DNA from: a virus | Length of the DNA stretch: 64,000 nt | Reading direction: 5' to 3' (one strand) | IMG/VR virus record: IMGVR_UViG_3300050821_017216 | Location: 32,001 to 96,000 of that record | Shown: one piece after another, positions 1 through 64,000 of the stretch | Position numbering within the stretch: the first letter of the stretch is position 1 | How the letters are laid out: every line of letters begins with the position of its first letter | Position numbers and translations under genes: made by a program | Notes under the pieces: model-generated | The model's database searches: none | The model's input: the letters and a program-made list of their open reading frames with translations, nothing else | What the model was told of the DNA's origin: nothing

Positions 1-81
1 GATGTCCTCGACGCGCCCGTGAATGACCTCAAAACGTCTCAATTCGATCCTCCGCCTCGGGTTGCGCGCAACCGGATGACT

Positions 82-384
82 CTAACGCTCGGCAGAAACC
101 GGGAACTTCTCGGCGAGGCGAGCGGTCACCGCGGCGTCCAGATCGATGTCCGCGCCCGAGAACCGCGACGCGCAGATGACGAGGTCTGCCAGGTACGGCG
201 CGACCTCGGAATGCTTGAGCGCTCGCCCCTCGTGCTGCGAATCGTTCAACGCCGACGCGACCTTACCGAGCGCCTTCGTCATGTGAACGAGCGCATGCCC
301 AGCGTCCGCCGAGGCGTGGCACGGGTTGTTGAGTTGCTGCTCCCACCTGATGTTCACTTCCGCTTGCAGTCTTGAGAGGTCCAT
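82..384 (-). CDS. MazG-like (NTP pyrophosphohydrolase fold) protein, degenerate
   Basis: 100 aa, helical pattern HALVHMTKALGKVA...YLADLVIC...IDLDAAVTARLAEKFP resembles MazG-like proteins; canonical acidic EExxE residues are not conserved. Confidence 0.5.
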   Translation of the reverse strand: MDLSRLQAEVNIRWEQQLNNPCHASADAGHALVHMTKALGKVASALNDSQHEGRALKHSEVAPYLADLVICASRFSGADIDLDAAVTARLAEKFPVSAER

Positions 385-411
385 TCCCGTTTCCTTTCGT
401 CGGTTTGGGTC

Positions 412-431
412 GCGCGCAGATGGGTGAGTCT
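412..431. repeat. 20-bp intergenic direct repeat, copy 1 (GCGCGCAGATGGGTGAGTCT)
   Basis: Identical to 1396-1415; 19/20 to 2072-2091. Confidence 0.9.
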
Positions 432-441
432 GGCGCTCGCA

Positions 442-1380
442 TTAGTCATGGCAGAAGCAGTCCCCCAAGTCGTCCTCTGTCCCACACGTTTTGGGGTCGT
501 CGACCCGCCTCGCGAGTACCCGGAGCTGGCGGTAGGCGGGGCGGTCCTGGCGGAACAGGGAGCCCGCGTCGCGCTCGACGTCCTGCCACCACTTGAGCCG
601 TCCGGGCTCCTCCTGCTCGATGCGCAGGAGCTTCGACGTCGCCTTGAGGATGCACCCGTCGCAGTTGCCGCGATAGGTCCCGAGCACATCGTCGATGGGC
701 AGTCCTAGGTCGAAGTCCTGCGTCTTCCAAAACGCGATGACGCGAGCCTCGTCGACCTTGGCCTCCGCGAGAGGCATCACGTGCTCCCACCGTTCGGGCG
801 GGGAGCGCTTCAACTTGGCCACGCGCGAAGGTTCGTCGGCGCGGATGCCCATGACCATGTCCCACTTCTCGTAGCGACGCTCAAGCATCCACCGCTTCAT
901 CACGCGGACCTTCATCTCCGTTGTACACGTGCGAAAGGCTGGATTCGGCAGGCCGCTCATGGCGACGAAGTTCTCGTACGGCTCGCCCTCGCGCGATGCG
1001 GTCTCGAAGGTCACCTCTCGGAAACCGCGCTCGCGCGAATCGTCGAGTCCTGCGTTCGCCCACTGACGTGGTCGCGACATCCAAGCCGCCTTCGGGCGCT
1101 TCGACCTGAAGCGTTCAGCGATGGCGCGAACCTCGTCGCTCTTGTACTTCGGTAGCTCTTGGCGCTCGTACTCCAGCCAATGCACGTCGACACCCCAGTA
1201 GCGAGCGATCTGGTCAACGAACGTGAGCGTCTCTCGGTACTCCTTGCCGGTGTTGCAAAAGAGCACGTGGACGTCCGGCTGTAGCCCCTCGTCAAGGATG
1301 CGACGCAGCATGTAGGCGCTCGTGCGCCCTCCGGAGAGGGAGATGACGGCGGGACCTTCGACGAGGAACGGGGACTTCAT
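442..1380 (-). CDS. Phosphoadenosine phosphosulfate (PAPS) reductase family protein (DndC-like, phage type)
   Basis: PP-loop ISLSGGRTSAYM, FCNTGKE, RTCT.EMK, GIRADEP.R, and GNCDGC.LK plus C-terminal C.C cysteine cluster. Confidence 0.85.
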   Translation of the reverse strand: MKSPFLVEGPAVISLSGGRTSAYMLRRILDEGLQPDVHVLFCNTGKEYRETLTFVDQIARYWGVDVHWLEYERQELPKYKSDEVRAIAERFRSKRPKAAWMSRPRQWANAGLDDSRERGFREVTFETASREGEPYENFVAMSGLPNPAFRTCTTEMKVRVMKRWMLERRYEKWDMVMGIRADEPSRVAKLKRSPPERWEHVMPLAEAKVDEARVIAFWKTQDFDLGLPIDDVLGTYRGNCDGCILKATSKLLRIEQEEPGRLKWWQDVERDAGSLFRQDRPAYRQLRVLARRVDDPKTCGTEDDLGDCFCHD

Positions 1381-1395
1381 GGCAGCTCCGGGCTT

Positions 1396-1415
1396 GCGCG
1401 CAGATGGGTGAGTCT
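1396..1415. repeat. 20-bp intergenic direct repeat, copy 2
   Basis: GCGCGCAGATGGGTGAGTCT, overlaps the stop codon of 1415-2056. Confidence 0.9.
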
Positions 1416-2056
1416 CATTCCGCAGCTTTCGCGGTCCCGCTCGACCTGCGCGCGAGGTCGATCAGGAGGTCTCGAAACGGCAACGGCGTTGCCGCACGCT
1501 GTTGGTGGGAGAGCCGTTGGCAGATGCCGGTCTTGCGCAAACGGGCCCGCTCTTCCTTCGAGTGGTAAACGTCCTCAAGCTTGATTTGCATCTTCGGGAT
1601 GCTCCAGTCGAGCGCGGGCGGCAGACCACGACCGGCGTAGTAGAGCCAGGTCAGCTTGCGAGCTCGGTGCCCGTAGTTGCCTTGGGCGACGCAGCACACG
1701 TAGCCATCCCACTGGTCGACGCATTCGAGCCAACCCTTGCGCCAGGACGGGCAAGGTAGGCCGTGCGCGCGGAAGGCGAGGCTCGCCTCGGGGTGCTCTA
1801 GGACGCCACCGAACCGTCGCACCGACTCCAGCGCCGACGCGAAGCATCCGCCGTCGTCGCCGAGCGTCTTCTGTCGCGGCGTGCCGTGCAGCATCGGGCC
1901 GCCTCCCCAGTACCGCCCCCAGCGCTCGCACGGCGGATGCGCCACGACCGGCCAAGGGCCGGCGTACTTGCGCGCGTCCCTCGTTACGTCCCACGGGTCG
2001 ACGCCATCGACACCAAAGTAGGCGCCTCCGGTTGCTACGAAAAGTGCGGCAATCAT
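1415..2056 (-). CDS. Phage DNA cytosine methyltransferase-like protein
   Basis: N-terminal IAALFV, VVAHPPC (PC catalytic-type motif), GVLEHP (ENV-like) and QG.YGH...K.TWLY, typical of short phage C5-MTase-like proteins. Confidence 0.55.
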   Translation of the reverse strand: MIAALFVATGGAYFGVDGVDPWDVTRDARKYAGPWPVVAHPPCERWGRYWGGGPMLHGTPRQKTLGDDGGCFASALESVRRFGGVLEHPEASLAFRAHGLPCPSWRKGWLECVDQWDGYVCCVAQGNYGHRARKLTWLYYAGRGLPPALDWSIPKMQIKLEDVYHSKEERARLRKTGICQRLSHQQRAATPLPFRDLLIDLARRSSGTAKAAE

Positions 2057-2071
2057 GGGTCCTCCGAGGTA

Positions 2072-2091
2072 GCGCGCAGATGGGTGAGACT
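2072..2091. repeat. 20-bp intergenic direct repeat, copy 3
   Basis: GCGCGCAGATGGGTGAGACT, overlaps the stop codon of 2090-2272. Confidence 0.9.
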
Positions 2092-2272
2092 ACTTCTTGC
2101 CGCTTTTGGAGCTTCCGCCCTTGAGCGACGCAGCCTTCTCTGACCGGCTTTGACGGTCGCGGAGGTACTCCGCTGCCTTGGTGTCGCCTCGTCGCTCTGC
2201 GTCTTGCCGCAAATTCAATGCTTCCTTGGCGTCCTGCTCGTACATCTCTGACTCCGACTTCGGTGTGCTCAT
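2090..2272 (-). CDS. Hypothetical protein
   Basis: MSTPKSE start with AAGGAG RBS; same-strand block. Confidence 0.6.
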   Translation of the reverse strand: MSTPKSESEMYEQDAKEALNLRQDAERRGDTKAAEYLRDRQSRSEKAASLKGGSSKSGKK

Positions 2273-2316
2273 GTTTGCTCCTTTCAATGCGCCGAGGCGC
2301 GGCGCGCGCATATGAT

Positions 2317-2508
2317 TCACTCTAGCTCTCCCGAAATCGCGATCTGGTACGCCATGTGCAACGAGTAGTCGTCTGACGGTCTACGCCTCCGGTCCTTTGG
2401 GAAGAAGGTCCACCTTCCCACGGAAAGCTCCCTCCAACCGGCGCTAACGCCAGACACGTACGGGCGCTCGCGTAGGTAGGCGAGCATCTCGTCATCCGTT
2501 GGCTGCAT
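2317..2508 (-). CDS. Hypothetical protein
   Basis: Small ORF in the minus-strand block; start chosen at MQPTDDE. Confidence 0.5.
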   Translation of the reverse strand: MQPTDDEMLAYLRERPYVSGVSAGWRELSVGRWTFFPKDRRRRPSDDYSLHMAYQIAISGELE

Positions 2509-2528
2509 GAGGGATGCGTGCATGGCGG

Positions 2529-2813
2529 CTAGTTCGGCGCTCGCAACTCTCGTTCGAGCTCCTCAACTCGTTTTTGCAGCTCCGCCTCACGCTCTCGCGC
2601 TGCCTTTCGCTTTTTCTGGAGATGGCCGCACACGTAGGTGGCACCTCCGAAGAGGCCGAACAGTGGAGCCGCCATCGGCCAAAACAGCGAGCATAGAAAC
2701 GGGAAGGGCGTGTTCCACGGACTGTCAAGTTCGTCGATGCACCAAGCCACCCCAACGAAGGTGCAAAAGGCGACGAGCCCGTACCCGATGATGATTACGA
2801 TCGTTGTAAACAT
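2529..2813 (-). CDS. Hypothetical membrane protein
   Basis: Two hydrophobic segments and a coiled-coil tail; GGAG RBS. Confidence 0.65.
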   Translation of the reverse strand: MFTTIVIIIGYGLVAFCTFVGVAWCIDELDSPWNTPFPFLCSLFWPMAAPLFGLFGGATYVCGHLQKKRKAAREREAELQKRVEELERELRAPN

Positions 2814-2841
2814 GGTCTTCTCCGGTGCGCGCGCATGAGGA

Positions 2842-3114
2842 TTAGCCTCCGACGCGCGGTTTCATGTTGCTCATCACGCTCTCGATTCGCTGACGCACCT
2901 CGGCCACTCCGGCGTTGTGGCCCCGTCTGTAGCTCTCTCGCATGTCGGGGCAGGCTTCACACTTGATGCACGTGTCGCACTCTGGACGGTAGTGCCCATA
3001 GCCAGGTTTGAAGTTTTTGCGAGCGTCCTCTGTCTCGACGTTGAAGCCGCACCCTTGGCACTTGACCATCGGTCGCGGCTGGTCGGCAAAACCCTCTGAC
3101 GTGTCTTCGCTCAT
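2842..3114 (-). CDS. Hypothetical Zn-finger protein
   Basis: CxxC...CxxC..CxxC; GGAGGG RBS. Confidence 0.65.
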   Translation of the reverse strand: MSEDTSEGFADQPRPMVKCQGCGFNVETEDARKNFKPGYGHYRPECDTCIKCEACPDMRESYRRGHNAGVAEVRQRIESVMSNMKPRVGG

Positions 3115-3175
3115 GGTCCCTCCGGTGAAGCGCGCATATCGACCAGCGCGCCTTCCGTTGCTTCTTGCATGCCCA

Positions 3176-3388
3176 TCAGCTCTTGTGTCTCCCGTCTACG
3201 ACAGCCCGCACGAAGTCGTCGCCGCTCATCCGGTCGAACGCCCCGCACGTCGGCTGCGCGTGCAGGAGGTGCCCTGGGTCGTCAGGCGGGTCGCCCCACC
3301 GGACCGAGACCGCGCGCCCGCAGTACGGGCACCGACCGTCCACGTCCGACCTGACCACCTCGCCCCCCGACCGGTCTCCGTCAGCCAC
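3176..3388 (-). CDS. Hypothetical protein
   Basis: GTG start overlapping the primase stop; CPYC and HAQPTC. Confidence 0.5.
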   Translation of the reverse strand: MADGDRSGGEVVRSDVDGRCPYCGRAVSVRWGDPPDDPGHLLHAQPTCGAFDRMSGDDFVRAVVDGRHKS

Positions 3389-6300
3389 TCGCGCCTCCCT
3401 TCCCTCGTACGAACCGCATCGCGTCCCGGATCCGCTCGTCGGGCCAGCCCCACTCGGTCGCGACGGCCCGCGGGTCCCCGGCACCGCTCAGCGTGGCCTG
3501 GTGGAGCGCCTGGCCGTCCGCGCGCGCCTTGGACTGGCGGTGCTTCGCCAGCGCCCGGGCCCGCCCAGCGCGTGCCTCTGGCCAGCCCAGGGTCTTCGTG
3601 GTGGCCCGCCACTCGGACTCGTCTAGGTCGAAAAGCACGGACGAGTCCGCCTCCGTCTGCTCGTCCGCCGTGGGCTGGCGAGGTGTGGCGGGTGTGGCGG
3701 AGTGTTTTTCGAGGTGTGGCGGAGGCTCCGCCACACCTCCGTCTCTATAGTTACCGTCAGTTAGACCACGTGTGGCGGGTGTGGCGGGTGTGGCGGAGCT
3801 ATTTCCGCCACTCCCCCCCGGTGTGGCGCGTGTGGCGCCATCACTAGGGGGTATGGGGGATTTTTTTGGACCGCCCATCACACACCGATCGGTAGGTAAG
3901 TCACCACCGTCTGAGTCTGGTTGCGGGGCGTACTGCCCCGACGGGTAGTGCTTCAGGTCCTTCGGGTTGCTCCTGTCTACGGTGATGGTGTGTGACACGC
4001 TCTCACAATAGGAGATCGCGGCGTCAGCCCGGTCCTTTCCACACTCGCCCATCGCGGCGGCCATCGACGCCCGGAGCTGACGCGAACCGATCCCTGGCGA
4101 CCGTGAGACGACCCTCAGGCACGCGTCCCGGTCCCGGGCGCGCTGCTGCTCCTTCGAGTCCGCGGCGGCGGCTCGCCGCTGGGCGACCTCCTCCTCGGCC
4201 TGCCGCCTCTCCTCCTCCTTCTGCTGCCTCTTCTGCTCCTTCGACCGGTCGGCCTTGCTGAGGGCCTCGACGACGGCATCCCCACCGTCCCTGGCGGGCT
4301 CGTACCGGAAGCCCGTGAAGTGCATCGGGGTCCACCGCGCCCCCGTCGCGCGCCCCTTGGCGGTGACGAAGACGACGCTCTCGCCCTGGCCGTCCACGTA
4401 GGTGTCCGGGACGCGCGACAGGACACTGACGCTGTCGGCGCCGTACTCGATCTCGCCGCTCTCCTTGCCGAGGCCGACGAGGACGTCCGGGATCGTGACG
4501 CGCCGGTTGACCAGGCGGTCCTTGTCGTAGTCCCAGCTCAGGTCGGCGCTCATCACCATCGGCCAGAGCCCGTACTTGTCGCGCGCGACGGACGCGACGA
4601 CGAGGATCGCGATGTTGTGGTGCGTCGCCACCTCGCGCAGCGCGTAGGCGGCGCGCCCGATGCGCTCGCGCAGGTCGAGCGTCTTGTACTTACCGTCCTC
4701 GTCCTCCTCCGGGCCGACGATCTGGAGGTAGTCGAGGACGATCAGGATCGGCCTCGACCCGGGTCCGCCGGAGTTCAGCGTCTCGGACGGGGGCGGCTCC
4801 GGGTACTTCTGGCGGAGCGCGGCGGCGAGCGCGTGCACCTTGCTCGCGGGCCAGCCCATCGGGTTGCGGTTGACCGGGTGCAGCGGGAGTTTCCCAGCCT
4901 TCGCTTTCTCTGCGAGTTCGATCGCGACCGTGGCCGCGCGCTCGAGTGCGTCCTGGCTGGTCTGACCGGTGTAGAGGTCGCTCCACCGGAGCTTCGCCTC
5001 CTCGCCGACCACGCGCAGGTCGAACTGGAGATCGTCCATCTCGAGGCCCACGTAGGCCGTCGGGACGCCCTGCTCGGCGGAGTGCTTGCAGATCTGCAGG
5101 ACCGCGGCGGTCTTGCCGACCCCGGTGCCCGAGCAGAGGATGTGCAGCCCCGGCCACAACCCCCCGCCGAAGTGCTCCTTGAGATCGCCCCACGGCAGCG
5201 GCACCGGCTTCTCGATCCCGACCGATCGCCGTACGGCGCGCGCGACGGATGTCTTGAGGTGCTCGCCGATGGTGGGCGCCCACTTGTCGAGGTCGTCTTG
5301 CTCGGGCCCGGCCGGCGCGGCGGGGAGGGGCGGCTCGGCGGCCTGCGAGTGGGTCGGGGCGCCGACGACGAGTTCCAACCCGAACCGGTCGCTGATCGCG
5401 ACGACCGCCTCGCGCGCGGCGACGTGGTGGACCTCCATGACGAGGTCGATGTTCGTTCTGAACCCGGCGCGCCCCTTGTCCTTGCAGCGGTTGTGGTGGC
5501 ACTTCAAGCCGTGGTTGAGGATCGAGACGCCGCTCGTCTCGCCGCAGCCCGGGCACGTGACCTCGCCGCTCGCGTTGTATAGGCCCAGCCACTCGGCGAC
5601 GGCCTGCGGGTCGACGGAGTTCGCGAGCGAGTACGGCGAGTCCGGGTTGTCGCGCATCGGCGACACGACGCTCGGCGCCGCTGCCGGCTGCAGGCGCGAC
5701 CCGAGGACGCCGAACGCCTTCTCCATGGCGGCCCGGCCGTCGGGGTTCAACCCGTCCCAGACGGTGCGCGCGAGCTCGACGATCCGCGCCAGCGAGAGGC
5801 GCGTGACCGCCTCGGGCGTCACGATGGCGGTGCGCCGGTGCGGGCGGTCCTCGACGCCCGCCGCGCCCTTCTTCTTCAGGGTCCCGCACGCGGGCAGGAT
5901 GCGCTTGGCATCGAAGAGCTTCTCGTCGACCGACACCTCTGGCGTGTTGAAGAGGTGAGCCAAGCCCGTGAGCAGCCCCGCTATCGCGTTCTTCGACTCA
6001 TCAGTCACCGGCACCGCGTCGAGCGCGACGTGGATCTGCCGGCCGTTGCCCGAGTGCAGGTACGCGAGCGAGCTCTCTCCGTCGAGGTGGTGCGCGAGGA
6101 AGTTCCACGCGCTCTGCGCGACGCGCACCGACCGCTGCACCTCCTCGTCGGTCGCCGAGATGCCCGACGGGCGCTTGACGTCGAAGTCGATCGCCAGGAT
6201 GAGTCGCGCCTCGACGTCCGAGTCGGTCGTGCCGGCGCCCTTCTGGATGTCAAACCAATGACCCGGCGCGGCGTTGCGCGACTCGACGCCGGCGCGCAGG

Positions 6301-6674
6301 CGCGCGGGCAGGAGGTAGGTGCCGTGCGCGATCCACGTGTCTGCGGCCGCGCAGAGCAGGACGGCCTCCTCGGGGCTCCGAGCGTGCGAGGCGCGCGTGC
6401 GCTCGAACGAGTCGGTCGGGTAGCGCCTGAATCCCAGCACCTGGAACTCGAACACCCTCTCACCACCACCCACGAACGCGAGCTGGCGGCGCAGGTTCGC
6501 CTCGAGCCCCTCCGCCTGCGCGCGGAGAAGGCGATCCTCGAGCGGGGCGCTCTCGGTCCCGGACGGCCCGTCGCCAGACCCACCCCCACCGGACCCGGAT
6601 CCAGTCTTCTGCTCCGCTACGAGTTTCCAGAAATCTCCCGAGGAGATCCGCTCGTAGCCGTCGTCCGACATCAC
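3381..6674 (-). CDS. Primase-helicase fusion: AEP/RepB'-like primase, Zn finger, DnaB/RecA-like P-loop helicase
   Basis: AIDFDVK, HSGNGRQIH and DAKRILPACGT (AEP motifs); CPGC...CHHNRC; Walker A GTGVGKT; Walker B ILIVLDYLQ; low-complexity C-terminal tail. Confidence 0.8.
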   Translation of the reverse strand: MMSDDGYERISSGDFWKLVAEQKTGSGSGGGGSGDGPSGTESAPLEDRLLRAQAEGLEANLRRQLAFVGGGERVFEFQVLGFRRYPTDSFERTRASHARSPEEAVLLCAAADTWIAHGTYLLPARLRAGVESRNAAPGHWFDIQKGAGTTDSDVEARLILAIDFDVKRPSGISATDEEVQRSVRVAQSAWNFLAHHLDGESSLAYLHSGNGRQIHVALDAVPVTDESKNAIAGLLTGLAHLFNTPEVSVDEKLFDAKRILPACGTLKKKGAAGVEDRPHRRTAIVTPEAVTRLSLARIVELARTVWDGLNPDGRAAMEKAFGVLGSRLQPAAAPSVVSPMRDNPDSPYSLANSVDPQAVAEWLGLYNASGEVTCPGCGETSGVSILNHGLKCHHNRCKDKGRAGFRTNIDLVMEVHHVAAREAVVAISDRFGLELVVGAPTHSQAAEPPLPAAPAGPEQDDLDKWAPTIGEHLKTSVARAVRRSVGIEKPVPLPWGDLKEHFGGGLWPGLHILCSGTGVGKTAAVLQICKHSAEQGVPTAYVGLEMDDLQFDLRVVGEEAKLRWSDLYTGQTSQDALERAATVAIELAEKAKAGKLPLHPVNRNPMGWPASKVHALAAALRQKYPEPPPSETLNSGGPGSRPILIVLDYLQIVGPEEDEDGKYKTLDLRERIGRAAYALREVATHHNIAILVVASVARDKYGLWPMVMSADLSWDYDKDRLVNRRVTIPDVLVGLGKESGEIEYGADSVSVLSRVPDTYVDGQGESVVFVTAKGRATGARWTPMHFTGFRYEPARDGGDAVVEALSKADRSKEQKRQQKEEERRQAEEEVAQRRAAAADSKEQQRARDRDACLRVVSRSPGIGSRQLRASMAAAMGECGKDRADAAISYCESVSHTITVDRSNPKDLKHYPSGQYAPQPDSDGGDLPTDRCVMGGPKKSPIPPSDGATRATPGGSGGNSSATPATPATRGLTDGNYRDGGVAEPPPHLEKHSATPATPRQPTADEQTEADSSVLFDLDESEWRATTKTLGWPEARAGRARALAKHRQSKARADGQALHQATLSGAGDPRAVATEWGWPDERIRDAMRFVRGKGGASG
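3683..3838. repeat. Iteron-like array (GTGTGGCG[G/C] x8 direct, x2 inverted), candidate replication origin
   Basis: Direct copies at 3683, 3692, 3714, 3770, 3779, 3788, 3821, 3830; inverted at 3728 and 3805; 13-bp stem hairpin at 3711-3739. Confidence 0.7.
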
Positions 6675-6972
6675 CAGCCGAGACCTAGGCGTGCGGGTCG
6701 ATTATAAACTTTGGCGCGCGCTCGGCCGTCGGCCGAGGGATCGGTCGTCATCGTGATCTCCCTTTTCCGTTGGGAAACGCCACCCCGCGAGAGACCGCGC
6801 GCGGACCCGCGCGGTAGCAATCGCGGGAGGGGAAGAACCCGCCCGACGAGTACCATCGCGCGATCCCTCGCGGGGGAGCGGAACCGCCGGGTTGCTAGAC
6901 CACGCGGCTCGACGGGGGACCTTACGAAGACCAGACCGCTTCGGTCAAGGAAAGTTTGGTCATTTGCTAACG

Positions 6973-6987
6973 AAGGTGCGGCACCTT
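6973..6987. promoter_or_regulatory. Perfect 7-1-7 palindrome, candidate operator upstream of the primase
   Basis: AAGGTGC-G-GCACCTT. Confidence 0.4.
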
Positions 6988-7008
6988 GCCAAAAACCACC
7001 CCGTCGCT

Positions 7009-7209
7009 TTACGTGAACTCGACGATCAGGATCAGGTCCGCCGAGCACTCCGGGCATGTGAGGTAGAAGGTGATCGTGTCGTTCACGGACGCGCGGTCCG
7101 CGCGCACCTCGACGGGGAGCTTCCAGCCGCAGCCCGGGCAGCGCTCGGGTTCCCGCTCCGCGGGAGGTGTACTCTCTCCCCCGGGTCGGCGGAAGGGTAG
7201 GACCGTCAC
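7009..7209 (-). CDS. Zn-ribbon hypothetical protein
   Basis: CPGC...CPEC. Confidence 0.55.
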   Translation of the reverse strand: MTVLPFRRPGGESTPPAEREPERCPGCGWKLPVEVRADRASVNDTITFYLTCPECSADLILIVEFT

Positions 7210-7318
7210 CTGGACGCTGGCCGCCGCGACGATCCGCGGGCGAGCGGCCGCCTCGGCGTCAGGAGCAGGTACCCGATCGTGACGATCAGGGCCGTTAGGA
7301 ACACCCAGTCGTAGAGGT

Positions 7319-7546
7319 TCACCGCGCCCCGAGCGGTTGGAGGTAGTAGAGGTACGTCCCGGCGACGCTGAAGACGATCGCCGCGAGGCACACGAGGGCG
7401 AGCACCCCGAGACCAGGCCCCTCGCGCGCGAGGTCCGCGCGCGCGTCCCCCACCGTGGGCTCGACTGAACCCTCGCCCTCGTTCGCATCGAAACCACCGT
7501 CGTCGCGGCCGTCGTTCGCTCTCATGGTCCTCGACTCTAGGATCAT
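7319..7546 (-). CDS. Hypothetical single-pass membrane protein
   Basis: C-terminal hydrophobic helix; exact start uncertain. Confidence 0.5.
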   Translation of the reverse strand: MILESRTMRANDGRDDGGFDANEGEGSVEPTVGDARADLAREGPGLGVLALVCLAAIVFSVAGTYLYYLQPLGAR

Positions 7547-7587
7547 CAGTTGCGCTCGGCAACTGCATTCGCTACATTGCGTAGCGA
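7547..7587 (+). promoter_or_regulatory. Sigma70-like promoter overlapped by two 7-5-7 palindromic operators
   Basis: TTGCGC(7550)-17-TACATT(7573); CAGTTGC-N5-GCAACTG (7547-7565) and TCGCTAC-N5-GTAGCGA (7569-7587). Confidence 0.6.
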
Positions 7588-7588
7588 C

Positions 7589-7774
7589 ATGACGGAAGAG
7601 ACCTACGACATCGTGCTGGGGGCGCGCGTCTCCAAGCGCATCAACGACAGGATCCTCGCCGAGCAGGATCGCATCGCGAAGCTGAGCGGGATCAAGCCGA
7701 GCATCAACGAGGTCGTGCGCCTGCTCCTGGAGAAGGGTCTCGATGTCGTGGGGAAGCGGGCAGTCCGTGGCTGA
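7589..7774 (+). CDS. Ribbon-helix-helix (CopG-like) regulator
   Basis: VLGARVSKRINDRI...SINEVVRLLLEKGL pattern. Confidence 0.7.
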   Translation: MTEETYDIVLGARVSKRINDRILAEQDRIAKLSGIKPSINEVVRLLLEKGLDVVGKRAVRG

Positions 7775-8036
7775 ACTCGCCCGATTCTACGGGATCGTCG
7801 TCGCGATCTTTTTCGAGCGTAGCGCCCGTCACCACCGACCTCACGTCCACGCGCGCTACGCCGGGGACGTGGTGTCCGTCGCCATCGACGACGGTGAGGT
7901 GCTGGCCGGCTCGATGCATCCAACCGGTCTGCGACTGGTTCGCCAGTGGGTCAGGTTGCATCAACCGGAACTCTCACGAGCGTGGCGAGATGCAGTAGCT
8001 GGGCGGACACCAGCAAGGATCGAACCGCTGCGATGA
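7767..8036 (+). CDS. DUF4160 family protein (DhiT-type putative toxin)
   Basis: RFYGIVVAIF...H..PHVHARY...QW..LH..EL...W. Confidence 0.85.
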   Translation: MAELARFYGIVVAIFFERSARHHRPHVHARYAGDVVSVAIDDGEVLAGSMHPTGLRLVRQWVRLHQPELSRAWRDAVAGRTPARIEPLR

Positions 8037-8281
8037 AGAGTCTCGGTTACATCGTCCTCTGCGAGCCACTCAAGGGTGGGCGCGCGCGGATCTTTTTTTC
8101 AGACGGCGTCGTTATCGAGCGCGCGCTGCCCACTCGATCCGTGAGTAGAGTCCAGGTCATCGACGTCGGTCTCGGTTTACGACTGCCCGGCGGCGAGGAG
8201 ATTGGCGTCTCCGAATTGCGCCGGAAGAAGCGCGGCTGCAACAGGTACGACCTCTCAACCGACGTGCTCGGGTGGTCCTGA
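8033..8281 (+). CDS. DUF2442-like protein (putative antitoxin)
   Basis: Coupled (ATGA) to DUF4160; IFFSDG...V..GLGL.LPGG.EI pattern. Confidence 0.6.
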   Translation: MKSLGYIVLCEPLKGGRARIFFSDGVVIERALPTRSVSRVQVIDVGLGLRLPGGEEIGVSELRRKKRGCNRYDLSTDVLGWS

Positions 8282-8850
8282 TGGTGCGGCGCGAGATCCG
8301 GGGGCTACGACGTCGTGAGACTGGGAGCGACCTGCGAGGGGTGCTCGACCACCTCGATCCGAGGTTCCGTCAGGCGCTGCACGCCGCCGCGGGCGCGTAC
8401 CGCAGACTCGGCGTCCGCTACGCGCTCATCGGGGGCGTGGCGGCCGGCGCGTACGGTCGGCCGCGCGCGACTAAGGACATCGACTTCCTCGTCGGCGACG
8501 AGGCGTTCGACTCGGTCGGCTCCGTCATCAGCTTCAAGGCCGGTGTCCCGCAGGAGGCGTGCGAGGTGCCGATCGACAACATCCCGCCGCACGTCCGCTA
8601 CCGCGACGTCTACGAGCGCGCGCTCGACGGGGCGGTCGAGAGCGACGAGCCTGGCGTCCTCATCGCGACGCCTGAGATGGTGGGCTTCACGAAGCTGGTC
8701 GGCGGTCGCATGCGCGACGTCGCGGCGGTCGCCGAGATGCTTGAGTCTGGCACGGTGGATCCCGACGTCCTCGAGAGGCTGTTGATGGACTACCCAGAGC
8801 TGCACGAGAGGTTCGGGCGCGCGGTGATCGAATGGAGAGGTCAACGATGA
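8281..8850 (+). CDS. Nucleotidyltransferase family protein (DUF6036/AbiEii-like)
   Basis: YALIGGVA...YGRPRATKDIDFLV; K...GR.RD..D-like C-terminus. Confidence 0.8.
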   Translation: MVRREIRGLRRRETGSDLRGVLDHLDPRFRQALHAAAGAYRRLGVRYALIGGVAAGAYGRPRATKDIDFLVGDEAFDSVGSVISFKAGVPQEACEVPIDNIPPHVRYRDVYERALDGAVESDEPGVLIATPEMVGFTKLVGGRMRDVAAVAEMLESGTVDPDVLERLLMDYPELHERFGRAVIEWRGQR

Positions 8851-9503
8851 GACTCGTAGTCGTGGAGAGCCCGTACGCGGGCGACGTGGAGCGAAACCTG
8901 CGGTACCTGGACGCCGCGCTCGCCGACTGCTTCGCTCGCGGCGAAGCGCCGTTCGCGTCGCACGGCTTGTACACGAGGAAGGGTGTCCTCGACGACACGG
9001 TCCCCGACGAGCGCGCGCGCGGGATCCGCGCCGGCTTCGCGTGGGGCGAGCAGGCGGACGCCGTGGTCGTCTACGAGGACCTCGGCCTGTCGCCGGGGAT
9101 GCTCGCGGGCATCGAGCGTGCGCACAAGCGTGGGCAGGTGGTCGAGCGGCGGCGCCTTCCTGGCTGGGACCGACAGCGACTGGCGCAGGTGGCGCAGCGC
9201 GCGGAGCGCACTCAGTGGATGTGGCAGCGCGTCGAGAACGGTCTGCACGGATACGACGTGGTGATCTTTGGGACTCGATACGGGGGAGCGTACGAGGGTG
9301 GTGAGTGGGTCGCGTGGGTCGGCGATCCCGAGTGGCTGGATCACCACCAGTCGGGCGACGTCGCGTGCGAGGAGTTCTGGAGCGACTACCGGGATGCGCC
9401 GATCGGGCGCGGCGACTCGCCGCACGCCGCGTACGAGCATCTGGTTCGGGTAGCCGGGACCGCCAAGGGTCGTGTCGCGCCACCGGTCGACGGGGGTGGC
9501 TGA
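8847..9503 (+). CDS. Phage protein with N-terminal nucleoside deoxyribosyltransferase-like domain plus a second domain
   Basis: VVVESPYAGDVERN..Y......GEAPFASH..Y; VVYEDLG.S.GM..GI. Confidence 0.6.
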   Translation: MRLVVVESPYAGDVERNLRYLDAALADCFARGEAPFASHGLYTRKGVLDDTVPDERARGIRAGFAWGEQADAVVVYEDLGLSPGMLAGIERAHKRGQVVERRRLPGWDRQRLAQVAQRAERTQWMWQRVENGLHGYDVVIFGTRYGGAYEGGEWVAWVGDPEWLDHHQSGDVACEEFWSDYRDAPIGRGDSPHAAYEHLVRVAGTAKGRVAPPVDGGG

Positions 9504-9506
9504 GTC

Positions 9507-9962
9507 GTGAAGCACCTGACCCACCACTTCTGGCTCACCGACGACGGTGCCACGCTCTGCGAGCCGTGCGGGGCGACGTACCGCGCCTCCGTATCCGAGG
9601 TGATCGCGTTTTCCATGTTCATAGAGCGCCACCGCGTGTGCGGGCAGCGCACTCAGAAGGTCGCGATCCCGTACAGGGTAATCCCGAACAAGCCCGAGCG
9701 TACTGCCGCTCCCGCCGTCGACGTGCAGTCGATCGTCGATCATGCTGACCTGGCGGAGCACTACGCGCGCGCGTGTCGTGGCGACAAGACGCGGGCCCTG
9801 CTCATGGCGCTCGACGCCGGGTTCGACTTCACGCGCGTCGTGGGGGCGTTCGGCAACGAGGGGGTCGCGATCTCGTTCCAGTGCCTGCTCAACGGGTGGA
9901 TCGATCGGGGGCGGATCACCGACGCGGGTAGGGTCAAACTTCAGATGGGAGCGGACGCGTGA
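9507..9962 (+). CDS. Hypothetical protein
   Basis: Coupled gene run. Confidence 0.6.
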   Translation: MKHLTHHFWLTDDGATLCEPCGATYRASVSEVIAFSMFIERHRVCGQRTQKVAIPYRVIPNKPERTAAPAVDVQSIVDHADLAEHYARACRGDKTRALLMALDAGFDFTRVVGAFGNEGVAISFQCLLNGWIDRGRITDAGRVKLQMGADA

Positions 9963-10222
9963 TCATCGCCAAGACAGTTGAACCACCGCCAGGCAAGCGC
10001 GTCGGGCAGGGCGGTCAAGTCGAGTGCGACCACCCGAAGCGGCGCGGCCCGCTCACTCCCAAGTGGGACCTGTACCAGCGAGAGGGTGACGTCTGCGACG
10101 CGTGTGGGTGGAGGGAGGCCCTGCCGATGCGGGTGTTCAGTGAGGACGGCAGCTCGGAAGAGGTCAACGCCGTCGACTTCTTTCGCTCGGTGATCGCCAA
10201 GGAGCGAGGTGACGGGTCGTGA
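9959..10222 (+). CDS. Hypothetical protein
   Basis: GTGA overlap; CxH...CxxC. Confidence 0.6.
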   Translation: MIIAKTVEPPPGKRVGQGGQVECDHPKRRGPLTPKWDLYQREGDVCDACGWREALPMRVFSEDGSSEEVNAVDFFRSVIAKERGDGS

Positions 10223-10473
10223 CCAACGTCGACAAGGCGCTCTTGTTGTCCGAATGGGCTGGCGTCCACGGTGTGGACGCCGACGCGTGCTGCCCGTGCT
10301 GCGAGGCGTACGTGTGCACCGGCAAGCGCCACGAGCCGAACTGCCCGATGGATCTCGCGTTGTCCGAGCGCGGGTACTGCGTGCAGGAGGAGCGGGAACG
10401 TGCGCGCGACCACATCTTTCGCGGCGAGGCCGCTACCGCGCCGACGCTGCCGCCGAGCGGGGAGGACCGATGA
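10219..10473 (+). CDS. Hypothetical Cys-rich protein
   Basis: GTGA overlap; CPCC...H.P.C. Confidence 0.6.
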   Translation: MTNVDKALLLSEWAGVHGVDADACCPCCEAYVCTGKRHEPNCPMDLALSERGYCVQEERERARDHIFRGEAATAPTLPPSGEDR

Positions 10474-10787
10474 CGCGCGAGGTGTCGAGCGAGGCGGTCG
10501 TTGGTGATGTCGGCACCGTCGATCGGTTCATGGAGCGCTTAGCGGGGCAAGCTACGGAGCTCGACGGGATGCTCGGGAGCCTGTCGGGGATCCTCGCGGA
10601 GATCGGCGGTATCAAGGACGCGATCGTGTCGGTGGATCACCGGCAGGCGCGCGTGTCGGGGTACCTCAGGCAGACCGCAGATCGGATGCGGTACATCGCG
10701 CGTAAGGAGCGCGGCGTGCGCAAGCGCGACCTGGTGCTCGGGATCCGGCGACTCACTGAGTTGGCCGATCGTTTGGAGCGCGAGTGA
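10470..10787 (+). CDS. Hypothetical coiled-coil protein
   Basis: ATGA overlap, GGAGG RBS. Confidence 0.6.
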   Translation: MTREVSSEAVVGDVGTVDRFMERLAGQATELDGMLGSLSGILAEIGGIKDAIVSVDHRQARVSGYLRQTADRMRYIARKERGVRKRDLVLGIRRLTELADRLERE

Positions 10788-11002
10788 GGCGCCGCCGAAC
10801 TTCGCTCGAGGAGCGGCTGGCGTGGGACCAGTACGCCGCCGCGTGGGCGGTCGCGCTGGGGTTCACCCACCAGCACCGCGAGGACGGCGAGGAGGACCCG
10901 CTGACGGCCGCCGAGTACGCCGACGACATGCTCGCCGAGCGCAGGAAGCGGTTCGGGCGCGCGCGCAAGGCGGCGCGGCGCACCGCGGCGAGGCTGCACT
11001 GA
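10784..11002 (+). CDS. Hypothetical protein
   Basis: GTGA overlap; WDQYAAAWA...ADDML.ER. Confidence 0.55.
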   Translation: MRRRRTSLEERLAWDQYAAAWAVALGFTHQHREDGEEDPLTAAEYADDMLAERRKRFGRARKAARRTAARLH

Positions 11003-11022
11003 AAGGGTTAGAGGTCAATACC

Positions 11023-11532
11023 GTGGCGAAGTTCAGACTGAAACCGACGCCGGTCGATGCCGTCCAGCTCCGCTGGGACACCTGGGGCGACGTGTGCGAA
11101 CTCATCGGCGCACCGGGAGGCCTCAAGGAGGGTCACCCCGAGGGCTGCTATGTCGATCAGGACGGCGAGGAGACCGACGACACGAACGGTCGCATCGGGC
11201 TCAAGATCCCGCGCTCCATCCACGGCGTGGACGGTCATGAGATCGCCGTGCAGGATGACTGGATCGTCCGGATGAGCGGCGAACTGGTGGTCCATAGCCA
11301 CGCGAGCTTCACGTCGCTGTTCGAGTCGCCCGCCGACTACGCGGTCGCCTACGAGCCGGACTGGGTCAAGTACCCGAAGCTCGCCGCCGCGCTCGCAAAC
11401 CGCCCGCCCGAGTACGGGCAGGAGCTCCGCGCGCTGCTCGTCGACGCGCGCGCCGACGCCGTGCAGTACGTCCGCGACGTGCGGGCCGACGAGCTGGCCC
11501 GAGCGAGAGAGAGCGGGAGGGGCGAGCGATGA
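11023..11532 (+). CDS. Conserved phage protein (KFRLKP..VDAVQ type)
   Basis: N-terminus and DWIV.....L....F..LFE pattern common in phages. Confidence 0.6.
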   Translation: MAKFRLKPTPVDAVQLRWDTWGDVCELIGAPGGLKEGHPEGCYVDQDGEETDDTNGRIGLKIPRSIHGVDGHEIAVQDDWIVRMSGELVVHSHASFTSLFESPADYAVAYEPDWVKYPKLAAALANRPPEYGQELRALLVDARADAVQYVRDVRADELARARESGRGER

Positions 11533-11951
11533 CCGCGCGGGTCGCCGGGCTCCCGGTGGGGGCTCTCGTGAGGCGCGACGCGATCCACCCCGCGATGCGC
11601 GAGGCGCTCGGCGCCTTCGAGGTGCTCCGCCGGTTCGGCTTCGAGTCCGACGACATCTTCTTCCACCAGAACGCGGAGGAGGTCCCCGGGCGCGAGCCGA
11701 AGGGGATGATGTTCGTGGTGCTCAAGACGCAGGGCAAGGACTTCTCGATCCGCGTGGGCGTCGTCGACCTGCCCTACGAGGTGTGGATCGAGGAGTGGAC
11801 AGCCGTCGCGACCGCCGCCGCCGAGAAGCGGATCGTCGGGGTCGATCGGATCGTAGATGAGAGCTTGGCGCGCAGCGAGATGGTGGGGCTGCTTCTGGCG
11901 ATCCATGGAAAGGGGATCCGTGTCCCCGTCGCCCAGCTGGGTCTCTCTTGA
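11529..11951 (+). CDS. Hypothetical protein
   Basis: Coupled gene run. Confidence 0.6.
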   Translation: MTARVAGLPVGALVRRDAIHPAMREALGAFEVLRRFGFESDDIFFHQNAEEVPGREPKGMMFVVLKTQGKDFSIRVGVVDLPYEVWIEEWTAVATAAAEKRIVGVDRIVDESLARSEMVGLLLAIHGKGIRVPVAQLGLS

Positions 11952-12331
11952 GCCAGCTCTCGTTCTTCGGCGCACCGCCACCCAAGCCACCGGCGGATCT
12001 ACCGCCTGCGGCAGTCGCGATCCTGGCCGCCGCCAGGTCGCTGGCTTTCACGACGCGGGTCACTCGCGGCTGCTGGGGCGTGGCTGTCGGCGTCAAGCGC
12101 CGGTGGACGCTGCGTTGGGACCGCTGCTGCGCGCTCGGGGCCTACCTCGTCGCCGTCGAGGCGGTCGCCGGACCGAGCGAGCAGTCGCCGCGCGCGACCG
12201 TCACCCGACTGCTCGGGTTGACCCACGATCAGGTCACCGCGTTCACGCGCGGGTTCGACGGGTTGCCGGGCGACGGTTCGGAGTGGTACCGGTACGGCGC
12301 GCGGGTCGCGGAGGAGGTCATTACCCCATGA
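11948..12331 (+). CDS. Hypothetical protein
   Basis: TTGA overlap; CCALGAYL...F..GFD. Confidence 0.55.
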   Translation: MSQLSFFGAPPPKPPADLPPAAVAILAAARSLAFTTRVTRGCWGVAVGVKRRWTLRWDRCCALGAYLVAVEAVAGPSEQSPRATVTRLLGLTHDQVTAFTRGFDGLPGDGSEWYRYGARVAEEVITP

Positions 12332-12771
12332 GCGATGATGAGAGGTCCGCTATCGAGACGGTCGTGCGAGCGCCAGACCCGTATGTGACCGTGAGCCTGC
12401 CGGGCGTGCTGCTGGTCAGGGAGACCGAGATCGGGGCGAAGGTGCTGCGGTCGGCGCTCAACGGGCTGTTCGAGCGGCTCGGTGACCGAAAGGTGTCGAT
12501 CGCTTTGACGACGCTCGATCCGCCAACGTACGCCGAGGGTGCCAAGATCGACGACGGTGTCACGCTGCTGCGATCGGCGTTCGGTGCTGACGGCAACGAA
12601 CCGATGGAGGAGGCCGCGCGGCGCGTCGTGCGCGCCTACGTCAACCGGGACAGCCGAATACCTACCGCGCGAGACGCCGTCATCGAGGCGGCCATGATCG
12701 TCTGCCGCCCGGGACCCAGCTGGAACGTCGAGGAGGCGTGCGCGGTCCTGCGTCGCACGGGTGTTCCGTGA
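12328..12771 (+). CDS. Hypothetical protein
   Basis: ATGA overlap. Confidence 0.6.
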   Translation: MSDDERSAIETVVRAPDPYVTVSLPGVLLVRETEIGAKVLRSALNGLFERLGDRKVSIALTTLDPPTYAEGAKIDDGVTLLRSAFGADGNEPMEEAARRVVRAYVNRDSRIPTARDAVIEAAMIVCRPGPSWNVEEACAVLRRTGVP

Positions 12772-13076
12772 CGGGGGTCGAGATCATCGCCGTAGCGTGC
12801 GGCGCGAGCGTCGTCGGTGTCGCGGTCATCGTGAAGTCGACGCTCGACTTCGCCCGGTGGACCCTCACCGAGGACCGCCTGAGCGACCCGGTCGAGCGTA
12901 GACGCGCGGAACTCAAGCGCAGGTGCGTGGAACTCGAGCGCCGACGCAAGGAGCTCGTGACCAGGAGCGCGCACGAGGTGGCTGGGGCAGATACCTGGAA
13001 CAAACTCAACGAGTACATCAACCAAGTCGACCGGCAGATCGACGAGTTGGACAAGGCGGCCCAGGACACACCATGA
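12768..13076 (+). CDS. Hypothetical membrane-anchored coiled-coil protein
   Basis: N-terminal hydrophobic helix. Confidence 0.6.
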   Translation: MTGVEIIAVACGASVVGVAVIVKSTLDFARWTLTEDRLSDPVERRRAELKRRCVELERRRKELVTRSAHEVAGADTWNKLNEYINQVDRQIDELDKAAQDTP

Positions 13077-13264
13077 CTCCCGCTCGCGCCATGCACCAAG
13101 ATCTATGGTCGGCCCTGCGCAGGGTGCGGGACGGTGAACTCCCAGGGAGTCCTGGGTTGCGGGACCTGCTCATCGAGCGCGGGCTCATCGAGTGGGTCCC
13201 CGGTGAGTCTGGACTCCGCCTAACGGCCAGTGGTGTTCGCGTGATACAGAAAGAGGGCCGGTGA
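13073..13264 (+). CDS. Hypothetical protein (winged-helix-like)
   Basis: L..RGLIEW......LT..G pattern. Confidence 0.5.
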   Translation: MTPARAMHQDLWSALRRVRDGELPGSPGLRDLLIERGLIEWVPGESGLRLTASGVRVIQKEGR

Positions 13265-13327
13265 CCGCGAGTGGACCGAAGTATCCTCTACGCCGTCCGC
13301 GACCGTACGTCGACCGGAGGAACCCAC

Positions 13328-13510
13328 ATGCTCAAGACCGCAATCGCCACGATTCTCGCCATCGTCGCTGTCGCGAACTGCCAACCGCCGCGCGCGACTT
13401 ACATCGAGTGCGGAAGCGGCCTGCGCTGTCCGATCAACACCGTGTGCGGTGGCGGTCCGTACGCGATCTGCGGGCCGGGCGCGTGCTGTCCGGTGAGTGG
13501 AAGTCCGTGA
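13328..13510 (+). CDS. Small Cys-rich exported (lipo)protein
   Basis: Signal-like MLKTAIATILAIVAVANC followed by further Cys residues; GGAGG RBS. Confidence 0.55.
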   Translation: MLKTAIATILAIVAVANCQPPRATYIECGSGLRCPINTVCGGGPYAICGPGACCPVSGSP

Positions 13511-13559
13511 CGGCTGGCGACGATCACTCCATGGCGAGACCGGTCCCTCGATCCCTCAA

Positions 13560-15898
13560 GGCGAGGTCGTCGAACGAGCCTCGCGGATGCTCACTCGCGA
13601 GCTGCGAGTCGCGGCGAACGGTCGTGTAAGTCCTGGTTCATCGAGTCGAGGTTGAAGAACGACCTCGCTGGACTCGTATCGTTTACCGTCCGCTTGCCAG
13701 GTCGAGGTCGTCGATCGACCTCGTCGTACCGACAGCCATCGCTCTTCTTCCAGAAGGCGAACCGCTACTAGTCGAGGCCGCCGATCGGTCTCGCTGTCGT
13801 ATCGACTGCCCCAGAATTGCAGCTCCATCTCAGGTCGAGATCGACGATCGACCTCGCTGTCATTCCGACTCGTGCCGCAGCGGCAATCTACCTCTCTGGC
13901 GTGGAGTGTCGAGGTCGTCGATCAACCTCGCTGGCGTTACAACGGCGCAGGTGCTGCACGTCAAGGTCGTCGGTCGACCTCGCTGTCCCCGCGCCTACCT
14001 GCCGGCCCCGCTTGTGTCGAAGTCGTCGATCGACTCCGCTGTCGTCGCGACACACCGCCGACGTACGCGATACGTCGGAGTCCTCGATCGGCTCCGCTGT
14101 CGTCGCGACGGCACGGCGGGCGCTGTTGCGCGCCCTGGTGGGAGTCGGAGTCTTCGATCGACTCCGCTGCCGTCGCGACCGCGCGGTGGTCGTCGAGCGC
14201 AGCTTACGGTGGGACGTCGCGACATGGTTGCGGTGTCTACGCAACTGACTCCGGCGGAGACGTCGGAGTCTTCGATCGACTCCGCTGCCGTCGCGACCCT
14301 CTGGACGGTCTGCATACCCGTAAGGGGACCCGTCACGACCCAATCGCGGCGCCGCCTAGCGCGCCACTGGCTGCGGTCGGAGTCTTCGATCGACTCCGCT
14401 ACCGTCGCGACGCGCCACGTGGTGCCGGGCCACTGGCACGACATCCCGTCGGAGTCTTCGATCGACCCCGCTGTCGTCATAACCTCTAGCTTCTTCGAGT
14501 GCGCGTTCGTCAGCCGCGTGTCGGAGTCTTCGATCGACCCCGCTGCCGTCGCGACGGGCCGGCAAAATCCACGGCGTCGGAGTCTTCGATCGACTCCGCT
14601 GCCGTCGCGACCGATGCCCAATCGGCCTCGCTGGGGAAGCCGTAGTTCGCGTCGGAGTCTTCGATCGACCCCGCTGCCGTCGCGACTTCCGAACGCTAGG
14701 TTGATGCCAACGCCGACTACAGCGAGTCGGAGTCTTCGATCGACTCCGCTGTCGATGTCGACTGCGCTGAGCTGCATCGGAGTCTTCGATCGACTCCGCT
14801 ACCGTCGTGACAAGGCGCATCGCCATGGAACCCCGAGTCGAGGTCGTCGATCGACCTCGCAGTCGTTCCGACTTACGCGGCGATCCCGCGAAGGTTCCAA
14901 TCGTAGTCGTCGAGGTCGTCGATCGACCTCGCAGTCGTTCCGACCGCGGCCGCGCGCGCAGTATGAGCGGGGCTCGCCGTGTCGAGGTCGTCGATCGACC
15001 TCGCTGTCGTTCCGACTCGAGGTCACAGTCGAGGAGTTCGAGGGAAGAACTCGTCGAGGTCGTCGATCGACCTCGCTGTCGTTCCGACCCGCGTCTGGCA
15101 CCGCCAGCTCGGCGTTGCACTCCACCGGTCGAGGTCGTCGATCGACCTCGCTGTCGTTCCGACATGCGCATCGTCCGGTTGCCCTTGAGCAACGTGTACG
15201 TGTCGAGGTTGTCGATCGACCTCGCTGTCGTTCCGACAGTACGCCTGCGGCGGCGGAGGAGGCGGGGCGAACTGGTCGAGGTCGTCGATCGACCTCGCTG
15301 TCGTTCCGACCTGCGTCGGCAGCGCCAGCACGTCGACGTCGTCGTGGTCGAGGTCGTCGATCGACCTCGCTGTCGTTCCGACGTCGCGCCGAATGCGCTT
15401 CGCAACGGAGCCCTTGTATCGAGGTCGTCGATCGACCTCGCTGTCGTTCCGACCCTGGAAGAGTTTTCGCGCAAGTTTCGCAGGAAGGGTGTCGAGGTCG
15501 TCGATCGACCTCGCTGTCGTTCCGACGGTGCTCTTGAGCGGGCCCAGTTTCTGCTCGACCTGCTGTCGAGGTCGTCGATCGACCTCGCTGTCGTTCCGAC
15601 CTTGCGAAGTCGCCAACGCTTTTGCGCTCGCACACGGCGTCGAGGTCGTCGATCGACCTCGCTGTCGTTCCGACAGCGCGTGGACGCGAAGATGAGCGAG
15701 CGCGAGCGCCAGTCGAGGTCGTCGATCGACCTCGCTGTCGTTCCGACGATGTGAGCGAGTGAGGGGAGACGGGAACTGACGGTCCGGGGTCGAGGTCGTC
15801 GATCGACCTCGCTGTCGTTCCGACGTCGCCGCCGTGACAACGGGGGCCTCCGTCCCGCTCTTGTCGAGGTCGTCGATCGACCTCGCTGTCGTTCCGAC
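13560..15898 (-). CRISPR. CRISPR array of about 35 repeat units, two 36-bp repeat families; probably transcribed on the minus strand
   Basis: Family A (minus GTCGGAACGACAGCGAGGTCGATCGACGACCTCGAC) x15 at 14837-15898 with 35-41 bp spacers; family B (minus GTCGCGACGGCAGCGGAGTCGATCGAAGACTCCGAC) x10 at 14074-14811, two 8-nt remnants, A/B hybrid at 14016; about 7 degenerate A-type repeats at 13560-13995. Confidence 0.97.
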
Positions 15899-15939
15899 AG
15901 GTAACGTTATGTTGTCAATGATCTTGTAGGCTTACCGAC
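15899..15939 (-). promoter_or_regulatory. Short AT-rich CRISPR leader
   Basis: 41 bp between the cas stop and the first (consensus) repeat; repeats degrade away from this end. Confidence 0.6.
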
Positions 15940-18012
15940 CTATTTTCGAGCGCTCTCGATCCTGGCCTTCTTCGCCGCGCCCATCCGTTTCGCGCGCGCC
16001 CACTTCTCGCTCTTTTTCTTGTTTGCTTCCGCATCTTTCTCTGGATCGCGAGCGCCTGCCAGGATCTCGGCGTCGCCGGGCCGCTCGCACCACCGCTGGA
16101 GCAGTAGCGGGGCCGCACCCTCCCGGTCTTGGTCCCACTCGTGACCACACGTGCAGCGCAGGCGCACCCGAAGGGCTGGCTCCCGGTCGGCCACGAGCCC
16201 ACACGCCGGGCACGTGCTGGTCGTGCGCGCGGCGTCTACGGCCACGATCTGGGTGCCGCGACGCGGAGCAGTCGACAGCAGGCAGTCGCGCAGTTCGCTC
16301 ACGGCGGCGAGCTGGCGGTTGCTGCGCGCGACCTCGTTCTCGGCGTCGTCCGCCCCGGTCGCTTTCCGGGTGGCGATTACCCGCAGGTCGAACTGCTCGA
16401 TCACGATCGTGCTGTACGCGCGCGTGAGCTCTGCGGCGAAGCACCGGTACTTGTCGCGCCGGCGACGCAGCCCGCGCGTGCGACACGCTTCCTCGGTGGC
16501 CCATCGCGCCCAGTCGCCCGTCGCCCACGCCCGGACGGCCTGGAGTGCGGCGTCCTCGGCGGCGTCTCGTTCCGGCCGCTCACTCTCCCAGCGACGGAGC
16601 AGGCGGACCATCTTGGCCGGTCGGCGCCACGCGTGCATCGCGCGCGCGGCGTCCCGCATCCACTCCGGCGCGACCGGAGAGACGCCGATCCACTGCTTGA
16701 CCTGCACCTTGCAGATGTCGAACGCGCGGTCGCGCTCGCTGCGCACGTCCGCGTGCATGCGGAGCGCGTGGACGTCGGCGACGGTCAGCCGGAGCTCGCC
16801 GCTTTTCCCGTTCGAGTCGTGCCAAGCTGCGACGCGGATCGCCCCGTCCATCAACCGCCAGCCCACGTCGACGGCGACGGTCGGGCGGTCCGGGACCGGA
16901 ACGGTCGCGGTGTCGGGCGTGTTGACCGTCAGGCAGAGGCTCCACTCGCTATGCGGCCCGCGCATGCGCCGGTGGACGGCAGCCCAGGTGATGAACGCAC
17001 CGGCCGGCAGCGGCCGGTGGTAGTCGAGCCGGAATGTCGCCCAGATCGGCCGGCGATGCTCGTCGGTGTCCACGCACAACCGGAGCTCGCCGTGCCGCGC
17101 CGCACGGTCACGCACCCAGCGCGCCGGCGTGCCGTCGGGTCGCGTCGCCGGTGCAGGCTGGTCCGGCTCGCCTTTACGACCGGGCAGGGTCCCCGGTGGC
17201 CGGCGGCCGCGACCGCTCCCCACGATGCTGTCTTCTCGACGCGGGGAGCGAGCGGTGAGCGTCGCGCTCGCGAGCCACTCTTCGGGCCACGGGGGGGCAC
17301 CGATCCGCAGCCTGGAGTCCTTCTGCGCGAGCGCCCCCTCGACCGTCAGCGGTCGGGTCGACTGGATCTGCACGCCCACGGTCCCCGAGCCGTCCCACGG
17401 GGGCGGCAAGTCCGGGTCGTGCGGCGTGACGCCGTCCCTCTCGTAGAGCGGCGCCTCGCAGCTCGCGCGGTGCGCGCGGTCTACCAGAAGGTACGTCCCC
17501 CACCACACGCCCGAGTGGTGGCGGGCGTTCTTGACGATCTCGTTGGCCATCGCGTCGATGGTGTCGATCGCGTCGCGCAGCGCGCGCGCCTCCGCCGAGG
17601 CGTGCGGGCACGGGTTCTGCTCGCTCTTGAGCTTGCGACACTCCTTGCACTGCGACGCGTAGCGCGCCCGCACCGCGTAGAGTTGCTCGCGCGCCTGCTT
17701 TCCCGCGGCGCGCGCGGCGGCGATCTGCAGGCGCGCGGACGCCGTCTCGCTGCGCGACCGGGTGACCTTGCGCCCGACCCGGATCTCGGCGGCGAGCCAC
17801 TCGCACGCCGCCGCGATCCCGGCGACCTTGGCCTCGGCCGCCTCCATCTCCGCGCTGCAGGTCGACCGCGCCAGCCGCTCGGCCCACCGTCGACCGCGCT
17901 CGATGAGCGTTAGGTTTTTGCGGTACGCGTGCGCGCGCCACATCTGATCGTGGACGACGTCCGCGCCCTCGCGGGGCGCGGTGATTCCGTTGCGAAACAC
18001 AAGTGTCGTCAT
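15940..18012 (-). CDS. cas12m: Type V CRISPR effector, Cas12m-like (V-M/V-U1; TnpB-derived)
   Basis: RuvC-I VAVDVGWR (D382), RuvC-II VIEQFD (E539), Zn finger CPACG/CTCG, RuvC-III WDQD (D629); WDGSGTVGVQIQ and HRPLP...I motifs match my recollection of Cas12m; abuts the array. Confidence 0.85.
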   Translation of the reverse strand: MTTLVFRNGITAPREGADVVHDQMWRAHAYRKNLTLIERGRRWAERLARSTCSAEMEAAEAKVAGIAAACEWLAAEIRVGRKVTRSRSETASARLQIAAARAAGKQAREQLYAVRARYASQCKECRKLKSEQNPCPHASAEARALRDAIDTIDAMANEIVKNARHHSGVWWGTYLLVDRAHRASCEAPLYERDGVTPHDPDLPPPWDGSGTVGVQIQSTRPLTVEGALAQKDSRLRIGAPPWPEEWLASATLTARSPRREDSIVGSGRGRRPPGTLPGRKGEPDQPAPATRPDGTPARWVRDRAARHGELRLCVDTDEHRRPIWATFRLDYHRPLPAGAFITWAAVHRRMRGPHSEWSLCLTVNTPDTATVPVPDRPTVAVDVGWRLMDGAIRVAAWHDSNGKSGELRLTVADVHALRMHADVRSERDRAFDICKVQVKQWIGVSPVAPEWMRDAARAMHAWRRPAKMVRLLRRWESERPERDAAEDAALQAVRAWATGDWARWATEEACRTRGLRRRRDKYRCFAAELTRAYSTIVIEQFDLRVIATRKATGADDAENEVARSNRQLAAVSELRDCLLSTAPRRGTQIVAVDAARTTSTCPACGLVADREPALRVRLRCTCGHEWDQDREGAAPLLLQRWCERPGDAEILAGARDPEKDAEANKKKSEKWARAKRMGAAKKARIESARK

Positions 18013-18027
18013 GGCTCTATCTTCCTT

Positions 18028-18240
18028 TCAGAGTTTTTGTGGGTCGTGTGGCCAGCCCGCATCGGCTGCACGTTGGTGGCTGCGACGAACGGCGTCCGTG
18101 TTGTCTGGGTTTGACTCCCACGCGTCCGCGCACCCCATCGAGCAGAAGTCGCGACCGTGCGCTCCGATCCTCGCTGTACCGACCTCTCTCATGTCGATCG
18201 GTAGATGGCATTCGTGGCAGACGGTCAGGTGAGCGGTCAT
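18028..18240 (-). CDS. Small Zn-binding (TRASH-like) protein
   Basis: CHEC...FCSMGC. Confidence 0.55.
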   Translation of the reverse strand: MTAHLTVCHECHLPIDMREVGTARIGAHGRDFCSMGCADAWESNPDNTDAVRRSHQRAADAGWPHDPQKL

Positions 18241-18884
18241 CGGCCGGTACCTCGTACCGACTCATGGGTCGGTGACAGGATCGCGGCCACGTCGGGATCG
18301 ATCCCCAGATCTTCGAGACCGAACAGGTGCCGGATCCCGACGCCGTCGACGCTGCTGGTTCGGCTGGCCGGCGGTCGGCGGTCGATCACCGTCACGATCC
18401 CACGCACGTCGAAGCCGTCGGAGCGCAGCGCCTGGACCGCGAGTGCGGAGGACTGGCCGGTCGACACGACGTCCTCGAGCAGCACCACCCACTCGCCGAA
18501 CCGGCACCACGCGTGCTCGACGAGGTTCTTCGTGCCGTGGTCCTTGGGGACCTTCCTGACGTAGATCACGTTGTAGTTGCCGCCGCCGGCGTGTGCGGCC
18601 ACGATGCTCGCGAGGTGGCAGCCGCCGAGCGCCACGCCGGCCACGGCTTCCGCGTGCCCGAATTGCTGCACCTCGCGATGGATGAGGGCGGCGAGCGGCC
18701 GGTGCATGTCGCGGTGGAAGTAGGTGCGCTTGGCGTCGACGTAGAGCCGCGACTTGCCGCCCGAGGCCAGGTCGAACTCGCGCCCGGGCTGAGCGACCTT
18801 GACCGAGTAGGCCTTGATGTGCGCGAGGACTGCCTGCCTGTCGATGGTGGCGTCGGTGTCGGTCATCTCTCCGATGTCGGTCAT
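18237..18884 (-). CDS. pyrE: Orotate phosphoribosyltransferase
   Basis: F.LASG..S..YVD, RK..K.HG loop, PRPP-binding VVLLEDVVSTGQS, V.VIDR; start chosen at MTDIGE with AAAGGA RBS. Confidence 0.9.
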   Translation of the reverse strand: MTDIGEMTDTDATIDRQAVLAHIKAYSVKVAQPGREFDLASGGKSRLYVDAKRTYFHRDMHRPLAALIHREVQQFGHAEAVAGVALGGCHLASIVAAHAGGGNYNVIYVRKVPKDHGTKNLVEHAWCRFGEWVVLLEDVVSTGQSSALAVQALRSDGFDVRGIVTVIDRRPPASRTSSVDGVGIRHLFGLEDLGIDPDVAAILSPTHESVRGTGR

Positions 18885-19216
18885 TTCTCTGATCCTTTCC
18901 TTTGGCGTGTCGGGTCGGTGGGTGACGGTGACTCCACGCTGGGACCCTCCTCCAGGAGGATCTCCATCGGTCGGGTCTCCTCCTCCGGGTCGGCGCGCGC
19001 GTACTCCGTCGGCGGATCCCGGCACTCCGCGCGCAGGATGCGCACGCGGTCGGAGAGCGCGCAGAGCGATCGCGCGTCCTCTCGCGCGCGGCGCGCGCGA
19101 CGCTCGCGCAGCGAGAAGCGGATCTCACTGACGACCAGCAGGACGACGACCGTGCCGAAGGCGCCCGCGATGATGCCGGCCAAGAGACCACGGTGGAACA
19201 TGTCGGCGGGGATCAT
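18881..19216 (-). CDS. Hypothetical membrane protein
   Basis: N-terminal transmembrane helix; coupled. Confidence 0.55.
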   Translation of the reverse strand: MIPADMFHRGLLAGIIAGAFGTVVVLLVVSEIRFSLRERRARRAREDARSLCALSDRVRILRAECRDPPTEYARADPEEETRPMEILLEEGPSVESPSPTDPTRQRKGSEK

Positions 19217-19398
19217 CGCTCGGCCAGCTCCAGACCAGCCAGGAGCTCGTCGACGGTCGGCGGGTCGTCCGGCTCGGTGTACGCGCTGACCTCGAGCCCG
19301 CGCGCCCGCCACACCTCGGTGACCCCGTCGACGTCGTTCACGTGGATGCGCAGCCGGACCATCCCGTGTTTGCCCGCGTCGTACCCGAATAGGATCAC
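19213..19398 (-). CDS. Hypothetical protein
   Basis: GTGA overlap. Confidence 0.5.
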   Translation of the reverse strand: MILFGYDAGKHGMVRLRIHVNDVDGVTEVWRARGLEVSAYTEPDDPPTVDELLAGLELAER

Positions 19399-19793
19399 GA
19401 CATCACCAGCGCGAGGCCGACGTGACAGCGCTCGAGGCGCTTGATCCGGTTGATCTCGTCGATGTTGACGATCGAGCCGAACTGCGCGCGCACGCGCGCC
19501 TCGAACCGGCGGGCGACCTCGGGCCAGACCGCGTCGCGGTGGTGCCAGTTGCCAGCGTGGGCGACGAGCTCGCGCGCCATCGGCCAGGCGACCTCCTGGC
19601 AGCAGTCGAGCAGCGCGGCCACGGCGTCGACGGCGGCGCGCTGCCCGGCAGAGTCGCCCCTCGCCCAGAGCTGCCAGCAGTGCGCGACGGCGAGCAGGGC
19701 GTGGACGTCGGGCGGGGTGAGCGGCGTCAGGTCCCAGCCGCGACCCTTGAGCCAGTGCAGGGCGTCCTGGCAGTGGGGAGTGTGGCGGATCAC
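19395..19793 (-). CDS. Hypothetical protein
   Basis: GTGA overlap. Confidence 0.6.
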   Translation of the reverse strand: MIRHTPHCQDALHWLKGRGWDLTPLTPPDVHALLAVAHCWQLWARGDSAGQRAAVDAVAALLDCCQEVAWPMARELVAHAGNWHHRDAVWPEVARRFEARVRAQFGSIVNIDEINRIKRLERCHVGLALVMS

Positions 19794-20176
19794 GAGTCAC
19801 CCGACTCGATCCGCTCGTCGATGAGGTTGGTGATAGCCATCACGATCCCTCGCGCGCGCGCCACCTGCTCCGCCTCACCGCGCTGAGTGAAGGCGGCAAC
19901 CAGTACGCTCCGCACGATCGGCACGAGCGCCTCGGCTGCGCTGCCCCACCCGGGGGGTCTACTCGCCGAGGAGACACCATGTGTTCGCTCTTTCCCAGGA
20001 TCATCGAGCTCGCGGCACGGGAGGTCCATGTACCAGCCGACCACGAACTCGCCGGCCATGTTGAACACCATCGGGTCGCCATCGCGGGGCGGATCGTGGT
20101 TGTACTCCGACTTGAACAGCGTCTGGCCGCTGTCGAGGCGGAGCAGTCCGGGACGGGCCGTGCGGACGGTCTTCAT
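19790..20176 (-). CDS. Hypothetical protein
   Basis: Start MKTVRT overlapping the upstream stop. Confidence 0.5.
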   Translation of the reverse strand: MKTVRTARPGLLRLDSGQTLFKSEYNHDPPRDGDPMVFNMAGEFVVGWYMDLPCRELDDPGKERTHGVSSASRPPGWGSAAEALVPIVRSVLVAAFTQRGEAEQVARARGIVMAITNLIDERIESGDS

Positions 20177-20427
20177 CGCGTGCCCCGCAGACTCGCCTGG
20201 ACCCTCGGGTCTGACGCCACGAGCCGGGTGAGGGTGGGTGGGGCGTAGCGGAGGCGGCGCGGCAGCTCGACCGACAGCGTGGACCCGCAGCGGCAGTTGC
20301 GGAGCTCGAGGGTCGTCGGCGCCGGGTGATCGGCGTCGACGCCGTCGTCGTCGTAGTAGCCGACGAGCGGCAGCGCGCGCCAGCCGGCGAGTTCGTGGAT
20401 CGCACCGCAGCACGTACAGGTCTTCAC
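20173..20427 (-). CDS. Hypothetical Zn-binding protein
   Basis: CTCCG...W..L..VG...LELRNCRCGSTL. Confidence 0.6.
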   Translation of the reverse strand: MKTCTCCGAIHELAGWRALPLVGYYDDDGVDADHPAPTTLELRNCRCGSTLSVELPRRLRYAPPTLTRLVASDPRVQASLRGTR

Positions 20428-20981
20428 GACTCCTCCCCGCGCGATCGGCGCCACTCTGCCTCCGCGAGGATCGCGCGGAGCTCCTTGACGGCGTACGCGC
20501 CCAGGTGCCTCCTCACGACAGCCTCCGCCCTCGCCATGTCTAAGTCCTCGCTCAGAACGAGGTACCGGACGTCCCCGTCGTCCTTCGGACGACCGGCGAT
20601 CATCTTCATCGCGACGAGGAACTCCGGCGTGACGATCGGCGGCGTGATGCCGTCGACCACCACGGCCGCCGCGAGCGCCCCCGCGTACAGATCCTTCCAC
20701 TCGTCGTCGCGCACGATGACGTCGAGCGGCACGTCGCCCTCGCGGGTCCGCACTCCGCCGAAGACGAGCGGCTCGCCGGAGTAGCCAAGCCGGTCAGTGG
20801 CGACGACGTCGAGGTCGCCCGTCAGTCGCGGCGAACCCCACACCTGCATCGCCAGTCCGCCGGCAACGGCGATCTCGCTGTCCGTGGCGCGACGCTCGCG
20901 CGCCCGCGCCGACACCTTCTCGGCCGCAGCGACCAGCTCGTCGTAGGACGGGAGACGTTTCCCTCTGCGCGGTTTCGTCAC
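20424..20981 (-). CDS. Nucleotidyltransferase family protein (DUF6036-like)
   Basis: AVAGGLA...WG.PR.TGDLDVV; LVAMKMIAGRPKD..D. Confidence 0.8.
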   Translation of the reverse strand: MTKPRRGKRLPSYDELVAAAEKVSARARERRATDSEIAVAGGLAMQVWGSPRLTGDLDVVATDRLGYSGEPLVFGGVRTREGDVPLDVIVRDDEWKDLYAGALAAAVVVDGITPPIVTPEFLVAMKMIAGRPKDDGDVRYLVLSEDLDMARAEAVVRRHLGAYAVKELRAILAEAEWRRSRGEES

Positions 20982-21292
20982 GGTCGACCCCTCTTCTTTG
21001 ACTGGACGCCCCCGAGGGGCCTCGTCAGTAGATCGCGGACGGCGTCCGCCGCCTCGAGCATGTCAGTGGCGGTGGTCTCGACGATGACGCCCTCGTCGTT
21101 CGACAGGTAGACCACGGTCGGAACGTCCGTCTGCTCGACCACGACGAGGTCGAGCTGGCCGAACCTGCGGTGGGTGCGCCGGCGGGCGTATGGGTGCCCG
21201 GCGCGCGCAGCTTCTACGCGCGTAGACGGGTCCACACGGTCCACCCAGGCGAGCATCCGGTCGACCGCGGTGATGGGGCGTGGTTTTTTCAC
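20978..21292 (-). CDS. Hypothetical protein
   Basis: Coupled gene run. Confidence 0.6.
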   Translation of the reverse strand: MKKPRPITAVDRMLAWVDRVDPSTRVEAARAGHPYARRRTHRRFGQLDLVVVEQTDVPTVVYLSNDEGVIVETTATDMLEAADAVRDLLTRPLGGVQSKKRGRP

Positions 21293-21609
21293 GGCGTCTC
21301 TCGCGCTTTTCGGTTCTTCTCGACGACCAGGTGGATCGGACTCGCGCTGCCAGGCGCGCGCGCGTGCTGCGCCTCATTCTCCGCGAGCGCGGCAGCGATG
21401 TCCGATTCAGTCGTGCCAGGCCGGAACGCCCACTGCTCGTCGCGCGGACCGTCCGGCCGGAAGTGTTGGCAACCAGTGAACGCGCAAGCCCCTGGCAATG
21501 CGCCGTGCACGCACGGGGTGGTACCGCACGGCGGCGGGGCAGGCGGTTTGTGCGCAGACTCGGCAGCCCGACGCTGCTGGAACTGGCGAAGACGTAGAGC
21601 TCGACTCAT
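21289..21609 (-). CDS. Hypothetical protein
   Basis: Start MSRALR overlapping the upstream stop. Confidence 0.5.
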   Translation of the reverse strand: MSRALRLRQFQQRRAAESAHKPPAPPPCGTTPCVHGALPGACAFTGCQHFRPDGPRDEQWAFRPGTTESDIAAALAENEAQHARAPGSASPIHLVVEKNRKARETP

Positions 21610-21989
21610 CGCTCGACCTCCGGCGCCCGCTGCGTCTCGATAGCCGCCTCCATGCACGCGTCGACCGCGCGGCGCGCCAGTGCCATCCCCACCGCGAGGT
21701 GCGTGCGGTGCACCGGCCCGCCAGGAAGACCGGAGCACTCCGGGTCGACCGCGAGCGTGACCTCGCGGGTGGAGGAGCCGGTGTCGACTACGCAGACGAC
21801 ACCGACGTAGGGCGCGTGGGCCACGATCCGCCGCACGTACGCCTCGACCTCGTCGAGGTTCGAGCAGTGGAAGTGGACGGAATGTCCACTACCGCCCCCG
21901 CCGTAGTTTCGACCGTCCACCCGCATCGCGGGCGCGGGACCCTCGGCCGCGAACGCCGCGCGGATGGTCGTCTCGAGGTGCTTGTTCAC
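21606..21989 (-). CDS. Hypothetical protein
   Basis: GTGA overlap. Confidence 0.55.
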   Translation of the reverse strand: MNKHLETTIRAAFAAEGPAPAMRVDGRNYGGGGSGHSVHFHCSNLDEVEAYVRRIVAHAPYVGVVCVVDTGSSTREVTLAVDPECSGLPGGPVHRTHLAVGMALARRAVDACMEAAIETQRAPEVER

Positions 21990-22444
21990 GCGGGCTCCGC
22001 GCCGGCCTGCTCGCGGGCGGCGGCGAGGCACGCCTGCCGCATCGTGTCGGCTACGTGGCGGATCGCCGCGTACTGGACGGACTTGATCTGGTCCTCCGTG
22101 TCTTCAGGCAGCCCCACGTCCATCGCCTCCTGTTTGGCGGCAGCGAAGATGTCGGTGAGGCAGTGGTCGGCGGCCCACTGGTAGAGCGCCTGGGTGTAGA
22201 CCTCGACGCGCGAGTCCGCGTGGTCGTGCACGCAGTCGTCGTCCTCGTCCGAACCGGCGAAAGTACCCTCGTCGAACGCCTCGACGGCCGCCTTGCACTC
22301 GGCGTAGATCCAGTCGTTCGGTAGGGCGCCGTGGTGGGCTTCGCGCACCGCGTCCTTGAGCCACGCGGGTGCGTCGTCGGTGAGCGTGACGTAGGTCACG
22401 TAGTCGCTCCGGGTCCGGGTCACGAAGTGAGAGGCGAGGTTCAC
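21986..22444 (-). CDS. Ocr (T7 gp0.3)-like acidic antirestriction/DNA-mimic candidate
   Basis: EDDDCVHDHADSRVEVYTQALYQW resembles the Ocr D.LH..AD..V..YY.DI motif; acidic. Confidence 0.5.
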   Translation of the reverse strand: MNLASHFVTRTRSDYVTYVTLTDDAPAWLKDAVREAHHGALPNDWIYAECKAAVEAFDEGTFAGSDEDDDCVHDHADSRVEVYTQALYQWAADHCLTDIFAAAKQEAMDVGLPEDTEDQIKSVQYAAIRHVADTMRQACLAAAREQAGAEPA

Positions 22445-22996
22445 GGGTTGGTTCTCCTATGGGTTGTGAGTGTCGGCAGGACGGTCACTGCCCATCCGGC
22501 TCGGCGGTAGAATCGGGTCGCGACGGCGGCGGCCTGCGCCGAGGCGCAGGTGTGGCGGTGGACGAGGCCGCGCCGGGCGGCCATGACGAGGTAGGTCTTC
22601 ACGACGGCTCCCTCTCGTGGAGCTTCGCGCACTCGGGGCAGAGACCGCCGCCGCTCGCGAGAAACTTCTTGAGCCACCGCTGCCCCTCGGCGTTCAGTCG
22701 GACGAACCCGCCAGAGGTCGCGCCGCAGAGTCGGCTGACGCGCGATCGGGCGCCCATGACGTGGATGTTTTGGGGTTGTGCGTGACGGCGAGTCATGACG
22801 GGGACGCCTCGTTCATCAGTGAGAATACCGTGTAGTTGTACTGCCCGACCTTCACGATGCGGGCCCAGCAGCCGCGCGCGCGCAGGCGCGCCGCCTCGTC
22901 GGCAGCCTCTCTGCGCGCGTCCAATCCCGTGAATCGGCCTGACAGTAGGAGCTGACGACCGTCGTAGTAGCGTGCACCGTTTCGCCCGCGAGCCAT
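22441..22996 (-). CDS. Three small coupled hypothetical ORFs (22441-22602, 22599-22796, 22793-22996)
   Basis: Overlapping start/stop codons on the same strand. Confidence 0.5.
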
Positions 22997-23003
22997 TTGG
23001 TCC

Positions 23004-23360
23004 TCAGGCCGCCAGCTTGGCGAGCCCCTCCTTGATGAGCGCGTCGATCGGCTCGCGGTCCGCGCGGTCGCCGAGCCCGGCGACGAACGCGCGGACGGCC
23101 GGCGCGTGGAACCCCATGCCGACGAGCGCGAACGTGATGCGCGCGTGCGCGTCGACCGGTGTTCGACGGCCAGGCTGCGGGACGACCCGCAGGACCACTG
23201 GCGTGGCCGTAGATCGTTCCGCGCGCGCCCGGACGGCGCGGGCTACCCGACCGAGCAGGGCGGCGGCGAGCCGCACGACGGTCGCCACGAGCTCGAGGAG
23301 CGCGGCGGCCAGTGAGACGACGGCGACGTACAGGCGGACGGTGGCGGTCTTCGCGCTCAT
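23004..23360 (-). CDS. Hypothetical protein with a RuvA C-terminal (domain III)-like helical domain
   Basis: ARITFALVGMGF...V...V......ID.LIKEGL..L. Confidence 0.5.
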   Translation of the reverse strand: MSAKTATVRLYVAVVSLAAALLELVATVVRLAAALLGRVARAVRARAERSTATPVVLRVVPQPGRRTPVDAHARITFALVGMGFHAPAVRAFVAGLGDRADREPIDALIKEGLAKLAA

Positions 23361-23372
23361 CGGGATTCTCCT

Positions 23373-24200
23373 TCAGTAGAGGACGCGCCCGCTCTGCGGG
23401 TCACGCCGGGTGAGGCCGAGCGCCAGCGTCGGCCCCTCGGCGCCCTGCTTCAGCAGCTCGTGGAGCCAGAGCCACTGGTACTTCTTGCTGTACTTGACCG
23501 ACTCCCAGATCTCACGGGCGGCGGCGTCGCGCTCTGGGCTCGCCGGTTGGTCCGCCAGGGCCTGCAGGGAGGCCACCAGCCCCTCGACCACCGCTTGCCG
23601 GCGAGCGGCCAGGGCGGCCTGTTTGGCCACAGTGGCGGCCTTCTTGGCGGCGCGCGCGGCCTTGGCGGCGTCCCGCTCGGCGCGCTTGGCGGCCAGGTCG
23701 AGCTCGGCCGCGCGTCGCACCTCCTCAATCGTCCGGACTGGCTGCGGGCGCCAGGCAGAGATTCTGGCGGTGAACCTGGCGATCGTGGCCTCGGTCTGCC
23801 GGATGCTGCCCTCGACGTCCCACTTGTAGCTCTCGAGGCCGCGGGCGAACCGGTAGGGCTCGGTGACCCCCACGGCGTACCCGTTGAGTACCCGGCCGGT
23901 GCGGTCACCTCGGAAGAACCAGCTGACGCGGCAGGCCTGGATGTCCGCGAGACGCGCGCGCAGGTGCACGAGCCGGACCTGCAGCGCCGCACGGTGGGTC
24001 TCGATGAGCGCGCAGGAGACCTCGTAGGGAGCCGCATCGACCCCGGGGCAGTCGCCATGGATCGCGCCGTCTCCGGGGCGTTGGTAGCCGTGGTGGACCA
24101 TCCGCAGGCCCGCGTGGAGCTTCTGGTCGCTCTCGCAGATCTGGCAGTTGCCGACGTGGCGGGTGGCCGTCTCGGGGGTGGCGATGGACCGGGCGTTCAT
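23373..24200 (-). CDS. Hypothetical phage protein
   Basis: GNCQIC...HHGY.RPG...GDCPG; coiled coil; promoter directly upstream. Confidence 0.65.
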   Translation of the reverse strand: MNARSIATPETATRHVGNCQICESDQKLHAGLRMVHHGYQRPGDGAIHGDCPGVDAAPYEVSCALIETHRAALQVRLVHLRARLADIQACRVSWFFRGDRTGRVLNGYAVGVTEPYRFARGLESYKWDVEGSIRQTEATIARFTARISAWRPQPVRTIEEVRRAAELDLAAKRAERDAAKAARAAKKAATVAKQAALAARRQAVVEGLVASLQALADQPASPERDAAAREIWESVKYSKKYQWLWLHELLKQGAEGPTLALGLTRRDPQSGRVLY

Positions 24201-24213
24201 CGGGGGTAGACAC

Positions 24214-24286
24214 AATCTAGCAGCTCGGTGTTCGGTGTCAACTAACGAATCTTTTTTCTTGACCGTGAATACCGACGGGGTACAGT
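24214..24286. promoter_or_regulatory. Back-to-back divergent sigma70-like promoters at the strand switch
   Basis: Minus: TTGACA(24241-24236)-16-TAGATT(24219-24214); plus: TTGACC(24259)-16-TACAGT(24281). Confidence 0.7.
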
Positions 24287-24333
24287 GAGGTCTGTCAGGC
24301 CACTCAACCCGGGAAAAGGAGATCCCCACCACC

Positions 24334-26802
24334 ATGCGCACCTGGAGCACCTACCAACTCGCTGTCTTCAAGAACGTCGCTGAAGGCACCGGTCACACCG
24401 TCGTCAACGCGGTCGCCGGCAGTGGGAAGAGCACAACCCTTGAAGAGGCCGTCAACCACATTCCGAAGGGTCTACGGACCCTGTCGGTGGCTTTCAACAA
24501 GGACATCGCCACGGCTATGGCCAAGCGCCTCGCCGGCAAGCCGGTCGAGGTCTCGACGCTGCACTCCTACGGTCTCAAGTGCATCACGGCTTCGCTCGGG
24601 CGGCTCACGATCGACGAGTACCGCGTGCACGGTTTCGTCGAGGACCTGTACAGCGCCGAGATCGCTCGCCTAGAGAAGGCGATCACCGAATCGAAGAGCG
24701 AGGCAGAGGCGTTCGAGTTTCAGGAACAGTTGGAGGCCATCGACGACCGCTGCCGCATGCTCATCAAGACCGTGTCGCTATCAAAGAACACGCTCGCGCT
24801 GACGCCGGTCGCGATCGACGAGGTCATGTACCGGTTCGGCATCGAGCTACCGACCACGGAAGAGGACGAGGAGGGCGCGTTCGGGGACGAGGCGGGCGAT
24901 GACGCCGCTGAGGCTGACCGCCAGAAGTTCGTCCAGGAGGTACTGGGACTGCTCCGCCGCTGCTACAGCACCGAGGACGGCAAGATTGACTTCGACGACA
25001 TGGTCTGGTTGCCGGTCGTCAGGAAGCTCCGCCAGCGCAAGTTCGACCGCGTCTTCGTGGATGAATGCCTGCCGGGGCCTACTCCGGTGCTTCTCGCGGA
25101 CGGGTCGTCGCGGACGATTCAGGATCTGGTCGAGAGTCGATACTCGGGCGACGTGCTCGCCTACGACACGGCGACCGGCAAACAGCGTCCCTGCCGCGTA
25201 ACGGGTTGGCAGACGATCCTGAACCAGAAACCGCTCGTGAAGATCAAGGCTCGCTGGAGCCAGCGGAAGGGAACGAACCGGCCGACGAACTTCATCATCT
25301 GCACGGAGGACCACAAGGTGTGGGCGAACGGAGCGTGGGTGCCGGCCGGAGATGTGAAGCCTGGGATGGTTCTCCAGGTAGAGACTTCTGCGGAGAAGTC
25401 CCAGGTCGGCAAGATCACGAAACGTGGACGCGCCACGCTAGCCGAAGAGATCCGGAGGAAGAACAAGGCCGGGATGATGGGCGGTGTGGCACCTACCGTG
25501 TTCAATGGTGTGCGAGGCGGCAACGGCAAGGGCCCAACGGTGCCAGAGCAGGCGCTCATGGACGCATTGGGGGAGGGTTGGGTCTGGCAGTACGCGATCC
25601 CGACGAAGAAATCGCGTGGGTATGGCTATCCGACCGCGTACAAGGTCGACATCGCGAAGCCGGGATGCAAGATCGCGATCGAAGTAGATGGGCACTCGCA
25701 CGGCCTGCGAAGGGCTCATGACGAGAAGAAGGACAGACTCCTGGAGTCGCTCGGGTGGACGGTCATACGGGTACCGAACCGGCGAGCCGTTCAGAACGCG
25801 AAGGAGGAGGCAGAACGCATCCTCGCAATGACCAACTGCCCGATCGATGCTGTCGTGGAGTCAGTGGAGCCGGTGACCATCCCGAGCTTCCACGTCTACG
25901 ATCTGACGGTCGAGGACTTGCACTGCTTCTACGCGAACGGGATTCTCGTTCACAACTGCCAAGATCTAAACGCAGCGCAGATTGAACTGACTCTGCGATC
26001 GGTCAAGTCTGACGGCCGTATCCTTGCGTGCGGTGACCCCCGGCAGGCGATCTACCAGTTCCGTGGCGCTGACGAGCGCGCGTTCGAGAACGTCAAGGAA
26101 GGTCTCGGCGCGACCGAGCTACCGCTGTCGATCTGCTACCGCTGCTCGAAGGCGGTTATCCGTAAGGCCCAGGAGCTCGTCCCAAGCATACAGGCGTCAC
26201 CGGACGCCCCCGATGGTACCGTTCTCCCAGCATCGCGCGAGCAGATGGAGAGGGAGGCGCAGCCGGGCGACTTCATCCTGAGCCGCACGAACGCCCCGCT
26301 GATCGGGCTCTGCATGTTCTTCCTAAAGAACGGCCGACGAGCCAACATCCAGGGGCGCGACGTGGGCAAGACCCTCGCCTCGTTCGTCAAGAAGAGCAAG
26401 GCAGCGGACATCCCCGCGTTCCGTGCCCACGTCGAGGAGTGGGCGAAGAAGGAGATCGCGAGGCTCGCCGCCAAGAAGCGCGACACGCAGGCGGTCGAGG
26501 ATCGTGCGGCGTGCCTCATCGCGCTCAGCGACGGCGCCGTCCGCGTCGCGGACGTCCTCGCCAGGATCGAGGAGCTGTTCTCCGACAAGAGTGACGGCGC
26601 CTGCATCATGCTCTCGACCACCCACAAGGCGAAGGGTCTGGAGCGCGATCGGGTCTGGCTGCTCATCGACACCTACCGGCCGAGTATCTCGATGGAAGAG
26701 GCCAACTGCCTATACGTCGCTCAGACACGCGCGAAGCACACGCTCGTCCTGGTCGGCGGCTTCGCGAAGAAGTCCAAGAGCGACGGCGCGGAGGGCGCGT
26801 GA
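24334..26802 (+). CDS. UvrD/Rep-family (SF1) helicase, intein-containing
   Basis: Walker A AVAGSGKST; DFDDM; VFVDE|CQD; CGDPRQAIYQFRGA; L...YRC; DFILSRTN; STTHKAKGLE; YVAQTRAK. Confidence 0.9.
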   Translation: MRTWSTYQLAVFKNVAEGTGHTVVNAVAGSGKSTTLEEAVNHIPKGLRTLSVAFNKDIATAMAKRLAGKPVEVSTLHSYGLKCITASLGRLTIDEYRVHGFVEDLYSAEIARLEKAITESKSEAEAFEFQEQLEAIDDRCRMLIKTVSLSKNTLALTPVAIDEVMYRFGIELPTTEEDEEGAFGDEAGDDAAEADRQKFVQEVLGLLRRCYSTEDGKIDFDDMVWLPVVRKLRQRKFDRVFVDECLPGPTPVLLADGSSRTIQDLVESRYSGDVLAYDTATGKQRPCRVTGWQTILNQKPLVKIKARWSQRKGTNRPTNFIICTEDHKVWANGAWVPAGDVKPGMVLQVETSAEKSQVGKITKRGRATLAEEIRRKNKAGMMGGVAPTVFNGVRGGNGKGPTVPEQALMDALGEGWVWQYAIPTKKSRGYGYPTAYKVDIAKPGCKIAIEVDGHSHGLRRAHDEKKDRLLESLGWTVIRVPNRRAVQNAKEEAERILAMTNCPIDAVVESVEPVTIPSFHVYDLTVEDLHCFYANGILVHNCQDLNAAQIELTLRSVKSDGRILACGDPRQAIYQFRGADERAFENVKEGLGATELPLSICYRCSKAVIRKAQELVPSIQASPDAPDGTVLPASREQMEREAQPGDFILSRTNAPLIGLCMFFLKNGRRANIQGRDVGKTLASFVKKSKAADIPAFRAHVEEWAKKEIARLAAKKRDTQAVEDRAACLIALSDGAVRVADVLARIEELFSDKSDGACIMLSTTHKAKGLERDRVWLLIDTYRPSISMEEANCLYVAQTRAKHTLVLVGGFAKKSKSDGAEGA
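25066..25956 (+). mobile_element. Intein (297 aa) with DUF559/Vsr-like endonuclease, inserted in helicase Walker B
   Basis: Starts CLPGPTPVLLADG, ends ANGILVHN, +1 Cys; internal KVDIA...IAIEVDGHSH...DEKKD..LESLGWTVIR. Confidence 0.9.
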
Positions 26803-27200
26803 GCGCCCGCTTCGTCGCCGTACCCGCTTCCGCCATCCGAGAACGGTTGGCGGCGGCGGGGTTTCACCTCATCCCCTCCCCCTCCGGGGAGGAGGTCTAC
26901 GAGCGCTCGCACGATCGCGATGCGCGGTACACCGTGAAGGTTTACTCGTCGATCCATCGCGGCGCCGCCGAGGTCCGAGAGTGTGGGTCGGACGCGATCC
27001 GGGTTGTGGCCATCTTCGCCGACAGCAAGTTCCACTGGCCGGCGCGGGTGGTCCCGATCTTCAAGGCCACGCGCGTGCACCGCGCTGGCACCGTCGACGC
27101 GGTGCTCGACCGGATGATCGAGCGGGCGCGGGAGGCGTACGCGGCCTGCAACGACCACCGGAGCGGCAAGGTGCGAGCTCCTGACGGAGCGCGGGGATGA
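26799..27200 (+). CDS. Conserved hypothetical phage protein
   Basis: GTGA overlap; VYSSI....R.CGSDAIRV. Confidence 0.6.
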   Translation: MSARFVAVPASAIRERLAAAGFHLIPSPSGEEVYERSHDRDARYTVKVYSSIHRGAAEVRECGSDAIRVVAIFADSKFHWPARVVPIFKATRVHRAGTVDAVLDRMIERAREAYAACNDHRSGKVRAPDGARG

Positions 27201-27330
27201 GTCACCTAGCCTGGCTACCCATCCTCGCCGTGGCCCTGCTGATCGTCCCGGCGGTGCTGGGTCTCGACGGGGGGTCGGACGAGTTCACGCAGTTCAAGAG
27301 CTTCCGCGACCGGATGCGGAAGAGGGGGAA

Positions 27331-27750
27331 GTGATGCAGAGGGTGATGTTCAAAGGCGGCACGATCCGGGTGATTGGCACGGTCCGCGGGTGCGAGCCGG
27401 AGGTCGCGGAGGCGTGCGGCTGGCCGTACCCGCGTCCGTGGATGTTCGAGGTGCGCGACGCGGACCGGAATGTCATCGCCGTCTGCTTCGATCACGAGAC
27501 GGCGAACCAGGTGCTGTCCGACATGATGGGGGTGGCGGTGATGTCCGGCGCCAGCGAGAGGACGCTCCACGTCCGCGCGCGATACTACCCCGGCGGTAAG
27601 AAGGGTCGGTCTGCCGCTCGCCGGCTGCGGGCGATGGGGCTGACGCCGGGGTACACGCGCGACGGGTGGCGCGTGCTGCGCAGACCGGTCGTGATCGAGT
27701 CGGGTGAGCCGATCGGGATCTTGGAGAGGGAGTACGACGATGGCGGTTGA
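27331..27750 (+). CDS. Hypothetical protein
   Basis: Same-strand run. Confidence 0.55.
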   Translation: MMQRVMFKGGTIRVIGTVRGCEPEVAEACGWPYPRPWMFEVRDADRNVIAVCFDHETANQVLSDMMGVAVMSGASERTLHVRARYYPGGKKGRSAARRLRAMGLTPGYTRDGWRVLRRPVVIESGEPIGILEREYDDGG

Positions 27751-28588
27751 AGCAAAAAGAGGTTGCGGCTGGAGAAAGGTTGGCGGTTTATATTTAGTGG
27801 GCGGCGGCCTCTCCGCTCCGTGCGACCGGATGCCGTTCCACCTCGAGCGCTGCCGGACTTGCGGTGGGGGGATCAAGTTCACGCGCGGGCCGCAGTGGCT
27901 GCAGCCGGACTTCTTCCCGGTGCACGATCCGATCGGCGACACGAATCGGCTCGCATCTCTCGTGCCATTTTGGGAAAAGCAAATTCGAGAAGTAGCTACA
28001 AGTATAGGAGAAGATCGTTCGTGTTGTGACGAGGCTCCGTGCCCGGTCTGCCGCAACCGCGACGACTTCGGCCCGCACCTGATGCTCTGGATCGGCCGCA
28101 AGCACTACACGCCGGAGGGTTACCTCAGGGAGTCGCGCGAGCTTGGTGTCAGTCGGCGCCTGTCGGCGCTGCCGAAGGGCCTAGTGCTCGGTGAGACATG
28201 GGTGCTGCTGGCGCACCTCGACGCTGTGCCGCCGAAGGATCCGACCATCTGCACGCGGTGTGAGATGGGTTCCATCATGCACAAAGGCCACCACGACTAC
28301 GCCTTCAAGGGCAGCGGGCCTGCGTCGTTGTCCGTCAACAGCGTGGTTCGTGTGGCGTGCGACGAGTTTCAGACGCCCAAGCCGACTCCAGGCATCTTCT
28401 GCGCGTTCGTCCCGCGCGCCGTCGAGTTGATCCTCAAGCAGTCCGACGCGACGCCCGAGCGCGTCGAGAAGGAGGCGAAGCGCGGGGTGACGGTGGTCGC
28501 GGTCCCCGACGACGACAAGGACCACCAGGGGAGCGTCTGGGACAAGGACGACGACTCGCAGCCTGAACTGCCCGGGGTGGCACTGTGA
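27740..28588 (+). CDS. Conserved hypothetical phage protein
   Basis: E.KRGCG.RK.GGLYL...CD..P..L..C..C; WIG...YTPE.Y..E...LGVSRR. Confidence 0.7.
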   Translation: MAVEAKRGCGWRKVGGLYLVGGGLSAPCDRMPFHLERCRTCGGGIKFTRGPQWLQPDFFPVHDPIGDTNRLASLVPFWEKQIREVATSIGEDRSCCDEAPCPVCRNRDDFGPHLMLWIGRKHYTPEGYLRESRELGVSRRLSALPKGLVLGETWVLLAHLDAVPPKDPTICTRCEMGSIMHKGHHDYAFKGSGPASLSVNSVVRVACDEFQTPKPTPGIFCAFVPRAVELILKQSDATPERVEKEAKRGVTVVAVPDDDKDHQGSVWDKDDDSQPELPGVAL

Positions 28589-28875
28589 AGCTGAAACCTA
28601 AGTCGGAGCGCCGCGAGGCCATTCGACGCGGGGAGTGTCTCGTCGACGGGTGCGCGCGACCGATCTTCGGGTTCGGGTTCTGCCGCGAGTGCCTGTCCGA
28701 TCTGAACTCCAAAATGGAGTCGGGTGTGATCGGAGTGGCGCGCGCGCCAGAGTTGTGCTGCGCACGATGCGGGGTGGCTGAGGGCGTGCATGGTGGCCCG
28801 TTCGTCGCCGGCAATCGCCTGATCGAACCGTGCGGTGAGTTCCAGCGCCGGGAGGTGTCCCGTGGATCTGCCTAG
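28585..28875 (+). CDS. Hypothetical Cys-rich protein
   Basis: GTGA overlap. Confidence 0.5.
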   Translation: MKLKPKSERREAIRRGECLVDGCARPIFGFGFCRECLSDLNSKMESGVIGVARAPELCCARCGVAEGVHGGPFVAGNRLIEPCGEFQRREVSRGSA

Positions 28876-29212
28876 GGTAGAGACGCGCATGAGCGTCATG
28901 CAGATTGCTGCGCCCGCAGAGGGTGAACTCGTCGCCTACCTCAAGGCATTGAGCTACGAGGTCGATTGGGACTTCAGAGTCAGCCTCGGCCGATGGCTCG
29001 AGGTCTATGACGGCGACCGCATGGTCTTACAGATCGACGAATGGGCACCTCTCGACGATTTTCTCGAGTGCCTCCCCGGTCTCGTTGAACTAGGTCGCCA
29101 TTCGACGGAAAAAGAACGTGCAGCCTCCGACTGGGAGATGCGCTGTCCGAACTTGAAGGACGCCGAGGAGCTTCTGCGGCGCGTCCAGCGCCGGGAGATG
29201 TCCCATGGTTGA
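28862..29212 (+). CDS. Hypothetical protein
   Basis: Same-strand run. Confidence 0.55.
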   Translation: MDLPRVETRMSVMQIAAPAEGELVAYLKALSYEVDWDFRVSLGRWLEVYDGDRMVLQIDEWAPLDDFLECLPGLVELGRHSTEKERAASDWEMRCPNLKDAEELLRRVQRREMSHG

Positions 29213-29438
29213 ACGTCCGGACCGCGAACCAGGCGAGTACAGTGTACCGTGCCAGCGCTGCGACGGGCGCAACGCGACGCAGAAGAAGATCAACAACGAG
29301 CGCGCGTGTTGGGTGTTTGCTGCCGCGACCGGGCGCACGAGTGATGTTGTTCGACTTTGCGTGTCGTGCTTGCGGACCGTGAACAGTCTCGCGGTCGCTG
29401 TCGCTAGGGTGAAGCCAAGGAAGTCGAAGACGTGGTGA
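29205..29438 (+). CDS. Hypothetical Zn-binding protein
   Basis: CQRC...CVSC. Confidence 0.5.
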   Translation: MVERPDREPGEYSVPCQRCDGRNATQKKINNERACWVFAAATGRTSDVVRLCVSCLRTVNSLAVAVARVKPRKSKTW

Positions 29439-29466
29439 TTGACAACGGTATGCGACGATATACACT
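29439..29466 (+). promoter_or_regulatory. Sigma70-like promoter
   Basis: TTGACA-16-TACACT. Confidence 0.75.
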
Positions 29467-29478
29467 GGAAGGTACCTC

Positions 29479-29664
29479 ATGACGGACAAGCAAGAGCAGC
29501 AGGTTCAGACCGCGATCCGACTCGGCGAGTCGGTACTGAAGCTCGCGGACGACATCGCGGACCGGATGTCGCGACCCGGACTGCGGCTGACGCGCGCGGA
29601 CCTCCTCCGGTTGGCCATCCACGAGGGGCTGGCCAAACTCAACGCGGAGAACAAGAAGCGATGA
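29479..29664 (+). CDS. Ribbon-helix-helix regulator
   Basis: TAIRLGESVL..AD.IA...TRADLLRLAIHEGL. Confidence 0.7.
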   Translation: MTDKQEQQVQTAIRLGESVLKLADDIADRMSRPGLRLTRADLLRLAIHEGLAKLNAENKKR

Positions 29665-29873
29665 GCCGCAACCCACTCACCTCCGCCGATCGTGCCGCGA
29701 TGCGGCGGTTCGTGTCCGCGGTCGAGACGCTGATGCTCGAGCTCACCCCCAAGCAGGTCGGCAGGATCGCCGACTACGTCGCCGAGCACGGTACCGACGG
29801 GGACGGTGGGGATCGCGAGGACGCGGTGGTGCTCGAGTGCCTGCGGCTCGTCGTCGACGCGGTGAACCGGTGA
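29661..29873 (+). CDS. Hypothetical protein
   Basis: ATGA overlap. Confidence 0.55.
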   Translation: MSRNPLTSADRAAMRRFVSAVETLMLELTPKQVGRIADYVAEHGTDGDGGDREDAVVLECLRLVVDAVNR

Positions 29874-32212
29874 GCGCGGCCGAGCACATCGTCCCGGTCG
29901 AGCGACCACCGCCCGAGCCGCGCACCGAGGAGATCTGTGAAGAACACCCCGACACCCCGGCAGTTGGGCGCTGGTACTACGTCCGCGGCCGGGACAGTGA
30001 GACCGGCGCGCTCTCGGCTAAGCGGTGGCTCGGGTGCGTCGTCCGGCTGGGCTCGAACTACGTCAAGCTGGAGGACCCTACAAGCGGCAACACGGAGCGC
30101 GTCCACGACGAGTTCTGGGAGCGGTGCGAGTTCGTCGCGGAGCCAGAGCGGCTCCTTCGCGGCAACGCCGAGCGCTGCCGGCGCGAGCTCGACGGCCTGA
30201 TGGAGGAGGTCAAGCTCCTGACGACGAAACTCGGCGTCGCGCCCAGCCTCGCGTTCGGCAGCGGCGCCGAGGCGCACGCGACGGCGCTGGCGCTCGGGAC
30301 CGCGGCGCCGGCTGCCGAGTACAAGACCGCCCTGGTCAGGGCCAAGGAGGAGACGCTGCCGGCGCTCTTCGAGCAGATCAAGGAGAAGAGCGCGGAGTAC
30401 GCGAAGTGGCTGTCGGCCGGACTCGTGCCGATGCGGGCCGAGGCGGCGGCGCTCGAGCCCGCCATCGAGCGAGTCGAGGACCGCATCTTCTCGGTCGAGC
30501 TCTACGCGGGGCTCTGCGAGGAGGTCGAGCAGGTCAAGGACGGCGAGCCAGCTGCGCTCACCGAGCCGGTGCACCTCTTCCAGCGACGCCTCTACATGGA
30601 CGAGGAGTGCCTCGCGAACTTCGACGCGGGCGGGATGGACTTCCGGACCCTACGCAAGTTCGAGCGCTGGCTCTGCCGCAGGGACAACCTCGATCGCATC
30701 TTCCCGTTCCCGCGCACCGTCGTGGCCTTCCAGGTCCGCCACCACGAGAAGGCGCGTGAGGTCACTGGTTTTCGCTCATTCATCTGGATGTTGGAGGAAA
30801 AGCGACTCGACAAGCTGACGTTCCTCTACATCCGAAACGGCGATCGGGTCTACAGACTGAGCACCGAGATCGACTTCGGCCCGAAGCTGTTTCCCGACAT
30901 CGACCACCCCGCGCTGTCGGCCGGAGAGGGTCGCCTCTACGCGAACCTCAAGTGGTCCGACAAGAAGATCATCACCGAGGCCGCCTACCAGGCGAAGGTC
31001 GCAGAGGAGGAGGCGAAGCGGGCGGAATACGAGCGCTGCGTCGCGGAGGAGAAGAAGAAGCCGAAGAAGGACCGCGAGTGGGTGCGTCTGGACGTCGACA
31101 GCTTCGACAGCTCCCCGAACTACGAGCCGTTCACGCGCGAGAGCGTCCAGTACGACGACATCGCGAAGCACCTCCGCGGCGAGATGGAGCGGCACAACCG
31201 GATCGTGTTCGTGCTCCAGGGGCTACTCGACCGCTCGCCGGCCCTGCACCCGCACCCGCCGTGGCGGCTCTTTGACGCGAATGGGTTCGAGCAGGCGATC
31301 GTGCTGCACAGCGACTCCGACCGAGTGCTCGTGGCCGGCGACAAGCCGGACTTCGAGGCGTACCGTGCGCGGCTCAACGCCAGCATCACGGTCGGTAGCG
31401 TCACCGTCGGTCAGCAGGAGGCTTGGCTGCGCTACGAGGCCCGAAAGGAGACCGACCGGCGCGACCGTGACCGGGCCTGGGTGAACGTGGACTACCGACC
31501 GGAGAAGTGGCAACCGCCCGGCGATCCGGGTCCCGGACGGTTCGCGCGCGTCGCACGCGTCGACGGCTCCGGGCACGTGCACTACCGGTGGACCAAGGAG
31601 CGCGCGCGAACCGACGGTCCGCCGGTTGCTCGCAAGTACGGTTGCAAGGCCAGCCGGGTGCTCAACGTCGACGCCTACCAGCCCGGCGACTACAAGATCT
31701 TCTTTGCCGACCCTCGCACGCGCGAGGAGTACCTGAAGTGGGCGCCGTTCCTCCTCGCGGCCGAGAAGTTCAAGGCCGGCAAGTACGAGACGGTCCCGCC
31801 GCTCGCCGATCTGCCGAAGCCTGCGCCGAGGTCACGGTCGGTCGGTCAGTCCGACTACGCGCACCGCAAGGTGCTCCGTGGCTTCCTCGGGCAGGCTGTC
31901 CGGCTGCGATCCGCCATCACGACCAAGGGCGGTAGGGAGTACGCGAAGGGCTCGCTCTGGCGCGTCACGCACCTCGAGCGCGGCGAGTTCACCATCACCG
32001 GCATCGACGAGGCGGGCGCGATCGAGCTGCGCGAGAAGGTGGTTGACGCTGACGGGTGGCGCGGGACGCGCACCGTGGGCTGCGTCTCGCACCGAGACTT
32101 CTACATCGAGTCGGCGCTCGAGGCGGACCAGAAATACCAGTACATGGAGCCTGAGCGCAGGCGGGCGCCTGTCGTAGACGACGACGATGGAGATGGGGAG
32201 AGTGAGTCATGA
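29870..32212 (+). CDS. Large conserved hypothetical phage/plasmid protein
   Basis: About 780 aa, coiled coil; VELYAGL.E..., QRRLYMDEEC, YIRNGDRVY. Confidence 0.75.
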   Translation: MSAAEHIVPVERPPPEPRTEEICEEHPDTPAVGRWYYVRGRDSETGALSAKRWLGCVVRLGSNYVKLEDPTSGNTERVHDEFWERCEFVAEPERLLRGNAERCRRELDGLMEEVKLLTTKLGVAPSLAFGSGAEAHATALALGTAAPAAEYKTALVRAKEETLPALFEQIKEKSAEYAKWLSAGLVPMRAEAAALEPAIERVEDRIFSVELYAGLCEEVEQVKDGEPAALTEPVHLFQRRLYMDEECLANFDAGGMDFRTLRKFERWLCRRDNLDRIFPFPRTVVAFQVRHHEKAREVTGFRSFIWMLEEKRLDKLTFLYIRNGDRVYRLSTEIDFGPKLFPDIDHPALSAGEGRLYANLKWSDKKIITEAAYQAKVAEEEAKRAEYERCVAEEKKKPKKDREWVRLDVDSFDSSPNYEPFTRESVQYDDIAKHLRGEMERHNRIVFVLQGLLDRSPALHPHPPWRLFDANGFEQAIVLHSDSDRVLVAGDKPDFEAYRARLNASITVGSVTVGQQEAWLRYEARKETDRRDRDRAWVNVDYRPEKWQPPGDPGPGRFARVARVDGSGHVHYRWTKERARTDGPPVARKYGCKASRVLNVDAYQPGDYKIFFADPRTREEYLKWAPFLLAAEKFKAGKYETVPPLADLPKPAPRSRSVGQSDYAHRKVLRGFLGQAVRLRSAITTKGGREYAKGSLWRVTHLERGEFTITGIDEAGAIELREKVVDADGWRGTRTVGCVSHRDFYIESALEADQKYQYMEPERRRAPVVDDDDGDGESES

Positions 32213-33249
32213 TGGATCACGGCACGTGCGCGCGGTGCGGGGCCAACATGCGCTCCGTGCGCGTCGACCACGTCAGCGCAGTCAAGGGCGCCGACGACTG
32301 TAGTGACGTGGTCGCCTGCACGAACGAGCGCTATCCGGACTACCTGCCCGGAGACGACGGGATTGGGGTGACGTCGTGAGTCTCGAGAAGACCGCAGCCG
32401 AGATCGCGCGCACCCTGCGGCGGGAGGCTCGCCAGTCGGGGCTGGCGCAGCGGTACTGGTCCGGCTGGAAGGTCCTGCTCTCGTTCGGTCCCTACGTGGA
32501 CGCCTTCGACGAGGGGACGCTGCGCGTCGCCGAGGACGTCGTCGAGCAGCTGACTGGCAAGAGGCCGGACGCGACCGATCACGCCACCACGCGCGCGGTC
32601 GACCGGGGGCGGTGGCACCTGTCGGCGAGCTGGCGCGGCGGGAACGACGTCGGGGACGGACGCGCGCGGCTGGGCGAGCTGGTGTCCGAGATCGGGGTCC
32701 CGGAGAGTGAGCGCGCCGGCCGCCAGCCCGCGCGCGTGTTCGGGGCGACTGGCCCGAGCGCCCAGGTCACGCACTGGATCTGGTCCGAGGTGGTGTCGTG
32801 AGGGTCGCGAGCGGCACGCGTGTGGGGCTCTGCGAGCACATCACCAAGGACGCCACCACGGTGATGATGCTCGAGGTGCGGACCGACGAGGGACAGATCC
32901 TCGTCTTCTTGTGCGCCGCCTGCAGCCCGCGGTACGCGGTCACGGGCGACCTGCAGCCGCTGGTGAAGCGGCAGATCGTGGTGGGCCAAGGAGGCTGGAG
33001 CGTGAAGGTCGAAGTGGAGGCGCCGTCGTGAGCGACGAGACCGTCACGCTCTACTGCGTGGAGCGCAGGCACCTGGACGACCTGCGCGCCGTGTCCAGCA
33101 GGCTCGCGAGCGGCGCGTTCATGGACGCGGTCTCCCGCAAGGAGGCCGCCATGGCCATCATGTCGGCCGTGCGGTTCGCCGAGGTGCTCGACGCGCTGCG
33201 CGGTCCCGGCGAGCTGGAGGTGCACGTCTGCCCGAAGGGGGAGCCGTGA
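32209..33249 (+). CDS. Four small coupled hypothetical ORFs (32209-32379, 32376-32801, 32798-33031, 33028-33249)
   Basis: Chain of overlapping ATGA/GTGA junctions. Confidence 0.55.
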
Positions 33250-33608
33250 GAGACCGGAACACCCGCCGCCAGCTGCGCAAGAAGCTCGGGGTCCTCGCCG
33301 AGCAGGCGCGCGTCGCGCGCGGGCGCCTGTTCTCCGCCGAGGCGAGCCTGGCGGAGCTGCAGGCTGCCATCGCCGCCGAGGCGCAGGGCGACGCCGTGGC
33401 ACGGTCTACCCACGAGTCGGTGCGGGCGTCGGTGGTGGATGGGATCGAGGCGTACGTCCAGGCGCTGGCGCACCTGGTCGACGCCGACGACAGGCAGGCG
33501 TCGGTCGCTTACCGGGACGACGAGCTGTTCCTGCAGCTACTCGGGAAGAGCTCCTCCAGGAGACCGCGCGCCGGAGCGTCGGCAAGACCGACTTCGCGCT
33601 GCTCCTGA
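33246..33608 (+). CDS. Hypothetical protein; probable 5' part of a frameshifted gene continuing into 33647-35122
   Basis: Protein-like reading moves to the -1 frame near 33545. Confidence 0.5.
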   Translation: MRDRNTRRQLRKKLGVLAEQARVARGRLFSAEASLAELQAAIAAEAQGDAVARSTHESVRASVVDGIEAYVQALAHLVDADDRQASVAYRDDELFLQLLGKSSSRRPRAGASARPTSRCS

Positions 33609-33646
33609 CATCCATCGACCACACGGCGATCCGGCTGTACGGGACG

Positions 33647-35122
33647 TTGCCTGGCAGCCTGCGCGACCTCCACGGCGCGGCGTTCGTCGAGGCGGCCAGC
33701 GAGGCGCTCGCGCACGACGACTTCACCGGTACGCTGCTCGGGGACCCGAAGTGGGTCGAGATGCGCGGGCGCTGGGTCCGGCTCGGCTGGCACGACACCA
33801 CCGACGCGACGTTCAACGACGCGTTCGTCCGGGCCGTCGTCGAGCGCGTGGCCACGATCCACGACGCGCGCGGCGAGGATGCCGTGCAGAGCGGCCTCAC
33901 CATCCAGGACACGGTGCTCGACGATCAGCTCGAGAGGGTCCGCCCGGAGATGCGCGAGCATATGATCCGGGCGTTCAAGGAGCGCCTGGACCGCGAGTAC
34001 GCGGCGCTGCCGGTGAACCGTGACGTCACCGTCACGCTCGACGGCGAGGACGCGCGCCAGCTACGCAGGGTCGCGGACCGCTGGGGCACGACACCAAGCG
34101 GCGCGGCGGAGCGGATCGCCCATGAAGCGTTGGTCCACGAGGCGACCCGACTCACCGCCGAGGACGCGCGACGGTCGGCCGCGCTGGACGTCGTTGGCGA
34201 TTTCCTCCAGGCCACGGACACGCCAAACCAGCCCACCGCCTACTCCGATCACGACCTCATGCGACGCGGTCGGATCGTCTGGGAGGCGTCCTACGCGGAC
34301 GGGATGACCGACGAGGGGCTGCGCGACGCGATCGGGCGGTTGAACGTGGGCTCCCCGTATCCCGACGACATCGTCCTCTTCTCCGCGAAGTGGGCGGTGC
34401 ACGCCTTCCAGCGGCTGATGACGAGCCACACGTTCGCGGCCGCGCTCATGTGCTCGGACGTCCAGCGCGAGGTTCTGGCGGGCATCGAGGAGCAGTGGGA
34501 CGCGTTCCTCGTGATCGTGCCGAACGGGATGCTCATCGCGGGGGAGCTCGAGTTCTCGCGCGTCCTGGTCGCGACCTACTCGTTCGGTGCCAGGATGATC
34601 CTGCTGACGACGGGCGGCCCCAACCTGAACCTGCGGGTGGGCCTCGCGGGGTGCGTCACCGACGAGGCCCCGACGCTGGCTGACTTGCTCGTCAGCGACG
34701 GCACCGACCTCCACGAGGACGCCGTCACCCGGCGGTGCCTCATCATGGCCAAGCGCCTGGTGGCGGGGCTCCTGCTCAACCTGCAGGACGCCGGCACGCA
34801 CAAGATCCGCAAGGTGGAGGCGCGCTCGAAGGGTAAGGGGCGCGAGGCGGCGCCCGAGCACCGCATCGTGACCGTCGGCGCGCCGATCGAGATCGACTGC
34901 CGCGACGCGGTCAAGGAGTACATCGAGCGCGGCACGCGGAGCTCTGAGAAGACAGGGCGGCAGCACCGCGGCGCGCCGACGGTGCAGTGGATGGTCCGCG
35001 GACACTACCGCATGCAGGCCTGCGGACCGCAGCACACGCTGCGTCGAAAGACGTGGATAAGGCCGTTTTGGAAGGGGAACGAGGCCGCCCTCATCCAGAC
35101 GCGAGCGAGGATGCATACATGA
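33647..35122 (+). CDS. Hypothetical phage protein with C-terminal VRGH.R.Q.CGP...WI.PFWKG motif
   Basis: Long ORF with GC3 bias; only a TTG start, and the frame is open upstream to about 33545. Confidence 0.7.
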   Translation: MPGSLRDLHGAAFVEAASEALAHDDFTGTLLGDPKWVEMRGRWVRLGWHDTTDATFNDAFVRAVVERVATIHDARGEDAVQSGLTIQDTVLDDQLERVRPEMREHMIRAFKERLDREYAALPVNRDVTVTLDGEDARQLRRVADRWGTTPSGAAERIAHEALVHEATRLTAEDARRSAALDVVGDFLQATDTPNQPTAYSDHDLMRRGRIVWEASYADGMTDEGLRDAIGRLNVGSPYPDDIVLFSAKWAVHAFQRLMTSHTFAAALMCSDVQREVLAGIEEQWDAFLVIVPNGMLIAGELEFSRVLVATYSFGARMILLTTGGPNLNLRVGLAGCVTDEAPTLADLLVSDGTDLHEDAVTRRCLIMAKRLVAGLLLNLQDAGTHKIRKVEARSKGKGREAAPEHRIVTVGAPIEIDCRDAVKEYIERGTRSSEKTGRQHRGAPTVQWMVRGHYRMQACGPQHTLRRKTWIRPFWKGNEAALIQTRARMHT

Positions 35123-35572
35123 CTGACGAAGACAACACACGCGCGGCGGGCGGCCGCGCGCGCGCCGAGCCGACGATGGGACGAAACGTCGCAGAGTGCG
35201 AGCGGTTCGCCGAGCAGAATGGGTTCACCGGGGCCGTCGCCGGGCACTTCCCCGACCTGCCCTTCCCGCCGCCACCCACGTTCCTGCCGGAGCCGTCGGT
35301 GACGCTACCGCCTCGGCACACTCGGTCCGCTCCGATCCCGCGGACGATCGTCGATCGGGTGAAGCTGTTCAACCGCAACAATGGAGACAGATCCGATGAG
35401 TGACGAGGTGACCAAGATGGAAGACCGCGACCTTCAGCGCGTCGCGCGCATGGAGCTATGCGCGGTCGGTGTGGCGTATCTGGCGACCGAAGATAGAGAC
35501 CCAGAGATCGCCGAGCAGATCGTGCGGGCGATGATCGAGTACCTCGACGGCGAAGAGAGGGTGGGCCTCTGA
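35119..35572 (+). CDS. Two small hypothetical ORFs (35119-35403, 35396-35572)
   Basis: Overlapping junctions. Confidence 0.5.
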
Positions 35573-36303
35573 TGCGGGACCGCAAGCCGATCGCGGTCGA
35601 CAAGGTGCGCTCGGGCGGCGTCGACGTCGAGGTGTTCTACGACTTCCGCGAACACACCTTCTTCTTCGAGGCGCCCGGCACGCGCAGTCGCGAGCACGCA
35701 TCAACTTTCACCGAGGTGTGTCGCCTGCTCGATCAGGTCTACGAGGAGGCAGAGCCGCTGGACTGGAGGCCGGTCATCCTCGTCACGCTCCACGAGAAGT
35801 ACGACGACCACGACCACTCGATCCGAACCAAGATCGTCGAGGGCGCGTCGGTGCATCTCGAGTTCCGCCGCTGCGAGCTGTCGCCGCGACCCGACCGCGC
35901 CGAGGTGGTAGAGCGCATCGCACGCGAACGGGAGCGGGAAGGTCGGAAAGGTAGGGGCGGTAGAGATGACGGTCCGATCGAGCGCGAGGGGTACCTCGAG
36001 CGCGAGCACGCGGTCGACTTCGAGGCGGGCGAGCCCAACGACTACGACCGCGAGAGGCGGGCGAAGACGCTCGACCGACCGGAAAACTACTCGAACAGGA
36101 GCGGCGTCGTGGAGCTCCCGTACGACGAGGAGACGTGGCGCGGCCTCTGCTCGCTCAAGCGCGCGATCGACGAGCTGCACGCGAGGGTCGAGGCGCTTAT
36201 CGGGCGGGTCGACTTCCGCAACCAGCTGCGGCGCTTCGCGCTGGGCGCGAGTACCCCGTTGCTTTCCGCCCCGCACAACGCGGCGATTGGAGACGAGTCG
36301 TGA
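35572..36303 (+). CDS. Hypothetical protein
   Basis: TGATG coupling, 243 aa. Confidence 0.7.
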   Translation: MRDRKPIAVDKVRSGGVDVEVFYDFREHTFFFEAPGTRSREHASTFTEVCRLLDQVYEEAEPLDWRPVILVTLHEKYDDHDHSIRTKIVEGASVHLEFRRCELSPRPDRAEVVERIAREREREGRKGRGGRDDGPIEREGYLEREHAVDFEAGEPNDYDRERRAKTLDRPENYSNRSGVVELPYDEETWRGLCSLKRAIDELHARVEALIGRVDFRNQLRRFALGASTPLLSAPHNAAIGDES

Positions 36304-36524
36304 CCGACATCTCCATCCAGTGGCAGGGCACGCACGTCTGCGGCGACTTCCACTGCGAGTGCGGGGCGTACGCGCACGTCTGCGGGGCCACCGGCATGTT
36401 CAGTATTCGGTGCCACAGGTGCGGGGTCGTCTGGAGCGTGCCGACCACGCTGAAGCTGGAGCGGTCGCCGAACGCGGACGGGGACGTCGACACGAGCACG
36501 TACGAGGCCGATAGGGAACCATGA
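36300..36524 (+). CDS. Zn-ribbon protein
   Basis: C.DFHCECG...H...C.RCG. Confidence 0.6.
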   Translation: MTDISIQWQGTHVCGDFHCECGAYAHVCGATGMFSIRCHRCGVVWSVPTTLKLERSPNADGDVDTSTYEADREP

Positions 36525-36988
36525 ACATCTATCTGTCGGACTTCCGCGAGCGCCTGGCGCAGTACGCGGCCACGAACGTGGAGTGCGCACGATTCCAGCT
36601 CGATGGAGATATCAGATGATGGATCCAAAGGTCTTCGGACCCAACCTCAACCGGCTCATGGACGGAGAGGTCGATGACGCGTTCTGGCTATCGCACGTCG
36701 GCGACCTGTCGCAGTGCCAGCTCGGCGCGTTCTACGTCGCGATGCGGCTCGGCGAGCGGGAGCGCGGCGAGAAGCGCGCGCGCAGCGCTGCGCTCGACCA
36801 GGTGCTCGCGACGCTCGGTGTGCCGCGGTCGTGGATGGCGAGGGGGCGATGAGGTTCGCGGCGTGGCTGGACCAGGTGCTCGGACCGCCGTTGAGCGGGC
36901 TCGCGATGCTCGCGCTGGTGGGCGCCCTGTCGGGGTTCTCCGCGTACGTGGCCCACAAGACTCTCGGCTACATCTTCCGGGACAGGCC

Positions 36989-37222
36989 ATGAAGCGAGTG
37001 AACGACGTTGAGCTGTTCGTCGTGTACGACCACCCGAGGGACTACCCTGGCCACTTCATCGTGCGCCGGTGGGTCGTGCGCCCGTGGGGCGTCGCCGACC
37101 CGACGGACGACTTCGCGTTCGCCGACACGCTGGAGGCGGTGCGCGAGGAGGTGCCACGAGGGCTCCACCGAGTACCGAGGCAACCCGGCGAGGACCCAGC
37201 TATCGTGGAGACGTGGCTTTGA
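36989..37222 (+). CDS. Conserved hypothetical protein
   Basis: VVYDHP.DYP..F.VRRW...P...DP.IVETWL. Confidence 0.65.
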   Translation: MKRVNDVELFVVYDHPRDYPGHFIVRRWVVRPWGVADPTDDFAFADTLEAVREEVPRGLHRVPRQPGEDPAIVETWL

Positions 37223-37647
37223 CCCAGCGAGACGCCGACCTGGAGCTCCTGAACGAGCTCCTCAACAAGCACGCCGACGAGCTGACCGACGTCGAGGTCG
37301 AGAAGTTCGCGAGCATGCGGTTCGACCTCACCGCGGGCCTGCGCGGCGAGCGCTTCCAGCAGCTCACCGACGCGCAGCGCGACTGGGCGACGGCGGTCCG
37401 CGAGCGGGTCGCCCCGACCTACGCGAACCTCGTCAGCCGTGGGCTCGTCCCGAAGGGGACGCCCACGACCGAGTCGCGGGCGCTCGACGCGATGCTGTCT
37501 GGCCCGAAGCTCCGGCCGCCCCCGATCCCGAGACCGTCCAGCACCGCGCCGCCGCGGGCGAGCAAGCGGCACTGCGGGCGCGCGGACGAGGGGTGCTACG
37601 CGTTCGTCAACGGGGACTGCTCGTGCGAGTGCTGCACGAGTGGATGA
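37219..37647 (+). CDS. Hypothetical protein
   Basis: TTGA overlap; LTD.Q..W...V motif. Confidence 0.6.
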   Translation: MTQRDADLELLNELLNKHADELTDVEVEKFASMRFDLTAGLRGERFQQLTDAQRDWATAVRERVAPTYANLVSRGLVPKGTPTTESRALDAMLSGPKLRPPPIPRPSSTAPPRASKRHCGRADEGCYAFVNGDCSCECCTSG

Positions 37648-37653
37648 AGGGGC

Positions 37654-37681
37654 TTGCCGTCAAGTTTTACGCGCGTACAAT
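37654..37681 (+). promoter_or_regulatory. Sigma70-like promoter, leaderless transcript
   Basis: TTGCCG-16-TACAAT, then 7 nt to the ATG at 37689. Confidence 0.7.
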
Positions 37682-37688
37682 GTTGGCC

Positions 37689-37970
37689 ATGACCATCGAG
37701 CGGCACATCACCAAGGTCGGCAACAGCCTCGGTATCCTCATCCCTAGGGACATCGTGGAAGCGATGGGTGTAGAGAGCGGCACGCCTGTCCGGTTGTCGC
37801 TCGTGGGTCGTCAGCTCGTCATCGAACCGACTGACGCTATGATGAGCGAGCAGGTATTTCAGCGCGCCTTCGCTGCCGTGCTGCGACGCGAGGCCCCCGT
37901 GTTCCAGGGGCTTGCGGACTACGACGCGGGGCGTACGGCGAAGGAACCCACCCGAGCGCGCCGGCGATGA
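37689..37970 (+). CDS. AbrB/MazE/SpoVT-family antitoxin
   Basis: ITKVGNSLGILIPRDI...G...G..V.L......LVIEP. Confidence 0.85.
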   Translation: MTIERHITKVGNSLGILIPRDIVEAMGVESGTPVRLSLVGRQLVIEPTDAMMSEQVFQRAFAAVLRREAPVFQGLADYDAGRTAKEPTRARRR

Positions 37971-38359
37971 TCTTCCTGTCCGCGGACTACGTGGTCCGCA
38001 TGCACGAGGCGCTGCTGGAGAAGTGGGGCGGCGAGGAGGGCGGCGGCCACCGCGGCCGCCAATACGAGGGCGTCGAGGCAGCCGTGCAGGCTGTCCACAA
38101 CTCGTACTACGAGTCGGTGCCGGAGTTGGCCGCCGCCTATGCCGTCTACATCGTTCAGGGGCACGTCTTCATGGACGGCAACAAACGGAGCGGGTGGGCC
38201 GCGCTTTCCACGTTCCTGGAGGCCAACGGAGGCAGTTGCGTCGCTTCGGTGGAGCATCGGCTGCGAGCGATGATCGAACTGCAGTCACGGGCAGAGAGTG
38301 GGCAGCGGACAGACACGCTTATCGCCTGGCTCGTGCAGACTCTCGACCTGCGAGGCTAG
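37967..38359 (+). CDS. doc: Doc/Fic family toxin
   Basis: GHVFMDGNKRSG Fic motif; ATGA coupled to the antitoxin. Confidence 0.9.
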   Translation: MIFLSADYVVRMHEALLEKWGGEEGGGHRGRQYEGVEAAVQAVHNSYYESVPELAAAYAVYIVQGHVFMDGNKRSGWAALSTFLEANGGSCVASVEHRLRAMIELQSRAESGQRTDTLIAWLVQTLDLRG

Positions 38360-38361
38360 CC

Positions 38362-38571
38362 ATGGTGTACACGGTCATCTCTTGGAAGGAAGACGGGATC
38401 TGGTCAGCGATGAGCCCATCCGTATCCGGCGTGTTCGGTCTCGGTCGAACGCAGGCGCACGCGGAGCGGGACTTCGTGGACGCCCTCCATACGTTGTTGG
38501 GTTACTTGGGTGAGATCGGCGAGCCGGCACCACGACCGAAGAACATCATTACGTCCACAGTACGTGTCTGA
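38362..38571 (+). CDS. HicB-like antitoxin domain
   Basis: YTVI.W.EDG.W....P...G....G.T...A......AL. Confidence 0.7.
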   Translation: MVYTVISWKEDGIWSAMSPSVSGVFGLGRTQAHAERDFVDALHTLLGYLGEIGEPAPRPKNIITSTVRV

Positions 38572-38684
38572 TGCCCAAGACCTGGTTGAAGCAGCAGGCC
38601 ACGAAGCGCGGGTGCTTCATGGGGGGCCTCGTCGAGGAGTTCGTCATCCGTTCGCTAGCCGGACGCGCACCGTGGCGACCGTAA
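38571..38684 (+). CDS. Tiny RHH-like ORF coupled to the HicB-like gene
   Basis: TGATG overlap; MPKTWLKQQATKRGCFMGGLVEEFVIRSL. Confidence 0.4.
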   Translation: MPKTWLKQQATKRGCFMGGLVEEFVIRSLAGRAPWRP

Positions 38685-38690
38685 GCGCGC

Positions 38691-38957
38691 TTAGCCGTGC
38701 CCGATGTTGATGATCCCCTGCACGGCCCCCTCGATGGGGATGACGAGGTTCGCGACGTCGGCGCTGGCCCTCAAGATGTTTAGGAAGACCGTCCACGCGT
38801 CGGGTCCAGGCACTACCTTGGCGTCGGACCACGACTTGACGACGACCGCGATCTCGTCGTCCGGCATCGCGCCGGACAGCATGCGCTCGAGCTGGACGAC
38901 GGGGATGCCTGGGAACGCGTCCAGCACCTGGGCGGCGACGGCGGCGCGATCCGTCAC
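38691..38957 (-). CDS. Hypothetical protein
   Basis: GTG start overlapping the upstream stop. Confidence 0.55.
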   Translation of the reverse strand: MTDRAAVAAQVLDAFPGIPVVQLERMLSGAMPDDEIAVVVKSWSDAKVVPGPDAWTVFLNILRASADVANLVIPIEGAVQGIINIGHG

Positions 38958-39187
38958 TGGCACGGCGTCCCGGAGTCGAACGGCTCGAGCTTCTGGTCGC
39001 GGATGACGGCCTGCAAGGACGCCTGGGTGGCGCAGACGAGGATGGCGGCGTTGCTGTCCGCGTCGAGGTACTTGTACGCCATCGCGCTCGAGTGCGCGGC
39101 GTTCTCGATGTTGTGGACGTCCGCGTCGGGGAGGCCGCGCGAGCAGCTGACCGCCGAGAGCGCGGCGATGACGAGTAGGGCCCTCAT
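38954..39187 (-). CDS. Small lipoprotein
   Basis: MRALLVIAALSAVSC lipobox-like. Confidence 0.6.
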   Translation of the reverse strand: MRALLVIAALSAVSCSRGLPDADVHNIENAAHSSAMAYKYLDADSNAAILVCATQASLQAVIRDQKLEPFDSGTPCQ

Positions 39188-40923
39188 CGACCACCCCTCC
39201 CTCGACTCGGGATCCTCGGTCTCAAGCGCTCGCGCGCGCCGCGCGCCGCCGAGAACTTGACGACGCCGCCCGCGCGATCCGCCTTCTTCTTCGCCTCGCC
39301 GTAGTCCTTGGTCGGGGGCGACAGGGGACGTCCGCGGGTGTCGACGGGGACGTAGTCGCGGACGCGGTGGGCCTCGTGTGCGGCCGACTGGCGACCGACT
39401 TTGAACTTGACGACGCCGCCGGCCTTGTCAGCCTGCCGCTTCGCCTTCTCGTAGTCCTTGGTCGGCGGGGAGAGCGGGCGGCCGCGGGAGTCGACGGGGA
39501 CGTAGTCGCGGACGACCGATCGGGCGCTGCGTGGCTCGGCGGCGCGCGGTCGCGGCAGCGGCAACTTCTGCCCGCGTCGACTCGCTTTCGCCATGCTGTC
39601 CAGCGCGTACGACGCGACGAGCGCGTCGCGGTCGGACCAGTACACGCTCGCTCGACTGCCGTCCGGCAGCGTCACGAAGTAGGAGCGACCGACCCGCTCG
39701 ACGCTGGATCCGGGCTTGATGTCGCGCCAGAGAACGCTCTTCTCTGGTGAGTCCCCGTCGCGCACGAGCTCGCTCTTGCGCACCCCGCGCACGTCCTCAT
39801 TGATCTCGAGGATCAGGTCGGTCAGCCACTGCCGCACCGCGGGCTTCTCTAGCTCCGCGTCGAAGGCCGCGAAGAACGCGTCGGTCACGTCCTTGACGGT
39901 GATGCCGTACGTGTCGCGCACCCAGTCCTCACTGCCCAGACCAAACACGCCGGTCGCCCCGCTGAGCTCGAGGATCTCGCGCTGGTCCATCTGCCGCTTG
40001 GTGTCCCACTCGAGCTGCTGGAGCATGTTCCGGGCGGCCCGCTTCGCGCCGTCCGGCGTGTCGGACGGGAAGACGCTGTCCGGGTCGGAGGCGCGCATCC
40101 GCTCGGCCTCGGCGACCTGTTCGCTGACCCAGTCGCGGAAGTGGTCGCCCCCGACCTGCTCGTTGGCGTAGTCGGCGCCGGCCTTGTCGGCGGCCTCGAT
40201 GATCTGCTCCCCTTCCTGCTTCGGGGAGGGCTCGCGGCGGGACTTCGGGGTCTTGCGGGGCATCGGTGTCTCCTCTTTGAGAGAGTCTCTGGTACGAGCC
40301 GCGTCTTTCGCGTCTGCGGCTGTTGGGTAGCGACCAATCTTCTTGGTCTGCAGGCCTGTCTTCGGGTCGACGGACCATAGGATCCAGTCGCCGTCGGCGG
40401 ACGGGTCGATCAGGAAACGACCCGCCCCGTCGACCAGACCGACGAAACTGTCTCGTTGGCGGTGCCACTCGAGTCCTGATCCTGCGCCGGGAACGTGCGG
40501 GGCCCGACGTCGCGCTTCCTGCGCTGAGTGCGTGAAGCGCGGGGGCACCGCATCGACGACCCTCGCCAGGTACGCGGCTAGATAACGTGCCACGACCTCG
40601 GGCGACCCGCTCTTCGCGCGGAACGGGACGCCTGGCGCGCCGAGCCACGGGCGGTGGAACACGCTGGCGGCCTGCTCGACCTTGACCGTCGCGGCGGGGA
40701 CGGTCGGGTCGTGCGCGAAGCCGCGGACCCAGAACGACGCGCGGTTGTTCTCGGCCTCGGCGCCGCCACCCGAGCTCCCGACGTCGGGCGGGAGGTTGAC
40801 GAAGTTCACATACACGCTGCCGCCACCGCGCTCACCGCCGAGGCTCGGCTGGAATCTGACGCTCGTCTGCCGGAAGGCGGGCGCCAGCGACGAGAGGAAC
40901 GCGACGAACTCGTTGGCGTTCAT
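39184..40923 (-). CDS. Multi-module hypothetical protein (polyvalent-protein-like)
   Basis: Distinct domains joined by charged linkers; internal RBS+ATG (MPRKTP); C-terminal tandem duplication. Confidence 0.7.
   Translation of the reverse strand: MNANEFVAFLSSLAPAFRQTSVRFQPSLGGERGGGSVYVNFVNLPPDVGSSGGGAEAENNRASFWVRGFAHDPTVPAATVKVEQAASVFHRPWLGAPGVPFRAKSGSPEVVARYLAAYLARVVDAVPPRFTHSAQEARRRAPHVPGAGSGLEWHRQRDSFVGLVDGAGRFLIDPSADGDWILWSVDPKTGLQTKKIGRYPTAADAKDAARTRDSLKEETPMPRKTPKSRREPSPKQEGEQIIEAADKAGADYANEQVGGDHFRDWVSEQVAEAERMRASDPDSVFPSDTPDGAKRAARNMLQQLEWDTKRQMDQREILELSGATGVFGLGSEDWVRDTYGITVKDVTDAFFAAFDAELEKPAVRQWLTDLILEINEDVRGVRKSELVRDGDSPEKSVLWRDIKPGSSVERVGRSYFVTLPDGSRASVYWSDRDALVASYALDSMAKASRRGQKLPLPRPRAAEPRSARSVVRDYVPVDSRGRPLSPPTKDYEKAKRQADKAGGVVKFKVGRQSAAHEAHRVRDYVPVDTRGRPLSPPTKDYGEAKKKADRAGGVVKFSAARGARERLRPRIPSRGRGGR
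39258..39516 (-). repeat. 150-bp-period tandem duplication (VRDYVPVD.RGRPLSPPTKDY..AK..AD.AGGVVKF x2)
   Basis: GTAGTCCTTGGTCGG at 39301 and 39451. Confidence 0.85.
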
Positions 40924-42770
40924 GTTTTTGGATGACGCCCAGATCGTCCAGGCAGAGCAGGACGCTCACGCCTCGAACGCAACCAATCCTCACCGGCATC
41001 TCTGGCGGCACCTTCGCTTTCGAACGGACCACCGATCTCTCGGTCGTATTCCCAGTACCACCCAGCAGTAATAGCTCTGTCGCCACGGGTATAAGAGACC
41101 TGGATCGATTTTGACGACTCGCTCACCTTACTCCCCCAGCTCGCGCCCGCCTTGCGGATCTCGAGTCGGTAGCGCCGCACGAGGTCGGCGCCCTTGTCGG
41201 TGAGCGCGTAGTAGTCGCCACCGGGTGATGTTCCTGGCGTCGCGCGCATGAGCACGACGTAGCCGCCGTCGCGGAGCTCCGCGTACGCCCGGTCGTAGAC
41301 GACCGATTTCCCCGGTCGGATCCTCGCGAGGCCGCCGACGCCTCCGATGAGCACCTCGAGCATGGTGGGCGTGATGCCGTCACGGGCGAGGTTCGGGGGG
41401 ACCCAGGTCTCGCGGAGCGAGCGCGTTTCGTGTGTCTCGGTGCGGACGCGGTAGCCTCTGGCAGCCCCGGTCACACCGATGACCGTGTGCCCGTCACGCT
41501 CCGCAATCGCTTTCGCCTTAGCGACGGCCCCTTCCCTATCACCAGAGAGCGCCTGCACGCGGTACTGGATCTCGTGGCGGAGGTTCGGTCGTTCTGGAGA
41601 TGTCACCTGGAGCGAGATCTGCCACACGTACAAGTTCTGTTGGCGCGCCTCATCCACTTCGCCACCTTCACCCTCCTGCCAGCTCGCCGCGTACCCGTCG
41701 ACAGTCTCCCAGACCCACCTGACGTCCTTGACCATCTCCGTGACGTCGGCGGTCTTATACGTGAAGCTCGAGATGTTCTCGTACTGGGCGGTGCTCGACA
41801 GGTGTTCGTCGGAGAAGATCAAGATCGCTGTCGACCCGTCCGTGAACACGGAGACGACGACGACCACCTTCTGCCCGTACTCGGGGCTGTAGGTCGTGAA
41901 CTGCGCCGACTCGTTCTTGTCGGTCCAGCGGTAGCCGCCGGGGACGACCCGCGGCTCGGAGCCGCCTAGCTGCTGCGCGAGCTCGCCGGCGAGCTCGAGG
42001 GCGCTCTCCGGCGTCATCTCCGCGCGGCGGCGGCGCTTCGCCTCGACCGCTCGTTGACCCGTCTTCGTGAGGTACGCCTCGATCGGCTCGGCACCACCAG
42101 GCAGCCCGCCGGTGAGCGGGCTGCGCGCGGACGGTGCGACGGAGTGCCAGTAGCCTCCCTGGTGCCACACCTTTCCGGCCTCGTACTGCGGCTCGCCGCT
42201 CGGCCAGTACCGGCCCGTCGGATAGAAGAGCGACGCCTTCTTGCCGAGGACTACGACGTGCGTGGCCCCGTCCTGCTGCCCCGCGTGCTCGACGAGCTCG
42301 GGGAGCGTGCCGAAGTCGCGGACGACGTGGCGCGCACGACGCGCCTCGCTGGCGACGGGCTTCGGTTTGCGGTGCTCGCGGTACCACTCCGCCGGCGGTC
42401 CGTAGATGACGCCGTCGTCGACCTGCAGGTCGAACGAACCGTACGACTGGGCGGACTCCTGCAGCGGATCCTGGAACTCCTCGTCGATGCTGTCCTCGTC
42501 AAAGAATCCACTTCCGTGACCTTCGCGACTCAACCAGAAGCAATGTCCGGCACGATCGTCGTCGATCCCACTGTCGGACAGCAGGTCGGCGTAGCGCTCC
42601 TGGAAGTCGGCGCAGTCCTCGACGATGAGCTCCATCGTCTCGGGCGCGATGTCGTCGGCTGAGTAGTTCTTGTCGAGCGGCTCGCCGCCCTGCTCGTCGG
42701 CGTTGTCCGTGGAGGACCAGAGCATCGCCTCGATGTACGCGAGCGTGAACGCGTCTAGCTTGCGGGGCAT
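40920..42770 (-). CDS. Multi-module hypothetical protein
   Basis: Start MPRKLDAF; N-terminal acidic AGH.FWL.R.GHG.GF.D domain common in phages; EARR-type linkers. Confidence 0.7.
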   Translation of the reverse strand: MPRKLDAFTLAYIEAMLWSSTDNADEQGGEPLDKNYSADDIAPETMELIVEDCADFQERYADLLSDSGIDDDRAGHCFWLSREGHGSGFFDEDSIDEEFQDPLQESAQSYGSFDLQVDDGVIYGPPAEWYREHRKPKPVASEARRARHVVRDFGTLPELVEHAGQQDGATHVVVLGKKASLFYPTGRYWPSGEPQYEAGKVWHQGGYWHSVAPSARSPLTGGLPGGAEPIEAYLTKTGQRAVEAKRRRRAEMTPESALELAGELAQQLGGSEPRVVPGGYRWTDKNESAQFTTYSPEYGQKVVVVVSVFTDGSTAILIFSDEHLSSTAQYENISSFTYKTADVTEMVKDVRWVWETVDGYAASWQEGEGGEVDEARQQNLYVWQISLQVTSPERPNLRHEIQYRVQALSGDREGAVAKAKAIAERDGHTVIGVTGAARGYRVRTETHETRSLRETWVPPNLARDGITPTMLEVLIGGVGGLARIRPGKSVVYDRAYAELRDGGYVVLMRATPGTSPGGDYYALTDKGADLVRRYRLEIRKAGASWGSKVSESSKSIQVSYTRGDRAITAGWYWEYDREIGGPFESEGAARDAGEDWLRSRRERPALPGRSGRHPKT

Positions 42771-43330
42771 CAGCGTCCCCGCGGCGGCCGGCGCGCGGCC
42801 AGTCCATTGCGACCCGGGCGCGAGAACGGGTTCTTTGCCTCGCGGGTCGAGTGACGGGACTCCTGGAAGTGGGCGGTCACCCTGTCCGCGCTCACTTTGT
42901 TCCTGGCGACGTACTGCTCGATGGCCTGCTTGACCGTGCGCGCCCACGTCGTCGTGGCGACGTACTGACCGTCGACGTAGATGTCGATCTTCGGGTAGTC
43001 CCGCTTGTCGCCGTACGGCGGATGGTTGCGTCGGCGCGCCTCGTCGACCTCTCCCTCCTCCCCGTCAGCGAGTAGTCCCGCGACGAGGTCCTCGACGTCG
43101 CGCTTGTCCTGGATGGCGGCGAGCACGTTCCCAAGCTGTTCGGCCTCCTGCCACCCGAGCTGGAACGTCTCGTAGCCCATGTCCTCCGCCTGCTCTCCGC
43201 CGGGGAGGCTGGCGAGGATGCGCCAGAGCAGCGTGGGGTAGTCGGTCGGGCCGTGGTCGTAGTTCGGGAGCCAGGACTTGAGCTCCTCGATCATGTCGGC
43301 GATCGGTTTGCGGGGCTTGCTGGGCATCAC
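42770..43330 (-). CDS. Two-module hypothetical protein
   Basis: GEEGEVDEARRRN linker. Confidence 0.7.
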   Translation of the reverse strand: MMPSKPRKPIADMIEELKSWLPNYDHGPTDYPTLLWRILASLPGGEQAEDMGYETFQLGWQEAEQLGNVLAAIQDKRDVEDLVAGLLADGEEGEVDEARRRNHPPYGDKRDYPKIDIYVDGQYVATTTWARTVKQAIEQYVARNKVSADRVTAHFQESRHSTREAKNPFSRPGRNGLAARRPPRGR

Positions 43331-45147
43331 TTCCTTCGCTTTCGTTCACGTTCGAGCGTCTGCTCGACCACTTCCATGTCCTCGGGCTCCACGTCGAAGA
43401 ACGTGATCCCTCCGCCGAGCACCGACGCGCCGAAGTCGCTCACGCCCTCCCATACCGTGTCGGACAGGTCGCCGAAGCTCGCGTCCTGCATGTCGATCCG
43501 CTCTTGCCGGCCGGAGTCGGCGGCCAAGTCAACGAGGTAAGCCTGGTCGGGGTCGGTGGGGTCGAACCAGAAGGTTCCTACGAGGTCGGTGTCGTCGTGC
43601 CCTTCGTTGCGGGCGTTGACGAACTTCTTGTGCAACCACGTCAGCGCGTTGCTCTCGATCTGGCGGATGTCAGCGTTCAGTTGCTGCCACCCGGCCTGCG
43701 TGATGTCGCCGGACCGGATCTCCAGGAGGCCTTCCTTGATCGCCTTTTTCTTGAACTCGGGGTCCTCGTTGAACCGTTCGTGCGCGTTCTCCTCGACCAG
43801 GCGCTGGTCGTATACGCCGACGGCGAACCCGGCGTTCGCCTCCCGTCCAGAGCTCCGTGCCACGCGGCGCCGCTGGCGCGACTCCTCGACCCCGGCGGCC
43901 GCGCGCTTCGCCCACACCGATCCATCGCCGGACGTGGACCACGGGATCTCTTCCTGCCACCAGTCGAGCGACTTGGCGGCGGCCTCGACATCCTCCTCGG
44001 TGCGATCCAGCTCCTTGGAGACCGCGCGCACGACGTGCTCGGCGGACACCTCCGCCTCGCTCGATGGGATGCGTCCGCCGTAACGCGTCAACTCGTAGCC
44101 GTCGCGCTCCAGGTTCCCCTCGACAGTGTGGATGGTGTCGTCGGTCAGGTCGCCGTTGACGGCCACTGCGTCACCGAACTCCGCGATGCTGACGATGGTG
44201 TCAGGGTCGAATCCCTCCGCCTCCACGTCGGAGGCCATCGCGTCTCCCGGCGTGCTCCACGCCATCGCCTCGTTCTGGTCGGCCATCCGCTCGACGGTCT
44301 CCTCGATCGCCGTCCTGATGTCGCCGTAGCCGAGCACGTCGTCCCTGAACGCCTCGTCCTCGTCCGCGAGTTTTTCGGGGATGGTCGACACCCTCCCGTT
44401 CGACCACTTCACCGCGTGGTTGGGCATGTCCGTGGACCACCCGCTGGGCCCCTCGTCACCGCGACCGTAGTTGAGCAGGGCTTCCGCGATGACGAGCGCG
44501 CGCTGCTCCGGCGTCGCCTCGTCCTCGAACCAGATCCGCTGGTCGCCGTCGTCGTCGAAGCCGGCGCTCTGGAGCGCACTTCTGACGTCGTCGTTCTTCG
44601 GGTCGAGGTCGTCGAGGTCGAACCACGCCTCCTTCGTCCAGAACGGGAAGCCGACCTCGGCCGCATCCCCGTCGCCGACGTACTCGCGGACCGGCTGGAT
44701 CTTGAGCAGCTCGACGTGATCCCCGTCGGCCATCGCGATGGTGCCGCCGTGCGCACTGGGGTCCATGTCCCCACCGATCTGCTGCCACTCCATCGTCGGG
44801 ATGGTGACCTCGACTGGCGTGGCGCCCGGCTCGATGCCGGGAAGGTTCTGCTGCTTGCGTCGTGAAGCCATCACCGACCTCGCTCCTGTTGAGCGCGTCT
44901 TTCGCGCGTGCACCTTGATCTCGACGGTGTCGCGTTCCTGAGCGCCGTTGACCCAGGCCGTGAACCTGTCGCCGCGATCGTGTAGCAGCTTCACGTCTGC
45001 GTTCAGCTGCCGACCGAGCCACACCTCGACAACTCGGAGCGGGACCTCACCGGCGCGCGCCTGGAAGTTCACCGAGTCGGCCAGCGGGTACGGGTCGACG
45101 ACCACGCTGGCGTCATTGGCGAGCGGCAGTGCCGGGTCGATCTTCAT
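43327..45147 (-). CDS. Acidic multi-module hypothetical protein
   Basis: 606 aa, very D/E-rich; internal RBS+ATG at 44871. Confidence 0.7.
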   Translation of the reverse strand: MKIDPALPLANDASVVVDPYPLADSVNFQARAGEVPLRVVEVWLGRQLNADVKLLHDRGDRFTAWVNGAQERDTVEIKVHARKTRSTGARSVMASRRKQQNLPGIEPGATPVEVTIPTMEWQQIGGDMDPSAHGGTIAMADGDHVELLKIQPVREYVGDGDAAEVGFPFWTKEAWFDLDDLDPKNDDVRSALQSAGFDDDGDQRIWFEDEATPEQRALVIAEALLNYGRGDEGPSGWSTDMPNHAVKWSNGRVSTIPEKLADEDEAFRDDVLGYGDIRTAIEETVERMADQNEAMAWSTPGDAMASDVEAEGFDPDTIVSIAEFGDAVAVNGDLTDDTIHTVEGNLERDGYELTRYGGRIPSSEAEVSAEHVVRAVSKELDRTEEDVEAAAKSLDWWQEEIPWSTSGDGSVWAKRAAAGVEESRQRRRVARSSGREANAGFAVGVYDQRLVEENAHERFNEDPEFKKKAIKEGLLEIRSGDITQAGWQQLNADIRQIESNALTWLHKKFVNARNEGHDDTDLVGTFWFDPTDPDQAYLVDLAADSGRQERIDMQDASFGDLSDTVWEGVSDFGASVLGGGITFFDVEPEDMEVVEQTLERERKRRK

Positions 45148-45148
45148 C

Positions 45149-45859
45149 TCAACTCTGCCTCCAGTACACGAGCCCGCCCTTGGTCGTGTACGAGTTGCTG
45201 TCGTACGACGACAGGAAGTGCGCTGCGCCGTCGGTGTCTACCGCGTCCTCGGCGGCGGCGTCGATGTCGATGCCGGCGATCTCGATCGCCTTCTTGACAG
45301 CGTCTTCGCGGCCGTAGATGTCTTCGAGGTAGCTCATCGGGTCCTTGAGCTGCTCTTCGGTCTGTCGCTCGGCGAGCTCGGCGATCTGGTCCTCGTCGGG
45401 TGACGGCACGTCGCCGTCATCGTCCTCCTCGGGCGCGTCGAACCCCTCGCGCTCCCACTCGCGCCAGAACTCGCTGTCGCGCATGTCGCGCAGGGTCTCC
45501 TCGTTCTGACTCTGCAGGTCGCTCTCGAGGTCGCGCCTTAGCCGGTCCATGTCGACGTGGCGCTCGATGAAGTCCTGGTTGAAGTTCTCGGGGCTCTCTT
45601 CGAGGTCCTGCTTGACCACGGCCAGCGCGAGCTCGCGCTCCTGGTCCTCGTCGGCGACCACGTTCCACTCCTTGCCGTTCTTCGAGCCGCGGATCGTGAC
45701 CTCGTAGACGGTGCCGGCGCCGAAACCGCCGAGGTGGCTCTCCTTGATCCGGAGCTCGTCGGGCTCGATGTCGAGCTCCCGGGACATCTCGGCGAGCACC
45801 GACTCTTCGTCGTCGAAGTCGACGGAGTCGGAGGCGCGTACGGTGCGGCGGCGAGTCAT
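45149..45859 (-). CDS. Highly acidic phage protein
   Basis: Start MTRRRT; C-terminal DG.AHFLSSYD motif seen in phage proteins. Confidence 0.7.
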   Translation of the reverse strand: MTRRRTVRASDSVDFDDEESVLAEMSRELDIEPDELRIKESHLGGFGAGTVYEVTIRGSKNGKEWNVVADEDQERELALAVVKQDLEESPENFNQDFIERHVDMDRLRRDLESDLQSQNEETLRDMRDSEFWREWEREGFDAPEEDDDGDVPSPDEDQIAELAERQTEEQLKDPMSYLEDIYGREDAVKKAIEIAGIDIDAAAEDAVDTDGAAHFLSSYDSNSYTTKGGLVYWRQS

Positions 45860-46284
45860 TCTTCTGTCTCCTCTTCCTCGTTCTCGTCCTCCTCTTCCTC
45901 CTCTTCCTCTTCCTCCTCCTCTTCCTCTGCCGTGTCGACCTCGATCTCGGCCCACTGCTTCTCGGCGTCCTTCTTCTCGTCGAACCAGTCGGCCTCGACG
46001 ATGCCGTCGGACCGCTCGAAGAAGATGACGGCAGCGCTCTCGTCGAGGAGATCCTGCTCCTCCTCGGTGAGCGGCTCCTCCTCCTTCTCGGCGATCTCGC
46101 CGACCTGCTCGCGCGCGCTCTTGTCGAGCCACACGAGCCCGTACCAGCCGCTACCCTCGCCGTAGCTGGCCTCCTCGTCGACGCCGCCGTCGAGCGCCAG
46201 CTCGTAGGCGAAGCTGTCGAGCAGTGTGTAGAACTTCCCCGGCCCGTACGATCGGATCCCCTTCGCGCTCGCTCCAGCCATCAT
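45856..46284 (-). CDS. Acidic protein with poly-Glu tail
   Basis: GPGKF...LD..., C-terminal EEEEEEEEEEEEEDENEEEETEE. Confidence 0.7.
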   Translation of the reverse strand: MMAGASAKGIRSYGPGKFYTLLDSFAYELALDGGVDEEASYGEGSGWYGLVWLDKSAREQVGEIAEKEEEPLTEEEQDLLDESAAVIFFERSDGIVEADWFDEKKDAEKQWAEIEVDTAEEEEEEEEEEEEEDENEEEETEE

Positions 46285-46688
46285 ACCCTCCACTCGACCC
46301 ACTTCGGGTCGGACTCTGTCGGCAGTTGAGACGTCGGCACTCCGATCGACGTCAGGATCTTGCGGAGGTCTGCGTACTCCTCGGCCGCCACCCCGTCGAT
46401 GTACTCGTCGCCCGAGTCGCTCTCAACGCCCCAGAGCCCCCCGCTCTTGAGCGTCTGGGTGACGCCCTCGATCACGACCTCCGCCTCCGCGCGCACGCCC
46501 ACGAGCGTGAAGTCGCCGCGCTCGTACTGCTCGCGGCGAGCCTCGTCCTGGTCCCTGTAGTCCGGGTCGCCGCTGTCGAAGTACGACGTGTCAGGGTCGT
46601 CGTCGGGCAGCACGAGCACGCGGATGGACCGCACCTCCGGCGTGGATCGTTTGCGCGCGACCTCGACGACGCGTTTACGCGTAGCCAT
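46281..46688 (-). CDS. Acidic conserved phage protein
   Basis: GDF...GV.AE...LWGVES motif; start MATRKR. Confidence 0.7.
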   Translation of the reverse strand: MATRKRVVEVARKRSTPEVRSIRVLVLPDDDPDTSYFDSGDPDYRDQDEARREQYERGDFTLVGVRAEAEVVIEGVTQTLKSGGLWGVESDSGDEYIDGVAAEEYADLRKILTSIGVPTSQLPTESDPKWVEWRV

Positions 46689-46757
46689 CCAGTAGCTCCC
46701 TTCTTGTCGAAGCCATCCTCTCACGGCCGCCGACACGGCGCAAGTCGGCGCCGTTTT

Positions 46758-47513
46758 TCAACCGGCCGGGGGGACTTGCTTCGTGAGCGCCCAGATGAGC
46801 AGCGCGGCGAGCACGGTGACGACGCCGCCGGCGATCATGAACGCGACGCGCAGCCAGCGCGTGTTGGCCTCGGCCAGCTCCGCGCGCTGGTCCTGGACCC
46901 GCCGGAGTTCCCCCGCGCTCGCCACCTCTATCGCCCTTTTCTCGAGCTCGAGGCGCATGATCCGCTGCTCGGCCTCGAAGTGGGCCTCGATCGCCGCGCG
47001 CTCTTGGGCGAGCATCCCGCGCACGCGGTCGCTCGGGATCGGATCCGCACCCTTCAGCCGACCCAGGTCGCGGAACCGCTCGTCGAGCTGGTCCTCGATG
47101 CGCTCGCTCACCTCGGCGAGTCCCTCCTCCAGGTCGTGGCTGGAAGCGACGCGCTCGCGGCCAGGCTCGACGTCGCCGAGCTTGACCTGCGCGTGCTCGC
47201 CGGACGGCGAGAGGTCGATGCGGATGCCGACGGCCCGCAGCGACTCGACCAGCGTCAGCCTGAAGTTCCTGAAGTCGCGCCCGAGCTCCGCCCGCATCTG
47301 CTGCAGCTCGGCTGTGATGGTGTTCTTGATGGTCTTCTCGTGCGCGACGAGGTGGTTGATGATCGACGCGTGGTACCCGGCCGCCGCGTTGCTGGCGCTC
47401 CACGCGACCCGCCAAGCGGCGCGCGAGACCTCTGTCGGGGTACCGTTCGGCGGCTCGGGGATGGCGGTCTCGTTTTCCATCACGTCCTCGTCATCGGATC
47501 GGTTCTTCGGCAT
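46758..47513 (-). CDS. Coiled-coil protein with C-terminal transmembrane anchor
   Basis: WLRVAFMIAGGVVTVLAALLIWAL. Confidence 0.65.
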   Translation of the reverse strand: MPKNRSDDEDVMENETAIPEPPNGTPTEVSRAAWRVAWSASNAAAGYHASIINHLVAHEKTIKNTITAELQQMRAELGRDFRNFRLTLVESLRAVGIRIDLSPSGEHAQVKLGDVEPGRERVASSHDLEEGLAEVSERIEDQLDERFRDLGRLKGADPIPSDRVRGMLAQERAAIEAHFEAEQRIMRLELEKRAIEVASAGELRRVQDQRAELAEANTRWLRVAFMIAGGVVTVLAALLIWALTKQVPPAG

Positions 47514-47638
47514 GGGCGCATGGTCGCGAGACCCTCTCGTCAGACTGCAGCGGCGCGGTCGCGCGCGCTCGTGCCGTCACCTCATCTTGTCGAGATCAAG
47601 GTTGCCCGAGCTCGAGAGCGAAAGCAAGATCTCTCCGC

Positions 47639-48013
47639 GTGGACCTCACCTACCGCGTCGTGCGCCACGTCGGCGAGCTTGAGCTGGGCGAGTGCACGGT
47701 GCGCGGCGCGCACGACGATCGCGCGCGCGTGTGGTGGATGCTCTGGGCGTGGGTCCGCAGGCAGGACGGCGGCGAGCCGTTCTACGTGGCGGTTCCGGTC
47801 AACCCGCACGGCCCGTACCTGGAGGTCGGGCCGAGCGGCCGGCGCACGTGGGGGCTCGCGCGCGTCGACGCGACCACCTGGCAGGTCGCGCCGTCGATCG
47901 ACGTCGTGGGCGACAAGCGACCCGATGGGTCGCGCGAGCCGAGCCTTTGGCACCACACGCCGCGCGTCGTCGGGGTGCCGGCGGGCGAGCCGTGGACCAC
48001 CGAGACGCCGTGA
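47639..48013 (+). CDS. DUF6527-like protein
   Basis: W.....D...W.V.PSI....WH pattern. Confidence 0.45.
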   Translation: MDLTYRVVRHVGELELGECTVRGAHDDRARVWWMLWAWVRRQDGGEPFYVAVPVNPHGPYLEVGPSGRRTWGLARVDATTWQVAPSIDVVGDKRPDGSREPSLWHHTPRVVGVPAGEPWTTETP

Positions 48014-48019
48014 AGGGGG

Positions 48020-48047
48020 TTGCGATCGAGTGTGTTTTGACTATGAT
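48020..48047 (+). promoter_or_regulatory. Sigma70-like promoter, leaderless transcript
   Basis: TTGCGA-16-TATGAT, then 7 nt to the ATG at 48055. Confidence 0.7.
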
Positions 48048-48054
48048 TGAAAAC

Positions 48055-48513
48055 ATGCCTCGGCTCCGGCTCGTCGACTGGGCGTTCACGTGGGATCCCG
48101 ACAAGGCGTCGGAGAACTTCAAGAAGCACGGCGTCACCTTCCTCGAAGCGGCGACGTCTTTCCTCGACCCGAACGGTCTGGATGGTGTGGACCGGCTCGA
48201 TCCGTCGCGCGAAGAGCTCATTGCCTACTCCGAGCAGCAGCGCCTCCTCCTGACGGTCTACGTCGAGGTCGACGGGGAGATCATCCGAATCATCAGCGCC
48301 CGGCGTGCGACCCGCGCCGAACGCCGCGCGTACGAAGAGAACCTGCGCGGCGGCAAACGCGCCACAGAGGCGACTACACTCGCCACCTATCGGTGGCGCC
48401 GCAACCCGTACGCGCTCGCGCTTCGGCGAACCGGCGTCCGGATCCTGTCGCCGGCGATGCCGCACGCCGCGCGCAGTCTCGACAGCTGGAGACGGCGGAG
48501 GGGGAGTAACTGA
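48055..48513 (+). CDS. brnT: BrnT (DUF497) toxin with C-terminal extension
   Basis: FTWDPDKA..NFKKHGVTF.EA..F.DP...VYVE.....IRIISARRAT..ERR.YE. Confidence 0.85.
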   Translation: MPRLRLVDWAFTWDPDKASENFKKHGVTFLEAATSFLDPNGLDGVDRLDPSREELIAYSEQQRLLLTVYVEVDGEIIRIISARRATRAERRAYEENLRGGKRATEATTLATYRWRRNPYALALRRTGVRILSPAMPHAARSLDSWRRRRGSN

Positions 48514-48695
48514 TGGCGCGCCCGCGAAAACCTCGTGCGACCAAGCAGTCGGTCGTCGTCGCACTGCACCTGACGCCGGCCGAGAAGAAGCTGCTCGACG
48601 CGGCAGCCCTGCGAGAGGGCTTGCCGGTGGCGACCATCGCGCGCCTCTACGCGCTGCGTGTCGCCGGGACGACGGTGGCGGGTGGCGCTCGGTGA
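48513..48695 (+). CDS. RHH/CopG-like antitoxin or regulator
   Basis: TGATG coupling; V.L.LT..E...L..AA..EG.....IAR. Confidence 0.7.
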   Translation: MARPRKPRATKQSVVVALHLTPAEKKLLDAAALREGLPVATIARLYALRVAGTTVAGGAR

Positions 48696-48712
48696 GGTAG
48701 GCTTCGGAAACC

Positions 48713-49057
48713 ATGAGCGGCAAGGTCAGCTTCGCGTGGATGTCGAACCCGCAGTATTTGGCCCAAGTGGGCCACTTCCTGGGCGGCGTCGCGCTCATCG
48801 TCGTCGCCGCGCTCTTCTCGATCGCCCGGTGCGCGGGCTGGACGCCGACGCTCGTCACGCTCGGCGTCGGGGTCGCCGCCGCGACCTTCAAGGAGTTCGT
48901 CTTCGACGTCGCTCCGTGGGGCGAGGGCGACTCGTGGTCCGACTCGCTGATGGACTGGAGCTTTTATGTGCTCGGCGGCGCCGTCGGGACGGGGCTCGCC
49001 GGCTACGCCTACCACCTGGCCCAGAACGGCGCGTGCGCCGCGGGGCTCACCCAATGA
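48713..49057 (+). CDS. Membrane protein
   Basis: Three hydrophobic helices; QVGHF...KEF.FD...DS..D. Confidence 0.65.
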   Translation: MSGKVSFAWMSNPQYLAQVGHFLGGVALIVVAALFSIARCAGWTPTLVTLGVGVAAATFKEFVFDVAPWGEGDSWSDSLMDWSFYVLGGAVGTGLAGYAYHLAQNGACAAGLTQ

Positions 49058-49233
49058 AGACGCGAACCATCTGCAAGCGCTGCCACCGCCTGCGCGAGGT
49101 CCTCGGCCAATACTGCGCGGCTTGTCAGGCCGACCTCCGCGCGATTGAGCAGCCCAAGCGCGCGCCTACTGGCGACCCGCCCCAAGCCTCGGGGGAGGAG
49201 ACCGTGGACGACGATCTGCCGGTCGCGGGCTAG
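49054..49233 (+). CDS. Small Zn-finger protein
   Basis: CKRC...CAAC. Confidence 0.5.
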   Translation: MKTRTICKRCHRLREVLGQYCAACQADLRAIEQPKRAPTGDPPQASGEETVDDDLPVAG

Positions 49234-50741
49234 GCCGCGACGACCGTGATCTTCGAGTCGGTCGGGAACCAGTAGGCGTTCCCGCCGAACCCGGTGCCCG
49301 CGCCGACGGCGGCGTCGAGGTGCGCGAGCGTGATCGCGGTGGGGCCCACGAAGAGCCCGGTCGCTGGGTTGAACGCGAAGGCGTTGTCCTGGTTGGCGAT
49401 CTGGAAGAACGCCGCTGTCCCACCGTCGAAGACGAAGGTGGACGACGCGGTCCCGACGATGTGGATGTTCCCGCCCGCCCCCGAGCCTGCTCCCAAGCCT
49501 GCCAGCTTGAAGAGCGCGCCGCCGCTCGTCGTGCCGTAGCAGACACCTTCCCCGTCGAAGTACGCCCCGAAGTTCGTGGCGTCGGCGCCGAAGGCGAACC
49601 CGATTGGTGTAGACGCCCCGCCGTCGAGGAAGCGTCCGAAGTTTCCGATGAAGCTCGATCCCGACGGGAGCGCGAAGTCCTCCCCGACGTCGACGGTGAA
49701 CGCGCCCAAGACCTGGAAGTCCTGATCGAGGAACGCCCCTCCGCCGCCGAGAAAGACCCCGCGGCGCGCGTACCCGCAGATCGCCCCAGACGCCGAGCCG
49801 ACGTCGCCGCTGAACTTGTCGGCGGCGGGCGTTCCCGAGAAGGCGGGCGCTGCGCAGTTCGCGAAGATGACGCCGCCGTTGGTCTGACGCGCCTGGTCCG
49901 TGATGCACTCGACGAACATGACGAGCGCGCCCGCCGTGTCGTCGAGGTAACCGAGCGATCCGTTGACGGTGAGCGTGTCGGCGGATCCCTGCGAGACGCC
50001 GTGGCCCCTGCGCACGAGCACCGTCGCGACGCCGGAGCCGTTGCTCGTGCCCCGCCCGAGCGCGAACGTCCCGTTCGCTCCGAAGTAGACCTCGGGCAAG
50101 GTCAGGATCTCGTACGCGTCGCTCGCCCCCACCGCGGCGGCACCGAGGCCGTCCTCCGCCGTCGTGATCGCGAACGCGGGCGCGGTCGTCGACACCGCCC
50201 TCGACGCCGCGATCGTCCCCGGCGATCCACCGGTGACGACCCAGCTCGCCGCGCCGCTCGTCGTGTCGACGAGCAGCTGGTCGACGTCGGGCGTCCACGA
50301 GACGACGCCCGCGTCGGTGACGGTCTGCTGGCCGGTGGGCGTCCGCGCGAACGCGTTGGGGACTGTCGCGATGGTGCCCGATCGCTTGACGGTCGTCGTG
50401 CAGTCGATGACGAGCGAGCACCCCGGCTGCGCGTCGAGGTCCCAGAGCGCCGAGAGGGGGTCGGTGAAGTCCGGCGCGTCGCCCGCCACCGTGACCGTGA
50501 TGTCGATCGCTGGCAGCGTCGGCCGGACGCCGAGGAGCCCGCCGTCCCAGCGCCTGCGGACCTCACCAACCTGGGCGACGGCCGTCTCCGGGGTCTTGCC
50601 GTCGTTCGCGTTGTTCCCGGTGTCGTAGTTCACAAACCACGCGGTCTGATTCAGGAACGGCGTCGGGTTGAAGCTGCCGGTCTGGGGTGTGGACGGGTAG
50701 ACCTCCGTCGCGTACCTACCCCGACCGATGACGCGACTCAT
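49230..50741 (-). CDS. Fibre/adhesin-like beta-rich protein with GRGRY N-terminal tag
   Basis: MSRVIGRGRYATEVYP; WFVNYDTGNNANDG (pectin-lyase-like start); G/A/T/V-rich. Confidence 0.65.
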   Translation of the reverse strand: MSRVIGRGRYATEVYPSTPQTGSFNPTPFLNQTAWFVNYDTGNNANDGKTPETAVAQVGEVRRRWDGGLLGVRPTLPAIDITVTVAGDAPDFTDPLSALWDLDAQPGCSLVIDCTTTVKRSGTIATVPNAFARTPTGQQTVTDAGVVSWTPDVDQLLVDTTSGAASWVVTGGSPGTIAASRAVSTTAPAFAITTAEDGLGAAAVGASDAYEILTLPEVYFGANGTFALGRGTSNGSGVATVLVRRGHGVSQGSADTLTVNGSLGYLDDTAGALVMFVECITDQARQTNGGVIFANCAAPAFSGTPAADKFSGDVGSASGAICGYARRGVFLGGGGAFLDQDFQVLGAFTVDVGEDFALPSGSSFIGNFGRFLDGGASTPIGFAFGADATNFGAYFDGEGVCYGTTSGGALFKLAGLGAGSGAGGNIHIVGTASSTFVFDGGTAAFFQIANQDNAFAFNPATGLFVGPTAITLAHLDAAVGAGTGFGGNAYWFPTDSKITVVAA

Positions 50742-50747
50742 GGGTGG

Positions 50748-50776
50748 ATTCTATTGCAATGGTCGCGCATCCGCAA
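50748..50776 (-). promoter_or_regulatory. Sigma70-like promoter, leaderless transcript
   Basis: TTGCGG-17-TAGAAT, then 6 nt to the ATG at 50741. Confidence 0.6.
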
Positions 50777-50797
50777 AGTGGTCACGTTGAACGTCTC

Positions 50798-51877
50798 TTA
50801 CTGCTCGATGGCCACGATGTTGGCCCCGTTCGTACCCACGGTGAAGGTCGCACCACCGTCGACGCTCGCCGTGATCGTGTAGGTGTGCGGCCCGTTGTCG
50901 GGCAGTATGTCGACGGCCATGATCGGGATGGCGACACGCAGGGCGCCTGCAGCGAGAGCCTGCGGCGGTTGCGCGATGATGACTCCCGCGTCACGCGAGA
51001 TGGTCACGGTCAGGTTGCAGGGAGCGCTCGCGACGCCCAGCACGTTGGCCTGGATGCTGACGATGCCGCTCTTCTGCCTCTGGATGCTCGTAGTGCTAGC
51101 GGTGACCGTCCCCGTCCCGGTGCCGGTGTTCGCATGACCCTGGACGATGCTGACGATCGGGTCCCAGGTCCAGGTCAACGCTCCGGTGAATCCAGGCTGC
51201 GTCGCACTGAAGACCGCTGCAGGGGAGTAGCTCGTGACCGCCACGGGTCCGGCACCGGACAGGGTTGACGCCTGGACCGACGCACGGTCGAACATGAGAA
51301 TGTCGACGTCGGCCCCGACGTCGGACTGGATGAACGGCGCTCCCGTCACGATGGTGTTGGCCTCGAACATGTGCAGGCCAAACTGGCCGCCGCTCTCGAC
51401 GTGGACGAAAGGTGCGGCGCCGACCTGGGCCTGGGCCTGCCCGTTGTACATGCGCAGCGCCGAGAGCTGCCCCGAAGCGACGACGATGGGTGACGACGTC
51501 GCCACCGACGAGAAGAAGATGCCGTCGTGGAGCTCGAGCTCGCGGAATGTGATGATGGCGCCCGGTTCGGCGAGGATCGTCTCGTTCGCGTTCGACGGGA
51601 TGCTGTTGTAGAACTTGAACTGGTCGAGATCCCACGGACCCCCGCTCGGGATGCTGCAGGGCGCCGCGGTCGAGTCGATCGCGACCCACTTGATCGCCGC
51701 GGGATCGAGCGTACTGGTGGCCGCGTAGAGGTCGGGGAAGTCCCCGAACACGTTTCGGCTCGCCTTTGCGTTCTGTCGCCACACGAAGGACGACGCCACG
51801 TTGAACGGCGAGACGCCGAGCGGTTGCGTCGGGTACGTCTCCCGCGCGTGTCGACCGCGACCGATGAGGTGGCCCAC
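50798..51877 (-). CDS. Fibre/spike-like beta-rich protein with GRGRH N-terminal tag
   Basis: MGHLIGRGRHARETYP; beta-helix-like repeats. Confidence 0.65.
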   Translation of the reverse strand: MGHLIGRGRHARETYPTQPLGVSPFNVASSFVWRQNAKASRNVFGDFPDLYAATSTLDPAAIKWVAIDSTAAPCSIPSGGPWDLDQFKFYNSIPSNANETILAEPGAIITFRELELHDGIFFSSVATSSPIVVASGQLSALRMYNGQAQAQVGAAPFVHVESGGQFGLHMFEANTIVTGAPFIQSDVGADVDILMFDRASVQASTLSGAGPVAVTSYSPAAVFSATQPGFTGALTWTWDPIVSIVQGHANTGTGTGTVTASTTSIQRQKSGIVSIQANVLGVASAPCNLTVTISRDAGVIIAQPPQALAAGALRVAIPIMAVDILPDNGPHTYTITASVDGGATFTVGTNGANIVAIEQ

Positions 51878-51916
51878 GCAGGAGAGCGTACCACGGAGCC
51901 GCGATCAGGCGGCTAA

Positions 51917-52582
51917 CTACTCGATTCCGGTCACCTCGTGGGCGTCGCTCCCGGACACGAAGGCGCTCGGGTCCTTCAGCGCGATCCGCCGGAGCGCGGC
52001 CCGGCGCCTGGCTAGCTGCCTGCCGTACTTGCACGACCCGCTCGCGACCTCAGCGAGCTGCTCGTCCTCGGGCAGCTTCGCGCAGTCCCGGCGCGCTTGC
52101 GCGGCGGCCGCGAGCCAGATGGGAGCGGCCTTCTCCGGGATCCGGGCGACCTCCGGCGTCGCGTACCGCGCCGAGAGCTGCCACGGGCCGTGACTCTTCC
52201 CACTATCTCCCACCGCGGAGAGGCGGAGGTTGCTCTCGAAGACGCTGTAGACGACGAGGTCGCCCGCCTCGTCGCGGGTCGTCGCGGTCCGCGCGATGGC
52301 CGAGGCTATGCGGTTGGCCTGCCCGACCCGGTCCCAGCGGTAGTGGTCTTTGCCGAGCTCGCGGCTCGGGAGCCGCCGCATCATCGCGAGCACGTCGTCG
52401 GTCGTGAGCGAGGTGGGGAGGTCCGTCGGGATCGTGGAGTCGTCCGGCTTTGACGCATCGTGGCGGTCCGGCGACGCCAGCGCGGCTTCGACGCCGGCAG
52501 GTTGGGTCTGCGCGCTCGAGTCGCGCAGCGCGAGCAGCGCCGTCACCAGGACCAGGAAGCTGAGGGCTGTTTTCATGCCCAC
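51917..52582 (-). CDS. Exported lytic transglycosylase/lysozyme-like protein
   Basis: Signal peptide; FESN....AVGD.G.SHGPWQL. Confidence 0.6.
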   Translation of the reverse strand: MGMKTALSFLVLVTALLALRDSSAQTQPAGVEAALASPDRHDASKPDDSTIPTDLPTSLTTDDVLAMMRRLPSRELGKDHYRWDRVGQANRIASAIARTATTRDEAGDLVVYSVFESNLRLSAVGDSGKSHGPWQLSARYATPEVARIPEKAAPIWLAAAAQARRDCAKLPEDEQLAEVASGSCKYGRQLARRRAALRRIALKDPSAFVSGSDAHEVTGIE

Positions 52583-52731
52583 GTTCTACTCGCGGATTAC
52601 CCGGACGCTCAAGACCCCATTCGCTCTGGTGCAGAACGGTCTTGACTTCTACCCGACGTCGGTGCGTCACCGTGGCCGGACACGTGGTGGCGGCGGGCGC
52701 GAGCGGGTAGAGTCTGCCACGGGAGGCCACC

Positions 52732-53022
52732 GTGTCGGACGTACCCCTCGCTGACACGTGCGTGTGCGGGGTCCCCTACTGGCACCGGTTCATGGGCCCG
52801 GCGGACGCGCCGACCACCGCCGCCGGTTCCGGGACGACGGGCGCGGCGACGCGTTTCCTCTGGTGCAGGAAGTGCGGCTCGGTCCGCGTCATCTTTGAGG
52901 CGCGCTGGCAGATCCCGCTCGACCGCGCCGGGGAGATCGCGCGAAGCGTGCCGCTCGACGGCGACGACGAGGAGAAGCCCACCAACCCGGGCACGCCGCG
53001 GGCGAAGAAGGGTGACGACTGA
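52732..53022 (+). CDS. Hypothetical protein
   Basis: GGAGG RBS; C.CG...C..CG. Confidence 0.55.
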   Translation: MSDVPLADTCVCGVPYWHRFMGPADAPTTAAGSGTTGAATRFLWCRKCGSVRVIFEARWQIPLDRAGEIARSVPLDGDDEEKPTNPGTPRAKKGDD

Positions 53023-53029
53023 CGGCGCC

Positions 53030-53656
53030 TCAGTAGTCGTCGGTCGGTCGCTGCGCGTACTGCCAGAGCTCCGAGAACTTCGGCCGGACCCACTGGTTCA
53101 GGTTGATCGAGAAGTCCTCCGCGAGCCCGTTGACCCGCACGAGTTGGATGACGTCGTCGAAGTCGCGCGGCCGGTCGGGCGCCGTCATGCCGCTCGCCAA
53201 CTTCAGCTCGATGAGGTGGGTCAGGTCTACGGTCTGCAGGTCGCCGATCGCGATCGACGCGTCCTCGGGGTCAGGAAACCGCACCGGCTTCGGCAAGCCG
53301 TCACCCGGGTAGGCGCCGGTGAGCAGGACGTCGATCTTCACGCCGTTGCGCACGTCGCGCATGTTCTTGGAACCAGGGTAGCGCTCCACCCAGCCGCGAC
53401 CGAGCCAGCGCTCCTTGAACCGCTTGAGGCCGTCCTCGGTCAGGAGGACGTCGACGTCCGAGGTCGTCCGCTGGTGCCCGTGCAGCAGCACCGCCATCGC
53501 GCCGGCGATGGCGTACGGGATCCCGGCTTCGTCGAGCGCCGCCGCGAGGTCGACGGCCGCTCGCTGGACCCTGGACTCGCCCATGAAGAAACGCTCCGCC
53601 TCTGCGAGGCTCGCGAGACCGCGGGATCGCGGAGTCCGGGTCTCGTCGAGCCGCAT
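53030..53656 (-). CDS. Nucleotidyltransferase family protein (DUF6036-like)
   Basis: YAIAGAMAV..HG..RTT.DVDVLL; LIELKLASG...R.RD..DV. Confidence 0.8.
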   Translation of the reverse strand: MRLDETRTPRSRGLASLAEAERFFMGESRVQRAAVDLAAALDEAGIPYAIAGAMAVLLHGHQRTTSDVDVLLTEDGLKRFKERWLGRGWVERYPGSKNMRDVRNGVKIDVLLTGAYPGDGLPKPVRFPDPEDASIAIGDLQTVDLTHLIELKLASGMTAPDRPRDFDDVIQLVRVNGLAEDFSINLNQWVRPKFSELWQYAQRPTDDY

Positions 53657-53663
53657 GGCCGCT

Positions 53664-53722
53664 ATCCTAGCCCCGCAGTGGGTGGAGGTCCACTTGCGGA
53701 TCGCACGATCGCGCGGTACGTT
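53664..53722. promoter_or_regulatory. Divergent leaderless sigma70-like promoter pair
   Basis: Minus: TGGACC-17-TAGGAT-7-ATG(53656); plus: TTGCGG(53694)-17-TACGTT-7-ATG(53730). Confidence 0.6.
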
Positions 53723-53729
53723 GCGCCAG

Positions 53730-53900
53730 ATGTCACGTTCCAGACAAAGCGTCAAACCGCTGACGCTCACGCTCTTCCGGTCACAGCCGGGCGAGTACCT
53801 GCGCGCGGTGGCGCGCGAGGGGAAGCGCTTCGTGCTGACGAAGTCGGGCAAGCCCGTCGCGCTCCTCGTCCCGGTCGACACGCCAAACGGGGTCGACTGA
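53730..53900 (+). CDS. Phd/YefM-family antitoxin
   Basis: FRSQPGEYL..V..EG...VLTKSGKPVALLVP. Confidence 0.8.
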   Translation: MSRSRQSVKPLTLTLFRSQPGEYLRAVAREGKRFVLTKSGKPVALLVPVDTPNGVD

Positions 53901-54166
53901 TGCCCGAGCGCGTCGCTAAGGGTCCGGTGAAGCGGCACCGTCACCACCCCATCATCTGGATGGTCGAGTGGCTGCGCGGCAACGAGGTGCGCTTCTTCTT
54001 CTCCACCGGGCGCATCGTCGAACTGGAACTCCCGGTCGCGTCCGCCAAGAAGGCGAAGGTCGTCGACAAGGGTCTAGGGCTCGACCCGGGTGACGGGATG
54101 GACCTGTGCGCCGTCGAGCTGCACAAGCGGCGCGGCAAGGTCTGGGCCCGCGGGCACTGGACCTGA
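53900..54166 (+). CDS. DUF2442-like protein
   Basis: TGATG coupling; similar to 8033-8281 (FF.TG....LP...V..GLGL..G.G.D). Confidence 0.55.
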   Translation: MPERVAKGPVKRHRHHPIIWMVEWLRGNEVRFFFSTGRIVELELPVASAKKAKVVDKGLGLDPGDGMDLCAVELHKRRGKVWARGHWT

Positions 54167-54172
54167 TCGCGC

Positions 54173-54382
54173 TCAGAGGATCGCGTCGTCGGCCGCGTCG
54201 TCGTACGCGCGCACGCGCCGACCGGACTCGGTTACCCACCACACCTCCTCGCCCGTCTCGTCGGGCGCCCAGTAGCCGTACCCGTGGGCCAGCGCCCAGG
54301 TGAACGCCTCGTGCGAGCACGGCTCGCCCGGTTCGCCGATCTCCTGGAGGACGGCGCGCTGGTCCGGTGTCAGTCGTTGCAT
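54173..54382 (-). CDS. Hypothetical protein
   Basis: Small ORF with GGAGAG-type upstream sequence. Confidence 0.5.
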   Translation of the reverse strand: MQRLTPDQRAVLQEIGEPGEPCSHEAFTWALAHGYGYWAPDETGEEVWWVTESGRRVRAYDDAADDAIL

Positions 54383-54388
54383 GCTCTC

Positions 54389-55009
54389 TTACAGACCAAC
54401 TATCGTTTCAGCCGGAATGACGCTGTTAGATGGTACTTCTATACGCTCTACGCGAAATCCGTGCAGCGCAGCGATACCATTCTTCTTTTCATCGCGAAGA
54501 ATTTGTTCTTTTTTGCGATGGTACGGGCCGTCAAACTCGACCAGTATGCGACTGTCTAATAGTGCCAAGTCAAACACGACACCGTCCAGCTCGTACTCGA
54601 ACTCGTGTGGCCTTTCGCCAATCACCATCACCACTTCCACATACTTACGGGCCTCCCTACGCTTCAAGGCTTCAGCAGGCACTATCAGGTTGGGGATCAT
54701 CATCACGCCGATGCGGTGTAGTTTCTCCTTCGTTTCCGGAGATAACCTCGCGTACTTGCGAGCACATCCTCGCGAGCAGTGGTCTGATGACCGTTTTCTT
54801 CCGGATGACCAAAAGAATTTACCGCATGGGCACACCTTGGGTACTTCTGGCCCTCTCCGCGCCAACGCGTTGCATCTGAGGTTACAGTAGATCGGTCGCC
54901 CAAGCTTGACAGACCGGCGAAACTCTCGCGCGTCCCTGATGACTGTCTGTCCGCAGTGGTTACACGGAACGTGGATTTGGCTCACTATGACTCGAATCAA
55001 TGGGTCCAA
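54389..55009 (-). CDS. Free-standing DUF559/Vsr-like homing endonuclease with Zn fingers
   Basis: CNHC, CNLRC, CPCG, CSRGC; FDLA......VEFDGPYH.....RDEKK...GF.V.R; lower GC than its flanks. Confidence 0.75.
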   Translation of the reverse strand: MDPLIRVIVSQIHVPCNHCGQTVIRDAREFRRSVKLGRPIYCNLRCNALARRGPEVPKVCPCGKFFWSSGRKRSSDHCSRGCARKYARLSPETKEKLHRIGVMMIPNLIVPAEALKRREARKYVEVVMVIGERPHEFEYELDGVVFDLALLDSRILVEFDGPYHRKKEQILRDEKKNGIAALHGFRVERIEVPSNSVIPAETIVGL

Positions 55010-55027
55010 TATCGGACCATCCTAGTT

Positions 55028-55330
55028 TTACCCGAAAAACTGCTCGCGTGTCATCCCGTGGAACCGCTCGTAGTGCGCGGCCCACTCCTCCTCCTCCGCG
55101 CGGGTCATCGATCCGCAGCCGCGACACCCGTTCCAGACGCGCGCCGGGCAGCACTCGAAGGTGTGCTCCCAGCAGCAACAGCCGCAGTGGGCCACCTCGT
55201 CGAGCGTGTCGACGTCACCTTCCCATAGCGCGCGCTCGAGAATGCGGACGAACTCGTCGAGTGGGTGGCCGGCGTGCAAGGCCCACTCGCGGACCAGGTC
55301 GTCGTCGTACTCGGTCAGGAGATCCAGCAC
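55028..55330 (-). CDS. Hypothetical Cys-rich protein
   Basis: CGCCCWEH..ECCPAR.WNGCRG. Confidence 0.55.
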   Translation of the reverse strand: MLDLLTEYDDDLVREWALHAGHPLDEFVRILERALWEGDVDTLDEVAHCGCCCWEHTFECCPARVWNGCRGCGSMTRAEEEEWAAHYERFHGMTREQFFG

Positions 55331-55502
55331 CTCAGACCTCGCACGTGCAGACGTACCCGCACGACCAGCACTCGAGCCACCACCAGACCTCGGCGGCCAT
55401 CCGAGACGTCCTCGCCGCGCGCGTGCGCGAGCGACGCGAAGGACACCGGCGCCGGTCGCGCGCAGCAGGCGCGTACGCGGCAGACCCGCCAGGCGCGCCG
55501 GA

Positions 55503-55751
55503 TCACCAGCCTAGCTCCCGCGCGTACGCCCGCAGCGACGGCTCGAACCGTCCGACCAGCGTCCGCGCCGGTGTCGTGGTCTGCCGCCCGCACCACGGGC
55601 AGCTCCCGTCCCGGGCGAGCAGGGACGCTCGCTCGCGGGTCAGCAGGTTGTCCCAGCCGCGCGCGGTCCGGTTGCCGCACGGTCCGATCACGGTCTCGGC
55701 CTTCTTGCGGCAGCACGGGCAGCGACCGCCGCCCCACTCGTACTCGCTCAT
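55503..55751 (-). CDS. Hypothetical Zn-finger protein
   Basis: CPCC...C...CPWCG. Confidence 0.55.
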   Translation of the reverse strand: MSEYEWGGGRCPCCRKKAETVIGPCGNRTARGWDNLLTRERASLLARDGSCPWCGRQTTTPARTLVGRFEPSLRAYARELGW

Positions 55752-55765
55752 GCCCGAGGCACCAT

Positions 55766-55865
55766 CGCAAGAGCGCGGCCAACCGCACGCTCTAGCGAAT
55801 CCGAGCAGTTACTACCGGCTACCACCGGTCGCCGAGGGAAGGAAGTTTCTCCTTTCGGAAGAAAC
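55766..55865 (-). other. Intergenic cluster of three hairpins (possible structured RNA)
   Basis: Stems at 55845-55865 (GAAA tetraloop on minus), 55814-55829 and 55766-55797. Confidence 0.35.
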
Positions 55866-55875
55866 GTTCTGGAGC

Positions 55876-56004
55876 TCAGGGGATGAGGTGGGTGAGGTAC
55901 GTCAGCGCGCACCGCCAGAGCGGCTTGCCTCGCCCGCGCGCACCGCGCCAGTAGACGAGCGCGTAGCGGTGTCGCGCGTGCCAGGAACCGCCGCCGAAGT
56001 CCAT
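55876..56004 (-). CDS. Small hypothetical ORF
   Basis: ATG coupled (TGATG) to the orphan C-terminal frame. Confidence 0.4.
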   Translation of the reverse strand: MDFGGGSWHARHRYALVYWRGARGRGKPLWRCALTYLTHLIP

Positions 56005-56130
56005 CAGAACGTCGCCACTCCTGCGCCGCTCCAGTTGTACGCAGACCCGCCGAAGCCTGCGGCGCCGCAGGCCGCGTCGAGGTGGGCGGGCGTCGTCGTG
56101 ATGCCGGTGTGGGGTTCCACTAAGGCGCCA
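56004..56130 (-). pseudogene. Orphan C-terminal fragment of a fibre/adhesin paralog
   Basis: Off-frame ALVEPHTGITTTPAHLDAACGAAGFGGSAYNW resembles the C-terminus of 49230-50741 (NPATG...AITLAHLDAAVGAGTGFGGNAYW). Confidence 0.6.
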
Positions 56131-57808
56131 CCGCTCCAGAGTTGCAATACGCACCACCACCGCCCGGGTTGAATATGCAACCGTTTGGAATGGTCGTGCC
56201 GAGCACTGTATCTAGGTTCGATGCAGTTACAGCGCTGTTGCAAGCCGTGATGCCGCCTGCCGCCGCCGGGTTGCCTATACACCCAACGGTGAGGTTGTTC
56301 TCTTTGATGGTCACGCCACCCGCGCCAAAGGCAGCCGCAGCAGCTCCGGCTCCTGTCGGATAGATCGTCTTGCCTACGGTGTTGTAAGTCCCGGTCCCCC
56401 ACAACCTGACCGAGCCTGGGATTCTAGGTAAGGTGAGATTTGCTTTCCAGTCTGCGTTCACCGTTACGTTTGAGTCGATGAAGACCGCACCCATGCTCGG
56501 GCTGTAAAGTGCGTATTGGAACGCCGTACCGCCCATGTTCCCGAAGATCACATCACCGTCAAAAAATGTGTAGTCGGCGATGACATTGAAGCCACCAGAT
56601 CCGACACCGACGATACCACCGATGATCCCGATCGGCTCCGTGTCAAGAGTGATCCCAGACCCTGGAGTAAGCGCGTAGTTCGTCATCGCTCCGGAGAAGT
56701 CGTTGTTCAACCAGACCTGGAACGTCCTAGTCCAGTACCGTTCAACAGTAACGAGTCGAGACGACTGGACGTTTGTATAAACGAGCCCTTGCCCTGTTCC
56801 GCCAACGGTACTAGCGTCACGATTCAATGTCCCACCGCTGATTCGTAGGTTGGACACGGACGATACTGCGGTTGAGATAGATCCGAGCATCGTTGGTGAG
56901 AAGGCTACCAAGTTGATGGAGACTGGACTGTAAACGGTCACGGCGTCTGCGCCGATTGTGACCTCAGTCCCGAAACCGAGAGCGGTGCCAAGCGTATAGC
57001 TAGCGGCGGACGACAGCGGCGTGGACGTGAAGTAGGCCGGCGCTGCGCCATTCACCTCGTACGTCCAGAACCCAGACGGGTTCGTGCTGTCGACGACCAG
57101 ATCGTTGACGGCCGCCGCGCAGGGGAGGGTTACCTTGGTGAGTGTGTTCGTGCCAACGACGAAGTTGGTCACCGCGGACAAGTTTCCGGTACACACCTGC
57201 TGCGCGGCTCCAAGAGATCCTGTAACCGCTATCCATGCGTTGGACTCCAACGCCGGGTACAACGCCACCGGGTCGGTGCTACCAGGTTGGCTGCTGGTAA
57301 ACGTGATCGTGGTGTTCTGCTGGAGACGCGGGCACAAGACCGGGTTTCCGAGGCAACCCCAGCGGTGAACGTTGATCTCTTGCCAAGTCAGGCAAGCGGT
57401 CGACGTCGTGACGCAATCGTTTGAATCGCTCGCGGTACCTGATGCGTTCGCCGGATCGACTATCCATTTCGGTACCGTCCAGCTCGCGGGGATGATCGGC
57501 GTCGACGCGCCCGAAGCCATGAACGTCGCCGGCTTCTTGCCGCTGCACCGCCACTCGCCCGACGGCGATGTGCAGGCCGCCACGACGATCTGGGCCTGCG
57601 TCCGCGTGTCCTTCGGCGCAGGCATGACGATGCTGGACCGCGGCACGCGGAGGAGCACTCGCGACGTCGCGGGCGGCGGATCCAGCTCGGCGATGGGTGC
57701 GGACGCGACTTCAGTGGGTGCCGGTGAGGCCTCGGGCTGCGCCGGAGCGTCACGGCACCCGGCGAGCACAAGGAGGGTGAGGGCGGCGGCGCGTAAGGTC
57801 ATGTTCAT
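56120..57808 (-). CDS. Lipoprotein with fibre/adhesin-like passenger domain
   Basis: Lipobox LAGC; paralog of 57823-59460; 3' part has lower GC. Confidence 0.7.
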   Translation of the reverse strand: MNMTLRAAALTLLVLAGCRDAPAQPEASPAPTEVASAPIAELDPPPATSRVLLRVPRSSIVMPAPKDTRTQAQIVVAACTSPSGEWRCSGKKPATFMASGASTPIIPASWTVPKWIVDPANASGTASDSNDCVTTSTACLTWQEINVHRWGCLGNPVLCPRLQQNTTITFTSSQPGSTDPVALYPALESNAWIAVTGSLGAAQQVCTGNLSAVTNFVVGTNTLTKVTLPCAAAVNDLVVDSTNPSGFWTYEVNGAAPAYFTSTPLSSAASYTLGTALGFGTEVTIGADAVTVYSPVSINLVAFSPTMLGSISTAVSSVSNLRISGGTLNRDASTVGGTGQGLVYTNVQSSRLVTVERYWTRTFQVWLNNDFSGAMTNYALTPGSGITLDTEPIGIIGGIVGVGSGGFNVIADYTFFDGDVIFGNMGGTAFQYALYSPSMGAVFIDSNVTVNADWKANLTLPRIPGSVRLWGTGTYNTVGKTIYPTGAGAAAAAFGAGGVTIKENNLTVGCIGNPAAAGGITACNSAVTASNLDTVLGTTIPNGCIFNPGGGGAYCNSGAVAP

Positions 57809-57822
57809 GGGTCAACCAACCT

Positions 57823-59460
57823 TCAATTGGCGTTGCAGAAACGAGCACCCGTAGCTGGATCCTGAAGGCCGTTGTCGGTGTCGAGGTTCGCAGCTGACAG
57901 CGTGATACCGTCCGTCCACACCCCGGCGCTGTACTTGCTGCCCGTAGTAGCTGCACCGAGCTTCAACGTGCCCGAGGTGAGTAAAGTGGCAGCGAAGCTC
58001 GCTCCGGTGTTTCTAACGAAGGCAGACCCTGGGGCGACGGTAACGGGTATGGATCCCCATAGAGCCGCGGTCGCGCCAGTGCTGGTTGTAATCTGATAGA
58101 CGGCGCCGGTCTGGATGAGCAAGTTGCTCCCGTCGCTGAAGACGGCGGACCATTGATGTTGGGCCGCCTCCATGGTGATACCACCGTGCACAACGACATC
58201 TCCGTCGACTGTCGTCGTCCCGTAGAGCGTCATCGTTCCGCGCAGGATGCCTCCGTAGACGGTGGCGGTCCCCGACAAGACCGCAAACGAGCCTGACACG
58301 TCGCACCCGATAGCTGTCGCTGCGTTTCCTCGGCCGTTGACGGAAGCCATCTGAAGTCGTGGTGCGACAGCGCACGCTGACAGTACGCTGGTGGCGGAGT
58401 CGGACACCGACGCAAACTCCGATGCGGCCGAACCGGACGAGTCCGCGATCTGAAGGAACTGCATCCACCCTGCGGACGGAGCGCCGCTTCCTACATCACC
58501 ACCCTTGGGTCTCCAGACCTTCAGGTTCGAGATCGGCAAGCTCCACACCGTGAACGCGTCGCCCGTCGACATGACCCCCTCTGCCAATGAAGGGATACCT
58601 ACGGTTGTGATGAGGGAGTTGGGGAGAGGTTGACTGATCGTCGCCGTGCCGGTCGTGATGGAGTCGATGAACGCCCACGTGTTCGCGGTCGTGTCTTGGA
58701 GCAGCATCTTGGCCGCCGCCCCCACGCACATGTTGGAGACAGCCCAGCGCGTACCCGGACCGCCGCGGACCTGGGCCGTGACCGTCGCCGTGCTCACCGG
58801 GATCGTACAGACGCTCGTGAGGCTGCCGAGGAGGACCGCCTGCGCCCCGTTCGGCAGGTACGGCTCGAAGAAGATGTAGTCCGTGTTGAGCATCTGCGCG
58901 GACAGCTGGTGGAACGTCGTCGACTGCTGGAGCTGGGGGTTACTCTGCCCGAGCCGGTGGGCCTCGATCTCGCCCCACGTCGCGACGGGCCCGACGCCGC
59001 CCGTGCATACGCTCCCCGAGCACCCGCCCGTGCAGGTGGCCGCCGTGCCGCTGTTCGTGTCGGAGGCGCAGCCGATGGAGTTTGCGGGGTCGAAGTACCA
59101 GTTGGGGACCGTCCACGAGCTCGGGATGACCGGCGCTGACGCTGCGGACGCCTTGGGCTGCGGGATCGCGCAGCGCCACTTCTTGTCCGCGCCGAGGCAC
59201 GCGGCGGCGGCCAGCGCAGCGGGCGACCGCGCGTCCTTGCTCGCGACCGTCGGGCGCGCCGTCGACGCCGCCCACTCCGCGGGCGTGAAGTCGCCGTGCA
59301 CGAGCCCCGTCTCGGGGACGGTCTGGGCGGGTGCGGGCGGCGGGACCGTCGTCGGCGCGGCGTCGACGCGTCCCGCGTCCGGGGTGGACGAGGAGCCGTC
59401 GCACCCGAAGAGCGCGAGGAGACAGAGCCCGACTACCGCTACGTGTCGCTGCAGCATCAC
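57823..59460 (-). CDS. Lipoprotein with fibre/adhesin-like passenger domain
   Basis: Lipobox LFGC; shares P.IP.SWTVP.W..DPAN..G.ASD.N with 56120-57808. Confidence 0.7.
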   Translation of the reverse strand: MMLQRHVAVVGLCLLALFGCDGSSSTPDAGRVDAAPTTVPPPAPAQTVPETGLVHGDFTPAEWAASTARPTVASKDARSPAALAAAACLGADKKWRCAIPQPKASAASAPVIPSSWTVPNWYFDPANSIGCASDTNSGTAATCTGGCSGSVCTGGVGPVATWGEIEAHRLGQSNPQLQQSTTFHQLSAQMLNTDYIFFEPYLPNGAQAVLLGSLTSVCTIPVSTATVTAQVRGGPGTRWAVSNMCVGAAAKMLLQDTTANTWAFIDSITTGTATISQPLPNSLITTVGIPSLAEGVMSTGDAFTVWSLPISNLKVWRPKGGDVGSGAPSAGWMQFLQIADSSGSAASEFASVSDSATSVLSACAVAPRLQMASVNGRGNAATAIGCDVSGSFAVLSGTATVYGGILRGTMTLYGTTTVDGDVVVHGGITMEAAQHQWSAVFSDGSNLLIQTGAVYQITTSTGATAALWGSIPVTVAPGSAFVRNTGASFAATLLTSGTLKLGAATTGSKYSAGVWTDGITLSAANLDTDNGLQDPATGARFCNAN

Positions 59461-59879
59461 ACGATCTCCTTCCAGGTCGGGTTCCCGCCGATCGACCCGA
59501 CGTACATCCAGGTCGCGTTCTGGCCCTGGCCGGCCAGGCTCGTCGTCCCGCTAGGCGCGGTGAAGTTGCCGGGGTTGCCCGGCTCCTCCACCACGAACCC
59601 GCCCGTCGCGGTGACGAGCACGGGGTTCGTGACCGACGCGCCGAGCAGGCTCACGGTCACCTGGTCGCCGACCATGACCCCGCCGCCGGACGGGAGGTCG
59701 ACGGTCGCCTGCGCGCCCGGCGTGGCCACCGTGACGACGTTCCAGCGCGCGGCGGCGAGCACCGTCGTGCTGCCGGCGGCGGCGTTGGTCACTATCACCC
59801 CTATCGCGCCGGGCGCGACCAGCGCGCGCTCCGGGTACGACTCGCGGGTGTATCGCCCTTTACCCATCAGGTAGCTCAT
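59457..59879 (-). CDS. Small beta-rich protein with GKGRY N-terminal tag
   Basis: MSYLMGKGRYTRESYP; V.LP.....GD.VTV...W.Y.G...W tail-fibre-like module. Confidence 0.65.
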   Translation of the reverse strand: MSYLMGKGRYTRESYPERALVAPGAIGVIVTNAAAGSTTVLAAARWNVVTVATPGAQATVDLPSGGGVMVGDQVTVSLLGASVTNPVLVTATGGFVVEEPGNPGNFTAPSGTTSLAGQGQNATWMYVGSIGGNPTWKEIV

Positions 59880-59892
59880 GGTGGTTTTCCTC

Positions 59893-60537
59893 TCAGGTCG
59901 CGTTGCGCATCCAGAACGGTCGGCCGCCGAGTCGGTCGGCGGTCGCGAAGTTGACGTCCACGAGAGTGCCCGCGATGAGCACGTCCTCGGCGATCTGCCG
60001 CATCGCGTACCCGCGCGTCTGGACGTCGGGCACGTCCGACAGGCTGCGCCAGTAGCAGGGGGCGATGAGGCTCGTGAAGAGCTGCCCACCCGTGAGCGGC
60101 ACGTCGTCGCCGATGTACTCGCCCGGCGGTCGTTGCGCCGCTTTGAGCCGGGCCGCCTTCGCGTTCGCGTACGCGATGGTCGCCACGTCACTCCCGCCGA
60201 TCCCCTCGAGATCATCCCACGCGCTCGCGCCGACGAGGTAGCCGGCGGCGCTCGCCTTGGCGACGAAGACCGCAGCGTCGGCGGTCCCGAGCGCGGCCGA
60301 CGGGATCCACCCAGGGTCGCGCACGCGCTGGTAGACCATCAGACCGAGGCCGGCCGCCATGAAGTCGGCGACCTCTCGCGCGGTGAGGTCGCTCGGGTCC
60401 GGCGCGCCGTCGCAGGTGACGGTGCGGATGCCGCCCTGGAACCCCACGACGCGGAGCGCGAGGAGCGTCGCGAGCGTGCACGGCGCGTCCGTGTCGAAGA
60501 GGAGCGCGTCGGGGACGGGTTCGACGATCGGGTTCAC
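59893..60537 (-). CDS. DUF1906 (Rv2525c-like/GH25-like) peptidoglycan hydrolase, candidate endolysin
   Basis: LFDTD....., IRT......LT..EV..F..AGLGLMVYQ, D.E, PG.Y.G, VDVN. Confidence 0.7.
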   Translation of the reverse strand: MNPIVEPVPDALLFDTDAPCTLATLLALRVVGFQGGIRTVTCDGAPDPSDLTAREVADFMAAGLGLMVYQRVRDPGWIPSAALGTADAAVFVAKASAAGYLVGASAWDDLEGIGGSDVATIAYANAKAARLKAAQRPPGEYIGDDVPLTGGQLFTSLIAPCYWRSLSDVPDVQTRGYAMRQIAEDVLIAGTLVDVNFATADRLGGRPFWMRNAT

Positions 60538-60544
60538 TGGTGCC

Positions 60545-61273
60545 TCATGGCTGCGTTAGCGTCGCGCTCCAGCAGAGGAGCGTCACGTCGGCGGTCGTGT
60601 TCGGCCAGACACCGAAGCCTACGTTTGATGGCAGGTTGGCGAAGATGCCGCCGATCGGGGTGGGAGGCTCGCTGAAGAGCCACGAGACGCCGTCGACGGA
60701 GTACGACACTGAGAAGTTCGTCCCGTCGTACTCCGCGCGCAGGAGCGTCGGCGCGCCCGGCGTGATGTAGGCGAAGAGAGCGTCCGCGATGGGTGTCGTC
60801 GGACTGCTGAGGATGGTCTCCGCGCCACCCGCGAAGAACCCGTTCGCGGTCTTCGACGCGGTGGCCCCCGTCGTGAAGATGTGCCCGCTCACTGGGTCGC
60901 GCACCTCGATCCCGGTGAAAGGACCGCCGGTGTTCGTCGCGCCGAACGAGAACCCAGCCGTGAGCCCCAGCGTGAACGTCCACGGGTCGGCCGGCGTCTC
61001 GATCGAGATCTCCTGCGCCTGCCAGGCCGTGACGCCGGCCGGCGCCAGGATCAGCACGCCGCCGTCGCCTGACGGTCCGACGTCCGTGAAAGTGGGGGCG
61101 GTCGCCTGGCTGCCCTGTCGGGTGAAGTTGAGCGGCGTCCAGTCGGCGGCGACCGGCGGCGGGGTCCGCGTGAAGAACGGCCCGAACGGCCAGCCCGCGC
61201 CGCCGCCCGAATTGCTGGGCGCGCTCGGGTACGTCTCGCTCGCATAGCGCCCTCGGCCGATGACGCGGCTCAC
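60545..61273 (-). CDS. ConA/lectin-like protein with GRGRY N-terminal tag
   Basis: GTG start, (M)SRVIGRGRYASETYP; LRAEYDGTNFSVSYSVDGVSW. Confidence 0.65.
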   Translation of the reverse strand: MSRVIGRGRYASETYPSAPSNSGGGAGWPFGPFFTRTPPPVAADWTPLNFTRQGSQATAPTFTDVGPSGDGGVLILAPAGVTAWQAQEISIETPADPWTFTLGLTAGFSFGATNTGGPFTGIEVRDPVSGHIFTTGATASKTANGFFAGGAETILSSPTTPIADALFAYITPGAPTLLRAEYDGTNFSVSYSVDGVSWLFSEPPTPIGGIFANLPSNVGFGVWPNTTADVTLLCWSATLTQP

Positions 61274-61485
61274 GACGGTTTCTCGGTATCGGACCGGTTC
61301 TTCGCGATGGCGCTCGCGACGCCCTGCCCGATCCCGAGCGCGGCGGCGCCTCCTAGAAAGACGCCGGTGATGTTCTGGATGACGCCGGCCGCCGTCGGTC
61401 CGTCGACCTTGCCGCTCAGGGCGAGGACCATGACGCAGGTGAGGCCGATCGCGCCGGCCACGCACTTCACGACGAGTGTGTTCAT
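61270..61485 (-). CDS. Holin-like small membrane protein
   Basis: Two transmembrane helices, charged C-terminus, near DUF1906. Confidence 0.5.
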   Translation of the reverse strand: MNTLVVKCVAGAIGLTCVMVLALSGKVDGPTAAGVIQNITGVFLGGAAALGIGQGVASAIAKNRSDTEKPS

Positions 61486-61559
61486 GTCAAATCCCTCGCG
61501 CCAAGGTCCATGTTACGCGTGCGCCACGTAGTGGAATCTATCTTGCTTTCACCCTCGGC

Positions 61560-61721
61560 TCATTCGATTTCAATCGGTAGCCGTAGTCGGCATACTCCGG
61601 TATTCCCTGAGTAATACCCAGTATCGACCCATTCGCTGCGGACACGATCGGGGTCGAAGATGGCGAGGCACGCGGAGGTGTCGTTCACGCCGAAACTCGC
61701 AACGATCCTGCAGCCATCCAC
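61560..61721 (-). pseudogene. Possible relic C-terminus of a beta-propeller glycosidase-like gene
   Basis: DGCRIVASFGVNDTSACLAIFD; no RBS. Confidence 0.3.
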
Positions 61722-61728
61722 TGAGTGA

Positions 61729-61756
61729 TTGACAACGGGTGACGGTGAGCTACCAT
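61729..61756 (+). promoter_or_regulatory. Sigma70-like promoter, leaderless transcript
   Basis: TTGACA-16-TACCAT, then 7 nt to the ATG at 61764; shares GTGATTGACAACGG with the 29439 promoter. Confidence 0.7.
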
Positions 61757-61763
61757 CTGAGTC

Positions 61764-62360
61764 ATGGAGAAGATCGCGTCGCTCGTCCTCGTCCTGTCGG
61801 TGGGGTGCGGCGGAGCCCCATTCACCGAAGCCGACCCCGCGCAGGGCGACGACGCGGGGCTGCGCGTCTCGGTGGACTCTCCGTCCGCTGACCCGGACGC
61901 GGGAGCCGTGGTCGGCGACGACGGAGACGCCGCGCGCGCGGTCGCGACACCGCCCGACGCGGGTGCGGGTGACGTAGACGCGAGCGGCACCGACGACGCG
62001 GCCGTCGTCGCCTCTGGCGACGCGAGCGACGTCGACTCTGCCCCCGCGTGCACTGGCGGGCAGGTGCGCTGCGCGAACAGCTCGCAGACACAGGTGTGCG
62101 GCCCGGACGGAGCGTGGCAGACCCCCGTCGACTGCGTCGACCAGACGTGCGCGTCAGGCGCCTGCGTCGGCATGTGCCAAGCCGGGCCGACCGCGTGCAA
62201 GACGGTGTCGGGCGTCGCTCAGACGCAGGTGTGCGACTCCACGGGGACATTGCAGGTCACCGAGTGCCCGGCGTGCGAGTACGGGTACGCGCCGTGCTGC
62301 GTCGAGAACAGCACCGACTGCGGGTGCCCTACCGCCGGCAACGCATCGTTCTGCTTGTGA
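61764..62360 (+). CDS. Myxobacterial-style Cys-rich lipoprotein
   Basis: Lipobox-like SVGC, DAG/DAA low-complexity linker, repeated C-x-x-G...QVC...C modules. Confidence 0.75.
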   Translation: MEKIASLVLVLSVGCGGAPFTEADPAQGDDAGLRVSVDSPSADPDAGAVVGDDGDAARAVATPPDAGAGDVDASGTDDAAVVASGDASDVDSAPACTGGQVRCANSSQTQVCGPDGAWQTPVDCVDQTCASGACVGMCQAGPTACKTVSGVAQTQVCDSTGTLQVTECPACEYGYAPCCVENSTDCGCPTAGNASFCL

Positions 62361-62661
62361 ACGTGGAGGCGCTCAGTCCCCGATCGGGGTGATGTTGCGC
62401 AGGGAGATGGCGTGGATGCGCGAGCGAGAGCCGTTCGACCACCCGCTGTACTGCGGGTCGTAGTGCGGCGACAGGCTACTGTTGTTGACGTGCACGTTGT
62501 GGTTGTTGTGGTGCTCGCGGTAGACAGCGAGGTCGACGAGCGTCCGAGGGTGTCCAGACCCGTTGCCGTTCTGTTCACCCCCCGATTTCGCTTTCAGTGT
62601 CGTCAAACGGCGGCGCATGGTCTTGGTCCTTTCAGGTCGACAACTCGAGCGTACCAGATCT

Positions 62662-62937
62662 CTACTCGAGCGGCTCGCCGAGTAGCTGGATGAAGACCGC
62701 GTCGGCCAGCTGCGCGAGGAAGCTCGTCGCGCAGCCGACGACGAGGGCGTCGACGATCGGGCCGCGCCCGAAGGGCGCAAGCCCAAGCCCGCCCGCGGCG
62801 ATCCCCACCCAGAAGCCAGTGCACTGACTGCAGTGCAGGAGCGCGGGCCAGAGCTTGCGGACCGGCCGGAAGATCGTCCCGCGCACGACGATGAGGGTCG
62901 CGCCGACGAGTGCTGCGAGTAAGAGGAAGGGCGTCAC
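62662..62937 (-). CDS. DUF1360-family membrane protein
   Basis: IF.P.R...L.CSQCTGFWVG. Confidence 0.7.
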   Translation of the reverse strand: MTPFLLLAALVGATLIVVRGTIFRPVRKLWPALLHCSQCTGFWVGIAAGGLGLAPFGRGPIVDALVVGCATSFLAQLADAVFIQLLGEPLE

Positions 62938-62938
62938 C

Positions 62939-64000
62939 TCAGGTCAGTCCGCCGCCGCCGCCGGTCATGACCCAGTGGGTGCCGTTGTAGCGCACCTCGA
63001 AGTAGCCGCGGTTCGCCGAGGCGAGTGTACCGATCGTCGCTCCCGTGTCGTCCTCGAACGTCAGGTGGAAGCCGTTCGCGTCGGTCACGGTGCGCACGAC
63101 TCGCATCGTGTCGCCCACCTTCTCGCCACCGCCCAGCAGGAATTGGATGACGTGGTTCCCCGTGATGGCGGTGTTCTGGAAGTAGACGTTGCCACCGCCC
63201 GCCCACGCACCTGCTCCCGTCCCGTTCTCCGATAGCGTCGCGGCGACGTCCCCGATATTCGCGCCCTGGACAGGGCCGCCGTCGTACCCGCCCACGACCG
63301 TGACGATGAGACCCACCACGGTCCCGCCGGCACTGAGGAAGTTGCGCCAGGAGACGCCGTCGAACTGCGCGAAGGCGCCGGCCGGTCCGGTCAAGACCGG
63401 AGAATTGGCGAAGGCACACGAGGAGAACGCCGCCGAGGAACTGCCGGCCGTCCCGCCGACCGTGATGTTGTTGCCGAAGGTCGAAAAGACCCCGATGATG
63501 GACTTTGCGTGGATCGCCCCCCCAACCCCTCCGACGGAGAGGGCCAGCTGGGCCGACGTCGTCCCGGTGCCGAGGTTGACCGCGCCGCTCCAGACGAGAC
63601 CACTGATCTCGAACGCCGCGAGCGCGGTGGCGCCCGTCGCGGTGATGGTCCCCGTGCCGACGACGCTCAGCAGGAACTCGTCGGCGGTGAGCGCGAACGT
63701 GCTCGGGACCGAGCCGTCGTCGGTGATCGTGATGTTGCCGACCAGGTTGATGTTGTGCAGGGTCGCCGTCGCGAGTGGCGACGGTGGGTGTGTGCCAGCA
63801 CCCGCCTCGTTGACCCAGGTGACGTTGCCGGTGATCGTCTGCGGCTGACCGTCCGACCGGAGCTCGGTGTTGCGGTACGGCGGGATCGCGAGCGGCTCCG
63901 CGTACCCAGCCTGCGAGGGGGTGACCTTGCCGACGACGAGCGCGTTGGCGTCGGCGACGCTCGACGAGGTCGCGAAGGCCGCGAGGAACTGGCTGGCCGT
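62939..64000 (-). CDS. Fibre/adhesin-like protein, 5'-truncated by the window edge
   Basis: Minus frame open for 354 codons from 64000 to the stop at 62939; G/T/A/V-rich; ends YFEVRYNGTHWVMTGGGGGLT. Confidence 0.7.
   Translation of the reverse strand, partial: TASQFLAAFATSSSVADANALVVGKVTPSQAGYAEPLAIPPYRNTELRSDGQPQTITGNVTWVNEAGAGTHPPSPLATATLHNINLVGNITITDDGSVPSTFALTADEFLLSVVGTGTITATGATALAAFEISGLVWSGAVNLGTGTTSAQLALSVGGVGGAIHAKSIIGVFSTFGNNITVGGTAGSSSAAFSSCAFANSPVLTGPAGAFAQFDGVSWRNFLSAGGTVVGLIVTVVGGYDGGPVQGANIGDVAATLSENGTGAGAWAGGGNVYFQNTAITGNHVIQFLLGGGEKVGDTMRVVRTVTDANGFHLTFEDDTGATIGTLASANRGYFEVRYNGTHWVMTGGGGGLT

Follow-up and report, generated by a model that had tools for sequence, protein, structure and literature searches.

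This study investigated whether a gene resembling cas12m, lying beside a long repeat array in an environmental viral genome, forms a genuine CRISPR system, and for what purpose a virus might carry it. The window, meaning the whole 64,000-nucleotide stretch that was analyzed, covers positions 32,001 to 96,000 of IMG/VR record IMGVR_UViG_3300050821_017216, which is 119,899 bp long. The results confirmed that the locus is a real, minimal type V-M system comprising one Cas12m and approximately 31-35 repeats (Table 1); its type V-M membership is supported by the sequence profile, the predicted fold, the repeat architecture, the missing adaptation genes, and the PAM-like flanks of its targets. The best explanation overall, which we consider probable, is a minimal V-M system on a Polyangiales virus that would silence its targets by binding DNA.

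Table 1. Features of the V-M locus, in positions of the window.
Feature	Coordinates	Strand	Basis or description
cas12m-like effector gene, 690 aa	15940-18012	-	phmmer, family profile, AlphaFold2, Foldseek
gap from effector stop to first repeat, 41 bp	15899-15939	-	sequence; function suggested by position
effector-proximal array zone A, with 15 nearly perfect 36-nt repeats	14837-15898	-	spacers of 35-41 nt
array zone B, with 11 copies of a second repeat type	14016-14811	-	approximately 78% identical to type A
effector-distal array zone A', with 5-7 degenerate copies of the type A repeat	13562-13995	-	sequence
spacer 11	14484-14519	-	matched in four Polyangiales genomes, within an IS1/IS1595-like DDE transposase gene
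upstream gene called "pyrE"	18237-19025	-	phosphoribosyltransferase-domain match, E = 4e-5, below the Pfam cut-off

An earlier note on this DNA had described the effector as Cas12m-like and proposed comparing it with Cas12 subtypes and TnpB. Searched against the PDB as a single sequence by using phmmer, the protein matched the Cas12m 23vw (E = 6e-40), GoCas12m 8pm4 (4e-16), and UnCas12m4a (6e-16). We also built a family profile from 26 relatives and searched it against the PDB. The results revealed Cas12m chains at 2.8e-99, 1.7e-54, 4.9e-50, and 3.4e-41, with the alignment to Cas12m2 (1.7e-54) running over the full length (residues 2-618 against 3-586); the next families were a TnpB-like protein (1e-7), Cas12f (2e-4), and CasPhi (3e-3), and TnpB chains scored 0.04 or worse. 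The AlphaFold2 model (pLDDT 84.7) gave a concordant picture in Foldseek: Cas12m2 8hhl ranked first (E = 2.5e-27, TM 0.71), GoCas12m 8pm4 reached TM 0.70, and the top four matches were all Cas12m2 and GoCas12m (TM 0.64-0.71), with TnpB (2e-9) and Cas12f behind at 1e-9 or weaker. The model has the architecture expected of the Cas12m fold, namely a bilobed protein with a WED domain, a coiled-coil REC lobe, and a RuvC domain carrying an inserted zinc-finger TNB domain. Cas12m was thus far ahead of TnpB in profile and fold searches, and the earlier description of the effector held.

The RuvC triad of the effector is D382/E539/D629, which aligns with H317, D485, and D579 of Cas12m2 and with the D-E-D of 23vw. 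Among 36 relatives, the triad is D-E-D in 31, NED in two, and different again in three. The described Cas12m clades have the triads HEK/HQK, HDD, DED/NED, and DED/DND/NED (PMC10442227), and the effector fits one of them. Its TNB domain carries a CCCC zinc finger (C601, C604, C620, and C622) that is conserved among relatives, and the REC lobe holds the clade-specific motif C122/C125/C135/H137 together with invariant arginines in its helices (R81, R85, R87, R101, and R115). In Cas12m2, an arginine-rich pocket of the REC lobe (R111/R112/R126) holds the displaced strand. Homology and modeling support the assignment of the effector as a full-length D-E-D-type Cas12m homologue of the type V-M family.

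The distance from effector to array is exactly 41 bp, as had been claimed. This gap is lower in G+C than its surroundings and contains a TTGACA hexamer; a scan of it found no sigma-70-type promoter and no terminator, and it is a putative leader or simply a read-through junction. Between 13701 and 15898, the 36-nt repeat is clearly recognizable 31 times. Degenerate or remnant copies are also present near 13562 and 13645, and two long "spacers" (78 and 82 nt) contain others; with these included, the earlier figure of about 35 units is a fair count. In the effector sense, the zone A repeat begins GTCGGAACGACAGC and closes with a hairpin followed by GAC; the zone A spacers are unique and regular in length. 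The zone B stem shows compensatory changes relative to type A, and an ACCCC sub-variant in this zone is the repeat of a sibling virus. Zone B spacers are irregular (14-82 nt), which indicates decay. Zone A' is the old end of the array.

Analysis of the 6-bp repeat hairpin across 25 repeats revealed that 95% of the cells were paired and that all six pairs covaried, a score that none of 500 shuffles reached; ten cells were G-U, pairing solely in the effector sense. The type A repeat folded at -17.2 kcal/mol in the effector sense with stems I and II, and the zone B repeat folded at -14.2 kcal/mol in the effector sense versus -7.0 kcal/mol in the other, with a G-U pair tolerated in the effector sense alone. 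Because the covarying hairpin and the folding energies fit that strand, the array is probably read in the same direction as the effector gene, and each repeat is predicted to fold into a small stem on its 5' side and a conserved hairpin on its 3' side, after which comes GAC.

The locus lacks adaptation genes and a tracrRNA candidate. The absence of cas1, cas2, and cas4 noted for the 64-kb window extends to all 119,899 bp of the record, where Pfam gave no match to Cas1, Cas2, or Cas4 at E <= 1 and control genomes matched. Similarly, no anti-repeat of at least 13 nt was found in the flanks, Rfam gave no match, and no second TNB-domain protein scored above the Pfam cut-off. The identification of the upstream neighbor as pyrE is not established: its domain match is weak, and the gene was not found at the syntenic position of the sibling virus.

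Relatives of the effector are encoded at 39 IMG/VR loci and 13 metagenome loci, which are spread over several virus lineages of 40-245 kb; in approximately 37 of these 52 loci, an array lies directly downstream. In the sibling virus, the effector protein is 93% identical and the flanks are 83-91% identical at the nucleotide level. Nevertheless, its array shares no spacer with that of the window and has a different repeat type. Approximately 360 spacers from 36 related arrays showed almost no sharing, save between near-identical contigs. These sequence comparisons show that array content turns over quickly between sibling viruses. The array may still be growing, as the earlier note had suggested; the direct finding is complete spacer turnover relative to a close sibling.

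The array might instead be a decaying, inherited relic that acquires nothing, with its fixed guides serving as a hard-wired regulator and the differences between siblings arising through recombination or deletion alone. The missing adaptation genes are in keeping with this account, as are the A-B-A' mosaic with its irregular spacers and repeat remnants, the internal duplications in the sibling's array, and the identical spacers shared by the related locus L068 and a MAG contig. Furthermore, approximately 780 Polyangiales genomes contained no host array with a similar repeat, except one belonging to a related V-M locus, which argues against a simple in-trans use of host adaptation machinery. 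However, the 15 effector-proximal repeats are essentially perfect and their spacers unique and regular, and neither the lack of shared spacers between siblings with such similar flanks nor the near-absence of sharing across the related arrays is what a relic would lead us to expect. We regard the relic as possible but doubtful.

The proposed search of the spacers for targets and a PAM yielded a match for spacer 11, at 32-34 of 36 nt (89-95% identity; E = 3.8e-8 per genome). The target gene belongs to the IS1 family (E = 5.5e-12), and its 5' flank, on the strand identical to the guide, is TTC or TTT. This is the one target identified for the 30 window spacers, in genomes that are not those of the true host and by a search that scored two candidates per genome, so that others may be missed. 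In the related locus L070, spacer 26 targets hypD (Pfam E = 1.6e-122) with the flank TTC, and spacer 34, flanked by TTG, matches the beginning of an Hpt/receiver-domain protein gene. No spacer matched a virus. In DNA with a G+C content of approximately 68%, each of the three independent protospacers shows TT at -3 and -2. The type V-M PAM lies 5' and reads TTN or YTN, C-rich in some orthologues. The flanks are PAM-like and, small as this sample is, fit such a 5' PAM on the non-target strand. The identifiable protospacers lie within host-type chromosomal DNA, adjacent to 5'-TTN. Host-type genes and an IS element as targets point to host-gene silencing over phage-phage warfare; of the two roles suggested earlier, repression of the host gained these few targets, whereas inter-phage competition gained no phage target.

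By analogy with characterized Cas12m systems (PMC10442227, PMC11013384), cas12m and the array would be transcribed together from the effector side, and the effector would process the pre-crRNA itself into a repeat-derived handle (approximately 33 nt) and a guide (approximately 17-20 nt). The complex would then locate 5'-TTN-flanked DNA and silence it by tight binding, as a roadblock to transcription or replication, rather than by cutting. In this way the virus, while infecting or being carried by its host, may keep host genes, IS elements, and possibly rival elements repressed. Fresh spacers might be supplied by a host Cas1-Cas2 working in trans or by recombination among the arrays of co-infecting relatives.

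Alternatively, the effector of this same locus could be an active nuclease that is guided by RNA and destroys its target DNA, whether of rival phages, plasmids, or the host. The canonical D-E-D triad, intact here and in the great majority of relatives, is compatible with a working nuclease; the D-E-D Cas12m clades 3 and 4 might hydrolyze DNA (PMC10442227), and nuclease activity has also been suggested for MvCas12m (bioRxiv 10.64898/2026.09.14.751636). However, Bigelyte et al. observed dsDNA binding but no cutting for each of the four D-E-D-type Cas12m proteins that they tested (PMC11013384), and converting Cas12m2 from HDD to DED left cleavage unrestored (PMC10442227). Moreover, the spacers match host chromosomal genes, where cutting would mean early host death. 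These findings make a nuclease unlikely, and silencing by DNA binding is preferred.

A wider reading, which we offer only tentatively, is that in this virus clade, a Cas12m that binds without cutting serves as a programmable repressor of the host chromosome, and that the viruses renew its guides without adaptation genes of their own. Such a repressor would act on IS transposases, on genes for hydrogenase maturation, and on those for signaling (Hpt/receiver-domain) proteins. Its guides would be renewed by a borrowed host Cas1-Cas2 tolerating the foreign repeat or by swaps of array blocks between co-infecting relatives; the A-B-A' mosaic would then have been left behind by swaps of this kind.

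The carrier is an environmental virus of approximately 120 kb from Polyangiales (Myxococcota, myxobacteria); in the reference genome collection, the sole match was on a contig of a Polyangiaceae MAG. CheckV rated the IMG/VR record 100% complete. Its genes for Sak4, an exonuclease, DnaB, a polymerase exonuclease subunit, thymidylate synthase, ParB, and a methyltransferase include replication and recombination genes of phage type. The claim that the system is phage-borne stands on these points; however, no capsid, portal, tail, or HK97-type gene was recognized in the record (Pfam Phage_capsid; PHROG matches among approximately 40 ORFs), and the label "phage" therefore rests on the IMG/VR classification and the gene content. 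The only packaging-type match is a large HerA/FtsK-like ATPase, so that the type of virion and, strictly speaking, even the assignment as a virus depend on the IMG/VR classification.

The carrier could be a plasmid or a phage-plasmid-like episome that forms no virions and has been wrongly classed as viral. Consistent with this, the record has a ParB-like partition gene, neither an integrase nor an HK97 capsid, portal, or tail gene was detected in it, the large ATPase has weak HerA/FtsK-like and HerA/TrwB-type matches, and V-M systems are enriched on plasmids (PMC11656645). In addition to the IMG/VR classification and CheckV completeness, the following findings weigh against an episome: a related 124.6-kb record has direct terminal repeats, the same ATPase partially matches a terminase-large-subunit PHROG (2.6e-18), and a search for VirB4 found none. 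A conserved 439-aa protein, for which fold prediction reached a pLDDT of only 36, shows the strong conservation that would be expected of a capsid protein and is encoded by hundreds of contigs, which reach 252 kb in length. We therefore consider a misclassified episome improbable.

The reading of the protein as an IS-associated TnpB with an omega-RNA, functionally unrelated to the neighboring repeats, accords with Pfam and NCBIfam recognizing solely the C-terminal TNB/TnpB-type region but is close to refuted, because Cas12m outscores TnpB by 40 to 90 orders of magnitude in E-value, the record has no TnpA (Y1 transposase), relatives mostly share the downstream array, a CRISPR array with a covarying hairpin occupies the place expected for the omega-RNA, and the protospacer flanks show the Cas12-type 5'-TTN geometry.

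The closest known systems are those of MmCas12m2 (PDB 8HHL/8HIO), GoCas12m (8PM4), and the D-E-D Cas12m 23VW. The locus shares with them full-length homology, the fold, and a RuvC domain with an inserted zinc-finger TNB; a single crRNA with a 36-nt repeat and two stems and without tracrRNA (here predicted); and the lack of an adaptation module, 5'-TTN-like flanks, and carriage on mobile elements. In contrast to these proteins, the effector is approximately 90 aa longer and has a disordered Pro/Arg-rich insert (approximately residues 250-297) and a basic C-terminal helix. Neither 23VW nor Cas12m2 has the Cys-Cys-Cys-His motif of the REC lobe. The zinc finger is of the CCCC instead of the HCCC type, and the triad is D-E-D rather than the HDD of MmCas12m2 and GoCas12m. 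These known systems belong to bacteria and plasmids; the carrier here is a 120-kb virus, and the array is unusually long and mosaic.

A myxophage Cas12m has been reported before, namely MvCas12m of MV-1 (bioRxiv 10.64898/2026.09.14.751636, September 2026), which is likewise a D-E-D Cas12m beside an array in a Polyangiales-assigned virus without cas1, cas2, cas4, or tracrRNA. That system has an effector of 610 aa and eight spacers, no protospacers were found for it, and its phage is predicted to be temperate and has an integrase. Compared by description only, the present system differs in its 690 aa, REC zinc motif, approximately 30 spacers, two repeat types, one spacer target, and lack of a detected integrase. 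Cas12j/CasPhi and Cas12-lambda of large phages similarly combine one small RuvC effector, a crRNA-only guide, and an array without Cas1 or Cas2, but they are separate Cas12 families and active nucleases, and the family profile scored CasPhi at 3e-3 against 1e-99 for Cas12m. Some phage CRISPR systems carry no adaptation genes. The TnpB/IscB-type transposon nucleases and the TldR repressors share the RuvC-TNB core, and TldRs likewise act by binding; here, however, transposon context, TnpA, and omega-RNA are absent, and the guides come from a CRISPR array.

Mobile elements carrying V-M loci that lack adaptation modules are already established (PMC11656645), and the locus leaves the known working of V-M systems unchanged. 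It adds a well-documented second phage-encoded Cas12m, from a different clade, to a single preprint report, and its virus-borne relatives are not rare. To our knowledge, it also provides the first target and PAM clues for a virus-borne V-M system, namely host-type genes, an IS element, and 5'-TTN. With its extra zinc motif and intact D-E-D triad, the clade of approximately 690-aa effectors offers a natural test of whether any D-E-D Cas12m cleaves DNA.

Relatives of the effector were collected from a protein database (46 relatives, many on 70-124 kb contigs), from IMG/VR (39 loci), and from JGI metagenomes (13 loci). The reference genome collection yielded one contig with a relative, from a Polyangiaceae MAG, and no relative was found there with the single effector sequence. 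In ENA, relatives of 53% identity occur on long contigs. The codon-position G+C pattern of the effector ORF was that of a real gene, and Pfam and NCBIfam recognized its C-terminal TNB/TnpB-type region only. When the single effector sequence was compared with solved structures, the entry 23vw, "CRISPR-associated DNA-binding protein Cas12m", was matched with an E value of 6e-40, and GoCas12m (8pm4) and UnCas12m4a were matched at 4e-16 and 6e-16, respectively. With an effector-family profile built from 26 relatives, Cas12m entries scored 2.8e-99, 1.7e-54 (Cas12m2, in an end-to-end alignment), 4.9e-50, and 3.4e-41, whereas the best scores outside Cas12m were 1e-7 (TnpB-like), 2e-4 (Cas12f), and 3e-3 (CasPhi). 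The AlphaFold2 model from the same 26-relative alignment was confident (mean pLDDT, 84.7), and Foldseek ranked Cas12m2 and GoCas12m at the top (E 1e-27 to 1e-22; TM 0.64-0.71), with TnpB and Cas12f far behind. Profile and Foldseek results alike put Cas12m well ahead of TnpB and Cas12f, in agreement with the Cas12m-like effector proposed in the earlier note. As judged from sequence and modelled fold, the effector is a Cas12m, and the comparison with solved structures is decisive.

In HMM alignments, effector residues D382, E539, and D629 aligned with H317, D485, and D579 of Cas12m2 and with the D-E-D of 23vw. Their location at the catalytic-triad positions places the effector in the D-E-D-type Cas12m clades described previously (PMC10442227). 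Three features mark the ~690-aa clade: the REC lobe has an inserted Cys122/Cys125/Cys135/His137 motif, residues ~250-297 form a Pro/Arg-rich disordered insert, and the C-terminus has a basic helix. The REC motif (C122-x2-C125 ... C135-x-H137, residues 118-139, placed at 16300-17650 on the minus strand) was invariant in this clade; neither the other Cas12m relatives nor the solved Cas12m structures have it, the positions being gapped in 23vw and Cas12m2. These residues may give the REC lobe a second zinc site. A metagenome relative, 55% identical, was ~984 aa long and carries an insertion or fusion of ~300 aa.

Features in the window, in the whole virus record, and at related loci. Unprefixed positions are those of the window; G000:C1 is the contig of the whole record, L004 a locus on it, L070 and L075 loci with related effectors, and G001:C770 a contig of the Polyangiaceae MAG.
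Feature	Position	Strand	Remarks
PAPS-reductase-like ORF	442-1380	-	PHROG 7.8e-51
Zone A'	13995-13562		type-A repeats, degenerate
Zone B	14811-14016		11 second-type repeats, ~78% identical to type A; irregular spacers, 14-82 nt
Spacer 11	14484-14519		
Zone A	15898-14837		15 near-perfect repeats; unique spacers, 35-41 nt
Gap between effector stop and first repeat	15899-15939		41 bp
Effector gene (P0001)	15940-18012	-	690 aa
Cys-rich ORF	18028-18240	-	70 aa
Nucleotidyltransferase-like ORF	20424-20981	-	weak AbiEii/DUF6036-like matches
UvrD/SF1 helicase gene	24334-26802	+	contains an intein
Repeated first 50 bases of the record	G000:C1:1-50 and C1:30061-30110		exact, ~30 kb apart
Packaging-type ATPase	G000:C1:14073-16028	-	651 aa; outside the window
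439-aa protein	G000:C1:112600-113919 = L004:7601-8920	+	outside the window
199-aa ORF	L004:9016-9615		adjoins the 439-aa protein gene
Spacer matching hypD	L070:13747-13782		
Spacer matching the Hpt/receiver gene	L070:14327-14361		
Enlarged Cas12m homologue	L075:5312-8263		
Spacer shared with the L068 array	G001:C770:25359-25396		38 nt

The 41-bp spacing between effector and array given in the earlier note proved exact. Its count of ~35 array units was fair: the array contains 31 clear 36-nt repeats and extends down to ~13560, with degenerate copies or remnants also at ~13562, at ~13645, and inside two over-long "spacers". In ~37 of the 52 loci with relatives, a CRISPR-like array followed the effector gene on its own strand, starting within tens to hundreds of bases, and several of the other loci stop at a contig edge. 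The related repeats measure 36 nt, and almost all of them have a GAC terminus, directly preceded by a 6-bp hairpin. Across 25 different repeats, 95% of the hairpin cells were paired, every pair showed compensatory changes, and 0 of 500 shuffles matched the observed covariation. Ten hairpin cells were G-U, which on the opposite strand would give A-C mismatches. The ACCCC sub-variant of the zone-B repeat had a folding energy of -14.2 kcal/mol when read in the effector direction and of -7.0 kcal/mol when read the other way, and the predicted effector-sense fold, a small 5' stem and a 3' hairpin, fits the "stem I / stem II" described for Cas12m repeats (PMC11013384). An effector-sense reading also agrees with the decay of the repeats most distant from the effector and with the PAM geometry. 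These comparative and folding data indicate that the array belongs to the effector and is read in the effector direction. Neither a promoter nor a terminator was recognized in the 41-bp gap; we therefore infer, as the simplest reading, that the array is co-transcribed with cas12m.

Type V-M loci without an adaptation module are the described norm. The absence of cas1, cas2, and cas4, noted earlier for the 64-kb window, extends to the whole 119,899-bp record, in which no TnpA and no second TNB-domain protein above the Pfam cut-off were found either. The accompanying claim that no tracrRNA is visible likewise stands, given that no anti-repeat of at least 13 nt occurred within several kb and no Rfam match was obtained. 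No conserved gene was found upstream of the effector. The "pyrE" that was said to precede it is an ORF with a weak phosphoribosyltransferase match; this ORF was not found in a sibling virus, which retains a 132-aa upstream ORF. A Cys-rich ORF (CxxC ... FCSxGC) without a Pfam match stops 16 bp short of the effector gene.

The array was compared with that of the sibling virus, represented by two IMG/VR contigs (loci L005-L008) whose effector shares 93% identity with P0001. These contigs are syntenic with window positions 4400-28900 at 83-91% nucleotide identity and carry a 22-repeat array of the zone-B (ACCCC) repeat type at the same position; yet the two arrays have no spacer in common. Array content thus changes much more rapidly than the genome around it. 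From its repeats, zone B of the window looks like a sibling-type array block set between type-A blocks. The turnover and the zone-B block are equally compatible with ongoing acquisition and with recombination between arrays. Separately, an identical 38-nt spacer with the same repeat type was observed in the array of a soil metagenome contig (L068) and at the end of a contig binned in the Polyangiaceae MAG. The Cas12m of this MAG lies on a separate 5.8-kb contig, so the array itself was probably where the assembly broke.

In searches of Polyangiales genomes, in which only two candidates per genome were scored, spacer 11 had a full-length match in 4 of 401 genomes (89-95% identity; best E per genome, 3.8e-8). 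Two of the genomes searched, G388 and G397, are unpublished, and none of the conclusions depends on them. All four matches fell at the same site in an IS1/IS1595-like DDE transposase gene, of which each genome carries between one and three diverged copies. Read on the strand whose sequence matches the effector-sense spacer, the protospacer was flanked on its 5' side by TTC in three of the genomes and by TTT in the fourth. The 36-repeat array of L070, whose effector is 61% identical, was searched likewise and yielded two more full-length matches in Polyangiales chromosomes, one in hypD (33/36 nt; TTC flank) and one at the 5' end of an Hpt/receiver-domain protein gene (33/35 nt; TTG flank). The three independent protospacers thus all have TT at -3 and -2, in DNA of ~68% G+C. 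In sequence, these flanks fit the 5'-TTN/YTN PAMs of characterized Cas12m proteins (PMC10442227; bioRxiv 10.64898/2026.03.26.714355), and the protospacers support Polyangiales as the host group.

The spacer targets anticipated earlier emerged in part, as a spacer-11 match with a TTN-type flank in four Polyangiales genomes, but not as phage or plasmid targets. When the whole array was searched with blastn, 50,697 phage records and 72,556 plasmids yielded no match with an E value below 0.02. The best spacer match within the 120-kb record was 17 nt, which is chance level, and none of the ~330 spacers from 36 related arrays, searched against this virus and all fetched loci, targets the virus. Among the PAM-proximal 20-mers of five spacers, four had no match in IMG/VR, and a degenerate pattern of the spacer-11 target retrieved nothing there. 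For spacer 26, 21 nt matched a phage gene, VRR-NUC-like as judged by eye; the match lacked a TTN flank and any similarity past the seed, and may be due to chance. The many matches of the spacer 19, 22, and 23 region in Polyangiales genomes straddled repeat and spacer or were G+C-rich and of low complexity, and were rejected as protospacers. The newest seven spacers gave no target in the genome search with two candidates per genome; under this scoring, the low target yield is no evidence that the other spacers lack targets, and the negatives are weak.

Going by published work on Cas12m (PMC10442227, PMC11013384), the effector would cut its pre-crRNA itself, and the Cas12m-crRNA complex would hold PAM-flanked dsDNA tightly and stop transcription or replication without cutting. 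The intact D-E-D triad could instead be taken to mean an active nuclease; however, Bigelyte et al. tested four Cas12m proteins of the D-E-D type, and all of them bound DNA whereas none cleaved it (PMC11013384), so that an intact triad is no evidence of nuclease activity, although it leaves a cleaving effector as a less probable alternative. For a binding effector, spacers against host genes or IS elements would act as repression, because binding does not kill the cell, and the virus would thereby repress host functions. Of the two uses proposed earlier, the three matched targets point more toward such repression than toward inter-phage conflict, for which no supporting evidence was found among the spacer targets.

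The carrier is a single linear contig, of which the window covers bases 32001-96000; it is classified as viral in IMG/VR and rated 100% complete by CheckV. Its genes, which include phage-type replication and recombination genes, encode a Sak4-like annealing protein, an exonuclease, DnaB-like and SF2 helicases, a polymerase exonuclease subunit, a UvrD helicase with an intein, a thymidylate synthase, a PAPS-reductase-like protein, ParB, and a DNA methyltransferase. The insert in the UvrD gene carries an endonuclease-like DUF559/MTES_1575 domain in addition to the intein splicing domain. The PAPS-reductase-like ORF and a nucleotidyltransferase-like ORF are possible defence or auxiliary virus genes. 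The first 50 bases of the contig recur within it.

No capsid, portal, or tail family was matched among ~40 ORFs, the largest included, in PHROGs or Pfam, and Pfam HK97 capsid, VirB4, and tyrosine integrase families were not found in the record. The sole packaging-type match was a 651-aa ATPase, which matched a terminase-large-subunit PHROG (2.6e-18) in residues 96-298 alone and Pfam HerA/DUF87/TrwB weakly; by these matches, it resembles an FtsK/HerA-type packaging ATPase more than a classical TerL. A 439-aa protein without a Pfam or PHROG match is extremely conserved: over 390 homologues reached E <= 1e-3, and identity was 67% or higher for each of the 120 that were listed, on contigs as long as 252 kb. 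An 83% identical homologue occurs in a 124.6-kb record that has direct terminal repeats and a Cas12m only 32% identical to P0001. The AlphaFold2 model of the 439-aa protein, from a shallow alignment, reached a pLDDT of 36. This protein may be the capsid protein of an uncharacterized lineage of 100-250 kb viruses. Its spread, together with the lack of recognized structural families, indicates that the carrier belongs to a widespread, uncharacterized virus lineage.

A September 2026 preprint (bioRxiv 10.64898/2026.09.14.751636), which claims the first phage Cas12m, describes a Polyangiales-associated phage that encodes a D-E-D Cas12m of 610 aa and has an array of eight spacers, for which no protospacers were identified. 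In contrast, the system in this study combines a 690-aa effector with a long mosaic array and target clues. The present analysis thus adds to the known systems a separate ~690-aa clade with an additional putative zinc motif, a mosaic array of unusual length with evidence for rapid spacer turnover, the first clues to targets and PAM, and the finding that V-M loci are common in large environmental viruses.

Follow-up and report, generated by a model that had tools for sequence, protein, structure and literature searches.

Two stem-compensated repeat families in one CRISPR array of an uncultured soil phage with a Cas12m-like effector

Compensatory base changes in the stems of CRISPR repeats were reportedly described between arrays by Kunin, Sorek and Hugenholtz in 2007. 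The closest described relatives of the locus analyzed here are the type V-M systems of MmCas12m2, GoCas12m, and MsCas12m (PMC10442227, PMC11013384; PDB 8hhl, 8pm4, and 23vw). Cas12m proteins have been described with the RuvC arrangements D-E-D, H-D-D, or N-D-D; their repeats are predicted to form stems I and II, and the GoCas12m crRNA retains ~30 nt of the repeat (PMC11013384). In the Cas12m2 complex, the 36-nt scaffold is disordered over its first 7 nt, the stem equivalent to the one considered below is held through contacts with the sugar-phosphate backbone, and A(-2) and C(-1) are recognized base-specifically (PMC10442227).

The window, which is the whole 64,000-nt stretch of DNA that was analyzed, spans bases 32001 to 96000 of a 119,899-bp IMG/VR virus record (IMGVR_UViG_3300050821_017216) that CheckV rates as complete. 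It encodes a Cas12m-like effector, P0001. Residues 296–637 of this protein align with PDB 23vw_A, annotated 'CRISPR-associated DNA-binding protein Cas12m' (E = 6.4e-40), and the protein also matches GoCas12m (8pm4_A, E = 3.9e-16). A Cas12f1-like_TNB zinc ribbon is present (Pfam PF07282, E = 2.8e-9, 37.4 bits against a cut-off of 26.3), and the N-terminal 295 residues have no significant alignment to solved Cas12m proteins. The RuvC motifs of 23vw align with D382, E539, and D629 of P0001, residues that 24 homologues also keep, giving a D-E-D arrangement that falls inside the described Cas12m range (PMC11013384). Homologues P0003–P0025 are 50–77% identical to P0001. The window's phage has one Cas12-type TNB gene, and Cas1 and Cas2 are absent both from this phage and from the sister phage described below.

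The likeness to type V-M begins with this effector homology and includes the D-E-D arrangement, as found in some of the described orthologues, a repeat of 36 nt in which AC follows a stem close to the 3' end, and possibly a T-rich 5' flank, judging from the protospacers of one spacer. Unlike the solved systems, the present one is carried by a ~120-kb uncultured soil phage, probably of Polyangiales. Its effector, at 690 aa, also has a longer N-terminal half without alignment to the solved proteins, and its array mixes handle variants. By homology, the locus is assigned to type V-M (Cas12m) as an ordinary, phage-borne member. The mosaic array is best read as a genuine outcome of ordinary array evolution and not as a new kind of system.

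There is a single CRISPR array, located on the minus strand at window positions 13562–15898 and 41 nt downstream of the cas12m-like gene, in which 32 repeats of 36 nt were parsed (Table 1). From the leader, the order is 15 uniform A repeats (block A1), about 11 decayed B repeats, with two more reduced to scars, and 6–7 degenerate A-like repeats. The sequence-only reading had placed the array at 14016–15898; repeats do occur at the positions it gave, and the array continues left to 13645, with a remnant beyond. Three separate arrays with leaders of their own were ruled out, as no leader-like sequence occurs between the blocks. Covariance model R1 detected no solitary repeat copies outside the arrays, either in the window or in the sister phage. 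The leader aligns with that of the sister phage, and the TTGACA box is conserved in both. Scanning the leader for sigma-70 promoters gave no complete one, and co-transcription of the array with cas12m is therefore possible. No terminator was found in the array, and the only internal promoter match was a weak one at 13912.

Table 1. Features of the CRISPR locus, with positions in the window
Feature	Position	Strand	Description and basis
cas12m-like effector gene P0001, 690 aa	15940..18012	-	PDB and Pfam homology
Leader	15899..15939	-	Less G+C-rich, from cas12m stop to first repeat; TTGACA at 15918-15913
Block A1	14837..15898	-	15 near-identical A repeats, spacers 35-41 nt
Junction spacer W15, 25 nt	14812..14836	-	Between a non-chimeric B and a non-chimeric A repeat
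Block B	14074..14811	-	10 B/B' repeats, irregular spacers 14-82 nt
Collapsed B repeat scars, 8 nt	14216..14223 and 14332-14339	-	GTCGCGAC, GTCACGAC
Spacer W20	14484..14519	-	Matches IS1-like transposase gene of Polyangiales genomes
Hybrid repeat	14016..14051	-	Mixed A/B states, G.U stem pair
Block A2	13645..13995	-	6 degenerate A-like repeats, spacers 16-38 nt
Last decayed repeat remnant	13562..13584	-	Stem-loop only; partial covariance-model match 13.8 bits, E 0.13 (weak); sequence inspection

The two oldest units of A1 (14837 and 14909) have a private U at -25 in common. Repeats of block A2 have covariance-model scores of 34–48 bits, and their consensus stem and loop are identical to those of A1. 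Within block B, B repeats occur at 14144, 14262, 14376, 14576, 14726, and 14776, with a near-B repeat at 14074, and three repeats (14448, 14520, and 14651) are of a further type, B', with the stem arm CGGGGUC and a G.U at pair 4. The 8-nt scars divide 'spacers' of 82 and 78 nt into 36 + 38 and 34 + 36 nt. These are normal spacer lengths, and thus two B repeats have collapsed through deletion between short internal direct repeats, fusing the adjacent spacers.

Several open reading frames lie elsewhere in the window. At 3381–6674 (minus strand), a 1,097-aa frame has a DnaB-like helicase C-terminal domain (E = 1.9e-12) and is probably a phage primase-helicase. The sister phage lacks the ~4 kb (9592–13644) that separates the array from the next gene common to both phages, and no open reading frame in the 4 kb to the left of the array gave a Pfam match. 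At ~13330–13510 (plus strand) there is a small, Cys-rich frame whose N-terminus is signal-like.

Repeat positions are numbered in the RNA sense from -36 to -1. Both stems proposed from the sequence alone are present: CGAGGUC/GACCUCG in family A (e.g., window:15863–15898, minus strand) and CGGAGUC/GACUCCG in family B (e.g., window:14144–14179, minus strand). The families differ at 8 of 36 positions (-32, -31, -27, -21, -20, -10, -6, and -5). The main stem has 7 bp, formed by -23 to -17 with -9 to -3, and its arms change together as had been claimed, with -21/-5 going from A-U to G-C and -20/-6 from G-C to A-U (pairs 3 and 4). When 8 random substitutions were simulated, at least two compensated pairs with an intact stem arose with a P value of about 0.0014. 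All 32 repeats, even the decayed ones, are predicted by RNAfold to form the stem, and every B repeat has the full stem and the AC end. The repeat at 14016, previously described as a hybrid, is genuinely intermediate: it has B states at -32, -31, -21, -20, and -6, A states at -27, -10, and -5, and a G.U at stem pair 3. The repeat adjoins the guide at its 3' end and is laid out like the Cas12m2 scaffold (PMC10442227), displaced by 1 nt on the 5' side.

An alignment of 25 repeat variants (24 distinct) from three arrays, those of the window, the sister phage, and contig C770 of the Polyangiales MAG G678, was used to examine covariation. Among the 24 distinct variants, 97.6% of stem cells are paired, and four of the seven stem pairs change on both sides. 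Pair 3 alone has six pair types (A-U, G-C, C-G, G.U, U-A, and U.G). None of 500 shuffles reached the covariation score of the stem, and sliding one partner by 1–3 columns lowered pairing to 21–49%. The stem is strongly supported by covariation. The sequence-only reading had also proposed a 5' mini-hairpin in which GUCG-N3-CGAC becomes GUCG-N3-CGGC. That change is present in the sequence and 85% of the mini-hairpin cells are paired, but the mini-hairpin is unsupported, because its changes are one-sided only (U-A or U.G) and more distant relatives lack it. Pairing in the main stem persists through sequence change on both of its sides, as in the compensation attributed to Kunin, Sorek and Hugenholtz. 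Unlike in their 2007 account, the variants and the G.U intermediates adjoin here in one array, and again in that of a relative, and both forms go with nearly the same effector.

The relative's array, on G678:C770, is of the same repeat family and has a graded series of compensated stems, in order CGCGGUC, CGUGGUC, and CGCAGUC with GACUGCG, followed by CGUGAUC with GAUCACG. It lies at L111:1100–1826 (minus strand) at the contig end, so cas12m is not visible there. Another contig of the same MAG (C321, locus L103) encodes a 53%-identical Cas12m with a different repeat. Two repeat variants each are found in the relatives L093 and L103, and the arrays of L104, L105, and L108 are uniform. Exact tandem duplications occur in two of these relatives, of a repeat-spacer unit at L105:2991–3134 and of a repeat fragment at L093:292–353; the two variants of L093 are arranged in blocks. 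As in Streptococcus agalactiae type II-A arrays (PMC4466440), old units decay and repeat variants mark ancestry. The array of the window differs from these in that its middle block diverges at 8 positions in a coordinated, structure-preserving manner and its leader end returns to the older type.

Family-B arrays with their cas genes had been proposed as something to be found in related phages, and one of B' type was. A protein-guided scan of IMG/VR yielded one 60,787-bp sister contig (IMGVR_UViG_3300044904_000188), recorded from two samples, which is syntenic with the window's phage over its whole length at ~73–97% nucleotide identity. Its Cas12m differs from P0001 by scattered, mostly conservative substitutions (93% identity), and next to a homologous leader it has an array in which all 22 repeats are B' (one with a single change); the spacers measure 35–40 nt, and a decayed tail is lacking. 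None of these 22 spacers recurs among the 32 spacers of the window's array; the sister phage is therefore a relative of the donor type and not the donor itself. No spacer of either array targets either phage. Two pairs of identical spacers occur in the sister array (locus L085: 8588–8622 and 8952–8986, 9098–9133 and 9460–9495), each five units apart with the intervening units not duplicated. The sister phage also has a 417-aa TnpB-type open frame (G003:C1:26355–26552, locus L098; TNB match E = 4.7e-24) with no strong counterpart in the window's phage.

Pattern searches of other collections were used to look for further arrays of either family. Exact A and B core patterns had no match in the viral contig collection, and a broader family pattern there returned the two records of the sister phage and four single chance matches only. 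Single matches to the cores in metagenome and genome contigs were rejected as chance hits in GC-rich coding DNA, with no arrays among them. No A-type array was found outside the window's phage in the viral, metagenome, and genome collections, and the array had no match among the INPHARED phages.

One spacer of block B has a protospacer match. W20 matches an IS1-like transposase open reading frame (Pfam DDE_Tnp_IS1) in at least two Polyangiales genomes, with 2 mismatches in 36 at L112:1502–1537 (5' flank CTTC) and 3 mismatches in 36 at L115:1501–1536 (5' flank CTTT), and two further genomes match at 89% identity. The flanks, from one spacer and two protospacers, would fit the T-rich PAM of type V. 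The match points to a putative myxobacterial host and to mobile elements as likely targets, and the phage host is probably Polyangiales. Relatives of Cas12m were found in 8 of the 401 Polyangiales genomes searched. No A-block spacer has a convincing target. Weak matches to the array in 132 of the 401 genomes, W20 excepted, were discarded as noise, mostly from GC-rich stretches of repeat plus spacer; genomes G735 and G726 have weak matches of this class only.

Independent assemblies bear on the integrity of the array. Run X1, a soil data set that may come from the source sample, contains a 16-kb Logan contig with 100% identity to the window over 13400–14173, connecting A2 through the hybrid repeat to the first B repeat. 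The two flanks and the A and B pieces are all covered at ~12x. A different study (X2) also yielded parts of the A2 and B blocks, at 95–99% identity. No RNA run containing the locus was found. The proximal junction (14806–14837) is unbridged among the pieces listed, and A1 is mostly without contig cover, as expected for k-mer contigs over identical repeats and not evidence either way. Other X1 contigs match as far as A-repeat edges (14873, 14909, 15350, and 15851) and continue into unrelated sequence; they may represent other spacer contexts of A repeats in the same soil sample.

The two junctions of block B differ in form. The distal junction is graded from old to new: five B and three A states at 14016, six B states at 14074, and full B at 14144. 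The proximal junction is abrupt, with all 8 diagnostic positions switching between 14776–14811 and 14837–14872 across the 25-nt spacer. Such a pattern could come from an assembler joining co-occurring strains with A and B arrays, a concern raised by the sequence-only reading. The data are from a metagenome assembly, similar soils contain B'-type relatives, the spacer at the proximal junction is abnormally short, this junction is unbridged among the pieces listed, and the loose X1 ends beside A repeats suggest other A-repeat contexts in the sample. Nevertheless, the longest identical run between A and B is ~9–10 bases, too few for a k-mer join, the junction falls within a unique spacer, and the contig of a second assembler crosses the distal junction without differences. 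Equal rather than additive depth on the flanks and both blocks argues against two mixed strains. We therefore consider a chimera very unlikely, with independent bridging at the distal junction and not at the proximal one. At least one recombination between arrays is needed, because a return from B to A by point mutation would require six or more exact reversions, which is not credible and was rejected. Since the join lies inside a spacer, it was illegitimate and not repeat-mediated. This upholds the recombination part of the earlier proposal that the B block was captured from another array, but the graded distal junction means that the newcomer may instead be A1. The A1 block is favoured in that role, because one event then suffices and the graded distal side is explained.

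The history that we find on balance probable is that of a type V-M array which drifted from A to B, then acquired A1 by recombination, and later lost parts of B to decay. During Cas1-Cas2 integration, each new repeat is copied from the leader-proximal one. This template would drift stepwise, with G.U wobble pairs bridging each stem change, so that the oldest units would be A-like and would lead through the intermediates at 14016 and 14074 to B. An abrupt join inside the junction spacer would then place A-type units at the leader end, which would require recombination with another A-type array, and B would decay afterwards by deletions, two repeats being reduced to their scars. Several observations count against this history. 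The proposed A donor is hypothetical, given that no A-type array was found outside the window's phage in the collections searched, and no spacers are in common with the sister phage. Strict serial templating would not lead one to expect the interspersion of B and B' seen in block B, decay at 13960 is too advanced for that repeat to serve as an intermediate, and neither phage has Cas1-Cas2 by which units could have been added. An unseen A donor would not be required if block B were the immigrant, arriving from a B-type phage together with the intermediates of that donor's own trailer and splitting an original array into A1 and A2. B' arrays do exist at the orthologous locus of the sister phage, and A1 matches the stem and loop consensus of A2. 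We regard this course as rather unlikely, as only one junction is abrupt and the other, distal one has intermediates at 14016 and 14074, decay is far more advanced in A2 than in A1, which would make the two halves of very different age, and none of the 22 sister-phage spacers is in common.

Drift followed by acquisition of A1 would leave A and B as interchangeable versions of one handle. The array would be transcribed on the minus strand from the leader adjoining cas12m, and each 36-nt repeat would supply the 5' handle of a crRNA, consisting of a 13-nt 5' segment, the 7-bp stem with a GAUCGAN loop, and a 3' AC. The families differ in three places: the two stem pairs changed on both sides, the loop-closing position, and the 5' segment. 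Judged against the Cas12m2 complex, these are sites at which Cas12m should be indifferent. As the AC end and the GAUCGA loop are identical in A and B, one Cas12m would be expected to process and load both handles. The strongest argument that P0001 can use both is that a B-type handle is the sole partner of a nearly identical effector at the orthologous locus. Of the two options in the sequence-only reading, one effector reading both scaffolds is the likeliest, because neither phage has Cas1 or Cas2 and there is one Cas12-type gene here. A second effector in trans, from the host or from another phage, would suit a phage that lacks adaptation genes and already depends on outside functions, with no direct support beyond that. 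It seems extremely improbable given the one Cas12-type TNB gene in the window's phage, the coupling of B' with an orthologous Cas12m in the sister phage, and a pattern search of 185,579 species genomes that gave no A- or B-type arrays. It is also conceivable, and in our view decidedly unlikely, that only A handles are used and that the B and A2 blocks, whether transcribed or not, are relics no longer processed or loaded by P0001. Block B is indeed decayed, with spacers as short as 14–25 nt, two collapsed repeats, and private point changes; it lies at least 1.1 kb from the leader, with the weak internal promoter match as the only one of its kind. Yet every B repeat has kept its full stem and AC end, and a 93%-identical Cas12m, separated from P0001 by scattered and mostly conservative substitutions, depends on B' alone.

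The mosaic is a natural experiment on what Cas12m needs of its handle, in which nearly the same protein meets stems that differ at two base pairs, and the G.U intermediates preserved within the same array add to it. It is likewise informative about the gain and loss of guides in phage CRISPR arrays that have no adaptation genes. Turnover here would involve inter-array recombination, deletion within repeats, and possibly borrowed integrases. We put forward tentatively, as a doubtful generalization, that phage Cas12m arrays lacking Cas1-Cas2 are renewed mainly by block exchange between co-infecting relatives, with the handle read by its shape. If so, any compensated stem would work, and such arrays would preserve, as ordered fossil records, a neutral compensatory evolution that passed by way of G.U intermediates, and would be a natural source of handles that are not identical yet interchangeable. 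If A, B, and B' are interchangeable, they would provide ready-made, non-identical repeats for multiplex Cas12m arrays, which should recombine less than arrays of identical repeats.
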